A DNA stretch of 64,000 nucleotides from positions 288,001-352,000 of the forward strand of contig OY969814.1 of assembly GCA_963703345.1 (NCBI GenBank), written 5' to 3'. Positions 1-64,000 of the stretch are shown here, piece by piece (within the stretch, counting starts at the first letter, position 1; each line of letters begins with the position of its first letter). Source of the DNA: an uncultured Chloroflexia bacterium (GTDB lineage Bacteria > Chloroflexota > Dehalococcoidia > DSTF01 > JALHUB01). The notes under the pieces were generated by a model that saw only the letters and a list, made by a program, of their open reading frames with translations, was not told the origin of the DNA and searched no databases. The position numbers and the translations under genes were made by a program.

Positions 1-58
1 TGTAGCCGTGCTCTCGGACCAAGCGTAGGCGACGTTCGGCGGAAGATTCTGCCACCAT
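1..58 (-). CDS. 5' end of a gene leaving the window (MVAESSAERRLRLVREHGY...), possibly DUF2156/MprF C-terminal-like
   Basis: ATG at 58 on the minus strand, open to the window edge; only 19 codons visible. Confidence 0.3.
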   Translation of the reverse strand, partial: MVAESSAERRLRLVREHGY

Positions 59-311
59 AGCCAGATAATGGTACCACATCGGGGCAGGCGAACCGTAGCG
101 GATGCTTGTCTGATCGAACAAGAATCGTCTAATCTCTGCGAACTGGCCCGTCACGGCCGCTTGCCGTTGGTGCAGATGCACTATTCGTCGCTTACAAAGG
201 CACCAGTGGCAAATGGGGCAGACGAACCTGTATGCTCTCGCTGGTGCGCGTTAGGATGAAGCCCGAAGATGCGAGTTCGAAGAGACGTCCGCGATAGGAG
301 GGTAGGCGGCG

Positions 312-3300
312 ATAAGCAAATTCTGCCTCTACTGCGCAGCGGAAAACCCGGACCACTCCGATTTCTGCCGAGAATGCGGCCTCGAGCTGCAGATAACGCC
401 CCGACAAAGGCGCCAGGGCATCGTTTTCCTGTTGAACGAGCTGGAGAGCCTGCGCAAGCGCAACGTGCTGTCGGGCTATCTGAGCGGGGCGCTGAAGCGG
501 CTGTACCTGCAAGAGCTGAACCCGCCGCAGCCGAAGGAGCCGGAAGCCGTGAAGGCGCCGCCCGCGCCACAGGAGGAGCGACAGTGCGTCGAGCCGCAAC
601 GCGTATCGCCGCCAAGAAGCGCTCCGCCTCCTCCAGCGCGACCCGCCGCACCGGGCTGGCTGGTCGAACAGCAGGCGAACCTGCTTCTCTACCTGGGCGC
701 CTTCCTGGTCGTGATCGCGGCGCTAATATTCGTCAGCTACTCGAAGGAGGCAATCGGCGGCGGCCTGAAGATGGCGCTCCTGGTCGCCTACACGCTGGCC
801 TTTCTAGCAATGGGCGTATTCTGCCTGAGGTTTCAGCGCGTGCGCCAGGCGGGTGTGGCCTTCTTCGCCGTGGGCGCCCTGATGGTGCCGCTCAACTTCG
901 TCGGCGCCTATGTGTTCTTCCACTCCGATCGCAACATCGACCCCACGGGCCTGTGGCTCGCCGGTTCGATTGCGAGCGTTCTGTTCTACGGCGCGGTTTC
1001 GATGTTCGGCGTGGGGCGCTGGTACCCGCTGCCGACGGTGGCGGCGGCCGCGAGCGCGTTCGTCGCCGCGCTCGTGCTCTCGGACGCCCCGCCGGAAGCG
1101 CTACCGGCGAGCGCGCTGGTCTTTGCCGCTTTCCTGTCAACGCCTCACCTGCTGAAGCTGGGCAAAGTGAGCGACACGTTCGGCGACGTAGGGTTCTGGG
1201 CGGCGCAGGCCGTCTTCCCGGCAACGCTGGCCGCGACGTTCTTCTCCGCGTTTGGGACCGAGTCCACGCCTCGACACCTGCACGAGGAGTTGCTGCGCTT
1301 GTGGCTCAACGGATCGATTTGCGCCGGCGTCTTTTACTCCGCCTCGGCCATGGTTGGCCGGCCTGATTTCCGCCCCGTCGCGGCTGCCGGGACCGTCATA
1401 GCGCTGGCCGGCATTCTTGCCTCGGCGCTCTTCGTTGCCGACGCACCTGCCGCCGTCTATCCTCCCGGCTTCGTTTGCCTGGGGGCGCTGCTTTCCGTGC
1501 CTTCGCTGCTCAAGCTGGGGCGGGTCAGCGAGGTGTTCGGCGAAGTTGCGGCCTGGGGCGCGCAGCTCATCGTGCCGCTGGGGCTGGCAGTCGCGCTGGC
1601 GTCGTCGGAGGGACGCAACGAAGTCGCGCAGATGTGGTTGAACGTCTCGCTTTGCGCTTCGCTCTTCTACGTGGCCACGGCGATGCTTGTCGACGAGGAG
1701 CTCCGCGTTTACGCTGCCATCGCCGCGGTCGCTTCTGTTGGCAGTGCGCTCGCGTCGCTGCTCAATCTCGTCGACGCGCCGCCGGAAGCCTACCCGGGCA
1801 GCTTCGTCGCCCTGGCGATCCTGCTGGCGACCCTGGACATGAAGCAGCTCGGCCGTTCGAGCGAAGTGTTCGGGGAAGTCGCGTTTTACACCGCTCATTT
1901 CGCCGTCCCGGTGGCTGCCGGCGCCGCGCTGCTGATGGTCGACCGGCACACGGCCACAGCCTGGTACCTGCCGCTTACGGGTCTGGCGACGACCTTCTTC
2001 TACAGCACGCAGGCCTTTCTTGCCGACACGCGCGGGGTGGAAACGGAGCCGCCGCTGACAGTTGCGGCGTTGGCCGTGGCAGGCGGCACCATCGTTTCTC
2101 TTGTGTACGCGCTCGACCTGGGGCGCGAGTGGTATGGGCCCGTCGTGGCAGCGATTGCGTGGGCCTACTTCCTGGGCAGCGAGGGCCTAGGGCCGAAGTG
2201 GTTCGGGCAGCGCTACCTGAGCTGGCTGGCGCTCGCAGCCATCACCGTCGCCTGGTTGCCGTTCGAAGGATTGTACAAGGACTTCCCGGTGCAGGGGGCC
2301 GGCGTCCATTTCGCCGCCGTCGCTCTGTACCTCGTCGCGGCGCGGCTGACGAAGGTAAGCGTGCCCCTCGCGGACGTCATTCCCATCGAACCCGATTCGC
2401 GTGCCCGCGATTTGAAGCTGTCGCTCGCCATTCCGCTGGTCTACGCCGCCGGGATCGCCCTGGCGATCGGGTTCTTCCATTTGCTGGCCAGCTTGCCCGC
2501 AGCCGAAGGCGCCGGTGAATCCGACCTGATCTGGCCGTATTTCGGGCTGTCGGTCGGCCTGGCGCTCGTCGCCGCGACTACGCGCTGGTTCTGGCCGCTC
2601 GTCCGACCGCACATCTACGTCATCGCCACCGGCCTCAGCCTGGGCGTGCTGCTGAGCGCGGAGAACCAGCAGGGCCTGGTGGCGCTGTTGCTAGGGCTGT
2701 ACGCGGTGCTGTCGCTGGGGTTCGTGCTCCGGGAGGGACGGCCGCTCACGTCGGTGCTGCCGGCTGCCTATGGGTTCTTCGCCGTGCTGGCAGCCTGGCG
2801 CCACTTCGGCGTTCCGGACGCCTACCTACCGCCGGCGCTCTCGGGCATCGGTTGCGCGTTGTTTGCCGTCTGCGCGGCGCTGCGAAGCCGCTACCAGAGC
2901 TGGTCGCAGGCGGCTATGGGGCTGGCCTTCGCCTACGCTGTCGCAGCCCCGGTCGTCGGCTGGGTGCGACTTTGGGAGTTGGCGGAGCCGTCGGGTTTCG
3001 TGAGCGGGCAGCATTTCGAGAAGACGCTGCTATACGAGTCGGCCGCGGCGTCGCTGACCATTCTGGCGTTCCTGCTGGTCGGTCTCGCCTGGCTGCAGCG
3101 TCGCGTCGAGATCGCCGCCGGCGCGACTGCGCTCATGATGGCTGCGCTGCTCCTGGAAGTGGGGCACTTTCGACCGGACAACATTCAAGCGTACACGGCG
3201 CCGCTGGGCGTCTACGTGCTGGCGGCGGCTCTGCTGGCGCTGCGTCTGCGCTCGCTGCCTGAGGACATCCGCGATGCCCTCGGCGTAGGCGAGCTGGGAG

Positions 3301-3641
3301 GCGCGCTGCTGCTCATGGCGCCGACGTTCTTCCAGTCGCTGCATCACGGCGCTTGGGCCTACGGGACCATCCTCCTCGTCGAAGGGTTGGCGCTTGTGGG
3401 AGTGGCCGTCGTGCGGCGAAGGCTGTGGCTGCTCTGCTCGTCGACCGGCTTCGTCGTCGCGGACGGGCTGCACTACCTGTTCTTCTCCGGAGGACCGACG
3501 CCGCCCACCTGGGTCTTGCTGTCCGTAGCGGGAATGCTGGTGATGGCGGCGGGAACGGGGATCCTGCTGGGTCGGGAGCAGTGGACAGTTTGGCAGGCGG
3601 GTATCGAAGCGTGGTGGAGCAGGGAGGCTGAGGCGCGCTAG
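312..3641 (+). CDS. Large polytopic membrane protein (DUF2157/SCO7613-like) with N-terminal double zinc ribbon; probable ATA start
   Basis: ORF 432..3641 extends in-frame to ATA 312 (TAG at 303); the extension encodes FCLYC-x10-CREC; AGGAGG at 296-301; many hydrophobic helices and LLLYLGAFLVV motif. Confidence 0.8.
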   Translation: MSKFCLYCAAENPDHSDFCRECGLELQITPRQRRQGIVFLLNELESLRKRNVLSGYLSGALKRLYLQELNPPQPKEPEAVKAPPAPQEERQCVEPQRVSPPRSAPPPPARPAAPGWLVEQQANLLLYLGAFLVVIAALIFVSYSKEAIGGGLKMALLVAYTLAFLAMGVFCLRFQRVRQAGVAFFAVGALMVPLNFVGAYVFFHSDRNIDPTGLWLAGSIASVLFYGAVSMFGVGRWYPLPTVAAAASAFVAALVLSDAPPEALPASALVFAAFLSTPHLLKLGKVSDTFGDVGFWAAQAVFPATLAATFFSAFGTESTPRHLHEELLRLWLNGSICAGVFYSASAMVGRPDFRPVAAAGTVIALAGILASALFVADAPAAVYPPGFVCLGALLSVPSLLKLGRVSEVFGEVAAWGAQLIVPLGLAVALASSEGRNEVAQMWLNVSLCASLFYVATAMLVDEELRVYAAIAAVASVGSALASLLNLVDAPPEAYPGSFVALAILLATLDMKQLGRSSEVFGEVAFYTAHFAVPVAAGAALLMVDRHTATAWYLPLTGLATTFFYSTQAFLADTRGVETEPPLTVAALAVAGGTIVSLVYALDLGREWYGPVVAAIAWAYFLGSEGLGPKWFGQRYLSWLALAAITVAWLPFEGLYKDFPVQGAGVHFAAVALYLVAARLTKVSVPLADVIPIEPDSRARDLKLSLAIPLVYAAGIALAIGFFHLLASLPAAEGAGESDLIWPYFGLSVGLALVAATTRWFWPLVRPHIYVIATGLSLGVLLSAENQQGLVALLLGLYAVLSLGFVLREGRPLTSVLPAAYGFFAVLAAWRHFGVPDAYLPPALSGIGCALFAVCAALRSRYQSWSQAAMGLAFAYAVAAPVVGWVRLWELAEPSGFVSGQHFEKTLLYESAAASLTILAFLLVGLAWLQRRVEIAAGATALMMAALLLEVGHFRPDNIQAYTAPLGVYVLAAALLALRLRSLPEDIRDALGVGELGGALLLMAPTFFQSLHHGAWAYGTILLVEGLALVGVAVVRRRLWLLCSSTGFVVADGLHYLFFSGGPTPPTWVLLSVAGMLVMAAGTGILLGREQWTVWQAGIEAWWSREAEAR

Positions 3642-3847
3642 CCCTCTGCGAGACGCGGACTTAAGCGTCGCCGCGTTGCCGGCGAGGGAGGGGGAGGCGA
3701 GCTGCTGCAATTGGCGTCTCGACCTTGACCAGCGGGGTGACATTACATAAAGTAAATCTACGTCAGCAGCAGAAACAGGGGACTGACAGCGGCAGGAGCG
3801 AGAAGTTGACAAACGGACTCGACGAGCGGCGATCGTTGTTCGGGAAG

Positions 3848-4630
3848 ATGGACCTGGCGAGAAGGAATTGTGATCGCTCTGGCGGCGCGCGACTGCGGCT
3901 CTTAGTGCGACTTGTCGGATTCGTCGTTGTCGTTGGCGCGTTGGCCGGCGCGGGATGCGGGAGTTCGTCGTCATCTGATGCGACCGCCACGGCGCAGGCG
4001 TCTATGGCGTCGACTCCGACGCTTGAGCCCACTCCGATAAAGATCAATATCGACCCTGGCAACAATCCGTCGCAGGGACCGGCCGACGCAAAGGTCACAA
4101 TCATCGAATTCGCGGATTTCCAGGGTACGCGCTGCGCGAGCTTCGCCCTAGACACGCTGCCGCAAATCATGAAGGACTATGGCGATAAGGTCCGTTTCGT
4201 TTTCATGAACCTGCTCCTAACGCAGAGCGATCAATACTCGGAAAAGGCGGCGGAGGCAGGCGAGTGCGCTCATGCGCAGGGGGCGTTCTGGCAGTATCAC
4301 GATATGGTTTTTCAGAATCAGTCCATGTTCGCCGATCTGTCGGCTGATCAGCCGGCCACGGACGTTGCCAAAGCAGTCGTTAGCCTCAAGGGCTACGCGG
4401 CGCAGTTGGGGCTGGACACTGCCAAGTTCAATGACTGCCTCGACTCGGGCAGGATGGCGAGCGCGGTGCAAGCAGATGTGCAGGTCGCGCAGCAGGCCGT
4501 CCGGGACGCCCAGCTGACGGAGGGTATCGTGCTCCCTGCCTTCTTCATCAATGGCCGCTACCTAGGCGGCGCCAAGCCCTACGCCACCTTCCAGCAGGCT
4601 ATTGAGTATGTGATGGCGGTGGATAAGTAG
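3848..4630 (+). CDS. DsbA/Thioredoxin_4 family lipoprotein with degenerate active site (DFQGTRC)
   Basis: GPADAKVTIIEFADFQ, AAEAGECA..QGAFW.YHD, PAFFING; LAGAGC lipobox-like; start uncertain (ORF from 3725). Confidence 0.85.
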   Translation: MDLARRNCDRSGGARLRLLVRLVGFVVVVGALAGAGCGSSSSSDATATAQASMASTPTLEPTPIKINIDPGNNPSQGPADAKVTIIEFADFQGTRCASFALDTLPQIMKDYGDKVRFVFMNLLLTQSDQYSEKAAEAGECAHAQGAFWQYHDMVFQNQSMFADLSADQPATDVAKAVVSLKGYAAQLGLDTAKFNDCLDSGRMASAVQADVQVAQQAVRDAQLTEGIVLPAFFINGRYLGGAKPYATFQQAIEYVMAVDK

Positions 4631-4643
4631 AAGTCGCGGGCGC

Positions 4644-4718
4644 TGGAGCCAGCGGGGGGATTCGAACCCTCGACCCGCGGTTTACGAAACCGCTGCTCTA
4701 CCTCTGAGCTACGCTGGC
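4644..4718 (-). tRNA. tRNA-Thr(CGT)
   Basis: Reverse complement GCCAGCGTAGCTCAGAGGTAGAGCAGCGGTTTCGTAAACCGCGGGTCGAGGGTTCGAATCCCCCCGCTGGCTCCA: cloverleaf, GTTCGAA T-loop, CGT anticodon, encoded CCA. Confidence 0.97.
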
Positions 4719-4869
4719 CCGCTTGAAAGTATAGCCAACGACAGGAACGGAATCAAACGGGGGTGGCACGCGCCGGCTTGTCGGAAGGAAGGCGGCGCGC
4801 GTAGTATGAGGCCGGGATGACCTTCATTGGCCCCCGGGCGCCATGCTACGCATAGGACTCGCCGCAGGA

Positions 4870-6219
4870 ATGGAACCTCCCGAACCCGAAACACCCACTC
4901 CTCAAGAACGCATCGCATTGTCTCGCCTCCCCAAGATGCCGAATGCGCTCCGCAACACCGGCACGTTGGTCGTCCTCCTATTCGGCGTGGCGCTGGCGCT
5001 GCGAGCCGTCTGGGCGTTCCAGGTCGAGTGCGATCCTCGGACGTACTGGCGCTGGGACATGACGGTCTACGACTTTCAGGCGTCGGCGTTTGCGGACGGC
5101 TACGGATACGTCGACTTTAACGGCGACCCCTCCGCGCACTGGCCGCCGGGCTATTCGATGGCGCTCACTCCTATCTACAAGGTTACTGGCAACAGCCTGC
5201 TCTCGGCGCGACTCGCCAATGCCGTCGCCGGCAGCCTAACGGTGGTCCTCGTCTACCTGCTGGGCGCGAAGGTATTCGGTCCAACCGCGGGCCTGATCGG
5301 CGCCGGGCTGCTGGCGGTGTTGCCCAACCAGATCGTCTTCACGGGCCTTACGCTGACGGAAGTCTTCTTCACTCTTCTCTTCGTGCTGATCCTGCTGCTA
5401 ACGGCTTACGCGCTGCTGTCGGACAAGGAGCCGCGCCTTTGGCAGATTGCGCTCATTGGAGCGCTGATCGGCGCGGCGGCTCTGGTGCGCGGCGAGGCGC
5501 TGCTGCTGCTCGCGGTCATACCGCCGGTAGCATGGGCAAGACGGCGCTCCTGGCGCTCGCTGCTCGCGCGCTCGATGGCGCTCGTGCTGGCGGCGGCCGT
5601 CGTCGTTGCTCCCTGGACGATCCGAAACGCGATCCAGATGAGGGCGCCGATCCTCATCTCGACGAGCGCGACAGAGGCGTTTTGGGTAGCGCATCATGAG
5701 GGCGCGAACGGGAAGATCGCGGACTTCGCCGTCGATGACCGGTACAAGAACGTGCTCAACCCGAAGAGAGAGGTCGAGACCAGTAACGCGGCGCTGCACC
5801 AGGCGCTGAGCTTCATCCGACACCACCCGGCGGAAGAGCTGACGCTGATTCCGCGTCGCTTCTTTGCGCTGTACAGCGAGGACGCCTCCGGGACGCTGTG
5901 GCTGCAGACGCCGGCGACGCTTTCCTTCAGCTCCGGCCGCCATCTGCGCGGAGCGAGCGATCTGGGCTACTGGGGCGTGATGGCGGCGGCACTTGTTGGG
6001 CTGCCAGCGTGGCTGTCGCTCCGAGACCGGCGGAAGGCGTTGCTGGTCGCGGTTGCGGCGGCCTGGACACTGTTGTTCATCGTCGTCTTCTTCGGCGATT
6101 CCCGCTTCCACTTCTCGCTAATGCCGATCTTCTGCCTGTGGGCGGGCGCTTCGGCGACGGCCTGGGGCCCGCGGCTCCTCGCGTGGTGGCAGAATCGCCG
6201 GCGCGCAAGTCCGGCGTAG
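4870..6219 (+). CDS. GT-C (family 39/ArnT/PMT_2-like) glycosyltransferase
   Basis: D..Y, WPPGY, LTE, PWTIRN, SRFH..P motifs in a multi-TM protein; start 4843-4870. Confidence 0.85.
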   Translation: MEPPEPETPTPQERIALSRLPKMPNALRNTGTLVVLLFGVALALRAVWAFQVECDPRTYWRWDMTVYDFQASAFADGYGYVDFNGDPSAHWPPGYSMALTPIYKVTGNSLLSARLANAVAGSLTVVLVYLLGAKVFGPTAGLIGAGLLAVLPNQIVFTGLTLTEVFFTLLFVLILLLTAYALLSDKEPRLWQIALIGALIGAAALVRGEALLLLAVIPPVAWARRRSWRSLLARSMALVLAAAVVVAPWTIRNAIQMRAPILISTSATEAFWVAHHEGANGKIADFAVDDRYKNVLNPKREVETSNAALHQALSFIRHHPAEELTLIPRRFFALYSEDASGTLWLQTPATLSFSSGRHLRGASDLGYWGVMAAALVGLPAWLSLRDRRKALLVAVAAAWTLLFIVVFFGDSRFHFSLMPIFCLWAGASATAWGPRLLAWWQNRRRASPA

Positions 6220-6236
6220 GGCGGCTTTGGGGGAAA

Positions 6237-6317
6237 TGGCGGAACGGGGTGTCGCCAGACCCTCAGGCGTCGTTGGTGGCGGGGAAGGGCGCCTGAAGCT
6301 CCGACGACCCCCGTTCC
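6237..6317 (-). other. ~80-nt long imperfect hairpin between convergent genes
   Basis: GGAACGGGG/CCCCGTTCC, GTCG/CGAC, TCAGGCG/CGCCTGA stems; G-U pairs on the minus strand; followed by GCCA. Confidence 0.55.
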
Positions 6318-6354
6318 TTGAGAGTATCGGCAGAGCGGCTGCTTTCTGAAGTCC

Positions 6355-7245
6355 TCAGCCTTCGGCGGCGACGATTTCCTCGGTCTGCCGGGCCGCGCGG
6401 TAGGAGCTGCGCACCAGGGGCCCCGACTCGACGTGGCGGAAGCCGAGCGCCTGCGCTTCTTGTCCGAACCGCTCGAACTCCTCCGGCGGGTAGAAGCGGG
6501 CGACGGGCAGGTGGCGCACGCTGGGTCGCAGGTACTGGCCCAGCGTCAGGATGTCGCAGCCGGCGGCGCGGAGGTCGAGAAGGACCTGAGGTATCTCCGT
6601 CGGCTCCTCGCCCAGGCCCAGCATCAGGCCGCTTTTTGTAAGCATCTCCGGTCGCTCCTCTTTCGCCTGCCGCAGCAGCGCCAGCGAGCGCTCGTAGACG
6701 GCCTGGGGACGCACACGGCGATAAAGACGGGGCACGGTCTCGATATTGTGGTTGAGGATGTCCGGCGCGGCGTCAGTGATGGCGGCGAGCGCCTGCCATT
6801 CGCCCTGGAGGTCAGGAATCAGCACTTCGATCGCGGTGGACGGTGAGAGTCGACGAATCGCGCGGATGGCGTCGGCGAAGACGGAGGCGCCGCCGTCGGG
6901 AAGGTCGTCGCGGGTGACGGAGGTGATGACGGCGTGTCGCAGGCCGAGGAGGGCGACCGTCTCGGCGACGCGCAGCGGTTCGTCGGGGTCGACGGGCTCC
7001 GGGCGACCGCTGCGAATGGCGCAGAAGCGGCAGGCGCGGGTGCAGACGTCGCCGAGGATGAGGAAGGTCGCGGTGCCGGCCTGGAAGCACTCGCCGATGT
7101 TGGGGCAGGCCGCTTCTTCGCACACGGTGTGCAGCGTAGCGCGACGTAGCAGCCCTTTGACGCGCAGGTAGCCTTCGCCGCCGGGCGCGCGGACCTTCAG
7201 CCACGGAGGCAGGCGACGGACCGGCGGGCGAGCGTTAGGTTCCAT
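6355..7245 (-). CDS. lipA: Lipoyl synthase
   Basis: [12 protein letters not shown] and CTRACRFC motifs, VRSSY C-terminal motif. Confidence 0.97.
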
Positions 7246-7317
7246 ACGAGATCATGATAGCAGGTCGAAGCCGCCGGCTGCTCGGTCGCGAGGTGCTGTT
7301 CGACGGTTCGATTCGAC

Positions 7318-8004
7318 TCAGCTTGCGGGCAGCGCCGCCATCAATTCTTCGACGGAGCCGACGCGCAGGTCGAGGTCGAGGTGGCGCACGAGGGCGTCAG
7401 TAACGCGGTCCGCGACGTCGTCCATCGACACGGGGCGACCGGTGAGGCCGGCGATAGAGTTGACGCCGGCGTCGTGGAGGCCGCAGGAGACGATGTGGTC
7501 GAAATAGGTGAGGTCGGTATTGACGTTGAGGGCGAAGCCGTGGGTGGTGACGCCCTGCGATATGTGCAGGCCGATTGCGGCAAGCTTCTCGTTGCCGACC
7601 CATACGCCGGGTCGCCCCTCCGAGACCTCCGCGGTGATGCCGAAGGCGGCCAGGGCGTCGATGATGGCGGATTCGAGGGCGTGGACGAACCAGCGCGGGC
7701 CCTCGTTCCAGCAGTGGAGGTCGACGATGGGGTAGCAGACGAGCTGGCCCGGGCCGTGGTAGGTGATGTCGCCGCCGCGGTCGACCCAATAGACCCTGGC
7801 GCCACGGTCGTCGAGCTCTTGAGGCGTAAGGCGCAGGTTGGCGGCGATGCCGGCGCGCCCGAAGGTGTAAGTGTGCGGGTGTTCGAGGAGGAGGATGTGG
7901 CCCTGCTTCCCCGCCTTAACCTCTTCGCACAGGCGCTTCTGGAGGTCCCAGGCTTCCATGTAGTCGATGGTCTGGAACCGGATGAGAGTGCAGGGGACAG
8001 TCAT
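7318..8004 (-). CDS. lipB: Octanoyltransferase
   Basis: EHPHTYT.G, DRGGDITYHGPGQL, KLAAIG, HGFALNV; ATG 8004 with GGAG RBS. Confidence 0.95.
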   Translation of the reverse strand: MTVPCTLIRFQTIDYMEAWDLQKRLCEEVKAGKQGHILLLEHPHTYTFGRAGIAANLRLTPQELDDRGARVYWVDRGGDITYHGPGQLVCYPIVDLHCWNEGPRWFVHALESAIIDALAAFGITAEVSEGRPGVWVGNEKLAAIGLHISQGVTTHGFALNVNTDLTYFDHIVSCGLHDAGVNSIAGLTGRPVSMDDVADRVTDALVRHLDLDLRVGSVEELMAALPAS

Positions 8005-8131
8005 TGGCCGGTCTCCTTCCGCCTGGAGTCGATCTATCCTGGACAAGTCTGATGATAGAGCATCGGGATGCTTCTGGCTAGAGCCTACACGACATAACGC
8101 AGCGCAGGAAATGTGAAATATGGGCCTCGAT

Positions 8132-9052
8132 TCAGGCAATGATACGAAGTCGCGGGCTAATGATCTCGAATGTCGCCGGCAGCGCGCCGATGGGCTCGCC
8201 CTCGACTTCGACGGGCACCAGCGCGTCAGACTCGGCCTCGACGCGGCCGGCCGTACGGTATTCGACGTTGCTCGACCTGACGAAGGCGCCGGAACGCAGG
8301 GCGGGCAGGCCCAGCAGCTTCTGGAAGGCGTTCGAGCCTTTGACGATGACTACGTCGAGAAGGCCGTCGTCGAGGCGCGCCCGCGGAGCCGAGCGGATGC
8401 CCCCTCCGGAGTAGACGCCGTTGGCCAGCCAAACGTTGTTGATGAGCAGCGTCTCCGCGGGCGCGCCCCCGAACGACATCCTTACCGATTGATTCGGGTA
8501 GCGCAGCATCGTCGAAAGTATGGCGCGCATAAACGAGAGCGAGCCGCCCAGCCCCTTAGAATGGCGGTTCACCGCTTCGCAGACGGCGGCGCCCATGCCG
8601 ATCTCCGCCTCGTTTATGAAGTAGCGCACACCTTGTTCCCCGTCCGGCTTTCGGTACGTCACCTTGCCGACGTCGACTTCGCGAATGGCGCCGCCGGCAA
8701 GTCGGTTGATAGCGCCATCCAGCTTCGCCGGAATGCCAAGGCCGCGGGCGAAGTCGCCGCCGGTGCCGTAGCGGATGATGCCCAGCGCCAGGCCGGGATT
8801 GACGGGCACATCCTTCTCGAGGAGGCCGTTGACGACCTCATTGAGCGTGCCGTCGCCGCCCAGGACGACGACGCGCTCACAGCGCTCCGCCGCCTCTCGC
8901 GCGAACTGCGTGGCGTGACCCTGGCGCTCCGTGAACACGACGTCGAAGGGATAGGGGAGTCGCGCGCTCAACGCCTCATCGATCTGCCGTCGGTTGCGCC
9001 CGGCGCGTCCGTTTGCCGAACAAGGGTTGATGATAATGAGCGTTTCGGCCAT
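8132..9052 (-). CDS. Diacylglycerol/lipid kinase family protein (YegS/DAGK)
   Basis: IINP.S, GGDGTLNEVVNG, GTGGDFAR, DDGLLD; start MAETL overlaps the glpD stop. Confidence 0.93.
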   Translation of the reverse strand: MAETLIIINPCSANGRAGRNRRQIDEALSARLPYPFDVVFTERQGHATQFAREAAERCERVVVLGGDGTLNEVVNGLLEKDVPVNPGLALGIIRYGTGGDFARGLGIPAKLDGAINRLAGGAIREVDVGKVTYRKPDGEQGVRYFINEAEIGMGAAVCEAVNRHSKGLGGSLSFMRAILSTMLRYPNQSVRMSFGGAPAETLLINNVWLANGVYSGGGIRSAPRARLDDGLLDVVIVKGSNAFQKLLGLPALRSGAFVRSSNVEYRTAGRVEAESDALVPVEVEGEPIGALPATFEIISPRLRIIA

Positions 9053-10761
9053 CAGCCGCTCGCGGCGTCGACGACGGGCATCGGCTCTCTGGCGAAGGCG
9101 GTCATGGCGGCAACGGCGTCGCTGTAGAGCGAAATCTGGCGCTGCCGCTCCCGAGGGCTCCAGCCGAGAAGCTCGCCCATGAGGCGGGCCGCCTCCTCCG
9201 CGCCGTCGAGGCCGTGGCCCGGGTCGAACAGCATCAGCCTGGTGCGGCGCTCCATGAAGTCCCCGAGCGTCATCGCCATCTCCTGCTCGACGGCATAGAC
9301 CGCTTCCGCACGTAAGACGGGGCACGTGTCCGATAGGGGCCGCAAGAGCGCGGCGTCGCGGCGGGCGCAGGCGAGGAGACTTACGTGCTCGGTGCCGTGC
9401 GTCCGTACGAGTCGCTGCGCCATCTCCAACGATATGCCCCAACCGCCGACAAGCGAGGCGCCAGCAGACTGGGCGTAGCGGTCGAAGCCTTCGACGTTGC
9501 CGCCGGGAAGAGCGGTCTGCCCGGTCCTGCAGGGAGCGTGGTGCCAGCCGAAGCGCGCCCCTTCCTGGGCTATGACACGGTCCAGCAACGCTTCCGCCAT
9601 GGCACGACAAGTCGTGAGCTTGCCGCCGGCGATGGTGTAGAAGCCCTCCGGACCGGCCTCGATCTCGAAGTCGCGGGAGACGTCGGAGGGGAGCGGCGCG
9701 CCCTCTTTGGCGACGAGCGGTCGCACACCGGCCCAGCCCGCAAAGACGTCGGCGGCGGTCAGCAGGGCGGTCGGAAAGAGGGCGTTTGCGGAGTCGAGGA
9801 CATAGGCGGCGTCGACGGAGTCGATGCGGGCGGCGCCCGGATCGTCCTTGTAGTCGGTGTCGGTGGTGCCCACGTAAACGGAGTCGCCGGTGGGCACGGC
9901 GAATAGGATGCGGTCGGCGCGCGGGATGACGATGACGCGCGTTAGGCCGAGGCGCGAGCGTGGCAGCACGAGGTGCACGCCCTTCGAGGGACGCAGAATG
10001 GGGGCGGCGCCCGCCATGTCGCGCATGCGGTCGACCCAGGGGCCCGCGGCGTTGACGACAACTTTCGCGCGGGCGCTCCCGCCGCCGGCGCCGATGCTGT
10101 CCTTGAATGAGACGCCACTGACGCGCTCGCCGTCCCGCTCGATGCCGGTCGCCTCGACGTAGTTGAGGGCGATAGCGCCCTGTTCGACGGCGGAACGGAC
10201 CATGGCCAGGGTGAGGCGGGCGTCGTTGACCATGCAGTCGAAGTAGCGGAAGCCGCCCTGCAGCCCCTCGGCGCGGAGAAGCGGCTCGGCCTCCAGCATC
10301 TTCTCGCGCGAGAGGACGGTGTGGCGGCCGATGTCGCCGAATCCGGCGAGCAGGTCGTAGGCGGTCAGTCCGAGTCGCAGCTTGAGACGCCCGTCGCGGC
10401 CGCCGGCGTAGACGGGGAGGTAGAAGGGCGCCGGCTCGACGAGGTGGGGCGCGATCTTCAAGAGGATGCCGCGTTCGCGTAGGGACTCGCGGACGAGACG
10501 AACGTGGCGTCCTTTCAGATAGCGCAGCCCGCCATGGACCAGCTTGGAGGAGCGGCTGCTAGTGCCGGAAGCGAAGTCGTTCTTTTCGACGAGGGCGACG
10601 GAGAGGCCGCGCTGCGCAGCGTCGCGGGCGATGGCCGCGCCGGTGACGCCGCCGCCGACGATCAGCAGATCGAACGTCTCTCTCGCCAGCCGGGCAAGGC
10701 CGTCGCTGCGTTTCTTGAGGACCGGCGGGTTGGCGGGCGTACTACGCCTGAAGCCGAACAT
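9052..10761 (-). CDS. glpD: FAD-dependent glycerol-3-phosphate dehydrogenase
   Basis: GGGVTG, DFASGTSSRSSKLVHGGLRYL, GTTD, GGKLTT.R. Confidence 0.93.
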   Translation of the reverse strand: MFGFRRSTPANPPVLKKRSDGLARLARETFDLLIVGGGVTGAAIARDAAQRGLSVALVEKNDFASGTSSRSSKLVHGGLRYLKGRHVRLVRESLRERGILLKIAPHLVEPAPFYLPVYAGGRDGRLKLRLGLTAYDLLAGFGDIGRHTVLSREKMLEAEPLLRAEGLQGGFRYFDCMVNDARLTLAMVRSAVEQGAIALNYVEATGIERDGERVSGVSFKDSIGAGGGSARAKVVVNAAGPWVDRMRDMAGAAPILRPSKGVHLVLPRSRLGLTRVIVIPRADRILFAVPTGDSVYVGTTDTDYKDDPGAARIDSVDAAYVLDSANALFPTALLTAADVFAGWAGVRPLVAKEGAPLPSDVSRDFEIEAGPEGFYTIAGGKLTTCRAMAEALLDRVIAQEGARFGWHHAPCRTGQTALPGGNVEGFDRYAQSAGASLVGGWGISLEMAQRLVRTHGTEHVSLLACARRDAALLRPLSDTCPVLRAEAVYAVEQEMAMTLGDFMERRTRLMLFDPGHGLDGAEEAARLMGELLGWSPRERQRQISLYSDAVAAMTAFAREPMPVVDAASG

Positions 10762-12356
10762 TACGTCTTCTCCTTCGCGGGCGGGATGAGCTTGCCGGGG
10801 TTCATAATATCAGACGGGTCGAGCGCCTGCTTGAGCGAACGCAGAAGCTCGACGCCGCCTTCGCCGAGGTATTCGGGCAGCCAACGCACGTGTTCGATGC
10901 CGATGGCGTGATGGTGGCTGAGCGCGCCGCCTCCGTCGATGATGGCGCGAGTTGCGGCGTCTTTCACCTCCTGCCATTGCCCCAGCTCCTCGCCCTCGCG
11001 CTGTCTCGCCAGGAAGGTGTAGTAGACCGAAGCGCCGTGCGTGTAGGCGTGCGAGAGATGGGCCATCACGATGCCGCGGCCGCCCATCGCGCTCAGCATG
11101 GCGTCCCTCGTTGAGCGGTAGAGCGGCAGGTAGTTGGACCAAGTCGTGGCCGTCTCCAGCGTGTCGACCATGACGGAGCGGTCGAGCAGGACGTCTCTCA
11201 GGTAAGGAGCGTCGAAGCGGGAGCGCCGCCAGGCCTCGCCGGGCCCCGAGCCGAGCGACTTGCCGCCGTGTCGCTCCATGACCGCTTCGGCGCGCTCCCA
11301 GGACGAGCGCACTTCCGCCTCGTGGCCGTCGAAGCCGAGGAGGAAGAGCGACATCGTCATGTTCTCCGCGCCGGCCTGCATGAGCGCTGTCGCCTCGCTC
11401 TCCGCCTCGTCGGAGAGGCGCAACAGGGAGGGTCGCAGCCCTGACTGCAGCATCGACCGCGAGGCCTCGACAGCCGCCGCGAAGTTTGGCATGAGGAAGG
11501 CCCGATAGTCGCTTCGTTCCGGTAGGGGCGCCAGGCGAATCACGGCCTGCGATATGATGCCGAACGCGCCCTCGGAGCCGGCGACAAGCTGGTTAAGGTC
11601 GGGGCCGGCTGCAGCGGCGGGGACCGCGGGCGTTTCGATAACACCGCCGGGAAAGTGGAGGCGCACGCTCTCGACGTTCTCCTCGATCTTGCCGTAGCGC
11701 GTCGAGTTCTGGCCGGCGGAACGCGTGGCGATCCAGCCGCCGAGGGTCGAGTACTCGAACGACTGCGGGAAGTGGCCGAGCGTAAAGCCGGCAGCGTTGA
11801 GCGACGCTTCCAGGGCCGGCCCGAAGATTCCCGCCTCCACCGTCGCCAGACCGGAGACGCGGTCGATGGCGACGACGCGGGCCATGCGTTGCAGGTCCAG
11901 GGTTAGCGCCGCCCTGTCGCCGACGGGCTCGACGCCGCCGACGACGCTGGTGCCGCCGCCGAATGGGATGACGGCGAAACCGTCGCTTGCCGCCAGTTCG
12001 AGGACGGCCGCCACCTGCGCCTCAGTCTCCGTATAGGCGACGGCGTCGGTGGGAGAGGCGATTTCGCCGCAGCGGATGCGGACGAGATCGCGGTAGCCTT
12101 TGCCGAGGCTGCGGACGGCTCGGTCGGCCTTGTCGATTGAGACGCCGGTGTCGCCAAGGATGCGTCGGAGCGCAGTGAGCTGCCGGTCTCCGAGGCGAGT
12201 GGGCCGTAGGGCTATCTCATCGAGCGAGCGCGGGCGGGTGGCCTCGCCTAGCTTGCCGAGGCGCTGTTGGAGGAACGTCCAGAACCGTTGCGGGTCGGCA
12301 AGGGCGAAGCTCTTGCGCTCATCGCCCCAGCCCCACCATCTCGTGGGCATGCGCAT
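10761..12356 (-). CDS. Alkyl-dihydroxyacetonephosphate synthase-like FAD oxidoreductase (VAO/PCMH fold)
   Basis: PFGGGTSVVGG, GHFPQSFEYSTLGGWIATRSAG, YGKIE, HLSHAY, SHHHAIG, MNPGKL. Confidence 0.9.
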   Translation of the reverse strand: MRMPTRWWGWGDERKSFALADPQRFWTFLQQRLGKLGEATRPRSLDEIALRPTRLGDRQLTALRRILGDTGVSIDKADRAVRSLGKGYRDLVRIRCGEIASPTDAVAYTETEAQVAAVLELAASDGFAVIPFGGGTSVVGGVEPVGDRAALTLDLQRMARVVAIDRVSGLATVEAGIFGPALEASLNAAGFTLGHFPQSFEYSTLGGWIATRSAGQNSTRYGKIEENVESVRLHFPGGVIETPAVPAAAAGPDLNQLVAGSEGAFGIISQAVIRLAPLPERSDYRAFLMPNFAAAVEASRSMLQSGLRPSLLRLSDEAESEATALMQAGAENMTMSLFLLGFDGHEAEVRSSWERAEAVMERHGGKSLGSGPGEAWRRSRFDAPYLRDVLLDRSVMVDTLETATTWSNYLPLYRSTRDAMLSAMGGRGIVMAHLSHAYTHGASVYYTFLARQREGEELGQWQEVKDAATRAIIDGGGALSHHHAIGIEHVRWLPEYLGEGGVELLRSLKQALDPSDIMNPGKLIPPAKEKT

Positions 12357-12441
12357 TCCCTGTCGCTGACCGACGGTATCGCCTGGATTCTATCACGTCT
12401 CGCTGCTGACAGGGGCGACGAGAGCAGGATGGGGCCGCGAG

Positions 12442-13593
12442 CTAGACCCTCAGGGGCCGCGCGTGGAAGTGCATGCCCGACAACTGACCAGGTACCGCGG
12501 GAGTGGCGGGAACCCACTGCATGCGAACGTTGTCAAACGGCTCGCCCACGAGCTCGATCATCTCCTGGCGGATCTCGCCGATGCCCTGGTCACGCGCCAT
12601 GTTGAGCTGCCTTATCTGCGCGACGTCGTGGCCGGTGACGCGGGCGGCAGTGGCGTCGGCAGCGGCAGGGTCTTTGCTGGCAACCATCAGCCAGCCGCCG
12701 ATGCGCTGCTTCATGTCGATCGTAGTGCCGGCCTGCGGCCCTTCTGAGGGACCGTTGCCTTCGATGCCAATGGAACCGTCGATGATGGCCAGGTCAAGCG
12801 TCACGCTGTGAACGATGTCAAGGAAGACCTGTTCGATGCTGCGGTCCGTCCCGTGGAGGACCTGGCGCGACATGGTCCCGTCCGGCTTGGCGCCGTAGCG
12901 GGCGAGCGGCGTGGTGCCAACGAAGTTCTTCATGGAGAGGGTTAGCTGCGCCCACTGGTGTGTCTTCATCACGGGTACGGTGATGACGCGGTCGGCGTTG
13001 GCGACGTAGCTGGAAATGCCGATCTTGCCCAGGTTCGTCTGCGAGGGCACGTCCACCCATGCGGGGGAATCGGCGTCGAGGCAGGCGAGCGTCACCTTGC
13101 CCTTGTAAGCGGAGGTGAGGCGCTGCGCCTCCGCGGCCATGTTGGTCGAGTGGTCGAGCATCATGACCTTGTCCCAGGGCCAGCTCGGCATCTGCGTGGC
13201 ATCGCCGATGGTGACTTCGGCGGCGCCTGCCTTCAGGCATTCCTCGGCGACGGTCGTCAGGATCTCGGGCTTGGTGCATTCGCCGTTCGTGAATGGATCG
13301 CGGCCAGCGGGCATCCAGCCGATGGTGACGAAGTTGGGCTTGATAAAGACGGTCTCGCCCTGGTGGACGACGGAGCTCATGCCGCCAACGGCGTCAATGG
13401 CGTCGCGTGCCATGGCGCGAAGGTCGTCGCCTTTGATCAGGCCGACGCGGGTGAGAGGCTGCGACGTCTGGGTTGGGGGTCCCGCGGCGGGCGACCTGCC
13501 TTCCTTGCAGTCGGCTAGCAAGGGCGAAGCGCCGAGAAGGACGGTGGCGCCAGCGCTGATACGGAGGAAATCGCGTCTATCAATCCTGTTCAT
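12442..13593 (-). CDS. DUF362 domain protein with Tat signal
   Basis: RRDFL Tat motif, VFIKPNF, PVMKTH, LSMKN..G, G.EGNGP, DPAAAD. Confidence 0.88.
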   Translation of the reverse strand: MNRIDRRDFLRISAGATVLLGASPLLADCKEGRSPAAGPPTQTSQPLTRVGLIKGDDLRAMARDAIDAVGGMSSVVHQGETVFIKPNFVTIGWMPAGRDPFTNGECTKPEILTTVAEECLKAGAAEVTIGDATQMPSWPWDKVMMLDHSTNMAAEAQRLTSAYKGKVTLACLDADSPAWVDVPSQTNLGKIGISSYVANADRVITVPVMKTHQWAQLTLSMKNFVGTTPLARYGAKPDGTMSRQVLHGTDRSIEQVFLDIVHSVTLDLAIIDGSIGIEGNGPSEGPQAGTTIDMKQRIGGWLMVASKDPAAADATAARVTGHDVAQIRQLNMARDQGIGEIRQEMIELVGEPFDNVRMQWVPATPAVPGQLSGMHFHARPLRV

Positions 13594-13733
13594 CGCCCAT
13601 ATCTCCTGGTGGTAATGGCCCGTATGCCTGGATGCTATTTCTGCTTGCCATATTATGTCAAACAGACGCGTCGGGGAAGGCCGATGGTACAATGGCGATA
13701 CGAGCGACGGCCGTCTCAGCGTGAGGAGGCGAG

Positions 13734-14537
13734 ATGACTTTTGCCACCGTCAACAGAGTAAGGCTCTACTATGAGCGGCACGGCGAGACCGGCGAGCCGC
13801 TGGTGTTCGTGCACGGCTACACCGGCGACATCAGCGACTGGCGGTTGCAGATGGCGGAGTTCGCCGGCGACTATCGCGTGCTGGCGATGGACCTGCGCGG
13901 GCACGGACTGTCGGAGGCTCCAGCGGACCGGCAGTTGTACAGCGTCGAGCTGATGACGCGGGACGTGGAGGAGTTGATCGATCTAGCTGCGTTCGACCGC
14001 TTTCATCTCGTCGGGCACTCCATGGGCGGCGCGATCGCCCAAGAGATAGCGCTGCGGTGGCCGGAGAGGCTGCTTTCGTTGACGCTGGAGGACACGGCGC
14101 TCAAGTTCAGCGTGCCCTCGGACGACCCCGCGTTCCAGGTCCGCGCGCAGCGGCTTCAGACCGCCCTCAAAGGCGGCATGGCCGCCGCCGCGGCGCTTAC
14201 CTTCGGCGATGCGCCGCCGCACATGCCGCCGGAACGGATAGAAGAGACGAACGAGCGGCTGGCGCGGATGTCCGTCGACGCGTTTGTCGGCGCGGTGCAG
14301 GGGCTGCTCGGCTGGGAAGGCAGCGAAACGCGCGCTTCGCAGATCAGGACGTCGACGCTGATAATCTACGGCGATCTCGATGCGCCGTCGCTCGCGGAGT
14401 CTTCACAACGAATGGCGAAGCTCATTCCCAACGCGACGCTTGAGGCGATCCCCGAAGCGTCGCACTCGCCGCAATGGGAACGGCCGGAGCTATTCAACGC
14501 CTCGCTTCGGCGTCACTTGGAGGCGAACCGGGCCTAG
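13734..14537 (+). CDS. Alpha/beta hydrolase
   Basis: HG, DLRGHG.S, GHSMGG nucleophile elbow, D and H near the C-terminus. Confidence 0.93.
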
Positions 14538-16600
14538 GTGCGGACGCGCACGTCACTTAGCTGGGCGGCAAGACCTTCCGGCTCGGTGACCGGCAGCGTG
14601 CAGCGGTGGTTTTCGCAGACGAATGCCGTCGGCCGGCCGTCGAGCGGCGTGCGGTCTTCGAGCAGGGGCGACGATAGCTTCTCCGGCGGCGCTTCGGCGC
14701 CCGCGACGATCTTGTTCGGCAGGTAGCGGTCGTAGATGACGGCGAGAAGGCGTTGCGTTCGCGGGTCGTCACGCGGGCCGATGACGACGATCTCCTTCAC
14801 CTTCGAGAGATGGAAGTCCAGCGCAGCGAGCCAGCGGGGCAGCGCCGAGGGCACCGAGCCCATGAGGTTGTGCACCATGCGGAGCTCCGCAACGGCGTAG
14901 GGCTCGAAGTCCGTGCGGCCGGTGAGGAGCGCCAGACGCAGCAGAGCGAGAGTGGCGGTTGAGCTGCCGGAGGGGTAGGCGTTGTCGAAGAGGTTGCGGG
15001 GACGGACGATGATCGACGGTTGATCGCGCGGCGTGTCGAAGAAGGATTCCGTGTCCTCTTTCCAGAAGAGGTCGATCATGCGGTCGGCGAGATCAACGGC
15101 CCGGGTCACCCAGTCGTAATCGAACGTCGCCTCGTAGAGCGTGACGAGGGCGTCAATCAGCGAGGCGTAGTCTTCGAGGTAGCCTTCGGTCTGGGCGCGG
15201 CCGTCGCCGGACGCTTTCCACGTGCGAAGCAATCGTTCCCCGGTGAACAGCGAGCGGAGGATGAAGCGGGCGTTGTTCTCGGCGATGCGAACGTACGCGG
15301 GATTGCTGAGCGCTGCGCCCGCCTCGGCGAAGGTCTTGAGCATGAGGGCGTTCCAAGCCGTGATCACCTTATCGTCGGTGCCAGGATGGACGCGCCTCTC
15401 GCGGGCCGCGAAGAGATGTGAGCGGACCTCCCGCACGGCCTTTTTCAGCTCTTCGACGGGCATCTGCAGCGCCTGCGCTGCCTCTTCGTCGTCGAGAGGC
15501 AAGGAGAGAACGTTGCGGCCACTAAAGTTGCCTTCGTCGGTGATGCCGAAGTAGACGCGGGCGACGCGGCTCAGTCCCGGCCCAAGCAGCCGGTCGACCT
15601 CTGACGCTTCCCAGGTGAAGAACCTTCCTTCCTGGCCCTCGCTGTCGGCGTCTTGTGACGAATAGAAGGCGCTACTGGGGTGCAGCATCTCGCGTTCGAC
15701 GTAGGCCAGCGTCTCTTCGACGATGCGACGGAAGAACGGCTTGCCCGTCGCCTGCCAGAGATGGAGGTTGAGCATAGCGAGGAGGGCGTTGTCGTAGAGC
15801 ATCTTCTCGAAGTGGGGGACCAGCCAGCGAGCGTCGGTGCTGTAGCGGTGAAAGCCGCCGCCGATCTGGTCGTACACGCCGCCGCGGGCAATCTTGTTGG
15901 CCGTGATCTCCGCCATCGAGACCGCCCGCACCTCAGCGGAGCGATGCCAGTAGCGGAGAAGGAACTCGTGGACGAGCGGCTGCGGGAACTTGGGCGGAGG
16001 GCCGAAACCGCCGTTCTCGGAGTCGAAACCGCTGCCCAGGGTTCGGAAGGCTTCGTTCAGGGCGTGCGCCGAAAGCGACGAAGCGGCCGGCGGCGTCCGG
16101 TTCTGACTCTTCAGGAACGTGACCACTCTCTCGCCGGCGGCCTCCATGTCGTCGCGGCGCTCTCGATAGGCGCCGGCGACGGCGACGAGAATGTCGCGGA
16201 AGGACGGCAGTCCGCCCTGGCGTCGAGAGGGGAAATAGGTGCCGGCATAGAAAGGCCGGCGGTCGGGAGTCAGGAAGACGGACATTGGCCAGCCGCCCTG
16301 TCCCGTCATGCCCTGGACGGCCCGCATGTAGACGGCGTCGACGTCCGGGCGCTCTTCGCGGTCCACCTTTATGCTGACGAAGTTGGCATTCAGAAGGGCG
16401 GCCGTCTCCTCATCTTCGAACGATTCTTTCTCCATGACGTGGCACCAGTGGCAGGAGGAATAGCCGACGCTGAGGAAGATCGGCTTGTCTTCGGCGGCCG
16501 CGCGGGCGAAGGCCTCATCGCCCCAGGGATACCAGTCGACGGGGTTGTCCTTGTGCTGGAGGAGGTAGGTGCTGCTTTCGCCGGCCAGTCGGTTTGGCAT
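14534..16600 (-). CDS. YyaL/SSP411 thioredoxin-domain protein
   Basis: MPNRL...[36 protein letters not shown]. Confidence 0.95.
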
Positions 16601-16628
16601 CTCTCCCGCGAAGCCTTTCCGGCGCCCG

Positions 16629-17027
16629 TTAGCGGCTGCCCAGGAGCCTGTCCGGCTCGATCCGGATGATGACGCGCTGCTCGCTGGGTGAGCGGAACGG
16701 GTATTTGTCCTGCCCGAGGTACTTCTTCGCCAGCTTGTCGATGTGGGCGTCGGCGCCCTCACGCGTCACCTCGACGACGTGGCCGCGGAGAGCAAGGACT
16801 TCATAAGCGTTCTGCCGGTCGACGACGTTGACGGCGACACGGGGGTCGCGGCGGATGTTCTTCAGCTTCTGGCGTCCCTCCGCGGTGTTGATGAGAACGT
16901 AGCCGTCGTCGTAGTCGACCCAGACGGGCACGACGTGGGGCGCGCCGTTCGGCATTACGGTGGCGATGTTCGCTATGTTAGGCGCCAGGAGCAGCGCTTT
17001 CGCCTTCTCCGGCAGTTGGACAGCCAT
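16629..17027 (-). CDS. PPOX class F420-dependent oxidoreductase
   Basis: AT...G.P...PVW, K..N..RDPRV, ID.LA.KY. Confidence 0.9.
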
Positions 17028-17355
17028 GTCCGTCTCTCCTCGTTACGCAGTCCCGCCAAACGTGTTGAGCAACAAGAGAGACGCCGAGGAAACCTCCGGC
17101 GTCTCCCCTAAGACCAGCATCGGCGCGGGCAATCCGTTTGTCAACCCCAGAATCGCAACCGAGACCGCGTCCGCCTGGTCAATCGTCATTTGCCGCCTGT
17201 CCGGCGGCTACCCACCCAGCTTATGAAGCGTTCATCGTTATATTCGCCGAAAGGGGTGAAGCAGTCGTGAAAAGGAGCCGCATTCGCATGAAGAAGGCGT
17301 GAGCGAAGTGCGAGGGACACGATGTTCAGGCGCGCGTCGATGCTACACTGAGCTC

Positions 17356-18024
17356 GTGGACGCGTGGGAGAAGCTGAACGACGACGTGGTGAACTGTCGC
17401 AAGTGCCCGCGATTGGTCTGGTGGAGGGAGAAGGTGGCGGCGGAGAAGCGCGCCGCCTTCCGCGACTGGACGTACTGGGGACGCCCGCTCCCCGGCTTCG
17501 GCGAGAAGGCGGCCAGGCTGATGGCGCTGGGGCTGGCGCCGGCGGCGCACGGCGGCAACCGCACGGGACGCATCTTCACCGGCGACCGTTCCGGCGACTG
17601 GCTCTACCGGGCGCTGTACCGCGCCGGCTTCGCTAATCAGCCGACGAGCGTGAGCCGCGACGACGCCCTTGAGCTCCGCGGCGCCTACGTCACGGCGGCG
17701 GTCCGTTGCGCTCCGCCAGGCAACAAACCGACGCCGCAGGAACGCGACAACTGCAGTCGCTATCTTCAGCGGGAGTTCGGGCTGCTGGAGGAACTTCGCG
17801 TGATCGTGGCGCTGGGCCGCTTCGCCTATGACGCGACGGCGGCGGCGCTGGGCCTGCACGGGCGGCTCCCGTTCGGCCACGGCGTCGAGTGGCGTCTGCC
17901 GGACGGTCGCGTCGTCCTCTGCTCGTACCACCCGAGCCAGCGGAACACGTTCACGTCCCTGGTGACGGAGGAGATGTTCGACGGCATCTTCCGGCGGGCG
18001 CGGGAGCTGGCGGAAGGCGGCTAG
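17356..18024 (+). CDS. udgB: Family 5 uracil-DNA glycosylase (UdgB)
   Basis: [40 protein letters not shown]. Confidence 0.92.
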
Positions 18025-19295
18025 GCTTTTCGCCAGGTCGTGCCGGCGGGTGTGTCCTCGAGGACAATGCCCAGCGCGGCGAGGCGGTCGCGAAGCTCGT
18101 CGGCGATCTCCCACTGGCGGGCGTCGCGCAGCCGGTTGCGCAGGTCGATCAGGAGTTCGACGAGCGGCGCCAGGTTCGCTACGAGCTCACCGCCGGTAGA
18201 ACCCATCTCTCTGCCCCACAGATCAACGAGCGTCCGCAGCTCGGCGCGGGCCCCGAGGACGACCTCAGCCTCGGCGCCGGTCGCTTCCGCGCGCTCGATA
18301 GCCTGCACCAGCTCGTAGGCCTGGCCGGCGATCGCGGCGTCGGATCCGCCGTCGGGGCGCTCAACCAGCGTCCGCTCGGTCTCGCCGACGGTGCGCGCCA
18401 GGTCGTCCCTGGCCTGGGCGGGAGTCTTCCGGACCGGCGCTTCGACGACGGGCGCGCTGAGCGACATGGCAGCGCTGCGCAGCTCGTCGAGGCTGAACGC
18501 GCTGTTAGCGGGAAAGACCTTGTCTTCGCCGCCGGGACGTCGCACCGTGACCTGACCCGCGCCCGTCACGCGGCACTCGCCTTCGCCGAGGACGAGGATG
18601 CAGGCTGTGTACTCATCGATGCCTACGATGACCGTCCACTCCGGCAGGAGCGCCTCCAGGGCGTCGAAACGGGGCTTGCCCATGAAGCAGAAGCGCGTGT
18701 CGTAGGTGCCGCCCTCGCTGTTGTTCCAGTGGGGGACGATCGTCAGGTCGAGGCCGTAGGGGGCGAGCAGGTTCAGCCCTTCGGTCCAGTGCGGATCGGC
18801 ACCGACTTTGTAGATCTCGTAGACGGGCAGCGAGTAGTGGCCGATGGCGATCGCGGCGGCGCTGGCCAGCGCGAGGTGGCTGCCTTCGTCGACGCGTCGC
18901 GCCACGGCGTCGATGACGGGCGTGCCGGTCCAGTTGCGGATAGCGTAGGAAGGACTGCCGGGCCCGGCGAAGATGTAGTTGGAGCTTTCGATCTTCCTGA
19001 CGGCGTTCTTCACCTCGGCATCGGTAGCGCTCTTCGCCGACTTGAAGCCGGCGAGGGCGCAGGGCACGCCCAGGTAGCGTTGAACGTAGGCGCGGGCGCG
19101 TTCCGAGATGTTGTCGGCGTTCAACTCGAAACCGGCGGGAGTGTCAAGGAAGACGGCGCGGACGGGGCCATCGATGCGGGATGCGATCCACTGGTGCACC
19201 CGCGTCATCGACTCCGTTAGCTCGCCGGAGCCCATAAGGGTGACGGTGCCTGCCTGCCGGTAGGCGGGGCCGCCTGAGGGGTCGCCGCGCTCCAT
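18021..19295 (-). CDS. Peptidase S51/cyanophycinase-like protein fused to a CysRS C-terminal-like helical domain
   Basis: [19 protein letters not shown] (Ser), VPHWN (His), GIDE (Glu); C-term [15 protein letters not shown]...GI.LED.P.GT.W. Confidence 0.85.
19249..19268. repeat. Short palindromic element CCTGCCTGCCGGTAGGCGGG inside a CDS (encodes PAYRQAG)
   Basis: Imperfect 20-nt palindrome just before the conserved MGSGE strand; half-copy CCTGCCTGCCGG in dnaE2 at about 23348-23359. Confidence 0.6.
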
Positions 19296-19355
19296 CGCTC
19301 TCTCCGCTGAGGACGATCGCCTCGGTAGCTCAATTATACGCGAACCGACGTCCGT

Positions 19356-20072
19356 TCAGGGCGACGAAAGGGCCTGTCGCGCGCGGTCCGGATAGTCGGA
19401 CGTGATCCCGTCGACGCCGAGGGACGCGAGCCGGCGGACCTCCGCGGCGTCGTCGACCGTCCAGCAGTAGAGGCGCAGCGAACGGCGCAGCGCAGCCGCG
19501 ACAAGGCGCTCGTCGACGAGGCCGTGCAGGACGCCGAGCCCCTGCGCGTTCAAAGCCAGCGCGGCGTCGATTGTGCCGTTGGGGTCGACGATGCGGGCGG
19601 TAAGGAGAGCGCAAGGAAGCCGCGGCTCAAGGCGCCGGACGGTGGCGATGGCGTCCAGCAGGAAGGAATGGACGGTGCAGCGGTGTACAGCATCCATGCG
19701 ACGGACGACTTCGACGACCCGCGGTTCGATGCCTTCCCGCTTGATCTCGATGACGAGGAAGATGCGCTCTCCCGCCGCCGCGACGGCCTCTTCCAGCGTC
19801 GGTATGCGCTCTTCGGGAAAGCGCGCGTCGCCCGCAGAGAGGCGTCGCGCTTCCGCGAGCGTCATGGCGCTAACGGCGCCGCTGCCGTTTGTCGTGCGGT
19901 CGACGGTCTCGTCGTGCATAAGGACGGGGACAACGTCGGCGGTGCAGCGGACGTCTACCTCGACGGCGTCGGCGCCCAGGGCGATCGCCTTGTCGATGCC
20001 GGCGAGCGTGTTTTCGGGCGCGTGACCCATGCAAGCGCGGTGAGCGGTAATCAGCGGGAATGGTCGGATCAT
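19356..20072 (-). CDS. Glycerophosphodiester phosphodiesterase
   Basis: AHR, APENT, VEVDV, HD..VDRTT.G, EIK, GVDGITSDYP. Confidence 0.93.
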   Translation of the reverse strand: MIRPFPLITAHRACMGHAPENTLAGIDKAIALGADAVEVDVRCTADVVPVLMHDETVDRTTNGSGAVSAMTLAEARRLSAGDARFPEERIPTLEEAVAAAGERIFLVIEIKREGIEPRVVEVVRRMDAVHRCTVHSFLLDAIATVRRLEPRLPCALLTARIVDPNGTIDAALALNAQGLGVLHGLVDERLVAAALRRSLRLYCWTVDDAAEVRRLASLGVDGITSDYPDRARQALSSP

Positions 20073-20199
20073 CTCGTCATGATTGTAGACTATTCGCGAC
20101 TCCGTCCGCAGCGCCTTCGCCTCGGGTTTTTCTCAAATGCCTTCGGGGCTAAGATCTGCACACAAGGTCGACAGGCGCGGCGAGCGCAAGGAGGGACAA

Positions 20200-21216
20200 A
20201 TGCCCTGGAATGACATGCGACCAATCTTTCGGCCGGAAGGCGTCCATATGGGCGTCATGCGTGCCGACCCGAAGAAGTGCACGCGGACTCGCGGCTCGTC
20301 CTGCCAGTTCTGCTGGGAGAACTGCCCTTTTCGCGCCTGGGAGCTCGTGGAGGGGCAGGAACCGCGGCTGGCGGCAGGCTATGCCTGCTTCAGTTGCCAC
20401 AACTGCGTCGTCGCCTGCCCGCGGAACGCCATCTCCGCCGTCGAGCCGTATCACGTCGGTGAGGGCTACTTCGTCACGCTGCCGAAGGGCATCGAGTTGC
20501 GACGTCCCGTGAAGCCGCTGGACGCGGAGGGCAAGCCCGACGAGTGGACGCCTCTAGAGAAGGCGGTCCTGAACCGTCGCAGCGTGCGCAACTTCAAAGA
20601 CAAGCCGGTCCCGGAGCATCTGGTGAGGCGCGTGCTTGAGGCGGGACGGTTCGCGCCCAGCGCCGGCAACTGCCAGCCGTGGAAGTTCATCGTTGTCAGC
20701 GACAGGGCGCTGCTGAATGAGATGAACGAGGCGATGTTCAACGCTCTGAGCATCGTTGCCACGACGTACACGGACGACGAGATGGTCAAGCAGGTCGCCG
20801 CGGCGGTCGAATCGACGGGGCAGGCGCCGGGAAGCTTCGATCCGCGCATGGCGCTGGGAGTGATGAGATCAATTGGCAGGAGATATAAGCCGGTCTTGCT
20901 CGGCGCGCCGGTGGTCATCCTGATGCTAGAGGACCAGCGGGCGGTTTCGGCCGGCGGGATCAACGTAGGGATATGCGGACAGAACATGACCCTGGTCGCC
21001 AACTCGCTGGGGTTGGGCGCATGTTGGGTGGGCTTCGTGACGGTGCTTTCGCGGTTGCCGGGGTGGCCGGAGAAGCTGGGAATTGCGCCGCCCTGGAGGC
21101 TCGTGGCGTCGGTGGCGCTCGGCTATCCGAAGTTCAAGCAGGAAGGGATCGTGCCGCGCGAGTATCGCCCGGTGACCTGGTTCCGCGAGGGCGCCGCCGG
21201 CTCTTTCGACGAATAG
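20200..21216 (+). CDS. Ferredoxin-nitroreductase fusion protein
   Basis: Two 4Fe-4S motifs (C..C...CP, CFSCHNCVVACP), RRSVR.F, APSAGNCQPW; AGGAGG RBS. Confidence 0.92.
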   Translation: MPWNDMRPIFRPEGVHMGVMRADPKKCTRTRGSSCQFCWENCPFRAWELVEGQEPRLAAGYACFSCHNCVVACPRNAISAVEPYHVGEGYFVTLPKGIELRRPVKPLDAEGKPDEWTPLEKAVLNRRSVRNFKDKPVPEHLVRRVLEAGRFAPSAGNCQPWKFIVVSDRALLNEMNEAMFNALSIVATTYTDDEMVKQVAAAVESTGQAPGSFDPRMALGVMRSIGRRYKPVLLGAPVVILMLEDQRAVSAGGINVGICGQNMTLVANSLGLGACWVGFVTVLSRLPGWPEKLGIAPPWRLVASVALGYPKFKQEGIVPREYRPVTWFREGAAGSFDE

Positions 21217-21332
21217 GACGCCGATCGCGGCGCACAAGCGGCTGACCGCGCGTCCACCATCTACTCGTCGGGATGCTATCCTCGAAGCCGGTCTGCCGGC
21301 AAGCGGCCGCGTTGGGCCGTACTAACCTGTAG

Positions 21333-22490
21333 ATGTATGATCATGACGTGGGTGATTTGAGTTCCTCCGCGCCCTCGTCAGACGGCCGGAAAGCGCTGGC
21401 TGCCCGCGTCGGTGGGACACGGACAGTCCTTCTCTGGGCCGTAGCCGTACTGTACCTCTCCGTCCTGTTTGTCCTCGACGTCTTGACGCCGCGAGGGTTC
21501 GAGATCGAGGAGCTATACCTACCACTCATCTTTGCGATAGCGCTTTTCGGCAGACCTCGCCAGGCGCTAATTGTGGCGCTGGCGGCTTCCGTGCTTGCCG
21601 TCGTCGGCTACTTCTTCTCGCCGGCGGGCATCGCCATGGGTTGGGCCGTGGGAAACCTGATGCTAGGCCTCCTGACGATCTGGGTCACGGCGTCGCTGGT
21701 GCTGTTCACGAGGAACTTATGGGCAGCGAACGCCGACTTGCAGACCGAGATCACGCAGCGCAAGCGGGCGGAGGAGGAGCTCACGAAGGCGCTTGAGGTC
21801 AAAGACGACTTCCTGGGGATGGTGTCGCACGAGATGCGAACGCCGCTGACGAACGTAATGGCCAGTGCCGCGCTGCTCGATAACCGCGAGCTGACTTTAG
21901 CCGAGGAGGAGAAGACGGAGGTCCTGACAGAGATGCGACTCAGCTCGGAACGGCTGGCGAAGACCATCGACAATATGCTGGCGTTGGCCCGGGTGCAGGC
22001 GGGTAGGAAGATGGAGGTCGAGTCCATCTCGCTGCAAGCGCTGGTCGACGAGCAGATGGCGCAGCACCTCAAGCGATACGAATCACGGAAGATCGGTGTT
22101 AGCCAGGATGGGGCGGTGCCCGAGGCGAAGGGGTCCGCCGACTACGTTCGGCACGTCATATCGAATTTCCTGGAGAACGCCGAGAAGTACTCGCCGCGAC
22201 AAGAGCCGATCCTTGTCGAGCTGCGGCGCGAGGGCGACGAGGTCGTCGTGCGCGTGCTGGACGGCGGTGTCGGCGTGACGGAGGAGGAGGCGGAGCACAT
22301 TTTCGAGCCGTTCTACCGGTCGCCGCGGGTGACGAGTGGCTCGTCGGGGATGGGCATCGGCCTGTCGGTCTGCAAGCGACTGGTGGAGGAGCAGGGCGGA
22401 CGGATCTGGGCGATTCCGCGGCCGGGCGGCGGCAGCGAGTTCGGATTCAGCCTTCCCGCGGCATCGGATGGCGGGGCGCCGCGCGGCTAG
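21333..22490 (+). CDS. Membrane sensor histidine kinase (no adjacent regulator)
   Basis: SHEMRTPL H-box, NFLENAEKY, DGGVG, GMGIGL; N-terminal TM helices. Confidence 0.93.
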   Translation: MYDHDVGDLSSSAPSSDGRKALAARVGGTRTVLLWAVAVLYLSVLFVLDVLTPRGFEIEELYLPLIFAIALFGRPRQALIVALAASVLAVVGYFFSPAGIAMGWAVGNLMLGLLTIWVTASLVLFTRNLWAANADLQTEITQRKRAEEELTKALEVKDDFLGMVSHEMRTPLTNVMASAALLDNRELTLAEEEKTEVLTEMRLSSERLAKTIDNMLALARVQAGRKMEVESISLQALVDEQMAQHLKRYESRKIGVSQDGAVPEAKGSADYVRHVISNFLENAEKYSPRQEPILVELRREGDEVVVRVLDGGVGVTEEEAEHIFEPFYRSPRVTSGSSGMGIGLSVCKRLVEEQGGRIWAIPRPGGGSEFGFSLPAASDGGAPRG

Positions 22491-22571
22491 CGGAAGGCGT
22501 GCGCCGGCGGCGTGGCTCGTGGTGCATCGGTGGGACCCCCTGTTGTCGACGGCGAAAGCAGCCGTTAAGCC

Positions 22572-22820
22572 ATGTGGAACAACCACGAGGTGGACTTCAT
22601 GCAGTTGCGAGACGGCTTAACGGCAACCGCGAAGACAACGCACGAATTGCACCCTCGCACCGGCGAGCCCGCTGTCCTGGTGGTCGCGGGTGTCGATGAC
22701 GACCTTCGCCCGTTCTTACTCACGCTCCGGGACGACGAGATCATCGGGCTGTGCGCGGAGGCGGAGGTGGCGCTGGGGCACCAGGACACTTCGTGCGCTC
22801 CTCGTAAGCTGCGAGGGTAG
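22572..22820 (+). CDS. Small hypothetical protein
   Basis: 82-aa ORF filling an intergenic gap with protein-like composition; no motif recognised. Confidence 0.45.
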   Translation: MWNNHEVDFMQLRDGLTATAKTTHELHPRTGEPAVLVVAGVDDDLRPFLLTLRDDEIIGLCAEAEVALGHQDTSCAPRKLRG

Positions 22821-22876
22821 GCGCGGTCTATCGTTCGCCGGCGCTTTCTTGAATGCGGTCCGCGTGTCTCCGGGGG

Positions 22877-25800
22877 CTAGCGGAAGTTGTGCGCGGGCGG
22901 CGTGACGAGCGACGCCTCGACGCGCAGGGGTGTGAACTTTTCGGCGACAACGTTCAGCGTCCCTTCCCGCTTCTGTAACTTCCCACGCACCAGCAGGAAC
23001 GGCTCCGTCCGGATGACGCTCCGCGACGCGGCGTAAAGCCCCGGCTTAACCACCACATTCGCCAGCCCGAACTCGTCCTCCAGCAGCAGGAAGACGAAGC
23101 CCTTCGCCGTCATGGGGTGCTGGCGGCAGACTACGAGCCCCGCCATATCCACAGTCGCGCCGTCTGCCAGCCTGTCGAGATGCTTGCTGGAAACGACGCC
23201 CTCGTGCAGGGCGCGTCGCACGAAGGCCAGCGGATGGTGGCCGGGCGAGAGGCCCAGGTTCTCATACTCGGCTGCCATGCGCTCCCAGGCCGTCATGTCG
23301 GCCAGCGACACCATGTCCTGCTCGATGGGCAGCGGCAGCGGCATCTGCCTGCCTGCCGGACCGTCGTGCGGGCGGATGACCAACCCCGCCTGCCACATCG
23401 GCGTACGACGATTGGCGACCAGCGCTTCGAAGGCGCCCACCGACGCCAGGTTCTCGACGGCGGTCTGCGGCAGTCGGCTGCGGTTCATAAGCTCCCACAC
23501 CGAGCCGTAGGGCCCGTTGCGCTGCCGCTCCTCTTCGACAGCCTGCGCCGCGCTCTCGCCGATGCCGCGCACGTAGGCGAGGCCCACTCGCACGGCGTCG
23601 CCCTCCGGCCCGTCTTCGACCGTGCAGCGGGCGCCGCTGAGATTGATGTCGGGGTTGAGCACGCCGACGCCGTGTCGTTTGGCGTCGTTGGTGAAGACGT
23701 GCGGCGCGTAGAAGCCCATGGGCTGGGCGTTGAAGAGGGCGCAGTAGAACTCCGCCGGATAGTACTTCTTCAGCCAGGCCGACTGGTAGGCGAGGACGGC
23801 GAAGGCGGCGGAGTGGCTCTTGGGGAAGCCGAACTCGGCGAAACCCAACAGCTTGTCGAAGACCGTCTGCGCCGTCTTCTCGTCGACGCCGCGGGCCAGC
23901 GCGCCTTCGCGGAACTGCTGCCAGAAGCCCTGCATCGCCTCCCGGGAGCGCTTGCGGCTGATGGCGCGTCGGAGGGCCTCCGCCTGGCCGGCGGTAAAGC
24001 CTGCCAGCGCCATCGCGACCTGCAGGACCTGGTCCTGGTAGATCACGACACCCAGCGTGTCTTTGAGGGCGTCCTCCAGCGACGGGTGATCGTAGGTGAC
24101 GGGCTCTTTGCCCTGCTTACGACGCACGAACGGGTTCACCGCCTTGCCGACGATGGGCCCCGGCCGGACGATGGCGACCTCCTGCGTCAGCTCTTCCAGG
24201 GAGCGCGGCTGCGTGCGCGGCAGGAGCTGTATCTGGGCGCGGCTCTCGATCTGGAAGACGCCGATGGTGTCGCCGGCGCAGATCATGTCGTAGACGGCGG
24301 GATCGGTGAAGTCGATGCGGCTGAGGTCGACGCAGCGACCGCGGCGGGCGGCGATGATGTCGATGCAATCCTCGACGAGCGAAAGCATTCCCAGCGCCAG
24401 GAAGTCGATCTTGATCATGCCAGCGTCGTCGACAGAGTCTTTGTCCCACTGGCAGACGTAGCGGCCGGGCATGCCGCCCCTTTCGATGGGCACGAGTTCG
24501 GCGACGGGCTTGGAGGAGATGATCATGCCGCCGACGTGCTGCGAGAGGTGACGCGGCATACCATCGATCTCCGCCGCCAGCGTCACGAGGTCGCGCCAGA
24601 GGAGAGCGCCGGCCTTGCGACTGAACTCCGGCAGCGAAGCCATTTCTTCCGGCAGATGGTGGGCGTGTCGCGCCTCGACGCGTTTCGCCAGCTTGTCGAG
24701 CTCCGCTTCCGGCAGGCCGAGCGCTTTGCCGACATCGCGGACGGCGGAGCGCATCTTGTAGCTGATGATCTCACCGACGAGGGGCGCGTGGTCAGGCCCG
24801 AACTGGTTATGGACGCGCAGGATGAGCGCCTCGCGGATGTCGCGGGCGAAGTCGAGGTCGATGTCCGGGACGGAGGTGCCTTCTTCGTTCAGGAAGCGGC
24901 CGAAGAAGAGGTTGTAGCGCAGCGGGTCGACGTGGGAGAGGCCGATGAGATAGCAGATGAGCGAGCTAACCGAGGAGCCGCGTCCGCGCCCCGGCGGCAG
25001 CCCGGCAAAACTTCGGGGCGAGGCGCCGCGCACCTTCGCCGCCTCCTCGCGCGCCATCTCCAGGAGCTGACGGTAGACAAGGAAGAAGCCGGAGAGGCCG
25101 CGCTTGCGCACCATGCCCAGCTCCTCGCGCAGGCGGGCGTCGACCTCCGGCGTGATGCGTCCGTAGCGCTCACGGGCGGCCTCGCGGCAGATGCGCTCCA
25201 GGTGGGAGTCGACCGTTTCGCCTTCGGGCACCGGGTAGTCGCCCGGACGGGCGCCCGTCGGGGCGGGGAAGGTGTAGCCGAGGTCGCGCGTGAGGTCGAA
25301 GGTGCAGCGCTCGGCGATACGGACGCTGTTGGCGAGGGCATCGGGCCATTCGGCGAAGAGCGCCGCCATCTCTTCGGGCGACTTGAGGTAGTACTCGGAG
25401 TTCTCGCGGCGCAACTGATGCGAGGCGTCGAGCGTCGTGCGGTGGCGGATGGCGACGAGCACGTCCTGGAGTCGATGGCGTTCGCGCAGGTGGTAGTGGA
25501 CGTTGTTGGCGGCGACGCAGCCGAGGCCGAGTCGCTTCGCCAGCGTCGTCAGCGCCCGGTTGCGCTCGCGGTCGCCGTAGACGAGGTTGTTCTGGAACTC
25601 GATCCAGAAGCTCTCCCGGCCGAAGGCATCGACGTAGCGCCGCGCCGCTGCTTCGGCCTCGCGCAGACGTCCGGCAGCAGCGAGCGACGGCACCTCTCCT
25701 CGCTTGCAGCCGGAGAGGGCGATGAGGCCTTCGCTGTGGCGGGCCAGCGTCTCGAAGTCCAACAACGGCTCGCCGCGCTTACCGGACGTGTGGGCGTGTG

Positions 25801-26197
25801 TGAGGAGGAGGCAGAGGTTGGCGTAGCCACGCTGCGACTCGCAGAGGAGGGTCAAATGATTGGTCGGCCACGTCGCACGTCCTTCCCTGGAAGGACTGCT
25901 CGCGGCCCCTTTTCTTTCTATTCTGAGGGGACACCCCTCAGACTCCCCGACAGGGGGCTCTGCCCCCTGTACCCCCGTTGCTCTGAGCGTGACTTCGGCG
26001 CCGGTGATGGGACGGACGCCGAACGCCTTCGCCGTCTGGGCGAACGCCATCGCGCCGTAGAGGCCGTCGTGGTCAGTGAGGGCGAGCGTGTCGTAGCCGA
26101 GCTCGCGGGCGCGGAGTGCCAGCTCCTCGGGAGTGGATGCGCCCTCGCGGAGGGAGTAGCAGGAGTGGCAGTGAAGTTCGACGTACGGCTCAGTCAT
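22877..26197 (-). CDS. dnaE2: Error-prone DNA polymerase III alpha (DnaE2/ImuC) with in-frame insertions
   Basis: ELHCHS PHP domain, GRGSS, PDIDLDF, KIDFLALGML, GFPKSH, QPMGFY, C-terminal AHNFR motif. Confidence 0.96.
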   Translation of the reverse strand: MTEPYVELHCHSCYSLREGASTPEELALRARELGYDTLALTDHDGLYGAMAFAQTAKAFGVRPITGAEVTLRATGVQGAEPPVGESEGCPLRIERKGAASSPSREGRATWPTNHLTLLCESQRGYANLCLLLTHAHTSGKRGEPLLDFETLARHSEGLIALSGCKRGEVPSLAAAGRLREAEAAARRYVDAFGRESFWIEFQNNLVYGDRERNRALTTLAKRLGLGCVAANNVHYHLRERHRLQDVLVAIRHRTTLDASHQLRRENSEYYLKSPEEMAALFAEWPDALANSVRIAERCTFDLTRDLGYTFPAPTGARPGDYPVPEGETVDSHLERICREAARERYGRITPEVDARLREELGMVRKRGLSGFFLVYRQLLEMAREEAAKVRGASPRSFAGLPPGRGRGSSVSSLICYLIGLSHVDPLRYNLFFGRFLNEEGTSVPDIDLDFARDIREALILRVHNQFGPDHAPLVGEIISYKMRSAVRDVGKALGLPEAELDKLAKRVEARHAHHLPEEMASLPEFSRKAGALLWRDLVTLAAEIDGMPRHLSQHVGGMIISSKPVAELVPIERGGMPGRYVCQWDKDSVDDAGMIKIDFLALGMLSLVEDCIDIIAARRGRCVDLSRIDFTDPAVYDMICAGDTIGVFQIESRAQIQLLPRTQPRSLEELTQEVAIVRPGPIVGKAVNPFVRRKQGKEPVTYDHPSLEDALKDTLGVVIYQDQVLQVAMALAGFTAGQAEALRRAISRKRSREAMQGFWQQFREGALARGVDEKTAQTVFDKLLGFAEFGFPKSHSAAFAVLAYQSAWLKKYYPAEFYCALFNAQPMGFYAPHVFTNDAKRHGVGVLNPDINLSGARCTVEDGPEGDAVRVGLAYVRGIGESAAQAVEEERQRNGPYGSVWELMNRSRLPQTAVENLASVGAFEALVANRRTPMWQAGLVIRPHDGPAGRQMPLPLPIEQDMVSLADMTAWERMAAEYENLGLSPGHHPLAFVRRALHEGVVSSKHLDRLADGATVDMAGLVVCRQHPMTAKGFVFLLLEDEFGLANVVVKPGLYAASRSVIRTEPFLLVRGKLQKREGTLNVVAEKFTPLRVEASLVTPPAHNFR
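25241..25264. repeat. 24-nt near-perfect palindrome in frame in dnaE2 (APTGARPG)
   Basis: GCCCGGACGGGCGCCCGTCGGGGC; removal restores YTFP-DYPVPEG. Confidence 0.65.
25863..25979. mobile_element. Family A multi-hairpin MITE/REP-like element inserted in frame in dnaE2
   Basis: Colinear with 27780-27894; hairpins CTGAGGGG-ACA-CCCCTCAG and CAGGGGGC-TCT-GCCCCCTG; adds ~39 aa between GAEVTL and HLTLL. Confidence 0.85.
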
Positions 26198-26444
26198 AGT
26201 CCTGCTTGAACCAGCAGTGGCGGGCGAGGTCGTGATATACGACGAGCGGGCGGCCGTCCTCCAGCAGCAGGCGGTAGTACAGGCGCGAGACCTCCTCCCG
26301 CCACCACTCGTCGTCGATGCGCCAGACGTCCAGCACCTGCGATACCGTCAGCCGCCGGCCCAGGACGACGGCGACAGGCTCACCTGCCTCATCCGTCGCT
26401 ACCGCCAGCGGCCGCGGCTCCTTGAGCGGGCTCAGTCCCGTCAC
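26190..26444 (-). CDS. DUF6504/ImuB C-terminal-like small protein
   Basis: V..V.D.WRIDDEWW....R.YY.L......VYHD....WF; GTG start overlaps the imuB TGA. Confidence 0.85.
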   Translation of the reverse strand: MTGLSPLKEPRPLAVATDEAGEPVAVVLGRRLTVSQVLDVWRIDDEWWREEVSRLYYRLLLEDGRPLVVYHDLARHCWFKQDYD

Positions 26445-27751
26445 GGTTCGTAGTCGATAAGGGCGTGACGCCTCTCCGGCAGTCGCGACCACGGCTCCAC
26501 CTCCACCACCCGCGATATGAGAGGCCGCCCCCAGCGCGCGCGTAGCTGGCGGGCCGTCTCGCCGAGCTGCCGCCGGAGCCCCGCTTTTTCCGCGAACAGC
26601 GTCGACTGGCGGCCGCGCTCCTCCGTTATCCCCGACAGCTCGATCGTCAACTCCTCCACCGGCGCCGGCAGGCAGACGCCCGTGGGAGCGGCGTTCGAGA
26701 GGACGCTTTTGACGATGAACAGCATTCGCTCCCAATCGGTGACGGCTTCATGGAAGGTGAGCGCCTTCTCCCAGCTCCGTCCGCCCCAGAGAGCGGCGCG
26801 CAGACGCAGGCGACGGGCGGCGCGACCGTGCAATCGCCAGTGCAGGCGCACGAGCAGGCGTCGGCAGGCGACGACCAACGCCTCGATGCTGACGGCGGCG
26901 GACGGGAAGCGCAGCGTCTCGCTCAGGAACTCTTCGGGATGTCTTGGGCGTAGCGGCTCGCGGTCGATGCCGCGGGCGAGCTCGTGGAGGCGCTTTCCTT
27001 CGCTGCCGAACTGGGCTTGCAGCGGCCCGGGCGCGAGCATCGCCAGGTCGCCGAGGGTGCGCAGGCCGTACAGGTCGAGGCGTCGCAACGTATCGGCCGA
27101 GGCGACGGAGGCGTTTAATTGACCAATTGAAATCAATTGTTTTTTCGCATTTTTCTGAACCTGGAAAGTGGTCGACTGAATCTGAGAAAAGGTGTCGAAA
27201 TGCGCCAAAAGGGCGACGTCCAGGGGGCACAGGAACTCGGCCTCTTTGCCCTCGGGGACGGTGCATACCTGGCCGGGCCGGCTGGTGACGGCGGCGGTCC
27301 AGGCGACGAATTTGCCTTCCGCTACGCCGACGGCGGTCAGGAGACCGGTTGTCTCACGCAGCGAGCGGACTATCCGCTCTCCCAGGTCCAGCTCGTCTTC
27401 ATAGTGAAGGGCCAGGCCGCCGGCGTTGAGGTAGGCGCGACCGAGAGCGCCGGGCTCGACTTCCGGGCTGAAGGTTTCGAGGACGGCGAGCAGGGAGTCG
27501 AAGACGTCGCTGTAGCGGGAGGGATGCGGCGGCAGGAAGACAGCGTCGCGGCAGAGGGCGAGCGCCGGCCGGAGCGGCATGCCGATGCGAACGCCCTGCG
27601 ATTCGGCTTCGGGCGAGCAGTCGAGGACGGCCTTTCGCTGATCGGGGGTCTCGCCGATTACGAGCGGGCGGCCGCGGAGGGAGGGATCGCGCTGTCGCTC
27701 GACGGCGGTGGGAAAGTGCGGGATGAGGATGCAGGCGATTCGCATGGCCAT
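26441..27751 (-). CDS. imuB: ImuB-like inactive Y-family polymerase with in-frame insertion
   Basis: IMS fold (L.G.PL, CS.EA...GV..GM, SPEVE, LARGID); catalytic D/DE replaced (LIPHF, ALGRAYL); QSTLF clamp motif. Confidence 0.9.
   Translation of the reverse strand: MAMRIACILIPHFPTAVERQRDPSLRGRPLVIGETPDQRKAVLDCSPEAESQGVRIGMPLRPALALCRDAVFLPPHPSRYSDVFDSLLAVLETFSPEVEPGALGRAYLNAGGLALHYEDELDLGERIVRSLRETTGLLTAVGVAEGKFVAWTAAVTSRPGQVCTVPEGKEAEFLCPLDVALLAHFDTFSQIQSTTFQVQKNAKKQLISIGQLNASVASADTLRRLDLYGLRTLGDLAMLAPGPLQAQFGSEGKRLHELARGIDREPLRPRHPEEFLSETLRFPSAAVSIEALVVACRRLLVRLHWRLHGRAARRLRLRAALWGGRSWEKALTFHEAVTDWERMLFIVKSVLSNAAPTGVCLPAPVEELTIELSGITEERGRQSTLFAEKAGLRRQLGETARQLRARWGRPLISRVVEVEPWSRLPERRHALIDYEP
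27119..27216. mobile_element. Family B AT-rich element inserted in frame in imuB
   Basis: TTGACCAATTGAAATCAATTGTTTTTT...GAAATGCGCCAAAAGGGCGA aligns by eye with 60755-60855. Confidence 0.8.
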
Positions 27752-27779
27752 TTTATCCAACAGATAGATGTTCCAGTGC

Positions 27780-27894
27780 GTCGGCCACGTCGCACGCCCG
27801 CCGGGGGCGGGACGGCTCGCGGCCTCTTTTTTTGAATCTGGGGGGACACCCCCCAGGCCCTCCGTCAGGGGGCTCTGCCCCCTGTACCCCCGTT
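27780..27894. mobile_element. Family A element in the 5' leader of the imuB operon
   Basis: GTCGGCCACGTCGCACG...CAGGGGGCTCTGCCCCCTGTACCCCCGTT shared with the dnaE2 copy. Confidence 0.85.
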
Positions 27895-27930
27895 TATGGA
27901 ATTCCTTAGTGACTGTAAGATACAGAATGC

Positions 27931-27960
27931 ATAATAGAACACATGTGCTGGCTTTGTCAA
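27931..27960 (-). promoter_or_regulatory. Sigma70 promoter with overlapping LexA (SOS) box
   Basis: Minus strand TTGACA-N18-TATTAT; AGAAC-ACAT-GTGCT at 27936-27949 (one mismatch to AGAAC-N4-GTTCT). Confidence 0.8.
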
Positions 27961-28110
27961 GAGAGGTCGGGCAGAGACGTGCGACCCTACGGAAGGATAT
28001 CCGTCTTCTTCACGCATCCTTCATGGCCAGGCGGGCCCCTGCCATAGCAGTCGCACGGCTGCCACTTAGCATTTAGCTATCCGATCGCATATTTTCGAAA
28101 GGAGACGAAG

Positions 28111-28407
28111 ATGTACGGGACTGTAGCACGAATGCGCCTGATGCCCGGCAAGGAAGCAGAGCTATCGGGGTTTCTACGTGAGTTCGACGAGTTGAAGGTG
28201 CCAGGCGCCATCTCCGAGTACCTGTACCGCATGGACGACGACCCCAACGAGTACTACTTGGTCGTCGTCTTCTCCGACAAGGAGCGGTACACAGCGAACG
28301 CGGACAACCCGGAGCAGGACGCCCGCTACCAGAAGCTGCGGGCGCTGCTGGAGGCGGACCCGGAGTGGCATGACGGCGAGATCGTCCACCACGTGTCTTG
28401 GATGTAG
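28111..28407 (+). CDS. ABM/dimeric alpha-beta barrel protein
   Basis: MYGT.A.....PG, short ferredoxin-like pattern, PEWHDGEI; AAGGAG RBS. Confidence 0.75.
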   Translation: MYGTVARMRLMPGKEAELSGFLREFDELKVPGAISEYLYRMDDDPNEYYLVVVFSDKERYTANADNPEQDARYQKLRALLEADPEWHDGEIVHHVSWM

Positions 28408-28535
28408 CGGCCTAGACGTCCTTCCTGGGCGCGACACGTCGTCCGCCGGTGGGCAAAGGCTTGCGCGCCACCAGGCCAGCGCCGATGATCTATCTGAGGC
28501 CGGCTCAAGTCACTGAGCGGCCCGGATAGAGACAC

Positions 28536-29540
28536 ATGAGCGCCTGGCGTCGACTCGAATTCGGAATCCTCCTCATGCTGCTGCTGCTGGCGAGCGGCGT
28601 GGCAGGCTACACTTCTATCGAGGGCTGGAACTTCCTCGACGCCCTCTACATGACGGTGATAACCATCACGACGGTCGGCTTCCAGGAAGTGCACCCGCTG
28701 AGCGGGGGCGGCCGCATTTTCACGATGGCGCTGGTCATTCTCGGCGCTGGCACAGCGCTGTATATATTGGTCGGCGTCGTCACGCTGGTGATCGAAGGCG
28801 AGTTGGGCGAGGCCTGGGGAGTACGAAGAATGAAAACGAAGATTCAAGCGTTGCGCAATCACTACATCCTCTGTGGTTTTGGCCGCGTGGGCGAAGAGAT
28901 TGGGCGCGAGTTCAAGGAGCGCGACATCCCGTTCGTGGTCGTCGAGTCTAACCCCGAATCCGTTGAACGCGCCAAGCAGCGCGACTTCTTGCTCATCGAG
29001 GGCGACGCGTCACTCGACGCTGTGCTCGTCGAGGCGGGAATTGAGCACGCCCGTGGCCTGCTCGCCGCCTCCGACTCCGATTCCGGAAATACCTACATCA
29101 CGCTCACCTCGAAGGCGTTGAACCCGCAGGTGCTGGTCGTGTCGCGCGCCGGTCATCCCGCGAACATAGAGCGGATGCGTCGCGCCGGCGCCGACCGCGT
29201 GATCTCTCCCTACCAGATCGGCGGACGACGAATGGCGCTTTCGGCGCTGCAGCCGCTTGTGCTGGACTTCCTCGACACGCTTACGGGCGGCCGGCCTGAT
29301 CAGCGGATAATCGCCGAGTTGATCGCGACGCCGGAGTCATGTCTATCGGGCTGCACCCTGGATGAGGCGGTCGCTGAGCGCGCCAACGCAGTCGTGCTCG
29401 CCGTGCAGAAGCCGGACGGGCAGATCGTCGTCGGGCCGTCCAACAAGACTGTCGTCGAGCGGGACGACCGGCTGATCGTGCTGGGAAGGGAAACCGACAT
29501 AGAATCGCTTGCCGAGCCGCCGGTGCGGCCCCAGCCCTGA
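28536..29540 (+). CDS. Potassium channel with TrkA-N/TrkA-C (RCK) domains
   Basis: DALYM..IT.TTVGF pore, ILCGFGRVG, RAGAD.VISP. Confidence 0.93.
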   Translation: MSAWRRLEFGILLMLLLLASGVAGYTSIEGWNFLDALYMTVITITTVGFQEVHPLSGGGRIFTMALVILGAGTALYILVGVVTLVIEGELGEAWGVRRMKTKIQALRNHYILCGFGRVGEEIGREFKERDIPFVVVESNPESVERAKQRDFLLIEGDASLDAVLVEAGIEHARGLLAASDSDSGNTYITLTSKALNPQVLVVSRAGHPANIERMRRAGADRVISPYQIGGRRMALSALQPLVLDFLDTLTGGRPDQRIIAELIATPESCLSGCTLDEAVAERANAVVLAVQKPDGQIVVGPSNKTVVERDDRLIVLGRETDIESLAEPPVRPQP

Positions 29541-29598
29541 AGCCGCCGTTTGCCCGTAGCCGCCGATAGCGAGAGGATGCGCATCGGAGGCAGCGTCG

Positions 29599-30528
29599 GT
29601 GGCAGCACGCTCCCTGTTCATCGTCAATCCCATCGCCAGAGGCGCGCCGCCTCTTGACGTGCTGCGCCTGGCCGCCGCCTGGCTGGAAGCGGAAGGCTGG
29701 GAGACGGAGTTCGTGTTGACGCAGCGAAAGGGGGAGGCCACAGGGGATGCCCGCCGCGCGTCTGAGTCAGGATGCGAAGTCGTGGTTGCCTGCGGCGGCG
29801 ACGGGACCGTCAACGAGGTCGCGAACGGGCTAGCAGGCAGTGAGACGGCGCTGGCGGTCATTCGCGGCGGCACGGCCAACGTCTGGGCGAAGGAGATCGG
29901 CGTGCCGCGCGATCCGATGTCGGCCGTGCGGCTGCTGACGGAGGGACGCCGGCGACGCGTTGACCTGGGCGTCGTGGAGTCGGCCGCCGGCGAATCGCGC
30001 TTCTTCCTGCTGATGGCGGGCATCGGCCTCGACGGACACGTCGTCGGGCGCGTGCCGGTGAGGCTGAAACGGCGATTCGGTGCCGTCGCCTACCTGGCCT
30101 ACGCTCTGGCCGACGGCCTGCGCTTTCGCCCTCAACCGGCGTCTATGGTCATCGACGGCGAGACCGTGACCGGCGATGTTCTGTGGCTGCTCGCCGGCAA
30201 CACGCGGTCGTACGGCGGACTGCTCAATATCACGCATCACGCCCAAGTCGACGACGGGCTTCTCGATATGTACGCGTTCATGGGCAGGAGCGTGGCGCGG
30301 AAGCTTGGTCTCTCGCTGCGTGTCCTGGCGCATCAGCACGACGGGGCTCCCGGCATCGAATATCGCCGCGGGCGCGAGGTGCGACTTTCCACGCCAGCGC
30401 CCATGGAGTGCCAGGTGGACGGCGAAGTCCTGGGCTTTGCGCCCCAGGTCGTTCGAGTGGCACCGCGGGCGTTGACCGTCGTCGTGCCGGATGTAAAGAA
30501 CGACCTCTTCGTCGGAGACGATGCCTGA
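29599..30528 (+). CDS. Diacylglycerol/lipid kinase family protein
   Basis: IVNP.A, GGDGTVNEVANG, GTAN, DDGLLD, QVDGE. Confidence 0.92.
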   Translation: MAARSLFIVNPIARGAPPLDVLRLAAAWLEAEGWETEFVLTQRKGEATGDARRASESGCEVVVACGGDGTVNEVANGLAGSETALAVIRGGTANVWAKEIGVPRDPMSAVRLLTEGRRRRVDLGVVESAAGESRFFLLMAGIGLDGHVVGRVPVRLKRRFGAVAYLAYALADGLRFRPQPASMVIDGETVTGDVLWLLAGNTRSYGGLLNITHHAQVDDGLLDMYAFMGRSVARKLGLSLRVLAHQHDGAPGIEYRRGREVRLSTPAPMECQVDGEVLGFAPQVVRVAPRALTVVVPDVKNDLFVGDDA

Positions 30529-31695
30529 CTAGGCGGCGAATACCTCTCCCGCCCTGACGGTGAAGACGCGGGCGTCCGGCAAGGCTCCCCGCGCGTACTC
30601 CTCCTCCGCTGAGGTTATCCAGACCTGGTCGAAGCCGGCGACGGCATCCAGCACGCCGCGGCGACGCGTCTCGTCCATCTCGGAAAGGACGTCGTCGAGG
30701 AGTAGGATGGGGCGGTCACCGGTAGAGGCGAGCAAGAAGCGGGCCTCGGCGAGTCGCAGGGCGAGGGCGGCGGTGCGGCGTTGCGCCCGCGAAGCGAAGG
30801 CGGCGGCGGGACGGCCGTCGAGGAGAAACAACAAGTCGTCGCGGTGGGGGCCCCAGAGCGACGCGCCGGCGGCTATCTCCTGCGGCCGCGAGCGGGACAG
30901 CGTATCGATAAACGCGGCGGCAAGCTCGCCTTCACTCTTGTTGAGAAGATCGTCCGCTGTCCAGTTGCGTCGCAAGCGGGGCTCGTAGACGAGGCGCAGC
31001 TCTTCGCGCTCGCCGCTCAGGGCGACGTGCGCTTCGGCGGCCAGAGCGGCCAGGCTGCGGGTCGACTCGGCGCGGGCGCGGACGATGTGGGCGCCGCTTT
31101 CGGCCATGCGCGACTCCCAGAACGAGAGCTCGTCGGCGCGGGCGAGGCCTTCGCGGAGGCGTCGCAGGAGGGCGTTTCGCTGGAGCATGACGCGGGCGTA
31201 TTCCTGGAGGGCGGTCAGGTAGCGGCTGCCGATCTGGGAGAGGGTAATGTCGAGGTAGCGGCGTCGGAGGGCGGGCGGCCCGCCGATGAGGTCGAGGTCC
31301 TGCGGGGTGAAGAAGACGGAGCTTATCTGGCCGACGACCTGCGCAGCGCGTTTGGGGGCGCCGTTGACGCGGAGTCGCTTGCCGGCGCGGGCGCTGCCGG
31401 GGGACGCTGTGTCGTCGGCGCCGCGGATCGCCATCTCGACGCGCACGGGGCCAGCGAGGCGCTCCGCTTCACCGACGACGCGGGCGACCGGGGGGCTTTC
31501 GGCGTCCCAGTTGATGAGGTCGCTGTCGCTGGCCGTCCGCGGCGAGCGCACCGTCGACAGCAGGTGGACGGCTTCGAGGAGGTTCGTCTTGCCCTGGGCG
31601 TTTTCGCCGAGGAAGAGCAGCAGGCCTGCCGGCAGGTCGAGCTCCAGGCGGCGATAGTTGCGGAAGTTGTCGAGAGTCAGGCGGGTAACGCGCAC
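30529..31695 (-). CDS. recF: DNA replication/repair protein RecF
   Basis: NFRNY, GENAQGKTNLLEA, RRRYLD, GPHRDD, LLLDDVLSEMD. Confidence 0.96.
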   Translation of the reverse strand: MRVTRLTLDNFRNYRRLELDLPAGLLLFLGENAQGKTNLLEAVHLLSTVRSPRTASDSDLINWDAESPPVARVVGEAERLAGPVRVEMAIRGADDTASPGSARAGKRLRVNGAPKRAAQVVGQISSVFFTPQDLDLIGGPPALRRRYLDITLSQIGSRYLTALQEYARVMLQRNALLRRLREGLARADELSFWESRMAESGAHIVRARAESTRSLAALAAEAHVALSGEREELRLVYEPRLRRNWTADDLLNKSEGELAAAFIDTLSRSRPQEIAAGASLWGPHRDDLLFLLDGRPAAAFASRAQRRTAALALRLAEARFLLASTGDRPILLLDDVLSEMDETRRRGVLDAVAGFDQVWITSAEEEYARGALPDARVFTVRAGEVFAA

Positions 31696-31749
31696 GGCCT
31701 CAGTCTACGCGAGGGAGCAGCGGCCCGCCAGCAGCACGACCGCGTTGGT

Positions 31750-32643
31750 CTACTGACCTTCCTGGCGACGGCGGCGCTTGAGGAACTCCTCGAGGTCTTT
31801 GATCAGCACTTCGCTGGGCGGCAGCGGGGGCAACTCGGCGTCCTCTTCGGACTCGCCGGCGGCGTCGGCTCGACGCTCCAGCTCCTGCAGGTAGGTCGCC
31901 GCTTCGGGGTTGGTGGCGATGATTGCGCTGACTTGCTGCTCGAAGCGCTGAACCGCGTGGTCGACGTCGTCGAGATCGAGGTCGAGGGAGAAGAGGGCGT
32001 CCAGGGTGACGAGGAGGGCGCGCGCGACCTTAGGGTTCTGGCTGATGCCGAGGTAGTGCGGCACGCTGGCCCAGAGGCTTATCGCGGGAAGGTCGGCCTG
32101 GCGGCAGGCATCGTGGATGACGCCGGGAATGCCAGTGGGGCCCTGGTAGCGCGTCGGGCCGACGCGGAGGGCGCGAAGCCGCTCCAGGAGCAGCGGGTCG
32201 GTGGCGAAGCCGATGAGCGGCACGTCGCGGGTGTGCGGCACGTCGCCGAGCATGGCGCCGAGGGTGACAATCATGCCGACTTCGCATTGTCGCGCCACGT
32301 CCATGATTGCGGCGGTGAAGGCACGCCACTTGAGTTGGGGCTCGATACCGACCAGCACGACGACATCGCGCTCGAGGGCGGGATCGATATGGTAGAAGAA
32401 GGAGTTGCTTGGCCAAGCGAGGCTGCGCTGGTAGTCCGGTCCGACGGAGACGGTGGGCCTTGTGCTCGTGAAGTCGTAGAATTCCTCGGGGTCGATGTCA
32501 GCGAAGCGCTGCGCGGACCACTTTTCGACGAGGAGGCGCGCGGCGGTGGTTGCCGATTCGGCGGCGTCGTTCCAGCCGGCGAAGGCAGCGATCAGCAGCG
32601 GGTTGCGCAGTGACGGTATCTGTTCGATGTGTGTGTGCGCCAT
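31750..32643 (-). CDS. PAC2 family (proteasome assembly chaperone-like) protein
   Basis: AFAGWNDA, D.EEFYDF...RP, G.EP, VPHTR, Y.GPTGI, WASVPHY. Confidence 0.93.
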   Translation of the reverse strand: MAHTHIEQIPSLRNPLLIAAFAGWNDAAESATTAARLLVEKWSAQRFADIDPEEFYDFTSTRPTVSVGPDYQRSLAWPSNSFFYHIDPALERDVVVLVGIEPQLKWRAFTAAIMDVARQCEVGMIVTLGAMLGDVPHTRDVPLIGFATDPLLLERLRALRVGPTRYQGPTGIPGVIHDACRQADLPAISLWASVPHYLGISQNPKVARALLVTLDALFSLDLDLDDVDHAVQRFEQQVSAIIATNPEAATYLQELERRADAAGESEEDAELPPLPPSEVLIKDLEEFLKRRRRQEGQ

Positions 32644-32817
32644 CGGTTCTCAGGCCGTCGCGACCACAGAGGGACGCCGGCGTCCGGTTCGAGTATAGCA
32701 TCATAGGGCTGTCGGCGACCAAAGGTGCCGTTGCGCCGTTGTCGCTTCTCGCAACATTTGCGCTCTCCTTCCCACCCCTCCAGAGGCGGGCAAGCCTCCC
32801 ACCCTAGAAGCGTTCAT

Positions 32818-32898
32818 GGGGACCAAAGGGAACACCCCTTTGGAACCTCCTCCAGAGGCGGACCTTCGGCCGGCAGAGGGATACCCTCTGCACTCCTT
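32818..32898. repeat. Divergent family A element copy
   Basis: CCAAAGGG-AACAC-CCCTTTGG and GCAGAGGG-ATA-CCCTCTGC-ACTCC, same order and orientation as the other copies. Confidence 0.65.
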
Positions 32899-32989
32899 TG
32901 CGAGAAGCGCCGCACGGACGGTGAAGTGGCGACGTATCGCCATTCGGGGGGACGTGGCATAATGGGCGAAACTTTGTCTCCAGGCGGTT

Positions 32990-34363
32990 ATGACGGAGCA
33001 TAACGAGTTCCCGGCGCAGGCCCTGTTCGAGCCCCGGTCTGTCGCCGTGGTGGGCGTGCCGCGCGGCCCGAAGGTGGGCCAGATCTTTCTCCAGGGGTTG
33101 CTGCACCCGGGCTACAAGGGCCCTATTTATCCCGTCAATCCGCACGCCGACGAGGTGCTGGGACTGCGCTGCTATCCGTCGGTTACGGCGCTGCCGGAGA
33201 CGCCGGACTTGGCGATTATCGTCGTGCCCAGCGAGTCGGCCGTCGAGGTCGTGCGTGAGTGCGCCGAGAAGGGCGTAAGAGCGGCGGCGCTGTTTACGGC
33301 CGGCTTCTCGGAGGCGGGAACGGAGGAAGGACAGCAGCGAGAGGCGGAGCTGCTGGCCGCCGCGCGGAGCGGGCCGCAGCCGCTGCGACTTCTCGGGCCG
33401 AACTGTATGTCGGTCTACGTGCCGAAGACACGCCTTTCGATGTTCCCGGGCCTGCCGGCGGAGATCGGCAACATCGCCTTCGTCTCGCAGAGCGGCTCGC
33501 TGTGCACGTTCGTGATCGGCATCGGCTACAATCGAGGCCTGGCCTACAGCAAGGTCGTCAGCATCGGCAATCAAGCCGACCTGTGCGCCGCCGACTTCTT
33601 CGAGTTCTTCGCCGACGACCCGGAGACGACGGTGATAGGCTCCTACCTGGAGGGCGCGAAGGAGGGTCCGCGGCTGTTCCGGGCGCTACAACAAGCGGCG
33701 TCGCGGAAGCCGGTGGTGGTCTGGAAGGCGGGCCGAACGAGCGCCGGCGCGAAGGCCGCGCACTCCCACACCGGCGCGCTTTCCGGCGAATCGCGCGTGT
33801 GGTCGGCGATGCTGCGGCAGGCGGGCGCGCTGGCGACGCATGACCTGGACGAGACGCTAGACCTGCTGGTCGCCGCTCACCTGATACCGCGCGACGGAGG
33901 TCGGCGGGTCGCGATTCTGGCGGGTCCGGGCGGGCCGGCGGTCTCCGCTTCCGACGCCGTCGAAGAGAACGGGCTGGAGCTGGCGCAGCTAACGTCCGGC
34001 ACGCAAGAAGTGCTGCGGGGCATCATCCCCAAGAGCGGCACGAGCGTCCGCAATCCCATCGACATGGGGCTGATGGCGCTGGGCACGGCGGAGATGTACT
34101 ATCGGGCGACGGAGACGGCGGCGGAGGACCCGAACGTTGACGCGATCCTGACGATCGGCGGCTCGACGGGAGTGGGGTCGTTCGATTCGTTTGCGGAAGC
34201 GATGGCGGAGATGGCGCAACGGAGCGGCAAGACGATCATGCAGTCGTCGGTGGGCGGCGAGATGCCGTACGAGCGGGCGTTTGCGGCTCGTGGGGTGCCG
34301 ACGTTCTCGAGTCCGGAACGGGCGCTATGGGCATACGCGCGCGTCACCGGCTACGCTAACTAG
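32990..34363 (+). CDS. CoA-binding acyl-CoA synthetase (NDP-forming) alpha subunit-like protein
   Basis: P.SVAVVG, YPVNP, GF.E, GPNC, SQSG, S.GN.AD, SHTGAL, NP.D. Confidence 0.92.
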   Translation: MTEHNEFPAQALFEPRSVAVVGVPRGPKVGQIFLQGLLHPGYKGPIYPVNPHADEVLGLRCYPSVTALPETPDLAIIVVPSESAVEVVRECAEKGVRAAALFTAGFSEAGTEEGQQREAELLAAARSGPQPLRLLGPNCMSVYVPKTRLSMFPGLPAEIGNIAFVSQSGSLCTFVIGIGYNRGLAYSKVVSIGNQADLCAADFFEFFADDPETTVIGSYLEGAKEGPRLFRALQQAASRKPVVVWKAGRTSAGAKAAHSHTGALSGESRVWSAMLRQAGALATHDLDETLDLLVAAHLIPRDGGRRVAILAGPGGPAVSASDAVEENGLELAQLTSGTQEVLRGIIPKSGTSVRNPIDMGLMALGTAEMYYRATETAAEDPNVDAILTIGGSTGVGSFDSFAEAMAEMAQRSGKTIMQSSVGGEMPYERAFAARGVPTFSSPERALWAYARVTGYAN

Positions 34364-34386
34364 CTTCCACACATCGTAGCGGGCGA

Positions 34387-34974
34387 TCAAGAGGGCTTGG
34401 TCGCGACGCCACAGATGTCCCATAGCGGCAGCCGGTGAAACTCCCCTTCGAATTGTAGGGACGCGGCCGCCAACGCGGCACGCCACTCGTCGGCGCTGAA
34501 CATGTCGTCGCGCTGGTGCGGCAGGAGGCGGTAGACAAGCATCAGGTAGCGGCGCGACGGCTCGGCGAAGCAGAAGCGTCCGCCGGGCTTGAGGACGCGG
34601 GCGACTTCGGGAATGGCGGCCCGCCAGTCGGGAACGTGGTGGAGGACGCCGACGACGAAGACGAGGTCGAACTGGCTGTCGGCGAAGGGCATGTGCGTGG
34701 CGTCGGCGACGAGCGGGGCGATGGGCAGGTCTCCGGTCCTGCGTCGGGTGCGCCGCACCATCGCGGCGTCGAGGTCGAAGGCGGCGACGAGGCGTGGTCG
34801 CGCCTTGCGGGCGAGCCGGGCGCTGAGGATGCCGGGGCCGCAGCCCAGGTCGAGCACCGTCGCCGCGGCGGGCAGTTGCGCCCAGCGCAGGAGAGCGTCG
34901 CTCTCGCCGCGGGCGAGCAGGGCACGGAAGGGGCTCATGACGAGCAGGCTTTCGACCAGGTTCATCTTCGTCAT
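34387..34974 (-). CDS. Class I SAM-dependent methyltransferase
   Basis: VLDLGCGPG, ADA..MPF.D..FD, LHH, RVLKPGG. Confidence 0.92.
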   Translation of the reverse strand: MTKMNLVESLLVMSPFRALLARGESDALLRWAQLPAAATVLDLGCGPGILSARLARKARPRLVAAFDLDAAMVRRTRRRTGDLPIAPLVADATHMPFADSQFDLVFVVGVLHHVPDWRAAIPEVARVLKPGGRFCFAEPSRRYLMLVYRLLPHQRDDMFSADEWRAALAAASLQFEGEFHRLPLWDICGVATKPS

Positions 34975-35124
34975 AGCGGCATTTCTCTCGGACGGGTCCC
35001 GTCGCATTATAGCAGCAGCGCGGAGCGGCAGACGCAGGGGGAAGGATCCCCTTGCCCGTCGCACGGGCGGCAGTGTACGATAGTTCGGCAGGGAAGCAAT
35101 AGGCGTGAGCGAAGGGAATGACAG

Positions 35125-35541
35125 ATGGTGGTCACGAAGCGAATTCATCTGGAGACACGGGGCAACGGCGATACGCAGGACATTACGCAGGCGGTGGCGC
35201 GCGCCGTCGGCGAGTCGGGCGCGAAGTCCGGCGTCGTGACGCTGTTCTGCCCGGGCTCGACGAGCGCGCTGACGACGATCGAGTTCGAGCCGGGCGTCGT
35301 CGCCGATCTGCAGCAGGTGTTCGACGAGGTGGCGCCGCAAGACCGCTACTATCGCCACAACGAGCGCTGGGGCGACGGCAACGGCCACAGCCACGTGCGC
35401 GCGTCGCTGCTGGGGCCGTCGCTGGCGGTGCCGTTCGTAGACGGCGTCTTGACGCTGGGAACGTGGCAGCAGATAGTACATGTAGACTTCGACGTTCGGC
35501 CGCGGCGTCGGGACGTGATCGCGCAGATCGTGGGTGAGTAG
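35125..35541 (+). CDS. yjbQ: YjbQ/UPF0047 secondary thiamine-phosphate synthase
   Basis: DIT..V, T.ALTT.E, Y.H, NGHSH, LGTWQ. Confidence 0.92.
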   Translation: MVVTKRIHLETRGNGDTQDITQAVARAVGESGAKSGVVTLFCPGSTSALTTIEFEPGVVADLQQVFDEVAPQDRYYRHNERWGDGNGHSHVRASLLGPSLAVPFVDGVLTLGTWQQIVHVDFDVRPRRRDVIAQIVGE

Positions 35542-35544
35542 GGC

Positions 35545-36405
35545 GTGAATACCCGCAGGTTGGGTCTGATTGCGACGGCGCTGCTCGGCATTGCCTTCTT
35601 TGCCGGCTGCGACCGGCTTCCCGGCCACTCGACGCCGACGGCTCCGCCTGTCGCGACCGATGCGCCGGCGCCGCCGCCGGAAGATACGCCGGTCCCAACC
35701 AAGGCGCCTGCTCCCTCGACGCAGCTTTCGGCGGGCACGAGCGTCATCGTCGGCGGGCCGGTGCGACTGCGCGGCGATCCTTCGACCGCTAACCCACCAA
35801 CGGGCACCGTGTACGACGGCCAGACGGTCAAGATCGACGCCCTCGTGAAGGGCGAGAACTGGCTCGTCGGCTCACAGACGTGGCTTTCGTCGATCCCCGA
35901 GTGGACGACCGACTGGTATCGCCTCGACGACGGCAGCTACGTCTACGGCGCCTTCGTGTTCACGCTGCTGGCCGACGAGACGTCGCCGACGCGCAGTGCG
36001 GGCGGCGCGGAGAAGTGGATCGACGTGAACCTCACGAACCAGACCGTGACCGCGATGATCGGCGACCAGGCGATACACATCGCGCTGGCGACGTCCGGCA
36101 GCGCGGACTTCCCGACGCCGGCGGGGACGCATCACATCGAGCCGGACGGGCGCGTGGCATCCGTTGACATGACGGCGACGCAGGCGGGCTATTCGCCTTC
36201 GCAGGCGACGTACAATGTCGAGCGCGTTCTCTTCACGCAGTACTTCGACCGCATGGGGAACGCCATCCACCTCAACTACTGGCGGCCGGAGGAGGTCTAC
36301 GGGAACACGCCGACGAGTCACGGCTGCGTCGGGCTGCAGCTCCACGACGCGCAGTACTTCTGGCTGTTCGGAGCGCCAAACATGAGGGTTGAGATACACG
36401 GCTAG
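35545..36405 (+). CDS. L,D-transpeptidase (YkuD) lipoprotein
   Basis: FAGC lipobox, Pro/Thr linker, KWIDV.L..Q, TP.G, AIH, SHGCV. Confidence 0.9.
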   Translation: MNTRRLGLIATALLGIAFFAGCDRLPGHSTPTAPPVATDAPAPPPEDTPVPTKAPAPSTQLSAGTSVIVGGPVRLRGDPSTANPPTGTVYDGQTVKIDALVKGENWLVGSQTWLSSIPEWTTDWYRLDDGSYVYGAFVFTLLADETSPTRSAGGAEKWIDVNLTNQTVTAMIGDQAIHIALATSGSADFPTPAGTHHIEPDGRVASVDMTATQAGYSPSQATYNVERVLFTQYFDRMGNAIHLNYWRPEEVYGNTPTSHGCVGLQLHDAQYFWLFGAPNMRVEIHG

Positions 36406-36472
36406 GCGCCCGCCCAGTCCCTCGAAAGGGATGTTCTTCGTTCCCACCCAGCCCGCCCAGGAAGGTTATCAA

Positions 36473-36532
36473 GAATTGGGGGCACAGCCCCCAAACCCCC
36501 AGTCAGCGGGGCTTCGCCCCTCTGCACTCCCC
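36473..36532. repeat. Divergent family A element copy
   Basis: TTGGGGGC-ACA-GCCCCCAA and GGGGC-TTC-GCCCC-TCTGCACTCCCC. Confidence 0.7.
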
Positions 36533-36595
36533 TTGAACGCCGTTGACTCCTGACGGGAGCGCTCATAGACTCGCGAGCAGGAGGCTAGAGCGAAG

Positions 36596-37456
36596 ATGAC
36601 GCCGCCGGGCGTGGGCGAGAGGGCCGTCGAGGTGGACGGGGTGCGGCTGCACGTGCTGGACTGGGGCGGCGACGGACCGCTCGTTTTCTGCATCCACGCC
36701 AACGGCTACATGGCCGCCATGTGGCATCCCATCGCGTTGGCCCTGACGCCGCAATCGCGTGTAATCGCCGTCGACCTGCCGGGGCACGGCGACAGCGAGC
36801 CGGCGCCGGACTATCGCTGGGACCACCTGTCGGAGTATGTCGCCGGCGTGCTGCGGGCGATCGACCTGGGTCCCGCCGTGCTCGTCGGGCATTCGATCGG
36901 CGGGACGCTGTCGGCGATCTGCGCCGCGCGGCACCCGGAGCTCGTGCTGGCGATGGTGCTGGCGGACGCGGTCATCCTGCCGGAGCCGTTCTACCGGCAT
37001 CCAGAAAGCACGCCTAGCGATCTTTACGGCACGTCGAGGCGGCGTCGCGCCTGGCCGTCGCGGGAGGCGATGCGGGAGTCGCTGGCGTCGAAAGCGACGT
37101 ACGCGCGCTGGCGGCCGGAGATGCTCGACCTTTACGTGCAGGAGGGCGCACGCGAGGTGGATGGGCAAGGAGTCACGCTGAAGTGCGCGCCGGAGACGGA
37201 GGCGGAGGTGTACCGGAACACGCTCACCTACAACTGCTGGCCGGAGATAGCGCACGCCGACGTGCCGGCGATCGTGCTGCGCGGGCTATCGAGCGAAGGG
37301 CTGGCGTCGTTGACGTCGCCGGAGGTGCCGGGCCGGCTGCCGCAGGCGGAGGACCGTCCGCTGGCGGAGGCGAGCCACCTGCTGCCGATGGAGTACCCGG
37401 AGGAGGTAGTCCGGGCCGTCCGCGACCTGCTGGAGACGATCCCTACCGATGCCTGA
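36596..37456 (+). CDS. Alpha/beta hydrolase
   Basis: HANG, DLPGHG.S, GHSIGG, H..PME.P. Confidence 0.92.
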   Translation: MTPPGVGERAVEVDGVRLHVLDWGGDGPLVFCIHANGYMAAMWHPIALALTPQSRVIAVDLPGHGDSEPAPDYRWDHLSEYVAGVLRAIDLGPAVLVGHSIGGTLSAICAARHPELVLAMVLADAVILPEPFYRHPESTPSDLYGTSRRRRAWPSREAMRESLASKATYARWRPEMLDLYVQEGAREVDGQGVTLKCAPETEAEVYRNTLTYNCWPEIAHADVPAIVLRGLSSEGLASLTSPEVPGRLPQAEDRPLAEASHLLPMEYPEEVVRAVRDLLETIPTDA

Positions 37457-37544
37457 GATCCCTTCTCACCCGTTGTGGAGAAGAGTATAATTCGTGAGCG
37501 CGGAGCAGGCATTTGGAGAGCAGCTATCGTATCGGGGGTGTCCT

Positions 37545-37645
37545 CGCCCTTCCTGCGAATTCACGGTTCAAGACGCATAGTAGGGCCGAGTTCGCCTTCA
37601 GGACAACCGGGAAACGGTTGGCCGCTCCCGCAACCGGGCAGGCGT
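37545..37645 (+). ncRNA. Structured leader, Moco/Wco-riboswitch-like (tentative)
   Basis: GCGAATTC/GAGTTCGC stem, AGGA-CAACCG-GGAAA-CGGTTG hairpin, then CTCCCG-loop-GG..AGG; TATAAT at 37486. Confidence 0.35.
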
Positions 37646-37667
37646 GATCCGCACAAAGGAGGCGTCG

Positions 37668-38105
37668 GTGGTTGTTGATTCCGAGTTGAGACTCTCAGGC
37701 GGGCGCGAAATACGAGCTTGGATAGATACTCATGAGCCAACGTTCGTGAGAGAAATAGAAGTTGAGCAGGTGGGAGGCGAACCGCCGCCTGAGCTTCTCG
37801 AGCAGGGGAGGCTGGATTTTGACGAGAGCAATCTCGTCCCGCCTGCTGGTCAGCGCAAGCTTCACGGCGTACAGCACTTCTTTTACGCTGCGGACGGGGC
37901 GCCGCTCTTTCTGTTCGCGCGAGTCTACGATGCAGTAGACGCGGACCACGCTTTGCAGCAGTATCTTCACGCGGAGGCTCCCGAAAGGAGATACGGACGA
38001 GGTGTGGATCACGTATTTGCCAAGCTGTACGATTCGAACTTCTGGTACGAGGATCAGGAGATTCGGGTGTTCCCTTTGTGGGTTGGGTCGGACGTGTTTG
38101 AATGA
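37668..38105 (+). CDS. Hypothetical acidic protein (ORFan-like)
   Basis: AAGGAGG RBS, GTG start, 145 aa; AT-richer codon usage; no motif recognised. Confidence 0.7.
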   Translation: MVVDSELRLSGGREIRAWIDTHEPTFVREIEVEQVGGEPPPELLEQGRLDFDESNLVPPAGQRKLHGVQHFFYAADGAPLFLFARVYDAVDADHALQQYLHAEAPERRYGRGVDHVFAKLYDSNFWYEDQEIRVFPLWVGSDVFE

Positions 38106-38120
38106 ACAGGCGAGCGGTGG

Positions 38121-39809
38121 TCAGGTGGAGGGCAGGAGGTCGTGGAGGGTGAGCTGGAGGGAGCCGTCGCGGCGGTCCGACGATAGCGAGTAGACGACGT
38201 CGATGCGCTGGCCGTCCGGCACGGCCGCATTGCCGAGCCCGAAGCCGACGGCCGGCCAGGTGACGTAGCCGTCCTTCAGCTTCAGTCGCAGGTGCTTGCC
38301 GTCGCCGCCCATGACGCGGCAGTCGTGCACGGCCACGCCGCGACTCAGGAACACCGGCTCGCGGTTGTTGACGCCGTGGGGCGCCAGCTTTGCCAGCCAG
38401 CGGATCTCCTCGCGGCCCAGCTCGCGCAGCCCCACTTCGGCGTCCACTTCGATCACCGGCGCCAGGTCGACGCCGGCAAGCCGCTCCTCGGCGTGCGCGG
38501 TCAGCCGCTCCTTAATCGCGGGCAGGCGGTCGTTCTCGGCGGTGAAGCCCGCCGCCTGCGGGTGCCCGCCGAATCGCAGGAAGAGGTCGCCGCAGCCGCG
38601 TATGGCGGACGCGATGTCGAACTCGGGGATGCTGCGACTGCTGGCGCGACTCTCCGACTCGCCCCGCTGGTAGACGACGACCGGGCGGTACAGCGTCTCC
38701 GCCATCTTCGAGGCGACGAGGCCCGCCACGCCCGCCGGCACGTCGCTGTGGCCGAGCATTAGCAGCGCGGCGTCGTCTTCCCCGTCGACGAGACTCCAGG
38801 CAAGGTCCAGCGCGGTGGCTGTCTGGCGCTGTCGCTGGCGGTTGAGGGAGTCGAGCTGACGCGCCATCTCCCATGCGGCTTCGTCGTCATCGCAGAGGAG
38901 GAGTTCGAGGCTAAGGCGCGCGTGGGCGAGTCGTCCGGCGGCGTTCAGGCGCGGGCCAAGGATGAAGGAGAGCGATTCCGTGTCGATGCGCGACGGATGG
39001 ACGGACGCGACCTCCATCAGCGCCCGCAGGCCGCAGCGCTCGGTCTGCCGGACGGCGGCGAGGCCGCTTTGGGCCAGCGCGCGGTTCGCGCCCAACAGCG
39101 GCGCCATGTCGGCGATGGTGCCCAGGGCGGCGAGCTCGATGAAGCGTTGTTCCGGGAAAGGACGTCCCAGGCCGTCGAAGAGCGCCCGCAGCAGGTAATA
39201 CGCAAGGCCAGCGGAGGCCAGGTCGAAGTGCCAGTCGCGCATGGGCAGCGACTTCGGGTTGACGAGGGCTAACGCGTCGGGGAGACGGTTCGCCGGCGGA
39301 TGGTGGTCGACGATGAGCACGTCCATGCCGAGCGAGCGGGCGAACGCGACGTCTTCGACTGAGCTGGTGCCGCAGTCGACAGCGAGGAGCAGCGAGGCGC
39401 CCTGCTCGTGGAGTCGCTGGATGGCGGGCTGATTGAGGCCGTACCCTTCGGCGAAGCGGTCCGGGATGTAGGGAATGACGCTGGCGCCGAGCGCCGTCAG
39501 CCCCTCCGTCAGGAGCGCGACGGAAGTGATGCCGTCGACATCGAAGTCGCCGAAGACCGCGACGGCCTCGTTTGCGGCGGCCGCGCGCGAGAGGCGTTCG
39601 ACAGCGATGGCGGCGTCGGGAAGCGTCGCCGGATCGTACGTCGGATGGCGGCCGTCCAGGAAATCGCCTGCCTGGGTGGCGTCGGCGATGCCACGGTTCT
39701 CGAGCAGGCGCTGGATGAGCGGCGGATAGTGAGTATCGCGGAGGGCGCCGACATGGGGGCTGCGTCGGAGGCGCCAGCGGCGTCGGGCGTTGGGCACGAC
39801 CTGTACCAC
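38121..39809 (-). CDS. recJ: ssDNA exonuclease RecJ
   Basis: GDFDVDG, IP.RF.EGYG, VDCG, DHH, GTIAD, PRLNAAGRL, FGGH..AAG; start approximate. Confidence 0.95.
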   Translation of the reverse strand: MVQVVPNARRRWRLRRSPHVGALRDTHYPPLIQRLLENRGIADATQAGDFLDGRHPTYDPATLPDAAIAVERLSRAAAANEAVAVFGDFDVDGITSVALLTEGLTALGASVIPYIPDRFAEGYGLNQPAIQRLHEQGASLLLAVDCGTSSVEDVAFARSLGMDVLIVDHHPPANRLPDALALVNPKSLPMRDWHFDLASAGLAYYLLRALFDGLGRPFPEQRFIELAALGTIADMAPLLGANRALAQSGLAAVRQTERCGLRALMEVASVHPSRIDTESLSFILGPRLNAAGRLAHARLSLELLLCDDDEAAWEMARQLDSLNRQRQRQTATALDLAWSLVDGEDDAALLMLGHSDVPAGVAGLVASKMAETLYRPVVVYQRGESESRASSRSIPEFDIASAIRGCGDLFLRFGGHPQAAGFTAENDRLPAIKERLTAHAEERLAGVDLAPVIEVDAEVGLRELGREEIRWLAKLAPHGVNNREPVFLSRGVAVHDCRVMGGDGKHLRLKLKDGYVTWPAVGFGLGNAAVPDGQRIDVVYSLSSDRRDGSLQLTLHDLLPST

Positions 39810-39925
39810 GATACCTCTTTCCGGGAGATGCGTCGCTGCGCGTTGCAGGCGAGCGCGGAAGTTCGCCCTTTCGGGAGCATACAGGCGGGCGACGGTAAGG
39901 GGAAGGGCCGCGAGGCGGAGTCGTT

Positions 39926-41536
39926 CTAGATCGAGCGAAGGCGCGGAAGCGCGCCCTTCTTGTCTAGCGGCGGGCCGGCGGCGCGGGACTTGATGGCGTG
40001 GATTGTCCGCGGCAGCTCCGGCAGGAGGTCGCTTGCCTGGAGGCCGGCGTCGCCCTGGGCCTCGCGGATGTGCTCGCCGGCCAGGCCGTGCAGGTAGACG
40101 CCGCAGCTTGCCGCGGCGAAGCGTTCGAGCCCCTGCGCCAGCAGCCCGGCAATCGCACCGGAGAGGACGTCGCCGGTGCCGGCGCTGGCGAGAGCCGGGT
40201 TGGCGAACGGACTGACGGCGGCGCGGCCGTCCGGCATCGCCACGACCGTATGGGCCCCTTTCAGCACGACCGTCTGCCGCCAGGCGACGGCGCTTTGCAT
40301 GGCGGCGGCAAGGCGATCGCTCTGGATCTCGGCGACGCTCTTGCCGGTCAGGCGTCGCAGCTCGCCGGGATGCGGCGTCAGCACGAGCGGCGCGTTCATG
40401 CGGGCGGCCCAACCGGGAACGCCGCCGAGGGTGTTGAGGGCGTCGGCATCGACGACGGTGGCCGCGGGCGTTCCTTCCTTCAACTCGAACAGCAGGGAGC
40501 GCACGAACTCCAGCGTGCGGCTGCGACCGCCCAGGCCCGGGCCGATGAGCATGACGTCATAGCCTTCCAGGACGCGCAGCACGTCGGCGACGCCTCTTTC
40601 CGAGAGGCCGCCTTCCTTGTCGGGCAGCGGAAGGTAGGTCGCTTCCACTAGACCGGCGGCGACAATGGGGAGGATGGACTGCGGGCAGGCGACGGTCACG
40701 AGGCCGGCGCCGGCCCGTCCCGCTGCGGCGGCGGCCAGGCGCACGGCGCCGATGTAGTTCTCGGAGCCGGCGACAACCAGTACGCGCCCAAAGGTTGACT
40801 TATTCGAGTCGAGGGGGCGCTGCGGCAGAAGCCCGGCGACCCATTCGTCAGTCATCAACTCCACCTTGAGGCTGCTCTCCGCGGCGCCCGGCAGGCCGAT
40901 GTGGACGACTTCGACGTCGCCCGCGTACTGCGAGCCGGGAAGCGTGTGCAGGCCGATCTTGGAGTAGCCGAGCGTGACTGTGAGGTCGGCGGGAAGCGTG
41001 TGGGGGTTGACGGCGCCGGTGTCGGAGTTGACGCCGGTCGGGAGGTTGACGGCGACGAGTCGCGGCGGCTGCGGCTGGCTGCGGGCGCGACGCACTCGCT
41101 CGAGTATCTGCGCCAGGTTCGCCTCGATGGGACGCGACGGGCCGGTGCCGAGCAGAGCGTCGACGATGAGCTCGGCGTCGGAGAGGAAGCGGTCGAGGGC
41201 GGCGAATGACGGGTCGCTCTCGGCGTCGGTGATGTCGATCTCACGCTTAACGAGCTCCGGCAGGTTCGCATCGTCCGCTCGGCGCTTCGCCAAGAGGTAG
41301 ACGCGGACTTCGGCGCCCCAATCGTGGAGATGGCGCGCCGCGACCAGGCCGTCGCCGCCGTTGTTGCCGGGCCCGGCGAGGACAACGATGCGGCGTCCTT
41401 TGACCGTGCCCAGCAAGGCGCGCACCTGTTCGGCGACGCCGCGGCCGGCGTTCTCCATGAGCTTTTCGACGGGGACGCCCGCCTTCGTCGCCTGCTGGTC
41501 GAGGGTGCGGACCTGGTCGGCGGTGACGAGCTTCAT
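39926..41536 (-). CDS. nnr: Bifunctional NAD(P)HX epimerase/dehydratase
   Basis: LMENAG, GPGNNGGDG, DALLGTG, GPGLG, DADAL, TPHPGE, AGTGDVL. Confidence 0.95.
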   Translation of the reverse strand: MKLVTADQVRTLDQQATKAGVPVEKLMENAGRGVAEQVRALLGTVKGRRIVVLAGPGNNGGDGLVAARHLHDWGAEVRVYLLAKRRADDANLPELVKREIDITDAESDPSFAALDRFLSDAELIVDALLGTGPSRPIEANLAQILERVRRARSQPQPPRLVAVNLPTGVNSDTGAVNPHTLPADLTVTLGYSKIGLHTLPGSQYAGDVEVVHIGLPGAAESSLKVELMTDEWVAGLLPQRPLDSNKSTFGRVLVVAGSENYIGAVRLAAAAAGRAGAGLVTVACPQSILPIVAAGLVEATYLPLPDKEGGLSERGVADVLRVLEGYDVMLIGPGLGGRSRTLEFVRSLLFELKEGTPAATVVDADALNTLGGVPGWAARMNAPLVLTPHPGELRRLTGKSVAEIQSDRLAAAMQSAVAWRQTVVLKGAHTVVAMPDGRAAVSPFANPALASAGTGDVLSGAIAGLLAQGLERFAAASCGVYLHGLAGEHIREAQGDAGLQASDLLPELPRTIHAIKSRAAGPPLDKKGALPRLRSI

Positions 41537-41551
41537 GGCAGGATCCTTCCT

Positions 41552-41986
41552 TTAGCGCATGGTGTCGAGTCGCTGCATCAGCCCGAGGCGTTCCGCTTCG
41601 GGGTCGTCCGACGGCTGCTCCTGGAGGGCGACGACGGTGGCCATGGCGAGGTCGCGCGAGTGGCTGAGGCTGACGTCTATGCCGGTCAGGCCAAGCGCCC
41701 GCGCCCGCTCTTTGGCCCGGCCGTAGAGGAAGAGAAGCGGCTTTCCGCGTCGATTGGGAAGCACCTCGATCTCGCGCCAGGCGACGCCGCGGACGCCGGT
41801 GCCGAGCGCCTTCATCGTCGCTTCCTTGGCGGCGAAGCGGGCGGCGAGCAGGTGGGCGCGGTCGCCGCAGAGACGCAGCTCGGCGGGCGTGAAGACGCGG
41901 GAGCGGAAGCGCTCGCGATGGCGTTGGAGGACCTTGTGCACGCGGCCGATCTCGACCAGGTTGACGCCGACGGCAAGGGATGTCAT
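41552..41986 (-). CDS. acpS: Holo-ACP synthase
   Basis: FT..E, ARFAAKEA..KALGTG, GKP, SLSH; first motif GVNLVE. Confidence 0.92.
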   Translation of the reverse strand: MTSLAVGVNLVEIGRVHKVLQRHRERFRSRVFTPAELRLCGDRAHLLAARFAAKEATMKALGTGVRGVAWREIEVLPNRRGKPLLFLYGRAKERARALGLTGIDVSLSHSRDLAMATVVALQEQPSDDPEAERLGLMQRLDTMR

Positions 41987-42054
41987 AGGAAGGTCAATTG
42001 TAGCATAGGGTCTTGGGCGTCGAATAGAGGCAGGATGGCCGGGGTGCCGCTGCG

Positions 42055-43095
42055 TCAGGAGCCGTCCCAGAGGGCGGTCTGCGCCGAGGGCGGCGGGCCT
42101 TTCGGCGGCAAGCCCAGGTGCTCGTAGGCGCGACGGGTGGCGACTCGGCCGCGGGGCGTCCGCTGGAGGAAACCGACCTGCATGAGGTACGGCTCGTACA
42201 CGTCCATGATCGTGTCCGCTTCTTCGGAGATGGAGGCGGCGATCGTGTCGAGGCCGACGGGGCCGCCGTCGAACTTGTGGATTATCGTCTGCAGGACCTT
42301 GTGGTCGATGTCGTCCAGCCCCAGCTCGTCGATCTCCAGCCGCGCCAGCGCTTCAACGGCTACCTCTTCGGAAATGCGACCGTCCGCCATGACCTGGGCG
42401 TAGTCGCGCACCCGCTTCAGCAGGCGGTTGGCGACGCGCGGGGTCCCGCGAGCCCGTTGCGCCATCTGCTTCAGGCCGCCTTCGTCGACTTCGACGCCGA
42501 GGATGTGGGCGCTGCGTCGGATGATGGCGCCGATAGCCTCCGTGTCGTAGAAGTCGAGCCGGTAGACGGCGCCGAAGCGGTCGCGCAGGGGCGGGCTTAG
42601 CATGGCGTAGCGGGTGGTCGAGCCGACGAGGGTGAAGCGCGGAAGCGAGAGACGCACGCTGCGGGCGCCCGGCCCCTTGCCGAGCACGAGGTCGAGCGCG
42701 AAGTCTTCCATGGCGGGATAGAGGATCTCTTCGATGGCCCGCGCCAGGCGGTGGATTTCGTCGATGAAGAGGACGTCGTCGCGCTGGAGATTGGTCAAGA
42801 TGGCCGCCAGGTCGCCGGGGCGCTCGATAGCGGGACCGGAGGTGACGCGCACGCTCACGCCCATCTCGGCGGCGATGATATAGGAGAGGGTTGTCTTGCC
42901 CAAGCCGGGCGGGCCGTAGAGGAGGACGTGGTCCAAGGGCTCGCCGCGCATCTGGGCGGCGGCCATGGCGATGCGCAGGTTGTCTTTGACTTTATCCTGG
43001 CCTATGTAGTCGTCCAGCCGGTGCGGCCGCAGGGAGGTATCGAGGGCGAGGTCCTCTTCGCGCGGCTTGCCGGAAAGGATGCGATCGGACGTCAT
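42055..43095 (-). CDS. ruvB: Holliday junction helicase RuvB
   Basis: [37 protein letters not shown]. Confidence 0.98.
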
Positions 43096-43098
43096 ACC

Positions 43099-43383
43099 CT
43101 AGCGCTTCTCCCGTCGCAGCTCGATTGTGACGGTGCCTCGGTCCATGCAGTTGAGCTCGACGGAGTCGGGATCGCCCCAGCCCGCCGGGAAGCCGCCGCC
43201 GAACTGGAGCATGACGATGTAAGGGAAGATATCGTGATAGAGGAAGCCGCAGAGGCCGGCGGTGTTGTGGGCGCTGATCTCGAACTCGTCGCCGGCCTTG
43301 TGGCCCATGCTGCAGTTGCCTTTGACGTTGCGGATCGTGGCCCAGACGCGGTTGCCGACCTGCGCGTACTCTCGTTGCTCCAT
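43099..43383 (-). CDS. TIGR04076-like small Cys-containing protein
   Basis: VKG.C..GHK.GD.F, G.C...YH...P, C.D; GGAGG RBS. Confidence 0.8.
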   Translation of the reverse strand: MEQREYAQVGNRVWATIRNVKGNCSMGHKAGDEFEISAHNTAGLCGFLYHDIFPYIVMLQFGGGFPAGWGDPDSVELNCMDRGTVTIELRREKR

Positions 43384-43429
43384 GGTCGCCTCCTCTTGCT
43401 GCAAGCTTCGACGCGTCGAGGCGCGGGTT

Positions 43430-43464
43430 GGAACAAGCGTACTGTGGGCGACAACGGGTGTCAA
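43430..43464 (-). promoter_or_regulatory. Sigma70 promoter with LexA box over the -10 element
   Basis: Minus strand TTGACA-N17-TACGCT; GAAC-AAGC-GTAC at 43431-43442. Confidence 0.7.
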
Positions 43465-43598
43465 CGGTGGCACAGCGGGTTTCTTCTTGGCCTGAAGTCG
43501 GGAGCCGTTCGCGTGGGGCGGGCGTTCTGCCTGTCGGGGAGAGAACGGTTCTGGGTCTGAGATCGGTTGGGTTCGTTCGGCGGTTCGGAGGACATGCG

Positions 43599-43621
43599 AT
43601 TCTGAGGGATGAATCCCTCAG
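43599..43621. repeat. Family D palindrome ATTCTGAGGGATGAATCCCTCAG
   Basis: CTGAGGGAT-NN-ATCCCTCAG; copies at 48533 and 48703. Confidence 0.75.
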
Positions 43622-43752
43622 CCTCTTTGGAAGGTAACCGTCCGGCGGTTCGGCTTTCCCGAACCGCCGGCGCGCGAGGCGCCAGCCGAACGCGGCCAAC
43701 CACGCAGTCGAACGCGAAACCGTTGACCGCGTCCTATTCGTCGAATCGCAGC

Positions 43753-44268
43753 TTATATCTCGCGTGCTAGTTCCGCCAGGGAGCGGCGCGGCGTCGCTCG
43801 CGGCTTCTCCGCCGCATAGCCGATTGGCAACAGCGCCACCGGCATCCGTTCTTCGCCGACGCCAATCGCCTCCTGAACGTCCCTTCGTCGGAACGCGCCG
43901 ACCCAGCACGCCGATAGGCCGAGGTCGTGGGCGGCAAGCTGGGCGTAGGCGCAGGCAATCGTGGCGTCCTGGAGCGCGTAAAGGCTCTCGCCGCGACGAC
44001 CGTACTTCGCACTCGATCTCTCCGGCTCCGCCAGGAAGATGAGCACGACCGGCGCCTGCCCGACGAACTGCTGGTCTGCCGCCGCTTTCGCCAGCGCCTG
44101 GCGGGTCGCGAGAGTCCGCGCCACAACAATCGAATACGCCTGCAGATCGCCGGCGGAAGGCGCGCGATTGGCCGCGTGCAGTATCTTCTCCAGGTCCTCC
44201 GGCGGCACCGGGGCGTCGCCGTACACCCGGACGGAATGCCTTTCTTCAATCAGCGTCATGAACTCCAT
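43753..44268 (-). CDS. Nitroreductase family protein
   Basis: RHSVR.Y, APSAGDLQ, GL..CWVGAF, IGY. Confidence 0.93.
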   Translation of the reverse strand: MEFMTLIEERHSVRVYGDAPVPPEDLEKILHAANRAPSAGDLQAYSIVVARTLATRQALAKAAADQQFVGQAPVVLIFLAEPERSSAKYGRRGESLYALQDATIACAYAQLAAHDLGLSACWVGAFRRRDVQEAIGVGEERMPVALLPIGYAAEKPRATPRRSLAELAREI

Positions 44269-44305
44269 AATTCCCTCACGCGAAAAGAATAGTCGCCGTG
44301 GCGAC

Positions 44306-45184
44306 TCACAGTTGACCTTCCTCGCGACGCTTCGCCTCGGCGCGCAGCCGCGCCTGCTCCCGCAGGTACTTCGTGATCGGCGCCGGCTCCGACGGGTACC
44401 AGGCTTTGCTCCAGTAGTCGAAGTCCGGCCAGTCGTACGGCAGGTTGACGACCGCGTTCGGCTCTTTGATGTCGACCAGCGCCCGCAGCGAGTCGCGGAT
44501 TACGCACATCTGCTCGTCACGGTCGCCGGTGTGCCCCAGCGGATGGCCGAACGGGAACTCGACGCCGACGATCCGTGGCGTTCCGGCCGCCTGCGCCAGA
44601 TACGGGACCATCGTTACGAGGACGGTGCTTATACCCGCTGCTTCGATTGCACGCGCCAGCACGGGCGCGTTCCGGCAGCACTCCGGTCAGACCGGCGTAA
44701 GGAAAGCGCAGTTGACCTCCTCGTCTTTCATGCGCGCGGCGATCTCCGGCCCGTAGCGCTCCCGCCACTCGTCGTTCGACTCCTGGTATCCCATCACCGA
44801 ATAGCTCGTCGGCGCCAGCGAGCCGATCTCGCCCGACGCCTCCAGCTCAAGGAAACGATGGATGGGCAGCGCGACGTTGATGTCGGCCTCCAGATCGCTC
44901 GTGTTGATGTGCAGGTGGGCCACGCCGATCTGCTCCTGACGCACGTCGCGGGGGATGGCGCGATAGGTCGGGTCGCCCCAGGTCGGCTCGCGCCTCTCGC
45001 GTTCAAGGTCGAAGGGCTCCTGCCGGCCCTTGACGTAGGCGCCGGCGGTGCTCAGGAGGGAGAAGCGGCACTCTCTGAGCGGCTTTCGCAGCGGCGCCCA
45101 GGGCACGGGAGCCTTGTCGACGTGCAGGTTGCGGTAGTAGTTCGCCAGCGAAGGCGGCAGCCACTTAAAGCTATCAACGGCCAT
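44306..45184 (-). CDS. PrdB/GrdB-family (glycine/betaine/sarcosine/D-proline reductase B-like) selenoprotein; UGA 44687-44689 read as Sec
   Basis: ORFs 44687..45184 and 44306..44662 share a frame: LTPV-U-PECCRNAPVLARAIEAAGISTV (UxxC); D.N..LP..R..EL...GEIG and F.FGHPLG family motifs. Confidence 0.88.
44651..44670 (-). promoter_or_regulatory. Candidate bacterial SECIS hairpin
   Basis: ACGCGCC-CGTGCT-GGCGCGT beginning 16 nt after the in-frame UGA, with G in the apical loop. Confidence 0.6.
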
Positions 45185-45209
45185 TCTTCACCTCCTGCTG
45201 ATTGCACAG

Positions 45210-46091
45210 CTAGATGCCCAGGACCCGGCGGGCGTTCTCGCCCAGGATCAGGCGTTTCTCTTCGTCTGACAGCGGCAGCGCCTCGATGCGGTCGATATCG
45301 CGTACGGGATGGAACCAGGGCCAGTCGGAGCCGAAGAGGATGCGTTCCGCGCCGAAGCGTCGCACCAGCGCCACCGCCTCCTCGTCCGACATTTGCGGCG
45401 GTTCGATTGTGCCCTCAATGACGCTGGAGCTGTCGAAGTGCAGGTTGGGGAACTCCTCCGCCATCGCCAGCGATTCGTCAATGTAGCCGTTGCCCATGTG
45501 GGCCAGCACGAACCGCAGACGCGGATGCGCCCGCAGGATGCGCGCGAATGCCCGCGGCCGCGAGTGGTCCGACGATTCCGGGTCCATCGGGAAGAAGCCG
45601 CCGTGGGAGAGGACTGGCATCTCGAGCGATTCCGCCTCGGGGTAGAGCGGCCACAGATTGGGGTCGTCCGGGTTGAACCGCTGGGACGACGGGTGCAGCT
45701 TGATGCCGACCGCTCCCTGCTCGCGACAGCGCCTCACCTCGGCGACGACGCCGTCGGGCCCCATCGATGGGTCGACGCTGATGAACGGGACGAGCGACGG
45801 ATGGTCGCGGGCGGTCCTGCAGGTCCAATCGTTGCGGCGCTTAAGGCGTTCGATCATCTGCTGGGCCACCTCTTCGGGCGGGCCCTTGCCGGCCGCCAGC
45901 GCCGCCTCGCGCATGTCGGCGACCGGCGTCATGTTCATCATCGCCGCCTTGTCGACGCCGCCGACGGACATGAGGGCGAGGAGCTCCTGGACGGTGCCGG
46001 CGCAGCCGCTCATGGCCGTGCCGCCGGTCGCCTGGAGGCCGACGGCTGCGCTGGGATAGGTGTGGACGTGGACGTCGATGATGTTGAGCAT
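45210..46091 (-). CDS. Amidohydrolase family (Amidohydro_2) protein
   Basis: IDVHVH, GIKLHP, H.G, LAHMG, FGSDWP. Confidence 0.93.
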   Translation of the reverse strand: MLNIIDVHVHTYPSAAVGLQATGGTAMSGCAGTVQELLALMSVGGVDKAAMMNMTPVADMREAALAAGKGPPEEVAQQMIERLKRRNDWTCRTARDHPSLVPFISVDPSMGPDGVVAEVRRCREQGAVGIKLHPSSQRFNPDDPNLWPLYPEAESLEMPVLSHGGFFPMDPESSDHSRPRAFARILRAHPRLRFVLAHMGNGYIDESLAMAEEFPNLHFDSSSVIEGTIEPPQMSDEEAVALVRRFGAERILFGSDWPWFHPVRDIDRIEALPLSDEEKRLILGENARRVLGI

Positions 46092-46181
46092 ATCTGCCGC
46101 CTGTTTATCGTGTGATGGCTACGCTACGAGATGAGGATAGCGGAGCGTCGAGACTGCGACAAGAGAAGCTGTGGAAGGAGT

Positions 46182-47168
46182 CTATTTCTTCGGCAGACTG
46201 CTGAGCGCGGCGAGGAGGCCCGATGACGCCGCCTCGCGGGCTGTGCGTAGGGCGCTCTTGAAGGCGACGGCGTCGGCGCGGCCGTGGGCGACGATGACGA
46301 CGCCGTTTACCCCCAGCAGCGGGACGCCTCCGTACTCCGCGTACTCCAATCGGCGGCGCATCTCGCGCAGGGCGTCGCGCAGCACGAGGCCGGCGAGTCG
46401 ATACTGAAGCTTGCTTTCGACGACGCGACGGACGCGCGTAAAGACGAACTCCAGCAGCGCCTCGCTCGCTTTGACAATCACGTTGCCTGTGAAGCCGTCG
46501 GTCACGACGACGTTGACAACCCCCTGCGTGATGTCTTTGCCCTCGACGTTGCCGACGAAGTTGAGGGGTGCCTTCTTTAGCTTGTCGTAGACCTCCTGCA
46601 CCAGGTCGTTCCCCTTGCCTTCCTCTTCGCCGATGTTGAGCAGGCCGATGCGCGGCCGCTCCAAGCCGAAGACGCGCTCCATGTAGGCGGAGCCCATGTA
46701 GGCGAACTGGATGAGGTAGGACGGCTTGCAGACCGCGTTCGCGCCGACGTCGAGGATCAGGACGCCGCGGTCGGTTGAGGGGAATATGGCGCCGATGGCC
46801 GGTCGCTCGATGCCGGGAAGACGGCCGAGATTGAGCAGCGCCGAGGCCACGACGGCGCCGGTGTTCCCCGCCGAGACGACGGCGCCCGCCTCGCCGTCCT
46901 TCGCCAGGCGCATTGCGACGTTGATGGCGGCGTCACGCTTCTGGCGCACCGCCTGCGCCGGCGACTCGTCCATGCCGATCGCCTGGCTGGCTTCGACGAC
47001 GTGCAGTCCGGAGGGCTGCGAAGAGTAACGGGCCAGCTCATCCTCGATCAGCCGCCGCGGCCCGACGAGCGCTATCTCCAAGCCCAGGTCGCGCGCCGCT
47101 CGCACCGCGCCGGCAATCGATTCGCGGGGGGCGCGGTCGCCGCCCATAACGTCGAGGGCGATTATCAT
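46182..47168 (-). CDS. plsX: Phosphate acyltransferase PlsX
   Basis: IALD.MGGD.AP, SAGNTGA, RPA, LDVGAN, NIGEE..KG, DGFTGN, HG. Confidence 0.96.
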   Translation of the reverse strand: MIIALDVMGGDRAPRESIAGAVRAARDLGLEIALVGPRRLIEDELARYSSQPSGLHVVEASQAIGMDESPAQAVRQKRDAAINVAMRLAKDGEAGAVVSAGNTGAVVASALLNLGRLPGIERPAIGAIFPSTDRGVLILDVGANAVCKPSYLIQFAYMGSAYMERVFGLERPRIGLLNIGEEEGKGNDLVQEVYDKLKKAPLNFVGNVEGKDITQGVVNVVVTDGFTGNVIVKASEALLEFVFTRVRRVVESKLQYRLAGLVLRDALREMRRRLEYAEYGGVPLLGVNGVVIVAHGRADAVAFKSALRTAREAASSGLLAALSSLPKK

Positions 47169-47171
47169 GGC

Positions 47172-48362
47172 TTACGACTCTCCTTCGGGCGGCCCGGAGC
47201 GGAACTCCTCCCACATGCGTTGTCGCAGGTCGCCGTCAACGAGAACGTCGACGGCGGTGGTGGCCAGCGCCTTCGCGGCGTCGAGCAGGGCGCGGTTGCC
47301 GGCCTCCGAAGCGGCGAGGCGGGCGAAATCGGCGGTGTGGATGTTCACGTCGCGGGCCAGCGCAATCGACGGGTGGATCGTCGGCAGAAGGACGCTGACG
47401 TTGCCGACGTCGGTGCTGCCCAGGGCGCGAGGTCGCGGCGGCTCCGTCGTCTTGCGTCCAAGAGAAGTCATGTTTCGTCGAAAGGCAGCGGCAAGCGCGC
47501 GGTTGGCCCGCAGTGGCGCGTACTGCACGTCATCCCAGCGGCACTCCAGGCGCGCGCCGGTGGCCGTGGCACCGGCCTCGAAGCAGGCAACGACGCGGCG
47601 CTTGAGGTCCTCCAGGTACGCCTCATCCTCGGCGCGCATGAGGAAGACGGCCTCAGAGTGGTTCGGAACGACGTTCGGCATCTGGCCGCCGTCGCTGATG
47701 ATGCCGTGGACGCGGGCGGTCTCGCGGATGTGCTGGCGCAGCGCGGCGACGGCGTTGTAGCCGAAGACGAGGGCGTCGAGGGCGTTTATGCCGGCTTCGG
47801 GACGGCTAGCAGCGTGCGCCTCTTTGCCGAAGTACTCCACCGTCAGGGTCGCGCAGGCAAGCGCGGCCGTCAGGGCGGCGTTGCGCGAGCCGGGATGGAC
47901 GAGCATAGCGGCGTCGAGGCCGTCGAAGGCGCCGCGCTCCGCCATTATCGCCTTGCCGCCGTAGACCTCCTCCGCCGGCGTGCCGATGGCAGCGATGCCC
48001 CCGCCGGTCTCCGCCAGGACGCTCTTCACCGCGACGGCCGCGCCGGTCGAGGCAGCGGCTATCAGGTTGTGGCCGCAGGCGTGGCCCAGGCCGGCGAGGG
48101 CGTCGTACTCGGCGAGGAAGGCGACGCGCGGTCGCTCTTCGCCGCAGGCGGCGCGAAAGGCGGTCGCGAGGTCGCAGAACGGTTGCTCGACGGAGAAGCC
48201 GCGGTCCTGGAGATAAGCGCAGAGCCAGCGACAGGCGCTTGTCTCCTGGAAGCCGGTCTCCGGGTTATCGTGGATGCGGAGGCTGAGGTCGATGAGGGCG
48301 TCTCGCTGCGCTTCGACCTCTTCGATGACGCGGGCCTTCAGTTGTTCGGCGTCGGGCGGCAA
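47172..48362 (-). CDS. M20 family metallopeptidase/amidohydrolase
   Basis: H..PE..FQE, AEYDAL.G.GHACGHN, TPAEE, GSTD.GNVS; TTG start inferred. Confidence 0.92.
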   Translation of the reverse strand: MPPDAEQLKARVIEEVEAQRDALIDLSLRIHDNPETGFQETSACRWLCAYLQDRGFSVEQPFCDLATAFRAACGEERPRVAFLAEYDALAGLGHACGHNLIAAASTGAAVAVKSVLAETGGGIAAIGTPAEEVYGGKAIMAERGAFDGLDAAMLVHPGSRNAALTAALACATLTVEYFGKEAHAASRPEAGINALDALVFGYNAVAALRQHIRETARVHGIISDGGQMPNVVPNHSEAVFLMRAEDEAYLEDLKRRVVACFEAGATATGARLECRWDDVQYAPLRANRALAAAFRRNMTSLGRKTTEPPRPRALGSTDVGNVSVLLPTIHPSIALARDVNIHTADFARLAASEAGNRALLDAAKALATTAVDVLVDGDLRQRMWEEFRSGPPEGES

Positions 48363-48532
48363 TACAATCCCCCGGAAGCAGGATTCACGGGCAAAAGCAT
48401 TGTAGGAGGGGCACGACGCGGGCGTCAACTGGTGCGCTGGTGCCGCTGATTCCGCTGAGCGCAACACGATGCGTTGCGTCACGTCGCTGGCGCGCGTCGC
48501 GGGCCCCGAGCTTCGTGGGATGGGAATAAACA

Positions 48533-48725
48533 ATTCTGAGGGATAAATCCCTTCCTGCGGCGGGCAGGCGGTGGCAGCTTTTCCCAGGCGACGGCGGCGC
48601 GAGTCCAGATCAGTTGAGCTGCGGGTTTCAACGCGCAGACCTGAGGAAAGCACCGCCCGATGCCTCGCTGGCTCGGGGTGGAAGCTGTAGTGATTGATTA
48701 CAATTCTGAGGGATAAATCCCTCAG
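48533..48725. repeat. Two family D palindromes (48533-48551 partial, 48703-48725 complete)
   Basis: ACAATTCTGAGGGATAAATCCCT occurs twice, 170 bp apart. Confidence 0.8.
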
Positions 48726-48875
48726 CTTTTCTGGGATTAACGCCGGCGTTTGGTGGTTGGGGGCGCGAAGTCGGGCCTGCAAGACGGGAACAGCGGGCGC
48801 TGCGAGGATGCTTCGACGCAGCACAGGCAGAGCGGTTGTAGCGCGGTCGTCGATGAGCTATTATGAGGGTTAGAC

Positions 48876-48996
48876 CAAGGTTTTCGGGAGCTGGGGGATC
48901 TCGCCTGAGGCGGGAGGGCCCGGCTGAGAGGGTGGCCGTAGCACCGCCACCGACCGTTCGAACCTGACCTGGGTAATGCCAGCGTAGGGAGAAGTA
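48876..48996 (+). ncRNA. TPP riboswitch
   Basis: GGGAG..GGCTGAGAG..GACC..AACCTGA.CTGGGTAATGCCAGCGTAGGGA upstream of thiD. Confidence 0.95.
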
Positions 48997-49051
48997 AGCG
49001 CTACTCGTCCCTGCGACGGCCGGCGCTTTTTGTTTTGTCGGGAGTCCATCG

Positions 49052-49858
49052 ATGCGGACGGCGATGACAATTGCAGGCTCCGATTCCAGCGCAGGCGCCG
49101 GCATCCAGGCGGACCTGAAGACGTTCGCCGCGTTCGGTGTCTACGGGACGTCGGTGGTGACGGCGATAACGGCGCAGAACACGCTGGGCGTTAGCCGCGT
49201 CGAGACGTTGTCGCCAGAGATTGTCGCGGCGCAGATGGACGCTGTGCTGAGCGATATCGGCGCGGACGTGGCGAAGGCGGGCATGCTCGGCAGCGCCGCC
49301 GTCGTCGAAGTCGTGGCGTCGAAGCTACGGGAATATGGGTTGACGCAGTTCGTGCTCGACCCCGTGCTCCGCGCATCGGACGGCAGCCCGCTGCTGGAGA
49401 CGGACGGCATCGACGCGCTGCGGAAGAAGCTACTGCCGCTGGCGCTGGTCGTGACGCCGAACGTCGAGGAGGCGGGCGCGCTGGTGGGACGCCGCCTGGA
49501 GGGACGCGAGGACGTGTGGCAGGCGGCGCGGGAGATCGTGGCGATGGGCGCGCGGAACGTCGTCATCACGGACATCGCGCCGGACGGCCCGGCGGTCGAC
49601 CTGTTCTTCGACGGCCAGCAGCAGCACGAGTTCGCGGCGGCACGGGTGGACACGACGAATACGCACGGCACCGGCTGCGCATTCTCGGCGGCTCTCGCCG
49701 CTTCGCTGGCGAAAGGATCGGCGCCGCGGCAAGCGGTGGCGATGGCGAAGGCCTATGTCACCAAGGCGCTGCAAATGTCGTACCCGCTGGGCACGGGACA
49801 CGGCCCGCTGCATCATTTCTTTCGCTACTGGCAGGACATAGAAGGCAGTAACCGGTAG
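49052..49858 (+). CDS. thiD: HMP/HMP-P kinase
   Basis: IAGSDSS.GAGIQADLKT, TAQNT, DPV, TPN..EA, HGTGC. Confidence 0.94.
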   Translation: MRTAMTIAGSDSSAGAGIQADLKTFAAFGVYGTSVVTAITAQNTLGVSRVETLSPEIVAAQMDAVLSDIGADVAKAGMLGSAAVVEVVASKLREYGLTQFVLDPVLRASDGSPLLETDGIDALRKKLLPLALVVTPNVEEAGALVGRRLEGREDVWQAAREIVAMGARNVVITDIAPDGPAVDLFFDGQQQHEFAAARVDTTNTHGTGCAFSAALAASLAKGSAPRQAVAMAKAYVTKALQMSYPLGTGHGPLHHFFRYWQDIEGSNR

Positions 49859-49885
49859 GCTTGGGGCGGAAGCCGGAGGCGCATC

Positions 49886-51226
49886 ATGGCGACAGGGAAA
49901 GCGACAACAAACGGGGCCGGCACGCAGATGAGTTGCGCGCGCCAGGGCATGGTGACGGAGCAGATGCGCATCGTCGCGGCCAAGGAGGGGCTGGAGCCGG
50001 AGGCGGTGCGACAGGAGGTCGCGGCCGGGCGGCTCGTCATCCCGGCGAACGTAAACCACGCCGCGCTCAGCCCGATCGGCATCGGCGCCGTCGCCGGCGT
50101 GAAGATAAACGCTAACATCGGCAACTCGGCGCTCTCGTCGGACATCGAGACGGAGCTCTGCAAGCTTCACGTGTCGATAAACTTCGGCGCAGACACCGTG
50201 ATGGACCTCAGCTCCGGCGGCGACATCGACGCCATTCGCCGGGCGATCATCGAAGCCAGCCCGCTTCCCGTCGGCACGGTGCCGATCTACCAGGTGGCGG
50301 CGGATCTGGAACGCATGGAGGACATGACCGCCGAGGCGCTGTTCGAGATGATCGAGCACCAGGCGGAGCAGGGCGTCGACTTCATGACTGTGCACTGCGG
50401 CCTCCTGCGCGAGCACGTCCCGCTGACGCAAAGGCGCGTCACCGGTATTGTCAGCCGCGGCGGCGGGCTGCTGGCGCAGTGGATGATGCATCACAATCGT
50501 CAGAACCCGCTATACGAGCGCTTCGATGAGCTCTGCGACATCGCGCGGCGCTACGACGTAACGCTTAGCCTCGGCGATGGCCTGCGTCCGGGCTCGCTCA
50601 TCGACGCCAGCGACGCGGCGCAGTTCGCCGAGCTGGAGACGCTGGGAGAGCTGACGGAGCGCGCCTGGGCCAAAGACGTGCAGGTGATTATCGAAGGGCC
50701 CGGGCACGTGCCGCTGGACCAGATCGAGATGAACGTTAGGCGGCAGCAGGAGGTGTGCCACGGCGCGCCCTTCTACGTCCTCGGGCCGCTGGTGACGGAC
50801 GTTGCGCCCGGCTACGACCACATCACGTCGGCCATTGGCGCAACGCTGGCCGCCTACGCCGGCGCCAGCTATCTTTGCTACGTCACGCCGCGCGAGCATC
50901 TCGGGCTGCCGAGCCTGGAGGACGTGAAGATCGGCGTAGTGACGTACAAGATCGCCGCGCACGCCGCCGACGTTGCCCGCGGCCGCAAGGGGGCGCGCGA
51001 CCATGACGACGCTATGTCCCGCGCCCGCTACGCCTTCGACTGGGAGCGGCAGTTCGCGCTGTCGCTCGACCCGGAGACGGCGCGTCGCATGCACGACGAG
51101 AGCCTGCCGGAGGGCTATCCAAAGGCCGGCAACTTCTGCTCGATGTGCGGGCCGAAGTTCTGCCCGATGCGCATCAGCCACCAGATGAATGAGGCATTGG
51201 CGGCGGAAACGGAGAAGAGCGGCTAG
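49886..51226 (+). CDS. thiC: Phosphomethylpyrimidine synthase
   Basis: [42 protein letters not shown]. Confidence 0.98.
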
Positions 51227-51651
51227 TGGAGCTTTCCTACCCAAAGTACACGGCGATCCTGGCGTCGGCGGCGGTTATCGTCCGCGACGGGCGGTTGCTG
51301 CTGCTGGAGGACCGCTGGGGCCGCTGGGGACTGCCATCGGGCTTCCTGGAGAAGGGCGAATCGGTGGAGGAAACGCTGGCGCGGGAAATACTGGAGGAGT
51401 TGGGCGTGCCCGCTCGCATAGTCGCGCCCTTCGGCGTCGAGATCGATTGGGCGGGACCGGAAGGGAGCGTTTTCGTCCTCGTGCATTTCGCCGTCGAGCT
51501 CCTGAGCGAGGATTTCGCGCCGAACGAGGAGGTCGTGCGGTACGCCTGGGTGCCGCCGGACGAGGTCGGGCGCTACAACGTCTGGCCCAACGTGCGGCGA
51601 CTGGCGGAGCGCATGCTGGCGGATTCCGGGGTCGCTTCGGGCGGCCCTTAG
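51226..51651 (+). CDS. NUDIX hydrolase
   Basis: P.G..E.GE..EETLAREILEELG Nudix box; overlaps the thiC stop. Confidence 0.9.
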   Translation: MELSYPKYTAILASAAVIVRDGRLLLLEDRWGRWGLPSGFLEKGESVEETLAREILEELGVPARIVAPFGVEIDWAGPEGSVFVLVHFAVELLSEDFAPNEEVVRYAWVPPDEVGRYNVWPNVRRLAERMLADSGVASGGP

Positions 51652-51666
51652 CGAACAGGCGAGAAG

Positions 51667-52470
51667 ATGGAAGAAGATTACCTGGAGATTGCGGGCAAGA
51701 AGTTCCGGTCGCGGCTGCTGGTCGGGACCGGCAAGTACCGAACGCCGGAGGAGATGGCGGCGGCGCTGGAGGCTTCCGGCGCGGAGATCGTGACGGTGGC
51801 CATCCGGCGCCTGGACCTCGACAACCCGGCGCAGAAGACGCTGCTCGACCACATCGACTGGCGCCGCTACACGATCCTGCCCAACACAGCGGCCTGTCGC
51901 ACGGTCGAAGAGGCGCTGTTCACGGCGCGCCTGGGACGGGAGGTGACCGGCTCGGACTGGGTGAAGCTGGAGGTCGTGCCGGACCCGAAGTACCTCCTGC
52001 CGGACCCGATCGCGACGCTGGAGGCGGCGAAAACGCTGGTCGCCGAAGGCTTCGTCGTTCTGCCGTACATCCACGCCGACCCTGTGCTGGCGCGGCGACT
52101 GCAGGACATCGGCTGTGCGACGGTCATGCCGCTGGGCTCGGCGATAGGCTCCGGGCAGGGCATATTGACAGCGGAGGAGATACGCATCATCGTTGAGCAG
52201 GCGACAGTGCCGGTCGTCGTTGATGCCGGCCTGGGCGCGCCTTCGGACGCGGCGCTGGCAATGGAGCTGGGCGCCGACGCTGTGCTCATGAATACCGCAC
52301 TGGCAGAGGCGGGCGATCCCGCGCTGATGGCCGCCGCCCTGCGCAAGGGAGTCGAGGCCGGGCGCGAGGCCTACCTGGCCGGCCGGATTCCGAAAAAACG
52401 CTACGCTTCGGCGAGCAGTCCCATGGAGGGAGTAGCGGGCCGAGTGGCGACGACAGGAGGAAAAGGATGA
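51667..52470 (+). CDS. thiG: Thiazole synthase
   Basis: SRL.VGTGKY, PNTA, WVKLEV, MPL.S.IGSG.G, DAG.G.PSDA. Confidence 0.97.
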
Positions 52471-53156
52471 CCACGTTTATCGCCAGCAGGATGGGACGCC
52501 TGCGCCTGCCGAGCCTCTGGCTGGTGACGGACCGCCGCGTCTGCGCCGACAAGACGCTGGACGAGGTCGTTTCGCAGGCCATCGAGGGCGGCGCGAACGT
52601 TATCCAGATGCGCGAGAAGGACCTGCCGGCGGCCGAGCTGTTCGCTCTGGGCGTGCGTCTGCGGGCGGTAACAAAGAATCGGGCACTGATACTGATAAAC
52701 GACCGCGTGGACGTCGCACAGGCCTGCGGCGCCGACGGAGCGCAGTTGCCGGAGAACGGCCTGCCCACCTCCGTCGCCCGCTGGGTGATGGGGCGACACG
52801 CGGTCCTCGGGCGCTCCGTGCACGACGTGGAAGCGGCGAAGCAGGCCGAGGCCGACGGAGCGGACGTCGTCGTTGTCGGTCCCGTCTTCGAGACCGGGTC
52901 GAAGCCGAACGCGAAGCCTTGCGGCACGGAGACGCTGAGGGAGATCGCGGAGGCGGTGCCGTTGCCGGTAATCGCCATTGGCGGCATCAAGCCGGAGAAC
53001 GCCGGCGACGTGATAAGGGCGGGAGCGGCGGGCGTCGCCGTCATCTCCGCGATCTGCGCGGCGGAAGACCCGCGGGCGGCGGCGAAAGCGTTGACGGAGG
53101 CGATGGGCGAGGCCTGGCGCGAACGGCTGCTGGCAAGAGCGAAGGCGAACGCATGA
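52467..53156 (+). CDS. Thiamine phosphate synthase-like (ThiE/TenI family)
   Basis: QMREK, IND.VD, GRSVH, GPVFET.SK, AIGGI. Confidence 0.88.
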
Positions 53157-53356
53157 TAGGCGTGACCGTCAACGGAAAGCGCCGGGAGATCGACGACAAG
53201 ACCGACCTGGCCGCCTTGCTGCAGTCGCTGGAGGTCGACGCCCGTGGCGTCGCGGTGGCGTGCAACGCCGAGATCGTGTCGCGCGAGGCGTATGCGACGG
53301 TCAGGCTGCGCGAAGGCGACAGCATAGAGATCGTGCGCATGGTGGGCGGCGGTTAG
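53153..53356 (+). CDS. thiS: Sulfur carrier ThiS
   Basis: VNG, AVA.N.EIV, D.IEIV..VGGG C-terminus. Confidence 0.96.
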   Translation: MIGVTVNGKRREIDDKTDLAALLQSLEVDARGVAVACNAEIVSREAYATVRLREGDSIEIVRMVGGG

Positions 53357-53366
53357 CGAGGCCTCA

Positions 53367-54527
53367 ATGTCGTCCGGCGGTTCCTTCGACGTGATTGTTG
53401 TCGGTGGCGGCGTCATCGGCTGCGCTATCGGCTACTACCTGGCGCGCGAGGGTGTGGCGGTTGCCGTTGTTGAACGCGGCGAGATCGGCTGCGAGGCGTC
53501 GAGCGCGGCGGCGGGCATGCTGGCGCCGCTGGCGGATGTCGAAGAGGAAGGCCCTTTTCAGGAAATCGCCGTTGCCGGTCTGCGCCTGTTCCCAGCGCTC
53601 GCGGAGACGTTGCGCGCGGAGAGCGGCGTCGACATCGAGTATTTGACGTCCGGCATCCTGCGCGTGGCGTCGAGCGAAACGGAGGAGCTACGCCTTCGCG
53701 CGCTGGCGCGACGTTCCGTCGGCCTGGCGCTCCACTGGCTGTCGCCGAAGGAGGCGCACTCGCTCGAACCGGCGCTGTCGACGGAGATCCGCGGGGCGCT
53801 GTACTCGCCGGAGGAACACCAGGTTAGCGCCGACCGATTGGTGCGCGCCTTCGCTCGCGCTGCGGCCGCATACGGCGCGACGCCGTGCCGGAATCGCCGG
53901 GTCGATGGGCTTCTGACGAGAGGCGAGAGCGTCATCGGCGTCCGGACATCGGATGGGCCGATGAACGCCGGGCACGTGGTGCTTGCCGCCGGTCCCTGGA
54001 CGGGGCGGGTCGCCGGATTGCTCGGAGTCTCATTGCCTGTCTTTCCGGTGCGCGGCCAGATGACGGCGCTGCCGGGGAAGTCGCTGCTCCGTCACATCGT
54101 CTGGGGCGAAGACGGCTATCTCGTGCCGAAGGCGAACGGGCTGGTCTTCGCCGGCGCGACGGTGGAGAACGTGGGCTTCCGGCGACAAACGACTGCCTCA
54201 GGCATCCAGGGGCTGCTAACGATGGCGGTGACGCTGGTGCCCCGACTAGCCTTCGCGGCGCCCGTCGATGCCTGGGCCGGCCTTCGCCCCGGTTCCGCCG
54301 ACGGCCTGCCGCTGCTCGGCCCGCTGCCCAGATGGGAAGGCGTGAGCGTCGCGACGGGACATTATCGCAACGGCATTCTTCTCTCCGCCATAACGGGCCG
54401 CCTGATCACGCAGTCGATAGTCGATGGGCTGGCGGACGAGACGTTGGCGCCGTTCAGCCCGGCGCGATTCGGGGACGCGCTATCTAACGACGCGGGCAAG
54501 ATGCCCGCTCTACGCGGAAAAACGTGA
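53367..54527 (+). CDS. thiO: Glycine oxidase
   Basis: GGGVIG, AS.AAAGML, PVRGQ, YLVP, WAGLRP, GHYRNGILL. Confidence 0.95.
   Translation: MSSGGSFDVIVVGGGVIGCAIGYYLAREGVAVAVVERGEIGCEASSAAAGMLAPLADVEEEGPFQEIAVAGLRLFPALAETLRAESGVDIEYLTSGILRVASSETEELRLRALARRSVGLALHWLSPKEAHSLEPALSTEIRGALYSPEEHQVSADRLVRAFARAAAAYGATPCRNRRVDGLLTRGESVIGVRTSDGPMNAGHVVLAAGPWTGRVAGLLGVSLPVFPVRGQMTALPGKSLLRHIVWGEDGYLVPKANGLVFAGATVENVGFRRQTTASGIQGLLTMAVTLVPRLAFAAPVDAWAGLRPGSADGLPLLGPLPRWEGVSVATGHYRNGILLSAITGRLITQSIVDGLADETLAPFSPARFGDALSNDAGKMPALRGKT
54492..54517. repeat. GTAG-type REP element at the thiO/thiE convergent ends
   Basis: GCGGGCAAGATGCCCGCTCTACGCGG identical to 57965-57990. Confidence 0.85.
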
Positions 54528-55142
54528 CGCGAGGCTGCGCGCCGCGTCTTCGATGTCGTCAGCGTGGCAGACGGCGCTGATGACCGCAACAGCGTCGGCG
54601 CCGGCCGCGATCACAGCGTCGACGTTCTCCTCGCTTATTCCGCCTATCGCGACCAGCGGCAGGCTTATCGCCGCTCTGACCGCGCGCAGCCGCTCCAGGC
54701 CGGCGGGACGCGTGTCCTCCTTCGTCGCGGTGGGGAAGATGCTGCCCACAGCCACGTAGGCGGCGCCCTCGCGCTCCGCCTGCTGCGCCTCCTCAACCGT
54801 GTTCGTCGACGCGCCCAGCAGGAAACCCGCGGGCAGCCACGGCCGCACCAGCGAAAGCGGCAGGTCGCGGCGGCCGAGATGGGCGCCGTCGGCGGCGAGG
54901 GCCAGGGTCAAGTCGACGTGGTCGTTGACGAACAACAGGGCGTCGTGCGCGCGGCAGAGGTCGCGGATGGCCCGCGCGTCGGGGAGCTGGTCACCCTTGT
55001 CGCGGGCCTTGTCGCGCCACTGGAGGATGCGGGCACCGCCGGCCAGGGCGAGGCGGGCGACTTCGACGGGGTCGCGGCCGCGCGTCTGCTGCGGGTCGAT
55101 GATGACGTAGAGGCCACGAATTGGACGTTCCGCTATGGCCAT
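54510..55142 (-). CDS. thiE: Thiamine phosphate synthase
   Basis: GLYVI.D, QWRDK, VND..D, G.HLG, GAST, GSIFPT.TK, AIGGI; own ATG at 55142. Confidence 0.9.
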   Translation of the reverse strand: MAIAERPIRGLYVIIDPQQTRGRDPVEVARLALAGGARILQWRDKARDKGDQLPDARAIRDLCRAHDALLFVNDHVDLTLALAADGAHLGRRDLPLSLVRPWLPAGFLLGASTNTVEEAQQAEREGAAYVAVGSIFPTATKEDTRPAGLERLRAVRAAISLPLVAIGGISEENVDAVIAAGADAVAVISAVCHADDIEDAARSLASRFSA

Positions 55143-56180
55143 TGCAGTTGCCCGTCCTTGTAGATGTCGCGGAGAAAGCGGTCGCTGAAGCCGGTTGAAC
55201 GCGTCGACCGGCTTGGTGATAGCGCCGAATTCGTGCAGCGAGGCGTCGAGCGCCTGCCATTGCGCCACGGTCTGCCAGCCGAGGCCGTTCTTCTGCGTAG
55301 CGTCCGAGTCGGCGGCCCCCAGCTCCGTGTCGAGCATAAAGCGCTGGTGCTCACGCTCCTGGCCCGGCGCGTACTTGAGGACGATGTCGATCGCTTCGTC
55401 ACGATTGTCGCGCGCCCATTCGATGCCGTGCAGCACGGCCTTGAGGAAGCGCTCCACCACGTCGGGATGCTGGTCCGCGTAGTCCCGGCTGGTGATGTAG
55501 GTCAGGCCGAGCGTGGGCATGCCGAAGTCGGCGGCGCTGAACACCTTCACCTCTTTGCCCAGCTTGCGTCGAATCGTGTCCGGCTCGTTGGAGAGGAAGA
55601 CAGGGTAGACATCGACGCGGCCTTCGACGAGGAGCTGCGGCGGCTCGTAGCCGATGTTCTGCGCATTCACGTCGCTGAGCGTCATGCCGCGCGCCTTGAG
55701 TATCGCGGGCAGGTCCGGCGGGACGGTGCTCCGATAGCCGACGGTCTTGCCCCGCCAGCTCGCCGGGTCGTCGAGGCCCGAGCCCGCCAGCGTCACCCAG
55801 CCCTGCTGGCCGGTCTGGCCGATGAGGGCGATGGAGAGTAGCGGCAGGCCCGGGTCGGCGATGCGCTGGAGGACGTTCGCGGCGTCGGCGGTGGTGAACT
55901 GCACCTGACCGCTGAGGAGGAGCTGGATATGCTGGCTGCCGCCGGACGAGTGCTGCATGTCAACGTCCAGCGCCTCGTCGGCAAAGAAACCCTTCTCCTT
56001 CGCGACGTAGGCTCCGACGAAGGGCAAGTTCGCCTGAGGCGTGAATCCGGCCATGAACGTGATCTTTTCCGGCGCCAGCGTCGCGGCGGGTATTTGCGCA
56101 GGCGCGGCCTTCCGTTCGCTGCCGCAGGCGGCAAGGGCAAGGACAACGATGACGAGGATCAGCCAACGGCAGGTTTTCAT
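55133..56180 (-). CDS. NMT1/THI5 (ThiY-like) ABC substrate-binding lipoprotein; apparent +1 frameshift near 55198
   Basis: LAAC lipobox, GF.PQANLPF, KGFF; natural C-terminus GFSDRFLRDIYKDGQLQWP lies in another frame. Confidence 0.8.
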
Positions 56181-56190
56181 AGAGGTGTCC

Positions 56191-57033
56191 TCACAGGTCG
56201 AGCGTCGATTCGTGCCAGAAGAGAAGCCGCCGCTCGACGACGGCGACGGCCAGGTAGAGCCCGATGCCCATCGCGGCGAGCGAGACGACGGCGGCGAAGG
56301 CGGTCGGCATGTCGACGTTGCTGTTCGCTACCTGGATGACGCGCCCCAGGCCCTGATCGCCGCTGAACCATTCCGCGACGACCGCGCCGATGACGCTGAG
56401 CGGTATCGACACCTTGAAGGCGGCGAAGAGGTACGGCAGCGCGCTCGGCAAGCGCAGCTTGGCGAGAATCTCCCAGGCCGAGGCGTCGAGGGAACGCAGG
56501 TATTGGAGGGCCCAGGGGTTGACGGAGCGGAGACCGATGACGGCGTTCACCATCACCGGGAAGAAGACGATGAGGGCGACGATGAACAGCTTCGGCGCGA
56601 GCCCGAAGCCGAACCAGACGGCCAGCAAGGGCGCAATCGCCACTATCGGCGTCACCTTGACCATGATCGCCAGCGGGAAGAGGCTGCGCTCGAGGAAGCG
56701 AGAGTGGGCCATCGCGACGGCCAGCAACAGGGCGACGGCGGCCCCCAGGGCGAAGCCGGCAAGCGCGCCGGAGAGCGTGACGGCGCCCTGTCGCGCGAAG
56801 AACGCGGGGTCCTCGGCCAGACGCTGGGCGATGGCGGAGGGCGGCGGCAGCAGGTACTCCGGCACATCGCGCAACCGCACGAACGTCTCCCAGGCCGCAA
56901 GGGCGGCGGTCAGCGCCAGGAGCGGCGGCGTCAGGGCGCGCAGGAACGGCCGAGGCCCCTGCGGGCGAGGCGTCGCGCCCGCAGGGGCCTCGGCGCAAAT
57001 TCGGGCGTCCTTTTCGATGAGCGGGCGGTCCAT
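56191..57033 (-). CDS. ABC transporter permease (SsuC/ThiX-like)
   Basis: LP.PS.I, P.VAIAPL, FFP...N...G, LP.ALP, GAVVAEW. Confidence 0.93.
   Translation of the reverse strand: MDRPLIEKDARICAEAPAGATPRPQGPRPFLRALTPPLLALTAALAAWETFVRLRDVPEYLLPPPSAIAQRLAEDPAFFARQGAVTLSGALAGFALGAAVALLLAVAMAHSRFLERSLFPLAIMVKVTPIVAIAPLLAVWFGFGLAPKLFIVALIVFFPVMVNAVIGLRSVNPWALQYLRSLDASAWEILAKLRLPSALPYLFAAFKVSIPLSVIGAVVAEWFSGDQGLGRVIQVANSNVDMPTAFAAVVSLAAMGIGLYLAVAVVERRLLFWHESTLDL
56949..56994. repeat. Perfect 19-bp inverted repeat within the permease N-terminus
   Basis: GCCGAGGCCCCTGCGGGCG-8nt-CGCCCGCAGGGGCCTCGGC. Confidence 0.85.
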
Positions 57034-57036
57034 CCG

Positions 57037-57825
57037 TCAAGTGCTCCTTAGGAGGGCGCGAAGTTCGGCGGCATAGCGGCGGAACTGGTCGCTCGCCTCC
57101 GTCTCTTCCGTCCGCGGCCGCGGCAGGTCGATGTCGACGACCGTCTTCAGCCGGCCCGGCGCGCTGGTCAATACGGCGACGCGGTCGGCGAGGAGCACGG
57201 CCTCGGCGATGCTGTGGGTGACGAAGATGACGGTCTTGGGAGCGGCGCCGTCGCTCAGGGGCGACTGCCAGATGCGCAGCAGCTCATAGCGAAGGGCCTC
57301 GCGCGTGATCTCGTCGAGGGCGCCGAACGGCTCGTCCATGAGCAGCAGCGACGGGTTGAAGACGAGCGTTCGCGCCAGGGCGACGCGCTGCTGCATGCCG
57401 CCGGAGAGCTGTCGCGGGTAGTAATCGCGGAACTCCTCCAGACGCATGAGGTCCAGCAGTCGCTCAGGGCGCATCGAATGCGCGCCGTTGCGGCGGTTCA
57501 CTTCCAGCGGCAGGCGGACGTTTTCAAAGACAGTACGCCAGGGGAGGAGCGAGGCTTCCTGGAAGACGTAGCCGATCTGCTTCCGACGCGTCGCCATGGC
57601 GGGCGGCCGGCCGGCGATGCGAACGCTTCCCGACGTGGGCGGGAGAAGGCCGCCGATGGCGCGAAGGAGCGTCGTCTTGCCGCAGCCGCTGGGGCCGATG
57701 ACCGCGAGGAACTCGCCGGCGGCGACGGAGATGGTGACGTCGGCGAGGGCGGTCAGGGCGCGGCCGTTGTCGCGGAAGGTCTTCGACAGGGCCGTTGCTT
57801 CGACGAGGGGTAATCCATCACCCAT
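57037..57825 (-). CDS. ABC transporter ATP-binding protein (SsuB/ThiZ-like)
   Basis: GPSGCGKTT, LSGGMQQR, MDEPFGALD, FVTH. Confidence 0.95.
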   Translation of the reverse strand: MGDGLPLVEATALSKTFRDNGRALTALADVTISVAAGEFLAVIGPSGCGKTTLLRAIGGLLPPTSGSVRIAGRPPAMATRRKQIGYVFQEASLLPWRTVFENVRLPLEVNRRNGAHSMRPERLLDLMRLEEFRDYYPRQLSGGMQQRVALARTLVFNPSLLLMDEPFGALDEITREALRYELLRIWQSPLSDGAAPKTVIFVTHSIAEAVLLADRVAVLTSAPGRLKTVVDIDLPRPRTEETEASDQFRRYAAELRALLRST

Positions 57826-57933
57826 GAGCGCCTCGATAGGAGTGTGTCTTGCTGAAGGGAAGTGCCGGCGGCTCCGACAAGTCCATTCTATGTCGGTCGC
57901 CTCGCGCCTGACAACGGCTCTTTCCCTCGCGCA

Positions 57934-57990
57934 GGTCGGGCGTCTCGCCCGACCGTTCTTTCGAGCGGGCAAGATGCCCGCTCTACGCGG
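57934..57990. repeat. Hairpin GGTCGGGCG-TCT-CGCCCGACC plus second GTAG-type REP copy
   Basis: GAGCGGGC-AAGAT-GCCCGCTC-TAC at 57963-57986. Confidence 0.8.
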
Positions 57991-58057
57991 GGATGGCCTC
58001 ACGCCTGTCCTTGACAGTGGATGCTTTCGCCTGCTACGAATAGGTTGAAGGGATGCG

Positions 58058-58702
58058 ATGATCGCGCTCATCGGCGGCACGGGCCCTGAGGGAAAGGGAC
58101 TGGCGCTGCGGTTCGCCGCGGCCGGCGAGATCGTGATGATCGGCTCGCGCTACAAGGAGCGCGCCGTCGCTGCCGCCGAGGAGGTGCGACGCCTGGTCCC
58201 CGACGCCTGGGTGCGCGGCGCTCTCAACCGTCGCGCCGCCCGCGAGGCAGACGTCATCGTCCTCACGGTGCCATTCGAAGGGCATGCCCGCGTCCTCGCG
58301 TCGCTGACCGAGTACGCCCGCGGCAAGATCCTTATCGATACCGTCGTGCCGCTGGTTTTCGAGAAGGGGCGCATCAGCGTCCAGCCTGTTGAGGAAGGGT
58401 CCGCGGCGGAGCAGGCGCAGCGGATGCTGCCGGACACGCGGGTGGTCGCCGCTTTCCAGAACCTGAGCGCGGTCGAGCTCTCCGCGCTCGACCGGCCGCT
58501 GGACGCCGACGTGGTCGTCTGCGCCGACAACGTAGCGGCCAGGAACGCCGTGATGGCGCTGATCGACAAGATGCCCGGCCTGCGCGGCGTCAACGGCGAC
58601 GGCCTGGCGAACGCCCACCACCTGGAAGAGATAACCGCGCTTCTGTTGTCCCTCAACCGCATTCATCGAGCCCACGCCAGCGTCAAGTTCACGGGTATCT
58701 GA
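58058..58702 (+). CDS. npdG: NADPH-dependent F420 reductase
   Basis: GGTG..GKGLA.R, GSR, VP, EGSAAEQ, AFQNLSA. Confidence 0.93.
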   Translation: MIALIGGTGPEGKGLALRFAAAGEIVMIGSRYKERAVAAAEEVRRLVPDAWVRGALNRRAAREADVIVLTVPFEGHARVLASLTEYARGKILIDTVVPLVFEKGRISVQPVEEGSAAEQAQRMLPDTRVVAAFQNLSAVELSALDRPLDADVVVCADNVAARNAVMALIDKMPGLRGVNGDGLANAHHLEEITALLLSLNRIHRAHASVKFTGI

Positions 58703-58704
58703 GG

Positions 58705-59481
58705 ATGCCGTCGCGAGCTGCCCCAGGGCCGCCGGAGGTCCGCATCCTCGGCATCGCCGGCATGCCCGAAATAGCGCCCGGCGACGACATCGCCGCGCTC
58801 ATCCTCGACGCGCTGGCCGCGCAGGGGACGGCGCTTGAGGACGGCGACGTGCTGGTCGTCACGCAGAAGATCGTCTCCAAGGCGGAGGGACGGCTGGTCG
58901 AGCTGAAAACGGTCGAGCCGTCGGAGCTGGCGAAGCGATTTGCGCGTCGCTGGCGGAAGGACGGGCGGCAGGTCGAGGTCGTGCTGCGCGAGGCGAGGCG
59001 AATCGTGCGCATGGACAGGGGCGTCCTGATCGTCGAGACGCGGCATGGCTTCGTCTGCGCCAACGCCGGCGTCGATGCGTCGAACACGGGGCGGCCCGGC
59101 TTCGTGACGCTGCTTCCCGAAGACCCGGACGCATCTGCGGAGCGGATCCGCGCGGAGATCCGGCGACGGGCGGGCGCGAAGGTGTCGGTCATCATCGCGG
59201 ACAGCTTCGGCCGGCCCTGGCGCGAGGGCATCGACCAGGTGGCGCTAGGCGTGGCGGGCCTGCTGCCGCTGCGCGACTATACAGGCGAGCGCGACCCCGA
59301 CGGCTACGAGCTGCGGGTGACGCAGGTGGCGCTGGCGGACGAGCTGGCGGCGGCGGCGGAGCTGGTGATGGGGAAACTGGACCGCGTGCCGGCGGCGATC
59401 GTTCGCGGCTTTGCGGCGCCGGCGGGCGAGGGCAGCGGGCGGCAGCTCCTGCGCGACGCGGCGAAAGACCTCTTCCGCTAG
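58705..59481 (+). CDS. cofE: F420-0:L-glutamate ligase
   Basis: GDD, TQKIVSKAEG, CANAGVD.SN, PEDPD.SA, DSFGRPWR.G, ADELA. Confidence 0.95.
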   Translation: MPSRAAPGPPEVRILGIAGMPEIAPGDDIAALILDALAAQGTALEDGDVLVVTQKIVSKAEGRLVELKTVEPSELAKRFARRWRKDGRQVEVVLREARRIVRMDRGVLIVETRHGFVCANAGVDASNTGRPGFVTLLPEDPDASAERIRAEIRRRAGAKVSVIIADSFGRPWREGIDQVALGVAGLLPLRDYTGERDPDGYELRVTQVALADELAAAAELVMGKLDRVPAAIVRGFAAPAGEGSGRQLLRDAAKDLFR

Positions 59482-59514
59482 GGGCGGTCGGACCAGGGCG
59501 GGAGCACGACCTAA

Positions 59515-60753
59515 TTGGAACAACCCTCTCCGACGTTTGACGACCTGAGGCTGGAGCCGTCGCCGGTGCCGGGCGTGAGCCGCAACGTTTTCGTGCTGGG
59601 GCTCGTGAGCCTGGCCACGGACGTCGCCAGCGAGATGCTCTATCCGCTGATCCCCATCTTCCTGACCGTCACGCTCGGCGCTCCGGTGGCGGCGCTGGGC
59701 GTTATCGAGGGGATCGCTGAGGGCACGGCCAGCCTCATGAAGGTCGGGTCGGGCTGGTATTCGGACCGACTTTCGATGCGCAGGCCGCTGGTCGCGGCGG
59801 GGTACGCGCTGTCGGCAATCGGCAAGGTGTTGCTGGCGACGGCGTTCCACTGGCCGCAGGTGCTCGTCGCCCGCACCGTCGACCGGTTCGGCAAGGGCGT
59901 GCGCACCTCGCCGCGCGACGCCCTCATTGCCGATTCCGCCCTTCCCGAGACATACGGGCGAGCGTTCGGCTTCCATCGGGCGGCGGACACGGCGGGAGCG
60001 GTGCTGGGGCCGCTGATCGGCCTGGCGATACTGGAGATCGTCGGTCAGAACCACTTGAGACCAGTGCTGCTCGCCGCGACCGTGCCCGGCGTGCTCAGCG
60101 TCGGGCTGCTGGCTTTCGTGAAGGAGCGGCGTCGCGAGCCGAAGCCGGTCGAAAGCGGCGCCGAGAGGCCGAAAATCGACCTGTCGGGCGCGAGTCCCGT
60201 GTTCTGGATTTTCCTGAGCATCAGTCTCCTCTTCGCGCTGGGCAACTCCAGCGACACCTTCCTCATCCTGAGGGCGAAAGACCTGGGGCTGAGCCTGGCG
60301 GTCGTCATCCTGCTGTATGTGCTGTACAACGCGAGCTACAGCCTGCTGTCGCTGCCGGCGGGCATCGTCGCGGACCGGGCGGGAAAGCGGCGGCTGGTGA
60401 CGGGCGGCTTCTTCGTCTACGGGCTGGTGTATATGGGGTTCGCGCTGGCTGGCCAGGGGAGCTCGCTGTGGCCGCTGTTCCTGGTCTACGGCGTGTACAT
60501 GGCGTTCACGGACGGCATGGCGCGGGCGATGGTGGCGGAGCTATCGCCGGAGGAGCGTCGGGGGACGTTTCTGGGGCTGTACCACACGGGCATCGGGCTG
60601 ATGGCGGTGGCGGCGAGCGTGCTGGCGGGGGTGCTGTGGGACGTCGTTGGGAAGCCAGCGCCGTTCTGGCTGGGCGCGTCGACGGGGTTTGCGGCGGCGG
60701 CACTCATGCTGGCGCTGCCGGGAGGGCGCTCATCAGCACGGGCGGACGTGTGA
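59515..60753 (+). CDS. MFS transporter
   Basis: D..SEM.YP, G.IEG.AE, SDR, DR.GKG.R..PRDA, AFGFHRA.D. Confidence 0.94.
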   Translation: MEQPSPTFDDLRLEPSPVPGVSRNVFVLGLVSLATDVASEMLYPLIPIFLTVTLGAPVAALGVIEGIAEGTASLMKVGSGWYSDRLSMRRPLVAAGYALSAIGKVLLATAFHWPQVLVARTVDRFGKGVRTSPRDALIADSALPETYGRAFGFHRAADTAGAVLGPLIGLAILEIVGQNHLRPVLLAATVPGVLSVGLLAFVKERRREPKPVESGAERPKIDLSGASPVFWIFLSISLLFALGNSSDTFLILRAKDLGLSLAVVILLYVLYNASYSLLSLPAGIVADRAGKRRLVTGGFFVYGLVYMGFALAGQGSSLWPLFLVYGVYMAFTDGMARAMVAELSPEERRGTFLGLYHTGIGLMAVAASVLAGVLWDVVGKPAPFWLGASTGFAAAALMLALPGGRSSARADV

Positions 60754-60754
60754 T

Positions 60755-60855
60755 TTGACCATTTGAATTCAATTGTTTTTCGTCGGTGTATGCGAATCTG
60801 AGCGAAGGCGACGTGAATGTGAGAAATTGCGCGAAATGCCGTCGAAAAAGGGCGA
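60755..60855. mobile_element. Intergenic family B AT-rich element
   Basis: TTGACCATTTGAATTCAATTGTTTTT...GAAATGCCGTCGAAAAAGGGCGA, homologous to the imuB insert. Confidence 0.78.
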
Positions 60856-61037
60856 AACTGGTGCAACAGGGCGCGGATGCGTCGAGGCGGGCGGCTGAGG
60901 GCGGGCAAGTGGAATCGAGTTGGCATTATGGGGTCATAATAGCAGAGGGAGGCGCCGGTCTGTAAGGCGGATGTGGCACCCGGCAGCATGGTGCCCTCAC
61001 TTATCCGCTCTTCACCACCCGACACATGCTGTCCTGC

Positions 61038-61829
61038 TCAACCTTCCTTTGGCTTCTTTGGCAGAAGGTACTGTACCAGGATAGGTTCAAACCTGAGTGT
61101 TCTCGGCATGACAGCGGACAGCCAGGACAGCAGATCGTACAATACAGAATCCGACTTCCGCACGACCCACCCTGGCACCGATTTACAATCTGAGCGCGCG
61201 AACTTCAATGTCCCTTCTCCATCCCCGAAATTCATGACCGAGCCAGCCCCCACGACAAAGAACGCGTCCGCGAGTCGGTTCTGCTCCACTGCATGCGCCC
61301 TCTCAAACTCAACGATCCTAGAATGAATGGTCGGAGGGCTCAATTGAGACTCAAACGCTATCAAGAACCAAGGCGGGCATCTGTAGAATCGCGCCATGTC
61401 TGAAGGATTCGTGTGTATCATCTCACCAACGCTATGGCGCGTCTCAAGTTTCTTGAAAACAAGGGAACTGGTGAGGGCACTCTCCAATCCATCGCTTGTC
61501 AGAATCGCCTTCACTTCGCCAGCGGCGGAGACACCTTCGATAAAGAACAGTCCAGGCAGGTCCGCCGTAAACGTGAACGGATGATCTTCGTTCGCTACAA
61601 CAACGTCCGTCTGCTTCGATCTGTGACCCTCACTATCAATGACCTCGCCCTGGCCTACTTGTAAGCGACGCGGCAAGTAGAGGCGCAGGAATGACCTGAA
61701 AGCCTCTTCAACGGCTGTCCCTTTGTCCCCGCCTTGCGCAAATGTGGCCCGAGCTTCCTTGAGTTTCGCCATCATCTGAACCTCGACGGCCCGTATCTTG
61801 TCTTTCAGGAACCCAGCATCCATCATCAT
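61038..61829 (-). CDS. DUF6602 domain (PD-(D/E)XK-like) protein
   Basis: G...E...R.FL..YLP....GQG.VIDS.G..S.Q.D.VV ... E.V.A..EVK..L; AT-richer than flanks. Confidence 0.8.
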   Translation of the reverse strand: MMMDAGFLKDKIRAVEVQMMAKLKEARATFAQGGDKGTAVEEAFRSFLRLYLPRRLQVGQGEVIDSEGHRSKQTDVVVANEDHPFTFTADLPGLFFIEGVSAAGEVKAILTSDGLESALTSSLVFKKLETRHSVGEMIHTNPSDMARFYRCPPWFLIAFESQLSPPTIHSRIVEFERAHAVEQNRLADAFFVVGAGSVMNFGDGEGTLKFARSDCKSVPGWVVRKSDSVLYDLLSWLSAVMPRTLRFEPILVQYLLPKKPKEG

Positions 61830-62056
61830 GATCGCTCCTGCGCTATACGCTGTGCCCGAAGAGCCCCAAAAGCGTTGTCGGGACCGCGCCGCCCAAGATC
61901 CACGCGGCCTCAGTCCCCCCGGCGAAGCGGCGGGTATTCGTCCGTCAGGCCCACGAGGAAGGCTTTGACACGCGCTTGCCACCGCAGCCACCCGTCCACG
62001 AGCCCGTAACGCGTGCCGGCTTTGGACGCAGCTACGGGTTGCGGTGAAGGGTGTCG

Positions 62057-62986
62057 CTAGCCCTGGTCGAGGATAGCCTTTATCTCGGCGGCGTAAGTCG
62101 CGCTCTCCTCGTCGTCGGTGACCAGCTCGATGTCCAGCGGCGAGCTCACGCCCAGCCCCAGCTCAACGGCCCGGGCGATCTGCTCCTGCTGGAAGATGGG
62201 CCCCTGGCTCACCTCAGGGGTCGTGCCCCAGCGACGGAGCAGGGCCACACCGACGGCGTCCATCGCCACCCGGTCGGTCCCCGCCAGGAACACCTGTGTA
62301 TCGACTCTAGTACCCTCGGACGGCCCTCCGGTTGTAAAGGCCACCAAGCCGTCCATCACGATCAGCTTCGGCTCGTAGGTAGTGTTGATCTCAGCCACCA
62401 TAGAGCGCATGTGCGGGCCCTGCGCCCCCGGCCCGCCGTGGAGATCGCCCATGTAGTTGTGGGACCCGTCCGGCAACTGGAGCGCCACCAACCCCACCGC
62501 CAGCTTTAGAGACAGGGTAAAGTGGCCCAAGAAATGTGTCTTCAGATTGCAGGTCGAGACGACCGCATCGACCTCTGAGAGGAGGCGAGGTACGGAGAAC
62601 CCTTCCGGCCAGTGACTGCCCTCGAAGTCCACCTTCCGCCAACCGTCCATATCCAAATCATCAAAGTCGAGGGTCTCGAAGCCCATCTCCTTCGCCATGT
62701 CATGGATGCCAAATGCGGCCATGATCTGCTTGGCGGGCTGCCGGCCCTGACCACCGAATCCACTTCGCTCGCCTAGCGTGATCTGCGTTGCTCCCGAATC
62801 CTTGACAACCTCCATGACAGCGCGAAGCGTGTCCGGGTGGGTGGACGCCGGGGAAGGGTCTGCGGTGTTGAAGTTCGGCTTGACGAGCACGCGGGAGCCG
62901 CTAAGACCGTTGGGCTTCAGCAGATTGACAGCGCGGCGAACGCCGTCTCGGCGAGTCTTCGCTTTGATGAATGAAATCTTTGACAC
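62057..62986 (-). CDS. DUF362 domain protein
   Basis: VLVKPNFN.AD..P.STH, LKTH, FTLSLK..VG, GGP, DRVA.D. Confidence 0.88.
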   Translation of the reverse strand: MSKISFIKAKTRRDGVRRAVNLLKPNGLSGSRVLVKPNFNTADPSPASTHPDTLRAVMEVVKDSGATQITLGERSGFGGQGRQPAKQIMAAFGIHDMAKEMGFETLDFDDLDMDGWRKVDFEGSHWPEGFSVPRLLSEVDAVVSTCNLKTHFLGHFTLSLKLAVGLVALQLPDGSHNYMGDLHGGPGAQGPHMRSMVAEINTTYEPKLIVMDGLVAFTTGGPSEGTRVDTQVFLAGTDRVAMDAVGVALLRRWGTTPEVSQGPIFQQEQIARAVELGLGVSSPLDIELVTDDEESATYAAEIKAILDQG

Positions 62987-63019
62987 TTTTCGCCTCGCTT
63001 TCTGCGGTGGCAGTCGCCG

Positions 63020-64000
63020 CTATGGGTCGCGGAGGACGGCGCCGGTGCTGGCGCTGGTCACTAGCGAGGCGTAGCGGCGCAGCCAGCGACTCGGCAGGTC
63101 ACGCTTGGGCGCCTTCGCCTCCGTGAGGCGCCACGCTATCTCCGCGTCCGACAGGTTGACGTCCAGACGGTGGTTCGGGATGTCGATGCTTATCGCGTCG
63201 CCGTCGCGCAGGGCGGCGATGGGCCCGCCGGCCGCCGCTTCCGGCGAGACGTGGCCGATGCAGCAGCCGTGGCTGCCGCCGGAGAAACGACCGTCGGTTA
63301 TCAGCGCCACCTTGTCGCCGAGGCCGCGCCCGACGATGTTCGCGGTCGGGGCGAGCATCTCCTGCATGCCGGGGCCGCCCTTCGGACCCTCGTAGCGGAT
63401 GACGACGACGTCGCCGTCCTTCACGTCGCCGCGCAGGACTGCGGCCGCCGCGTCCTCCTGCGACTCGTAGACACGCGCCGGCCCTTCGAAAACGAGCATC
63501 GACGGCTCGACGGCGCCGGACTTGACGACCGCGCCCTCCGGCGCCAGGTTGCCGAAGAGCACCGCCAGACCGCCGCTCTCGCTGAAGGGGCGCTCCAGCG
63601 GGCGTATGACTTCATCGTCGCGGATGACGGCGCCGGCGACGTTCTCGCCGAGGGTCTTCAGGGTGACGGTGATGCGGTCGGGGTCGAGGAGGCCGGGCTT
63701 GCGGCTGATCTCGTTGAGAATCGCGCTCACGCCGCCGGCGCGGTCGACGTCCTCAACGTGGACGATGTTTGCCGGCGCGACCTTGCAGATGTAGGGGACG
63801 CGCGCGGCGAGCTCGTTGATGCGCTGGAGCGGATAGTCGACGCCGCCCTCGTGGGCCAGGGCGAGAGCGTGGAGGACGGTGTTCGTGGAGCCGCCCATCG
63901 CCATGTCGAGGGCGAAGGCGTTGTCGAGCGACTGCGGCGTGACGAGCCGGCTGGGCCTGAGATCGGCCTCCAGCAGCTTCATCACCTGGTAGGCCGACTG
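63020..64000 (-). CDS. ilvD: Dihydroxy-acid dehydratase (3' part; 5' end outside the window)
   Basis: MGGSTN..LH, GNLAP.GAVVK, RYEGPKGGPGM.EML, TDGRFSG, GHVSPEA. Confidence 0.97.
   Translation of the reverse strand, partial: QSAYQVMKLLEADLRPSRLVTPQSLDNAFALDMAMGGSTNTVLHALALAHEGGVDYPLQRINELAARVPYICKVAPANIVHVEDVDRAGGVSAILNEISRKPGLLDPDRITVTLKTLGENVAGAVIRDDEVIRPLERPFSESGGLAVLFGNLAPEGAVVKSGAVEPSMLVFEGPARVYESQEDAAAAVLRGDVKDGDVVVIRYEGPKGGPGMQEMLAPTANIVGRGLGDKVALITDGRFSGGSHGCCIGHVSPEAAAGGPIAALRDGDAISIDIPNHRLDVNLSDAEIAWRLTEAKAPKRDLPSRWLRRYASLVTSASTGAVLRDP

Follow-up and report, generated by a model that had tools for sequence, protein, structure and literature searches.

Our results indicate that one loop of the error-prone DNA polymerase DnaE2 (ImuC) has been filled repeatedly, in frame, by unrelated repeats, and that one of these fillings lies in the window, as we call the whole stretch of 64,000 nucleotides from an uncultured Chloroflexia bacterium analysed here. 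The repeat in question consists of three hairpins and is present in the window as two copies of the full form, which we call copy 1 and copy 2 (Table 1). We put at roughly 60% the probability that both copies are remnants, devoid of ends, of a MITE whose full form measures 168 bp and carries IS5-type ends, and that they are tolerated passengers of the damage-response operon in which they sit. The element itself is ordinary, and the in-frame insertion of a repeat into dnaE2 is a known kind of event; the one notable feature is the well-controlled hot spot formed by the dnaE2 loop.

Table 1. Positions of the repeat copies, genes and control signals in the window
Feature	Position	Strand	Remark
Copy 1, three-hairpin core	25863..25979	-	read in frame in dnaE2
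Copy 2, three-hairpin core	27780..27894	-	imuB 5' leader, ~30 nt ahead of the start codon
dnaE2 (imuC), error-prone DNA polymerase, 1106 aa	22877..26197	-	frame intact
dnaE2, further in-frame insert, 8 residues	25241..25264	-	short palindrome; absent from aligned relatives
Conserved 84-aa ORF between imuB and dnaE2	26190..26444	-	no family match
imuB-like Y-family (IMS) gene	26441..27751	-
imuB, in-frame repeat insert, 33 residues	27107..27205	-	unrelated AT-rich dispersed repeat
Sigma-70-type promoter TTGACA-18-TATTAT	27931..27960	-	upstream of copy 2 and imuB
LexA-type box	27936-27949		within the promoter spacer
Sister form (two hairpins + CCCACCC tract)	32818..32898	-	intergenic
Sister form (two hairpins + CCCACCC tract)	36473..36533	-	intergenic

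The dnaE2 product scores above the cut-off for the PRK05672 error-prone polymerase. The LexA-type box upstream of imuB is of the same type as the one preceding the lexA-like gene of this genome, and this type of box also precedes imuB, at a constant position, across the order; both the box consensus and the lexA label of that gene are our assumptions. The AT-rich repeat that makes up the imuB insert has six copies by pattern search, five of which are intergenic.

The dnaE2 loop and the imuB leader

Copy 1 accounts for a net insert of 114 nt, or 38 residues (about 73-110), between two strands of the PHP domain. Against dnaE2 homologs this segment is a gap and not a gapless alignment, in keeping with the inserted element that a preliminary description of this DNA, made from the sequence alone, had placed there. 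The empty loop has 7 residues. We fetched 86 dnaE2 loci across the order, four of which were unresolved; with a cut-off of at least 7 residues, 33 of the 82 resolved loci carry an in-frame insert of 7-74 residues and 49 are empty, including those of G002, G006 and G013. Joined empty forms are also present in metagenome contigs of related organisms. Moreover, on a FastTree phylogeny of DnaE2 stripped of the inserts (75 of the 86 rows, short or frameshifted ones being left out), filled and empty loops alternate, with at least 19 changes among 74 rows.

The occupants of the loop belong to at least eight unrelated types, several of them being Y1/REP ends. The three-hairpin core is found in this genome (G000) and in G003, truncated in G010 and at a contig edge in G005, and the stem variant seen in copy 1 is single-copy in G000, G003 and G010. 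The loop of G007 holds a hybrid of the core and a Y1-type repeat, and that of G072 the sister form in opposite orientation. Three types of occupant are repeats that flank Y1 genes; the CCCTCACCCC-type occupant gives 18-59 matches per genome in four genomes, two palindromic occupants are single-copy in their own genomes by the patterns used, and the remainder comprise short tandem repeats plus several inserts of no assigned class. Beyond the order most loops are short, 22 of 26 parsed loci being empty in a sample biased towards empty alleles, and a clear palindrome was seen in one of 20 loci with a longer span.

The replicative DnaE1 of the same genomes served as a control. Here an insert was present in 1 of 77 loci, and the first 200 residues span 597-618 nt in 76 of the 77 full-length matches (five partial rows and an unpublished genome were dropped). 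A comparison of 452 orthologue pairs (G008, G006; 154,000 aligned residues) yielded 36 indels of at least 6 residues, and the only repeat-derived ones of at least 20 residues were copy 1 and the imuB insert; note that the G006 stretch was picked to include the operon and that the comparison is blind to inserts that split an alignment.

The loop connects two strands; in DnaE1 proteins of solved structure it has 14-25 residues more. In the structural model of DnaE2, residues 84-107, between strands 62-72 and 112-119, have a pLDDT below 50 against a mean of 88, a drop that is to be anticipated wherever homologs in the alignment lack the insert. The rest of the model is confident and its fold matches Pol III alpha (TM 0.8), while a single-sequence prediction (pLDDT 37) was uninformative. 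Copy 1 is predicted by this model to sit in a floppy surface loop, with the fold intact.

Repeat-filled imuB leaders are found only in G000, G002, G003, G007 and G008, which form one clade, and within it they have been remodelled with other repeats; the leader of the other genomes is mostly 24-57 nt long or has a different motif. Leader and dnaE2 loop vary independently: copies 1 and 2 seldom occur in the same genome, and the majority of relatives are devoid of both. Taken together with the separate kinship of the two copies described below, this leaves the effect of two copies on one transcript, raised in the preliminary description, hypothetical. The leader carrying copy 2 folds strongly (z -3.65).

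Two simple origins of the pair could be rejected. A composite transposon bounded by copies 1 and 2 does not agree with G002 and G008, which possess the leader copy only. Nor is copy 2 a recent local duplicate of copy 1, since each is closer to copies in relatives: copy 1 is nearest to its orthologue in G003 (92%) and copy 2 is nearer to intergenic copies of relatives (87-89%), so that the two are not each other's nearest relatives.

Structure and distribution of the hairpin family

The preliminary description had reported an element of ~115 nt with three hairpins in dnaE2 and in the leader of the same operon. Its positions and folds hold: copies 1 and 2 align end to end with 82% identity (E 6e-27), the fold of each has three hairpins, with z-scores against shuffles of -6.3 for copy 1 and -3.3 to -3.9 for copy 2, and the stem variants quoted as keeping their pairing are present in the sequence. 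Two divergent copies that it listed in addition are also real, with two hairpins in the same orientation, but they belong to a sister form, in which a CCCACCC tract takes the position of the third hairpin.

This 2.28-Mb genome contains 23 two-hairpin elements (iterated profile; 24 matches, one double-counted), the third hairpin being confined to copies 1 and 2. The element is here palindromic, multi-copy and mostly extragenic: 21 of the 23 do not touch any predicted gene, one overlaps an N-terminal extension of doubtful status, and the remaining one is copy 1. With respect to neighbouring genes it is found on both strands. A conserved unpaired G-tract (GGGGT) leads into each of the first two hairpins, and the two-hairpin module is also found alone, with another tail or as tandem arrays. 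In relatives the three-hairpin form is dispersed between ordinary genes, with up to 20 pattern matches per genome, and of 136 frames neighbouring the element 1 had a transposase fragment. A covariance model matches 52 of 92 genomes of one Chloroflexota order, a count that includes partial two-hairpin matches and leaves out one unpublished genome; the public records with the full form are from Dehalococcoidia or Chloroflexia among the matches listed.

The preliminary description had also proposed that structure is conserved rather than sequence, and had pointed to covariation and additional copies as its measure; besides the copies just described, covariation was found. In 22 aligned copies, 11 of the 32 pairs change on both sides, and pairing is kept in 94.8% of cells, which exceeds 500 of 500 shuffles, a control that ignores the relatedness of the copies, and all slid controls. 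Note that the search pattern used to select the 22 copies prescribes the base of hairpin 3, whose invariance is therefore built in. On the GGGGT strand, G-T mismatches outnumber A-C mismatches (23 vs 5 in the alignment and 7 vs 1 in this genome).

In addition, the stems of copy 1 are kept while the loops drift. Between copy 1 and its G003 orthologue, 1 of 70 stem sites has changed against 10 of 56 unpaired sites (p 0.002); the unpaired sites change at the neutral rate, the fourfold-degenerate sites of the same pair differing by 18%, and these changes are mostly residue-changing. Compared with G010, copy 1 differs at 4 of 62 sites, while fourfold sites differ by 34%. For four insert pairs pooled, the changes were 7/211 in stems versus 26/157 in unpaired sites, two of the four pairs not being significant alone and two further pairs, which were not parsed, being left out. 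The imuB insert had no stem conservation (10/48 vs 5/54). The mismatch bias, the covariation and the drift of loops against stems all fit structure being kept over sequence. Arm-to-arm repair of palindromes yields conservation of paired stems without selection, and the conservation seen here fits either such repair or selection on structure.

The complete 168-bp form and its IS5 partner

Many copies of the element are enclosed by an outer inverted repeat that starts CTAG-CAGGGTGCTGAA. When metagenomes were scanned with a core-only pattern, in which the ends play no part, 77 distinct copies were obtained; they derive from 80 of at least 126 stretches, are closely related and come from a small number of projects. 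The third hairpin is present in 53 of them. Among the 53, the left repeat is present in 36, the right in 34 and both in 28, with at least one end in 41. Copies with both ends measure 165-179 bp, with a mode of 168, and contain no transposase; CTAG flanks both sides in 14 of the 28, a symmetry partly built into the end pattern. Of 37 genome copies, 13 have the left end, 8 the right and 6 both. One unit splits the single CTAG of a paralogous repeat; the empty site of the 168-bp unit is in this case paralogous, no orthologous one having been found. Moreover, the left end terminates an ORF of at least 150 codons with its TAG in 10 of 32 cases.

In G055 and G057 these ends also delimit IS5-family elements of 1.3 kb that encode a transposase. 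The transposase genes match NF033581 with 253 bits (cut-off 140), the family assignment being that of NCBIfam transpos_IS5_4, and both ends are present at 5 of the 8 transposase loci checked. The autonomous partner with the same ends that the preliminary description had suggested looking for was found; it is, however, a DDE enzyme of the IS5 family, expected to act on the outer repeats, and not a hairpin-binding Y1.

Since terminal repeats are absent from the window copies, we file these as cores or remnants and not as intact MITEs. No terminal-repeat remnants were found at copies 1 and 2 (profile p 0.22-0.81 versus random intergenic DNA), all 23 copies of this genome are without ends, and the junctions of copy 1 with dnaE2 show no sign of a target duplication. 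Neither protein nor family searches found the cognate IS5 transposase in G000 (96% complete, one contig), and the transposase query had no match in G015, G019, G023, G025, G033, G050 and G075, all of which hold end-bounded copies. G042, which with 75 matches has more ends than any other genome and also encodes the transposase, is devoid of the core. The same ends also enclose unrelated hairpin families; since this is so, and since the module can stand by itself, be followed by a different tail or form tandem arrays, the core may predate the shell and may move without it.

We propose that an IS5 transposase supplied in trans moved the unit into CTAG sites, and that the IS5-type MITE, or the core alone, inserted both upstream of imuB, within its leader, and into a permissive loop of dnaE2. 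The ends would have been lost later at both window copies, with the frame kept. Because the full 168-bp unit would break the frame, only trimmed copies would be expected to survive in dnaE2. The tolerance of the loop for inserts probably stems from its being a surface turn, longer in DnaE1, in a gene that would be silenced by LexA most of the time. Later repeats may nest in, or replace, earlier ones, and the stems would stay paired through arm-to-arm self-repair or through weak selection on the DNA or RNA structure, not on the peptide.

Alternative explanations and known systems

The best of the competing explanations, which we consider unlikely while giving it some weight, is that the hairpin module with its GGGGT tag constitutes an independent REP-like unit, which some enzyme would transfer in single-stranded form, and that the IS5 ends are a shell that captured some of its copies or into which these inserted. 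The conserved G-tract before the first two hairpins and the strand-specific wobble bias would be natural features of such a unit; it would also account for the 23 end-less copies in this genome, for up to 50 copies of a variant in another family, for the many types of cargo carried by IS5-type shells and for the Y1-flanking repeats among the other occupants of the dnaE2 loop. The orientation of the copies matches the GC-skew halves in 18 of 23 cases (p 0.011), a weak signal that becomes 12 of 17 (p 0.14) once neighbours are merged, the origin of replication not being located.

No Y1/RAYT partner was found: of about 187 Y1 matches, 50 loci were inspected, and none of these carries the element. 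Two weak matches to it at Y1 loci proved to be another repeat, and the repeats that do flank Y1 loci are of the CTGAGGG, CCCCAGCC and GTAG types. G000 and G015 give no match to a Y1 transposase. The foot of the hairpins lacks a GTAG or CGTC tag, its place being taken by the GGGGT lead-in. No protein recognising the hairpins, as envisaged in the preliminary description, was found, and no nuclease is enriched among the 136 neighbouring frames. The high share of three-hairpin metagenome copies with at least one end argues further against a unit independent of IS5.

A second possibility, to which we assign a low probability, is domestication, in which structure in the leader and in the dnaE2 loop would damp or time the expression of the error-prone polymerase, any hairpin repeat being sufficient. 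The nearly unchanged stems of copy 1 in the comparison with G003, its few differences from G010 against much faster fourfold sites, the pooled insert pairs, the restriction of long repeat-derived inserts to dnaE2 and imuB in the 452 orthologue pairs and the strong fold of the leader would all be expected in this case. However, the majority of dnaE2 loci do without an insert, among them those of G002, G006 and G013, and the repeat-filled leader is limited to one clade. The imuB insert has drifting stems, half of the pooled pairs are not significant singly and two more were not parsed, the copies keep no fixed strand with respect to the genes around them, and self-repair of palindromes gives the same pattern without selection. 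A regulatory role of the hairpins is possible.

A bolder version, no likelier than domestication itself, sees a 'hairpin socket' under selection in the PHP loop of dnaE2, where, as in the leader, lineages would keep a stem-loop from any mobile family, be it Y1 REPs or IS5 MITE cores, because the DNA or mRNA structure would tune the amount of error-prone polymerase. If true, mobile repeats would be exchangeable dials on the mutation rate.

Identity with a structured RNA already known, for instance Clostridiales-2 RNA or an HDV-like ribozyme, is very improbable: the weak Rfam matches to Clostridiales-2 at copy 1 (25.4 bits, E 0.026) and to the CPEB3 ribozyme at a copy of a relative (22 bits, E 0.06) fall far below the gathering thresholds (58.6 and 35, respectively), the CPEB3 match skips most of the model, and the arms covary as simple hairpins and not as a nested pseudoknot.

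Other candidates were rejected as well. A wide taxonomic spread of the third hairpin is not credible, as the non-Chloroflexota matches listed are without the other hairpins and look like chance. A phage origin had 0 matches in viral contigs, and an antisense terminator only a weak match of 5 pairs, at chance level. Four G-runs, as in a G-quadruplex, occur in 20 of 22 copies, and this is the best fold in 6 of the 22, neither window copy among them.

Returning to the favoured reading, that of MITE remnants carried along by the operon, its closest precedent at the dnaE2 locus is the work of Di Nocera et al. (2013; PMC3733652). The parts of that paper considered here describe REPs inside replication and repair genes, dnaE2 included, with the repeat-bearing repair genes often the sole decorated genes of a genome; the authors argue that this placement is not fortuitous and speculate on mutator effects, and report that, apart from recB, the REPs in such genes occupy different sites. 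Our element resembles these in being a palindromic dispersed repeat read in frame inside dnaE2. Unlike the REPs of those parts, it has no GTAG/CGTC tag and flanks no Y1 gene, and here the repeated occupants of one and the same loop number at least eight types and represent two transposition classes. In the open-access text searched, we found no paper on this repeat family or on repeated filling of the dnaE2 loop. The value of the present case lies in being a clean, counted example of the 2013 puzzle, the collection of mobile palindromes in repair and mutagenesis genes. Since two unrelated chemistries fill the loop, DnaE1 is not filled and the stems are conserved, the pattern points to a property of the host gene and not to the target preference of one transposase; tolerance, single-stranded exposure at the time of damage and selection are the candidates, and matched filled and empty alleles are available for testing the effect on mutagenesis.

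As for the element itself, the portion of PMC10969869 that defines prokaryotic MITEs derived from insertion sequences, and also covers in-frame fusions, describes features found here: a length of 50-500 bp, no coding capacity, terminal repeats shared with an insertion sequence, a hairpin-rich interior and intergenic dispersal. It differs from the MITEs described there in that the window copies have no ends, the genome has no cognate transposase, and the interior is modular and also exists without ends. Finally, the Rickettsia palindromic elements, as they appear in the parts of PMC3733652 and PMC10969869 used, are likewise palindromes of ~100-150 bp that are fused in frame and add a short peptide. 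In contrast to these, insertion in frame here concerns 1 of 23 copies and the mutagenesis operon only, and it is the stems that are conserved, not the peptide.

Repeats within dnaE2 and other reading frames

Besides the PHP-domain loop that takes the three-hairpin element, dnaE2 has two additional insertion hot spots, at about residue 260 and at residues 815-850 of the reference, where stacked repeats adding up to 148 residues lie in frame (loci L035, L048, L050, L358, L359, L371, L383 and others). In the relative G025, the site at residue ~260 holds a copy of the sister form of the three-hairpin family. The PHP-domain loop itself is occupied by the CTGAGGG doublet repeat in three relatives (G001, G007 and G008). 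This repeat has 30 matches in the genome holding the window and borders Y1 transposase genes in relatives. Despite its CTGAGGG repeats, the genome holding the window has no Y1 gene.

In the same operon, imuB contains an AT-rich repeat that keeps the reading frame open in a five-genome clade. Several proteins outside the mutagenesis operon are lengthened in frame, by about 7 residues each, through a 20-nt palindrome. Thus, very short in-frame repeats are not limited to this operon.

Repeat copies in the window, the genome that holds it and a further locus
Feature	Window	Genome (kb)	Further locus	Remark
20-nt palindrome	19249-19268	448.1, 1164.9, 1265.7		
AT-rich repeat, ~100 nt	27107-27205	near 28.3, 348.8, 757.0, 762.9, 1420.2		CAATTG palindrome at centre; window copy in frame in imuB
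CTGAGGG doublet repeat	43599-43620, 48533-48720		L226:1453-2293	

imuB leaders and the junction upstream of dnaE2

Directly after the LexA box, 16 imuB leaders of 63-99 nt, all from one clade, share the motif CCCT ... AGGG ... TCTCC ... GGAGCCG (family f4: L355, L363, L364, L367, L370, L373, L374, L375, L379, L380, L387, L391, L396, L409, L410, L411). This motif is unrelated to the three-hairpin element and is a candidate cis-regulatory RNA.

The junction between the 84-aa ORF and dnaE2, where the two genes overlap in the window, carries varied cargo of 0.6-2.1 kb in relatives (G003, G004, G006, G008, G010, G011, G016, G021, G025, G034 and G040). By eye, several of these cargos resemble antitoxin/PIN-toxin pairs that run opposite to the operon.

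GC skew of the genome

The cumulative GC skew of the whole genome is lowest near 1614 kb and rises to a broad maximum close to the dnaA-like gene at 408 kb, which is the opposite of the usual pattern.

Follow-up and report, generated by a model that had tools for sequence, protein, structure and literature searches.

An insert in frame within imuB

How does AT-rich DNA come to be translated, in frame, in the midst of a GC-rich gene, and from what sort of unit did it come? The question is raised by imuB, which occupies positions 26441-27745 (minus strand) of the window, the whole stretch of 64,000 nucleotides analysed here, which is 288001-352000 of the genome that we call G000. The gene codes for a Y-family-like accessory subunit (Pfam IMS, E 2.5e-30; start codon set by homologs) and sits upstream of a dnaE2-like polymerase gene (22877-26197). 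Alignment shows that this protein has other residues in place of the acidic catalytic motif of DNA polymerase IV. Upstream of imuB stands a LexA-like box (27936-27949), a host feature that was matched to the box upstream of the genome's lexA-like gene. The consensus used for it, as for the element and head-operon boxes discussed below, is one that we presume to be that of LexA-like sites.

An earlier note, made from the letters of the window, had described within this gene an AT-rich patch with an intergenic twin, and had taken the pair for a mobile family. The patch is translated as claimed: the peptide AHFDTFSQIQSTTFQVQKNAKKQLISIGQL, encoded by window 27116-27205 (minus strand), lies within the open reading frame, and the GC content of the patch is 0.41, against 0.70 across the remainder of imuB. 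The span given for it, 27119-27216, captured a real patch, but the alignment of filled with empty alleles sets the insert at about 27105-27203, one of several equivalent placements. This makes 99 nt, exactly 33 codons, as seen in 24 aligned ImuB proteins, 5 with the loop and 19 without it, so that an empty site does exist. ImuB was matched in 40 of the 41 genomes searched, in one piece in G000 and four genomes of the same genus, while the match breaks at the loop in the others. The expectation that homologs would lack the loop is thus right for most of them and wrong for these four: the five inserts form a single clade (support 100/99, in a tree built on 46 of the 76 copies collected below), and the loop of the five genomes is, as the sequences place it, the outcome of one ancestral insertion. 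Because a metagenome contig from another study (X4) carries the insert, it is no assembly artefact; this contig spans imuB and displays frame-restoring 1-nt indels.

Considered as DNA, the insert contains one end of a larger element, End1, with about 9 nt of outer flank; the promoter end of the element, End2, is absent. The End1 terminus (27114-27124, plus strand) follows the family consensus TTTGATTGACC. Next to it is a palindrome with the core TTGA-WW-TCAA (27124-27139), putatively a protein-binding site, the pairing of the core being conserved across copies, and then come two quasi-palindromic boxes of the GAATCTG type, 21 bp apart (27155-27184, plus strand), a spacing that is constant across the family. 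The inner junction was placed at 27204-27213 by aligning the empty alleles of seven relatives with the filled one: host Leu-Leu-Pro codons appear to be replaced there by element-like sequence, at a microhomology of 7 positions in 10. The outer junction falls at a 7-bp match. As aligned, these joints fit a short double-microhomology patch, not the transposition of a whole unit. As for the donor, the flank of the insert resembles that of the copy at G000:2228626; the tree instead places the insert beside two copies from another site (96/93, again on 46 of 76 rows).

What the protein makes of these 33 codons is indicated by the AlphaFold model, where they form a low-confidence loop between two thumb-region helices (pLDDT below 50 at residues 187-212): the insert is predicted to occupy a disordered thumb loop. 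A Pfam search found no splicing domain in it. Within the insert, dN/dS is at least 0.59 in 7 of the 10 allele pairs and 0.07-0.26 in the other 3; it is 0.07-0.16 elsewhere in imuB. The columns of the family motifs are less variable than the rest (6 of 36 vs 26 of 63, p 0.014), and none of the 15 core positions of the palindrome varies among the five alleles. Such low variation of the motif columns could reflect selection at the DNA level, protein constraint or conversion.

In-frame repeat insertions are already known (PMC10969869), and the imuB insert alone is of modest interest for this reason. Like the Rickettsia palindromic elements treated there, it is a repeat tolerated in a protein loop; unlike them, it represents one truncated, one-end insertion among some 37 sites, not routine coding insertions, and their long conserved hairpin is absent here. 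Smaller events also mark the same gene. Tiny in-frame ImuB inserts of 5-7 codons, made of another short repeat, are seen at window ~26664-26680 (L004, L014, L016, L017), at sites that differ between genomes, and 13-nt versions of that repeat lie inside two End1 copies.

An element with two unlike ends

The likeness between the imuB patch and its twin (27119-27216 and 60755-60855) is well above chance: the alignment scores 62, a value reached by none of 5000 dinucleotide shuffles (maximum 32) and by none of 222 AT-rich genomic windows (maximum 24), and BLASTN gives 74% identity over 104 columns. The family goes beyond these two copies, however. BLASTN combined with a profile (12 of whose 13 matches in G000 were training rows) finds 13 copies of End1 in G000 and 0 in the reversed genome, and a second subtype contributes 6 more, bringing the total to about 20 elements. 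A pattern search places End1 in G000, in 8 of 8 genomes of the same genus and in 1 further genome of the family, and finds it absent from the other 31. We collected 76 copies in 10 genomes, at 36 sites besides imuB; here as throughout, counts over relatives are counts over kin, which are not independent. Mobility, understood as gain at numerous sites, is therefore borne out. So is the distinctness of this family from the GC-rich palindromic repeat at 25860 and 27780, with which there are no cross-hits. The two copies of that repeat (window 25860-25980 and 27780-27895) are 82% alike, one in frame in the dnaE2-like gene and the other upstream of imuB.

The earlier note's unit of about 98 nt turned out to be one end of an element of 130-700 bp. 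Information content in the End1 consensus drops outside position -5 (36 site representatives), which gives a sharp edge. The palindrome that had been reported in both copies is complete, at 16 bp, in the imuB copy only, one arm of the twin being mismatched; what the copies have in common is the 10-bp core, the pairs of which are conserved in 62-64 of 64 distinct copies, while the outer arms decay. Among the 76 copies examined, two boxes were detected in 55, and their spacing is 21 in all 55. The distance between the terminus and the first box, by contrast, varies by 1-2 nt, so that the reading frame is not kept, and the box pair is inverted between the End1 subtypes.

Might these units be small RNAs or peptides, for instance a type I toxin-antitoxin unit whose tail would work at one of these two levels? 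In a short copy, a promoter is followed by 100-250 nt, and many such copies contain an ATG. Yet the family has no conserved RNA fold: the mean z-score is 0.05 on both strands (28 of 55 copies tested), the consensus folds at -0.5 kcal/mol, no conserved hairpin is found beyond the palindrome, and an Rfam covariance-model search of 60600-61200 returned 0 matches at E up to 5. Folded singly, 2 of 4 copies beat their shuffles (z -2.9 and -2.1), unlike the family as a whole. With a frame that shifts and boxes that invert, we hold this reading to be very unlikely. Peptide-level conservation of the End1 tail was rejected on the frame, and RNA structure as its function on the missing fold and Rfam match. 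In the absence of conserved fold, Rfam match or frame, the constraint on End1 presumably acts on double-stranded DNA, and the palindrome, with its invariant core, behaves as the DNA-level binding site that had been supposed. The TTGACC hexamer did not hold up as a promoter: by eye, no -10 hexamer is present at 16-18 bp in the copies listed. A promoter-like motif is found at the opposite end, facing End1.

This opposite end, End2, is the second sharp end of the element. Situated 130-700 bp from End1, it was found in 53 of the 76 copies and reads, towards End1, GTGHCRY, 7 bp, a -35-like hexamer, 16-18 bp and a -10-like hexamer; the End2 profile was trained on the copies that it found, and its informative part is the absence of further strong matches. 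The interval between the two ends is taken up by a short variable stretch or by one gene, for a protein of 93-122 aa that begins MPRGG and contains GAPKGNLNA. Copies come full, internally deleted or gene-less, and as one of them retains only the end of the gene, we see here a series of internal deletions. The small protein is present in 32 of 61 relatives (a tally in which the unpublished genome G045 counts as one row) and in 29 of 151 genomes of the class (Dehalococcoidia, a name that comes from the source labels of homologous proteins), with at least 29 matches in a single one, G100. Three records (L117, L126, P0122) show the small gene continuing, without a change of frame, into a B12-binding host gene downstream.

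The same plan extends over the class. Around 43 loci of the small gene, the End2 motif is upstream in 22 (opposite strand, 4) and the CAATCA motif of End1 downstream in 30 (opposite strand, 3). When spacings of 10-99 nt between End1 boxes are considered, shorter ones being left aside, 28 of 31 lie no more than 2 nt from a multiple of 10.5, for a baseline of 0.43, as do 13 of the 16 distinct values. The boxes at the 3' end of the small gene are, on these spacings, helically phased across the class. The elements of G100 follow this plan, with box spacings of 63, 30 and 30. Many small-protein matches of that genome (L218, L244-L257) are frameshifted and invaded by other repeats, and a LexA-like box is seen in the promoter.

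There are no terminal inverted repeats, the End1 and End2 consensus sharing only a terminal TG...CA; there is no target-site duplication, the best of 80 offset and length settings being 2 bp in 4 of 28 sites, with the others at shuffle level; and integrase, att sites and replication module are absent, full copies having the single gene of 93-122 aa between their ends.

Constant flanks and changing cargo

The twin illustrates how elements are placed. It is a complete short element without gene (60751-60979, minus strand), with both ends present, and its terminus touches or overlaps the TGA stop codon of an MFS gene (59515-60753). Its End1 covers 60763-60821 (palindrome core 60763-60772; boxes 60792-60800 and 60813-60821), and its End2, recognized by the promoter-like motif GTGHCRY-N7-(-35)-N16/18-(-10), covers 60935-60979 (minus strand), facing End1. 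Beyond End2 comes variable cargo (61038-62986, minus strand), a DUF6602 gene with a GC content of 0.56 and a DUF362 gene, at a place where relatives differ; the DUF6602 gene is the AT-richer block which had been seen, rightly, beside the twin. Other DNA directly follows the MFS gene in 5 of 5 relatives examined. Taken as a whole, the hotspot from the MFS gene to the next conserved gene (window 60753-63020; L061-L065) holds different DNA in each of five relatives, and one relative retains there only the first 11 bases of End1.

The two sides of the elements differ in general. The End1 flank is conserved host DNA, which maps to G000 for 57 of 59 copies from relatives; the End2 side is variable, the same site carrying different genes in different relatives, and some elements sit without any cargo. 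In 16 of 18 G000 elements the DNA beyond End2 has a lower GC content than that beyond End1, an asymmetry that is absent in G100 (4 of 9). No shared motif was found at the far ends of the cargo. A host stop codon is touched or overlapped by the terminus at 5 of the 36 sites. Two sites were compared in five relatives each: the stop is TGA or TAA in filled alleles and TAG in element-free ones, and at one of the two a single stop codon is taken by different subtypes from one genome to another. One locus displays End1, End2 and cargo, followed by a second element without End1. Host gene names such as thrC, fusA, dprA, pccB and ftsK are our own reading of translated sequences; those given here with a profile match come from the match. 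At G000:C1:83860-84134, End2 abuts a 3' tRNA fragment and three terminus-like motifs follow one another on the End1 side.

Which known mobile elements behave in this way? As in the prokaryotic MITEs (PMC10969869), the copies are short, dispersed, intergenic and non-autonomous, with a series of internal deletions; unlike MITEs, they have asymmetric ends, neither terminal inverted repeats nor target duplication, and cargo on one side. IS200/IS605 elements and PATEs are set apart by their enzymes (2 of 5 genomes have a Y1 transposase, not bounded by these ends, and 0 of 5 have TnpB) and by subterminal hairpins, none of which is conserved here. Likewise, the DEDD recombinase of IS110, found in 2 of 5 genomes, has no End1/End2 pair around it. 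IS91 and ISCR have a fixed end downstream of their gene, variable DNA upstream and no target duplication, just as here; the present element differs by lacking both a HUH/Y2 transposase and a recurring terminator motif at the far end.

This geometry underlies a rival explanation, namely that the element, transposable or integrative, is non-autonomous and mobilised in trans, either one-ended in the manner of IS91/ISCR or by a tyrosine or serine recombinase, with the small protein as accessory DNA-binding factor and End1 as origin or att end. Sharp ends, a gene that points at the fixed end with cargo upstream, and related copies that share up to 89% identity at separate sites of G013 would all be natural for such an element, which would moreover need no host capsid. 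Tyrosine and serine recombinases are on hand in 5 of 5 genomes. G000 has a short resolvase-domain gene at C1:1825807-1826358 and, at 1655794-1657206, a serine-recombinase-like gene of 471 aa whose codon use is host-like; matches similar to this pair occur in all five genomes searched. The ends and the cargo speak otherwise, showing neither target duplication nor inverted ends nor a motif at the far end, and 0 of 18 loci of such enzymes are flanked by both ends. No autonomous partner emerged among the Y1, TnpB, IS110 and tyrosine/serine recombinase loci examined. The search for a Y2 HUH transposase gave 0 of 5 genomes, its control being likewise silent, and the element's own protein has no domain of that type. 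Since movement in trans also leaves unexplained the promoter discussed in the next section, we place this account on the unlikely side.

A promoter-like motif shared with phage-head genes

G000 has resident phage-head genes, namely capsid and portal (profile matches) and terminase-like genes, and these have the promoter motif of the elements and LexA-like boxes in common. They are found at G000:C1:616820-622548 and 643299-646770 (L197, L177), with a capsid, a scaffold-like protein, a portal, a terminase-like protein and a small HTH gene. The large-terminase gene, terL, is split by frameshifts in G000, and the portal gene is interrupted too. A capsid was found in 50 of 61 genomes (G045 included); the gene was not found in G003 (95% complete), G004, G005 and G006 (92%), all of which bear elements, nor was terL in G006.

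The End2-type promoter pattern, written after both element ends and head-operon promoters had been seen, has 20 sites in G000 vs 9 in the reversed genome. Of these 20, 11 belong to element ends, 3 are promoters of head operons, 2 precede unassigned genes and 4 are likely background. The motif precedes the scaffold/capsid genes at 8 of 10 loci by pattern, one-base variants being seen by eye at the other 2, and the terminase operon in 3 of 3 relatives with upstream DNA to examine. A LexA-like box stands at or near the -10 hexamer of the head-operon promoters and of 3 of 18 element promoters of G000 (box starting GAAC). No End1-like site was found in the native packaging operons. Two genes behind the same promoter motif lie at G000:C1:663814-664381 and 1190447-1191495; the latter has a lysin-like look but no Pfam match, and like the former it is given no assignment.

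A shared promoter is just what would be left by decaying front ends of a phage late operon, promoter and remains of terS, that ordinary recombination had carried into tolerant hotspots. The repeats would then be passive, or regulatory (sinks for the activator of the head genes, or mobile promoters), and End1 an operator. Many copies are indeed deleted or frameshifted, the promoter faces a host gene or tRNA at 7 of the 13 G000 sites of the family to which the imuB insert belongs, and most copies appear old and inherited in place, mean identity being 0.75 at the same site vs 0.59 at different sites. Remnants would hardly be expected, by contrast, to keep the box spacing of End1 exact and its helical phase class-wide, to bear an End1 that native operons do not have, or to show one-sided cargo in G000, and the host genes facing elements appear, by eye, to retain their own -10 motifs. 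We regard such a passive origin as unlikely.

The nature of the small protein is of importance at this point. Its match to the profile NF040601 has an E value of 5e-6 and 26 bits, for a cut-off of 120, and 27 of 64 members match phrog_1889. The likeness to terminases is a motif of about 30 residues, 30 columns being aligned with a terminase-type profile, so that the protein is best described as terminase-small-subunit-like by motif only, below the family cut-off. In 7 of 18 viral loci the gene with this motif immediately precedes an ORF that resembles a large terminase, one case being confirmed by Pfam; a related gene occurs in a phage contig without adjacent terL. A crude terL pattern picked out 1 of the 43 small-gene loci, one whose reading frame continues into a host gene. 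No match was seen between the small protein and the host's own terS-like protein. A fold search against viral structures, made with a weak model (pTM 0.37), gave no match at E <0.001, and in the ESM Atlas all clusters above 0.9 are unnamed, a terminase cluster at 0.80 being a lead only. No catalytic fusion was seen among 47 longer matches, and the small-protein profile matches 928 clusters at 50% identity, which may include true terminases.

The account that we rate highest, tentatively, is that the element is a minimal packaging parasite with End1 as pac-like site, the imuB insert being an End1-only microhomology patch. A promoter common to phage-head genes, together with a gene bearing a phage-packaging motif, makes us think that it spreads by hijacking virus-like DNA packaging. 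The small protein would be made when head genes switch on; it would bind End1 and recruit the large terminase, and packaging would proceed from End1 through the element, then into the cargo. In the recipient, the far side would recombine by homology and the End1 end would be joined by microhomology, a joint that would account for the position of End1 against host stop codons and for replacement at the same sites. The imuB insert would be a short patch of such DNA, held by two microhomologies and tolerated as a disordered loop, with boxes that are possibly still selected as DNA. Where the capsid is absent, other phages could act as helpers. We counted in favour of the packaging reading the shared head-gene promoter, the terminase-type profile matches of the small protein, the End1 and End2 motifs across the class, the phasing, the one-sided cargo, the variation pattern of the imuB insert and a parallel with SaPIs, and against it a likeness at motif level, carriers without capsid, the split terL of G000, the lack of native End1, the phage contig in which terL is not adjacent, the GC content in G100, the scarcity of LexA-like boxes in G000 element promoters and the elements that have no cargo.

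The parallel deserves detail. Operon I of SaPIs is LexA-regulated and encodes terS (PMC3152322), and lateral transduction mobilises hotspot genes downstream of pac sites (PMC12829572). Like SaPIs and PICIs, our element has a gene with a small-terminase-type motif outside a phage, with SOS-like control in some copies (PMC3152322), and variable genes on one side of a candidate packaging start (PMC12829572). Unlike them, it measures 130-700 bp instead of many kilobases, lacks integrase, replication and repressor genes, is dispersed in about 20 copies per genome, has the promoter of resident head genes, and resembles terminases by one motif. The route proposed for the End1 joints is that of homology-facilitated illegitimate recombination, in which one side of the incoming DNA recombines by homology and the other is joined by microhomology (PMC6382021); it is described there for transformation in other phyla and is inferred here. 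Among the families compared (MITE, IS200/605, IS110, PICI), the element appears to fit none, and would work most like a stripped-down PICI. A literature search, covering listings and the openings of abstracts, brought up nothing on it, and sequence look-ups for the family also came back empty.

Pushed further, to a form that we hold doubtful, the argument would make of it class-wide selfish DNA without transposase, integrase or replicase: a phage-late promoter, a terminase-like adaptor of 100 residues and a phased pac-like site, plugged into a domesticated, gene-transfer-agent-like phage-head system, marking where packaging of the chromosome starts, creating and restocking accessory-gene hotspots, with the imuB copy as a packaging site kept alive in coding sequence. 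If End1 is a packaging start, this would explain how accessory and defence-type genes reach hotspots without integrase or transposase, and the 20 or so predicted sites would help to tell if a functional gene transfer agent is built from the resident phage-head genes; the hypothetical proteins of a large family would also gain a function. Even on weaker readings, we have in the imuB allele a clean and dated example of dispersed-element DNA turned protein.

We end with an island of G000 (C1:2261866-2266418, L176) that contains an integrase, a ParB-methyltransferase and a terminase of 658 aa. The N-terminus of this terminase resembles the element's small protein.

Follow-up and report, generated by a model that had tools for sequence, protein, structure and literature searches.

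Two open reading frames on the minus strand of this contig lie in one frame and are separated by a single TGA, which raises the question of whether they form one selenoprotein gene and, if so, what an enzyme of this kind could be doing here. The window, by which we mean the whole 64,000-nt stretch analysed, comes from a genome that is a single contig of 2.28 Mb, 95.9% complete. Under genetic code table 11 the region breaks into ORFs of 165 and 118 residues. Read through the TGA, it runs from an ATG at 45184 to a final TGA stop at 44308-44306, so that the two ORFs which the earlier note had seen split by a single TGA make up one minus-strand gene of 292 residues, with NCAFLTPV-U-PECCRN around residue 166 (Table 1). 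The motif had been given in that note as TPV-U-PEC; the UxxC is indeed present, but the motif was one cysteine short, being TPV-U-PECC, or UxxCC. The loci most homologous to the gene are labelled Dehalococcoidia or Chloroflexota. Contigs from three DNA runs span the stretch piecewise and were left out of the evidence. A search for a sigma-70 promoter consensus across 43000-47300 found none.

Table 1. Features of the locus, in positions of the window
Feature	Position	Strand	Evidence
Nitroreductase-family flavoprotein, downstream neighbour	43753..44268	-	PF00881 E 5e-31; under every NCBIfam cut-off
Weak terminator-like hairpin with T-rich tail, between selenoprotein gene and nitroreductase	44281..44306	-	4 found vs 2.1 expected
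PrdB-like selenoprotein gene, 292 aa, one UGA read through	44306..45184	-	PF07355 and TIGR04483 profile scores
SECIS-like hairpin, 7-bp stem, 6-nt loop CGUGCU	44651..44670	-	Folding; bSECIS constraints
In-frame TGA, predicted selenocysteine 166 (codon 166), U-P-E-C-C	44687..44689	-	TGA in 80/80 loci; Cys in natural homologs
Ribosome-binding site AGGAGGT, within the 25-nt gap behind the amidohydrolase	45190..45196	-	Sequence; relatives similar
Amidohydro_2 metallo-hydrolase/decarboxylase-fold protein, upstream neighbour	45210..46091	-	PF04909 E 1e-43

It is very likely that the UGA is read as selenocysteine inside a single gene. The earlier note had proposed a hidden selenoprotein and named selA, selB, selC and selD as the genes to look for, and all four were found: profile searches of the genome recovered selA (562 bits), selB (357 bits) and selD (354 bits), all above their cut-offs, and selC is present as a tRNA-Sec with anticodon TCA. 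The selD gene carries one TGA itself, and further apparent selenoproteins are encoded by the same genome. The PrdB-like gene was matched in 27 of the 41 genomes searched, and TGA occupied the Sec site in every relative locus that covered it (29/29, from 30 loci examined). We also examined the best 80 of 523 relatives confirmed in GTDB contigs, which are 48-90% identical to the query; all 80 carried TGA and UxxC, and 56 of these best 80 had UxxCC in the form UP(D/E)CC. Among 28 loci of the phylum, the codon at this site was TGA in 21 and TGC in seven.

Protein databases mostly list truncated forms: gene callers have cut at least 114 of the 120 top-ranking homologs at the Sec codon, so that the whole protein is largely invisible. 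In the five full-length close homologs the Sec site held Cys in three and Asp in two; in 71 distant full-length representatives the column held Cys in 48 and another residue in 23, although the Trp and Gly found there in some distant homologs may represent TGA under other codes. An expectation of Cys or Sec at this site was thus borne out by the TGA column and by most full-length homologs, but not by the Asp forms or by the 23 distant proteins. Two full-length subfamily members (P0017 and P0020) have Asp in place of Sec (TPV-D-ANCC) with the CC retained, and P0017 is nested among TGA-bearing members in the tree described below. It is hardly credible that the TGA is a genuine stop that leaves two separate genes or a pseudogene. 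Gene callers do split nearly all database records, and a GTG lies 7-9 codons past the TGA in close orthologs, but the codons between the TGA and this GTG encode the conserved PxCC, the TGA column is Cys in natural homologs and Sec in PrdB, and a complete Sec machinery is accompanied by covariation in the SECIS.

The 7-bp hairpin that had been noticed 16 nt downstream of the TGA was seen again (ACGCGCC-CGTGCT-GGCGCGT, -12.0 kcal/mol), with covariation and suppressed synonymous change. Its loop has G at position 2 and lies 23 nt from the UGA. Published constraints on bacterial SECIS elements are a loop of 3-9 nt, a G in the first two loop positions, a spacing of 16-37 nt and a folding energy of -7.5 kcal/mol or lower (PMC13188914), and our own script, used instead of bSECISearch, placed the hairpin within all four of these limits. 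An equally stable SECIS-type hairpin followed 1.2% of 3000 random genomic TGAs, and 7.8% passed the -7.5 limit; the folding energies of 45-nt and 73-nt regions were no better than those of shuffles (z -0.98 and +0.81). Columns 23 and 36 of the SECIS were paired in all 80 of the best loci (CG 14, TG 17, TA 49, CA 0), with an Ala to Val change on one side and a synonymous change on the other, and the entropy of 4-fold sites was 0.57 within codons 167-179, the SECIS window (7 sites), versus 1.45 outside it (81 sites), although the 80 sequences are kin and the p-value is therefore overstated. When 29 mixed sequences were scored, 80% of cells could pair, whereas shuffling gave 68% and slid controls no more than 62%; RNAalifold retained four of the seven stem pairs across the same number of mixed sequences.

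The relatedness to PrdB and GrdB that had been claimed for the product held up, in that the protein matched PF07355 above its cut-off (E 3.6e-7, 30.2 bits against 22) and carries Sec in UxxC at the PrdB column. Over residues 26-252 the core is collinear with, and 35% identical to, PrdB references from Terrisporobacter, Enterococcus and Ligilactobacillus, with Sec at the same column and a Cys at +3. By sequence, however, it is not PrdB proper. It scored 172.5 bits against the PrdB model TIGR04483, whose curated cut-off is 300 and to which a reference prdA-linked PrdB scored 423.7, and it fell below the cut-offs (65-800 bits) of all the GrdB/GrdF/GrdH models (TIGR01917, TIGR01918, NF040794 and NF040795), at 36-53 bits. 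In a sample of the phylum, TIGR04483 matched 77 of 401 Chloroflexota genomes at E<=1e-25, in no case above the cut-off. The query is 292 aa long whereas PrdB has 241, and it has the motifs HLHIN, UPECC and MGYQ where PrdB has HGGYD, UGTCH and MGGG. To GrdB/GrdF/GrdH it is homologous over their C-terminal half and shares the Sec nucleophile in UxxC, but compared with GrdB (~430 aa) it lacks the first ~200 profile positions, and it has UxxCC rather than UxxCxxC. A quick, midpoint-rooted tree of 84 rows, for which 31 of the 80 loci were hand-chosen to span the range, placed the query in a clade of 37 rows, most of them from Chloroflexota, and canonical PrdB in another, each clade with an SH-aLRT of 100. 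Members of the subfamily share specific invariant residues in the N-terminal region, a WGDP-loop and the C-terminal region. Order-level relatives (L044-L047, L050 and L051) encode a second type of PrdB-like selenoprotein of ~410 aa, the C-terminal domain of which (~160 aa) has no Pfam match.

The genome was also searched for the partners of the known reductases. No match was found to PF09338, the PrdA/GrdE profile, or to PF04723, the GrdA profile, although the same searches were positive in 34 of 301 and 11 of 101 genomes of the class, respectively. A tblastn search of the genome with PrdA, PrdC, PrdD, PrdE, PrdF and PrdH returned nothing, while PrdA recovered GrdE-type loci as a positive control; the PrdC model gave only a 28-bit fragment, and no racemase was found. 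The genome is 95.9% complete, so the absence of PrdA, GrdE, GrdA, PrdC and PrdH is not absolute. The query genome thus differs from proline reductase systems in that prdA, prdH and prdC were not found, and from the glycine, sarcosine and betaine reductase systems in that GrdE and GrdA were not found. Subfamily carriers at E<=1e-50 numbered 29 among the 301 class genomes (one of them, G260, is unpublished), and none of the 29 was among the 34 PF09338 carriers. A few Dehalococcoidia families had GrdE-type PF09338 genes (e.g., G045, G059 and G063), as many as five in one genome; GrdA was present in those carriers that were checked, and there was no overlap with subfamily carriers in the sample.

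These results extend to the whole genome the earlier description of the gene as an orphan, and they agree with its placement outside Stickland metabolism, for which the score below the PrdB cut-off, the separate clade and the lack of detectable Stickland partner genes all speak. That the protein is nonetheless a true D-proline or glycine reductase subunit is very improbable: the 35% identity to prdA-linked PrdB and the identical UxxC position are what could be expected of such a subunit, but they are outweighed by the TIGR04483 score and the tree, and by the failure to find PrdA, PrdC, PrdH, a racemase or GrdA in the genome. A plsX gene upstream was considered as a possible GrdD and rejected; this neighbour is a true PlsX (TIGR00182, 343 bits, over the cut-off).

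A different way to keep a partner would be to suppose that the protein is the selenium-bearing half of a reductase with two subunits, the second being unlinked and either unrelated to PrdA/GrdE or too diverged from them. The characterised relatives act as complexes, and in the predicted structure a long C-terminal helix (269-291) could serve for docking. We consider such an arrangement unlikely. No neighbour was conserved in 104 loci, and the genome yielded zero PF09338 candidates. A fusion search over 22 homologs, most of them longer, gave a single HTH fusion; a separate search for longer homologs found no fused form, although this second search is weak evidence.

We then considered the two flanking genes. 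The tight placement of the gene between an amidohydrolase and a nitroreductase, pointed out from the sequence at the outset, corresponds to gaps of 25 nt and 37 nt. The amidohydrolase has only weak PDB relatives. The terminator-like element in the downstream spacer was similar only in G002 and G003, and in other relatives the gap can be as short as 3-11 nt. The amidohydrolase lay 12-62 nt upstream, in the same order and on the same strand, in 13 genomes: this one, seven more of the genus, four of the family, and G039, whose possibly misassigned contig has 85% identity. The nitroreductase was downstream in 12 genomes, 3-68 nt away in 11 of them and behind two inserted genes in G010; in G012 the locus is cut on the nitroreductase side by the contig end. 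The trio is tightly packed across five genera of one family-level clade, while its outer flanks differ between genomes. A small Cys protein of the TIGR04076 family is encoded at 43099-43392 (minus strand), just upstream of ruvB, and is linked to the trio in only part of the genus.

Outside this clade the arrangement was not seen. The trio was adjacent only where the ortholog shared at least 71% identity with the query, which points to a single origin, and the amidohydrolase neighboured 11 of the best 80 of 523 loci, all in the same clade. In G019, G021 and G028 all three genes are present but unlinked, whereas G011, G030 and G031 carry the selenoprotein without an ortholog of either neighbour. 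Conversely, in G017 the amidohydrolase and nitroreductase lie ~160 nt apart and the genome has no PrdB-like match, although that assembly is 83% complete and rich in frameshifts. Amidohydrolase orthologs were found in 10 of the 29 carriers in the class (absent in 19), versus 2.4 expected, and nitroreductase orthologs in five (absent in 24), versus 0.7 expected, but kin among the carriers are not independent; the ten best amidohydrolase matches in the class were all in subfamily-carrying genomes. Shared ancestry may explain this co-occurrence, since five of the ten are close kin and in the other five the genes stand apart or on different contigs. The 104 loci outside the clade gave 130 non-redundant immediate neighbours, in which no Pfam family occurred more than three times; any amidohydrolase family appeared at most once and nitroreductase twice, in a sample that is Chloroflexota-heavy, relied on crude ORF calling and covered immediate neighbours. 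In two distant loci an unrelated nitroreductase lies just upstream.

The simplest reading is that the trio is an operon-like block that formed once in the lineage and was then inherited, in which the amidohydrolase and nitroreductase probably ride along as co-transcribed passengers. The earlier note had inferred a module of hydrolase, Sec-reductase and flavin reductase, and had proposed to test conservation of the three-gene neighbourhood; the tight block is real within one family-level clade, but it is missing from every more distant member, exists as a pair in G017, and leaves most carriers without the orthologs, so that no linkage was found in independent lineages and co-occurrence is enriched rather than obligate. 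In its full form this module would have the amidohydrolase make or unmask a substrate, the selenoenzyme reduce it, and the nitroreductase pass electrons from NAD(P)H via FMN to the Se-S bond. The constant order and strand in 13 and 12 genomes amid varying flanks, the excess co-occurrence (10/29 and 5/29) and the two distant loci with a nitroreductase immediately upstream lend this idea some appeal, and yet we regard it as rather unlikely, given the single origin implied by the 71% limit, the insertion in G010 and the G017 pair without a PrdB-like gene, the three genomes in which the genes are unlinked and the three with neither ortholog, the 19 and 24 carriers of 29 without orthologs, and the lack of recurrence among the 130 other neighbours.

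We conclude, with a probability of roughly 60%, that the locus contains one Sec-decoded gene for a PrdB-related, stand-alone selenol/thiol oxidoreductase that works without a pyruvoyl subunit and does not need its neighbours. In C. difficile, the Sec of PrdB attacks proline that is bound by the pyruvoyl group of PrdA, and a U151C variant is inactive (PMC11229817); the cycle of proline reductase ends in a selenenylsulfide (PMC10298544). By analogy with PrdB and GrdB, the selenolate of Sec166 would attack a small substrate at an electrophilic atom, Cys169 would release the product and leave an Se-S bond behind, and a general cellular dithiol system would re-reduce that bond. In the role of PrdA, the invariant N-terminal, WGDP-loop and C-terminal additions of the subfamily may give the pocket its shape. 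Since a pyruvoyl group that could activate an amine is lacking, the substrate would have to bring a polarised bond of its own, such as an onium C-N or C-S bond, a C-halide bond or an S-S or S-O bond. A role as a plain disulfide, sulfoxide or peroxide reductase would fit equally well.

Relatives that act on betaine or fluoroacetate are described as lacking the pyruvoyl group, GrdI and FarE being pyruvoyl-free variants, yet they keep a GrdE-type second subunit (PMC10838667). Since this subunit is kept even in pyruvoyl-free reductases and is missing here, the available parts of the literature offered no precedent for C-X cleavage by a lone chain. A bolder proposal would make the UxxCC subfamily a single-chain, pyruvoyl-free selenoenzyme of reductive cleavage, the capping loops of which replaced PrdA and which here recruited the amidohydrolase and the flavin reductase into a catabolic operon. 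This is quite doubtful, but if it were true, the locus would give a first clue from genome data to what the abundant orphan PrdB-like selenoproteins act on.

For re-reduction of the stand-alone oxidoreductase that we favour, the genome has genes for a thioredoxin and an FTR-like protein at other sites. The best thioredoxin match lies ~2.5 kb upstream of the tRNA-Sec gene on the same strand (G000:C1:158890-159192 and 161712-161805). A ferredoxin-thioredoxin reductase beta-type protein with C-H-U (L169:1642-2085, plus strand) and an Rdx/SelW protein with CxxU (L168:1306-1551, minus strand) were found in a crude and perhaps incomplete scan for other selenoproteins in the genome; both are probable further selenoproteins and possible electron donors.

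The structural model of the PrdB-like protein was confident (pLDDT 94.4) and places the predicted Sec166 between a strand (159-163) and the beginning of a helix (167-182) in an alpha/beta fold. In sequence searches, neither the protein itself nor a profile of 22 sequences retrieved a credible relative from the PDB, and Foldseek returned no match at E<=0.001. The best VIA-align Z score was 8.5 (rmsd 3.2-4.3 over 140-145 aligned residues); the matches were generic alpha/beta folds, none of which stood out, and this is uninformative as to function or fold novelty. When a natural Cys homolog was used as the query, the ESM Atlas matches were GRDB clusters and, at 0.79, one cluster without a name.

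Orphan PrdB-like UxxC proteins are a kind already catalogued in metagenome surveys since 2005, where they rank among the most abundant selenoprotein families. In the Sargasso Sea, the UxxC 'proline reductase PrdB' was the third most abundant known selenoprotein family, with 42 genes (PMC1088965), and the GOS survey listed 235 such sequences, the family being defined by PF07355 and a UxxC Sec (PMC2398784, including its Table 2); PrdB selenoproteins have also been recorded in Anaeromyxobacter and Geobacter (PMC1794560). The present protein resembles this environmental family in being PrdB-related, with Sec in UxxC and a PF07355 score above the cut-off, and in belonging to a kind abundant outside clostridia; relative to that family as the surveys describe it, its subfamily appears to be set apart by UP(D/E)CC, the WGDP insertion and a C-terminal extension of ~40 aa. 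The available parts of the Sargasso and GOS surveys (PMC1088965 and PMC2398784) contain no function test of these selenoproteins. The subfamily occurs in two genomes listed by BSepDB as rich in selenoproteins, and a term search for the family names in a BSepDB supplement gave no match. Our search of the literature on orphan or Chloroflexota PrdB, which left most subscription papers outside its scope, found no paper devoted to the subfamily. Because the neighbours are local, the locus does not solve the substrate question of the orphan PrdB-like family. It does offer good ground for tests: a genome nearly complete on one contig in which no PrdA, GrdE or GrdA was found, with natural Cys forms that are easily expressed and a confident model for a family without a PDB sequence match.

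Two more TGA-containing genes were observed outside the window. A MerB-like protein (PF03243; L171:1361-1828, minus strand, G000:C1 near 177554) has two TGA codons, one in frame within WYGQ-U-GFES and another past IVHS, with protein-like sequence beyond the latter, and possibly contains two Sec residues; it scores under the SaoL cut-off. The other gene encodes the large subunit of a group-3b-like (sulfhydrogenase alpha) [NiFe] hydrogenase (G000:C1:933582-934856, plus strand; L167:2583-3857), in which TGA replaces the first Cys of the N-terminal nickel motif (SRI-U-GICSCGH) and the C-terminal motif is DPCLSC. In [NiFeSe] enzymes, Sec is found in the C-terminal motif. Across the 16 loci covering the hydrogenase site, five genomes of the genus had TGA and the other 11 had TGC, and a GGCCAC-GTT-GTGG hairpin followed the codon in the TGA forms only, so that the TGA looks like a recent Cys-to-Sec change, possibly a more novel one than the PrdB-like gene itself.
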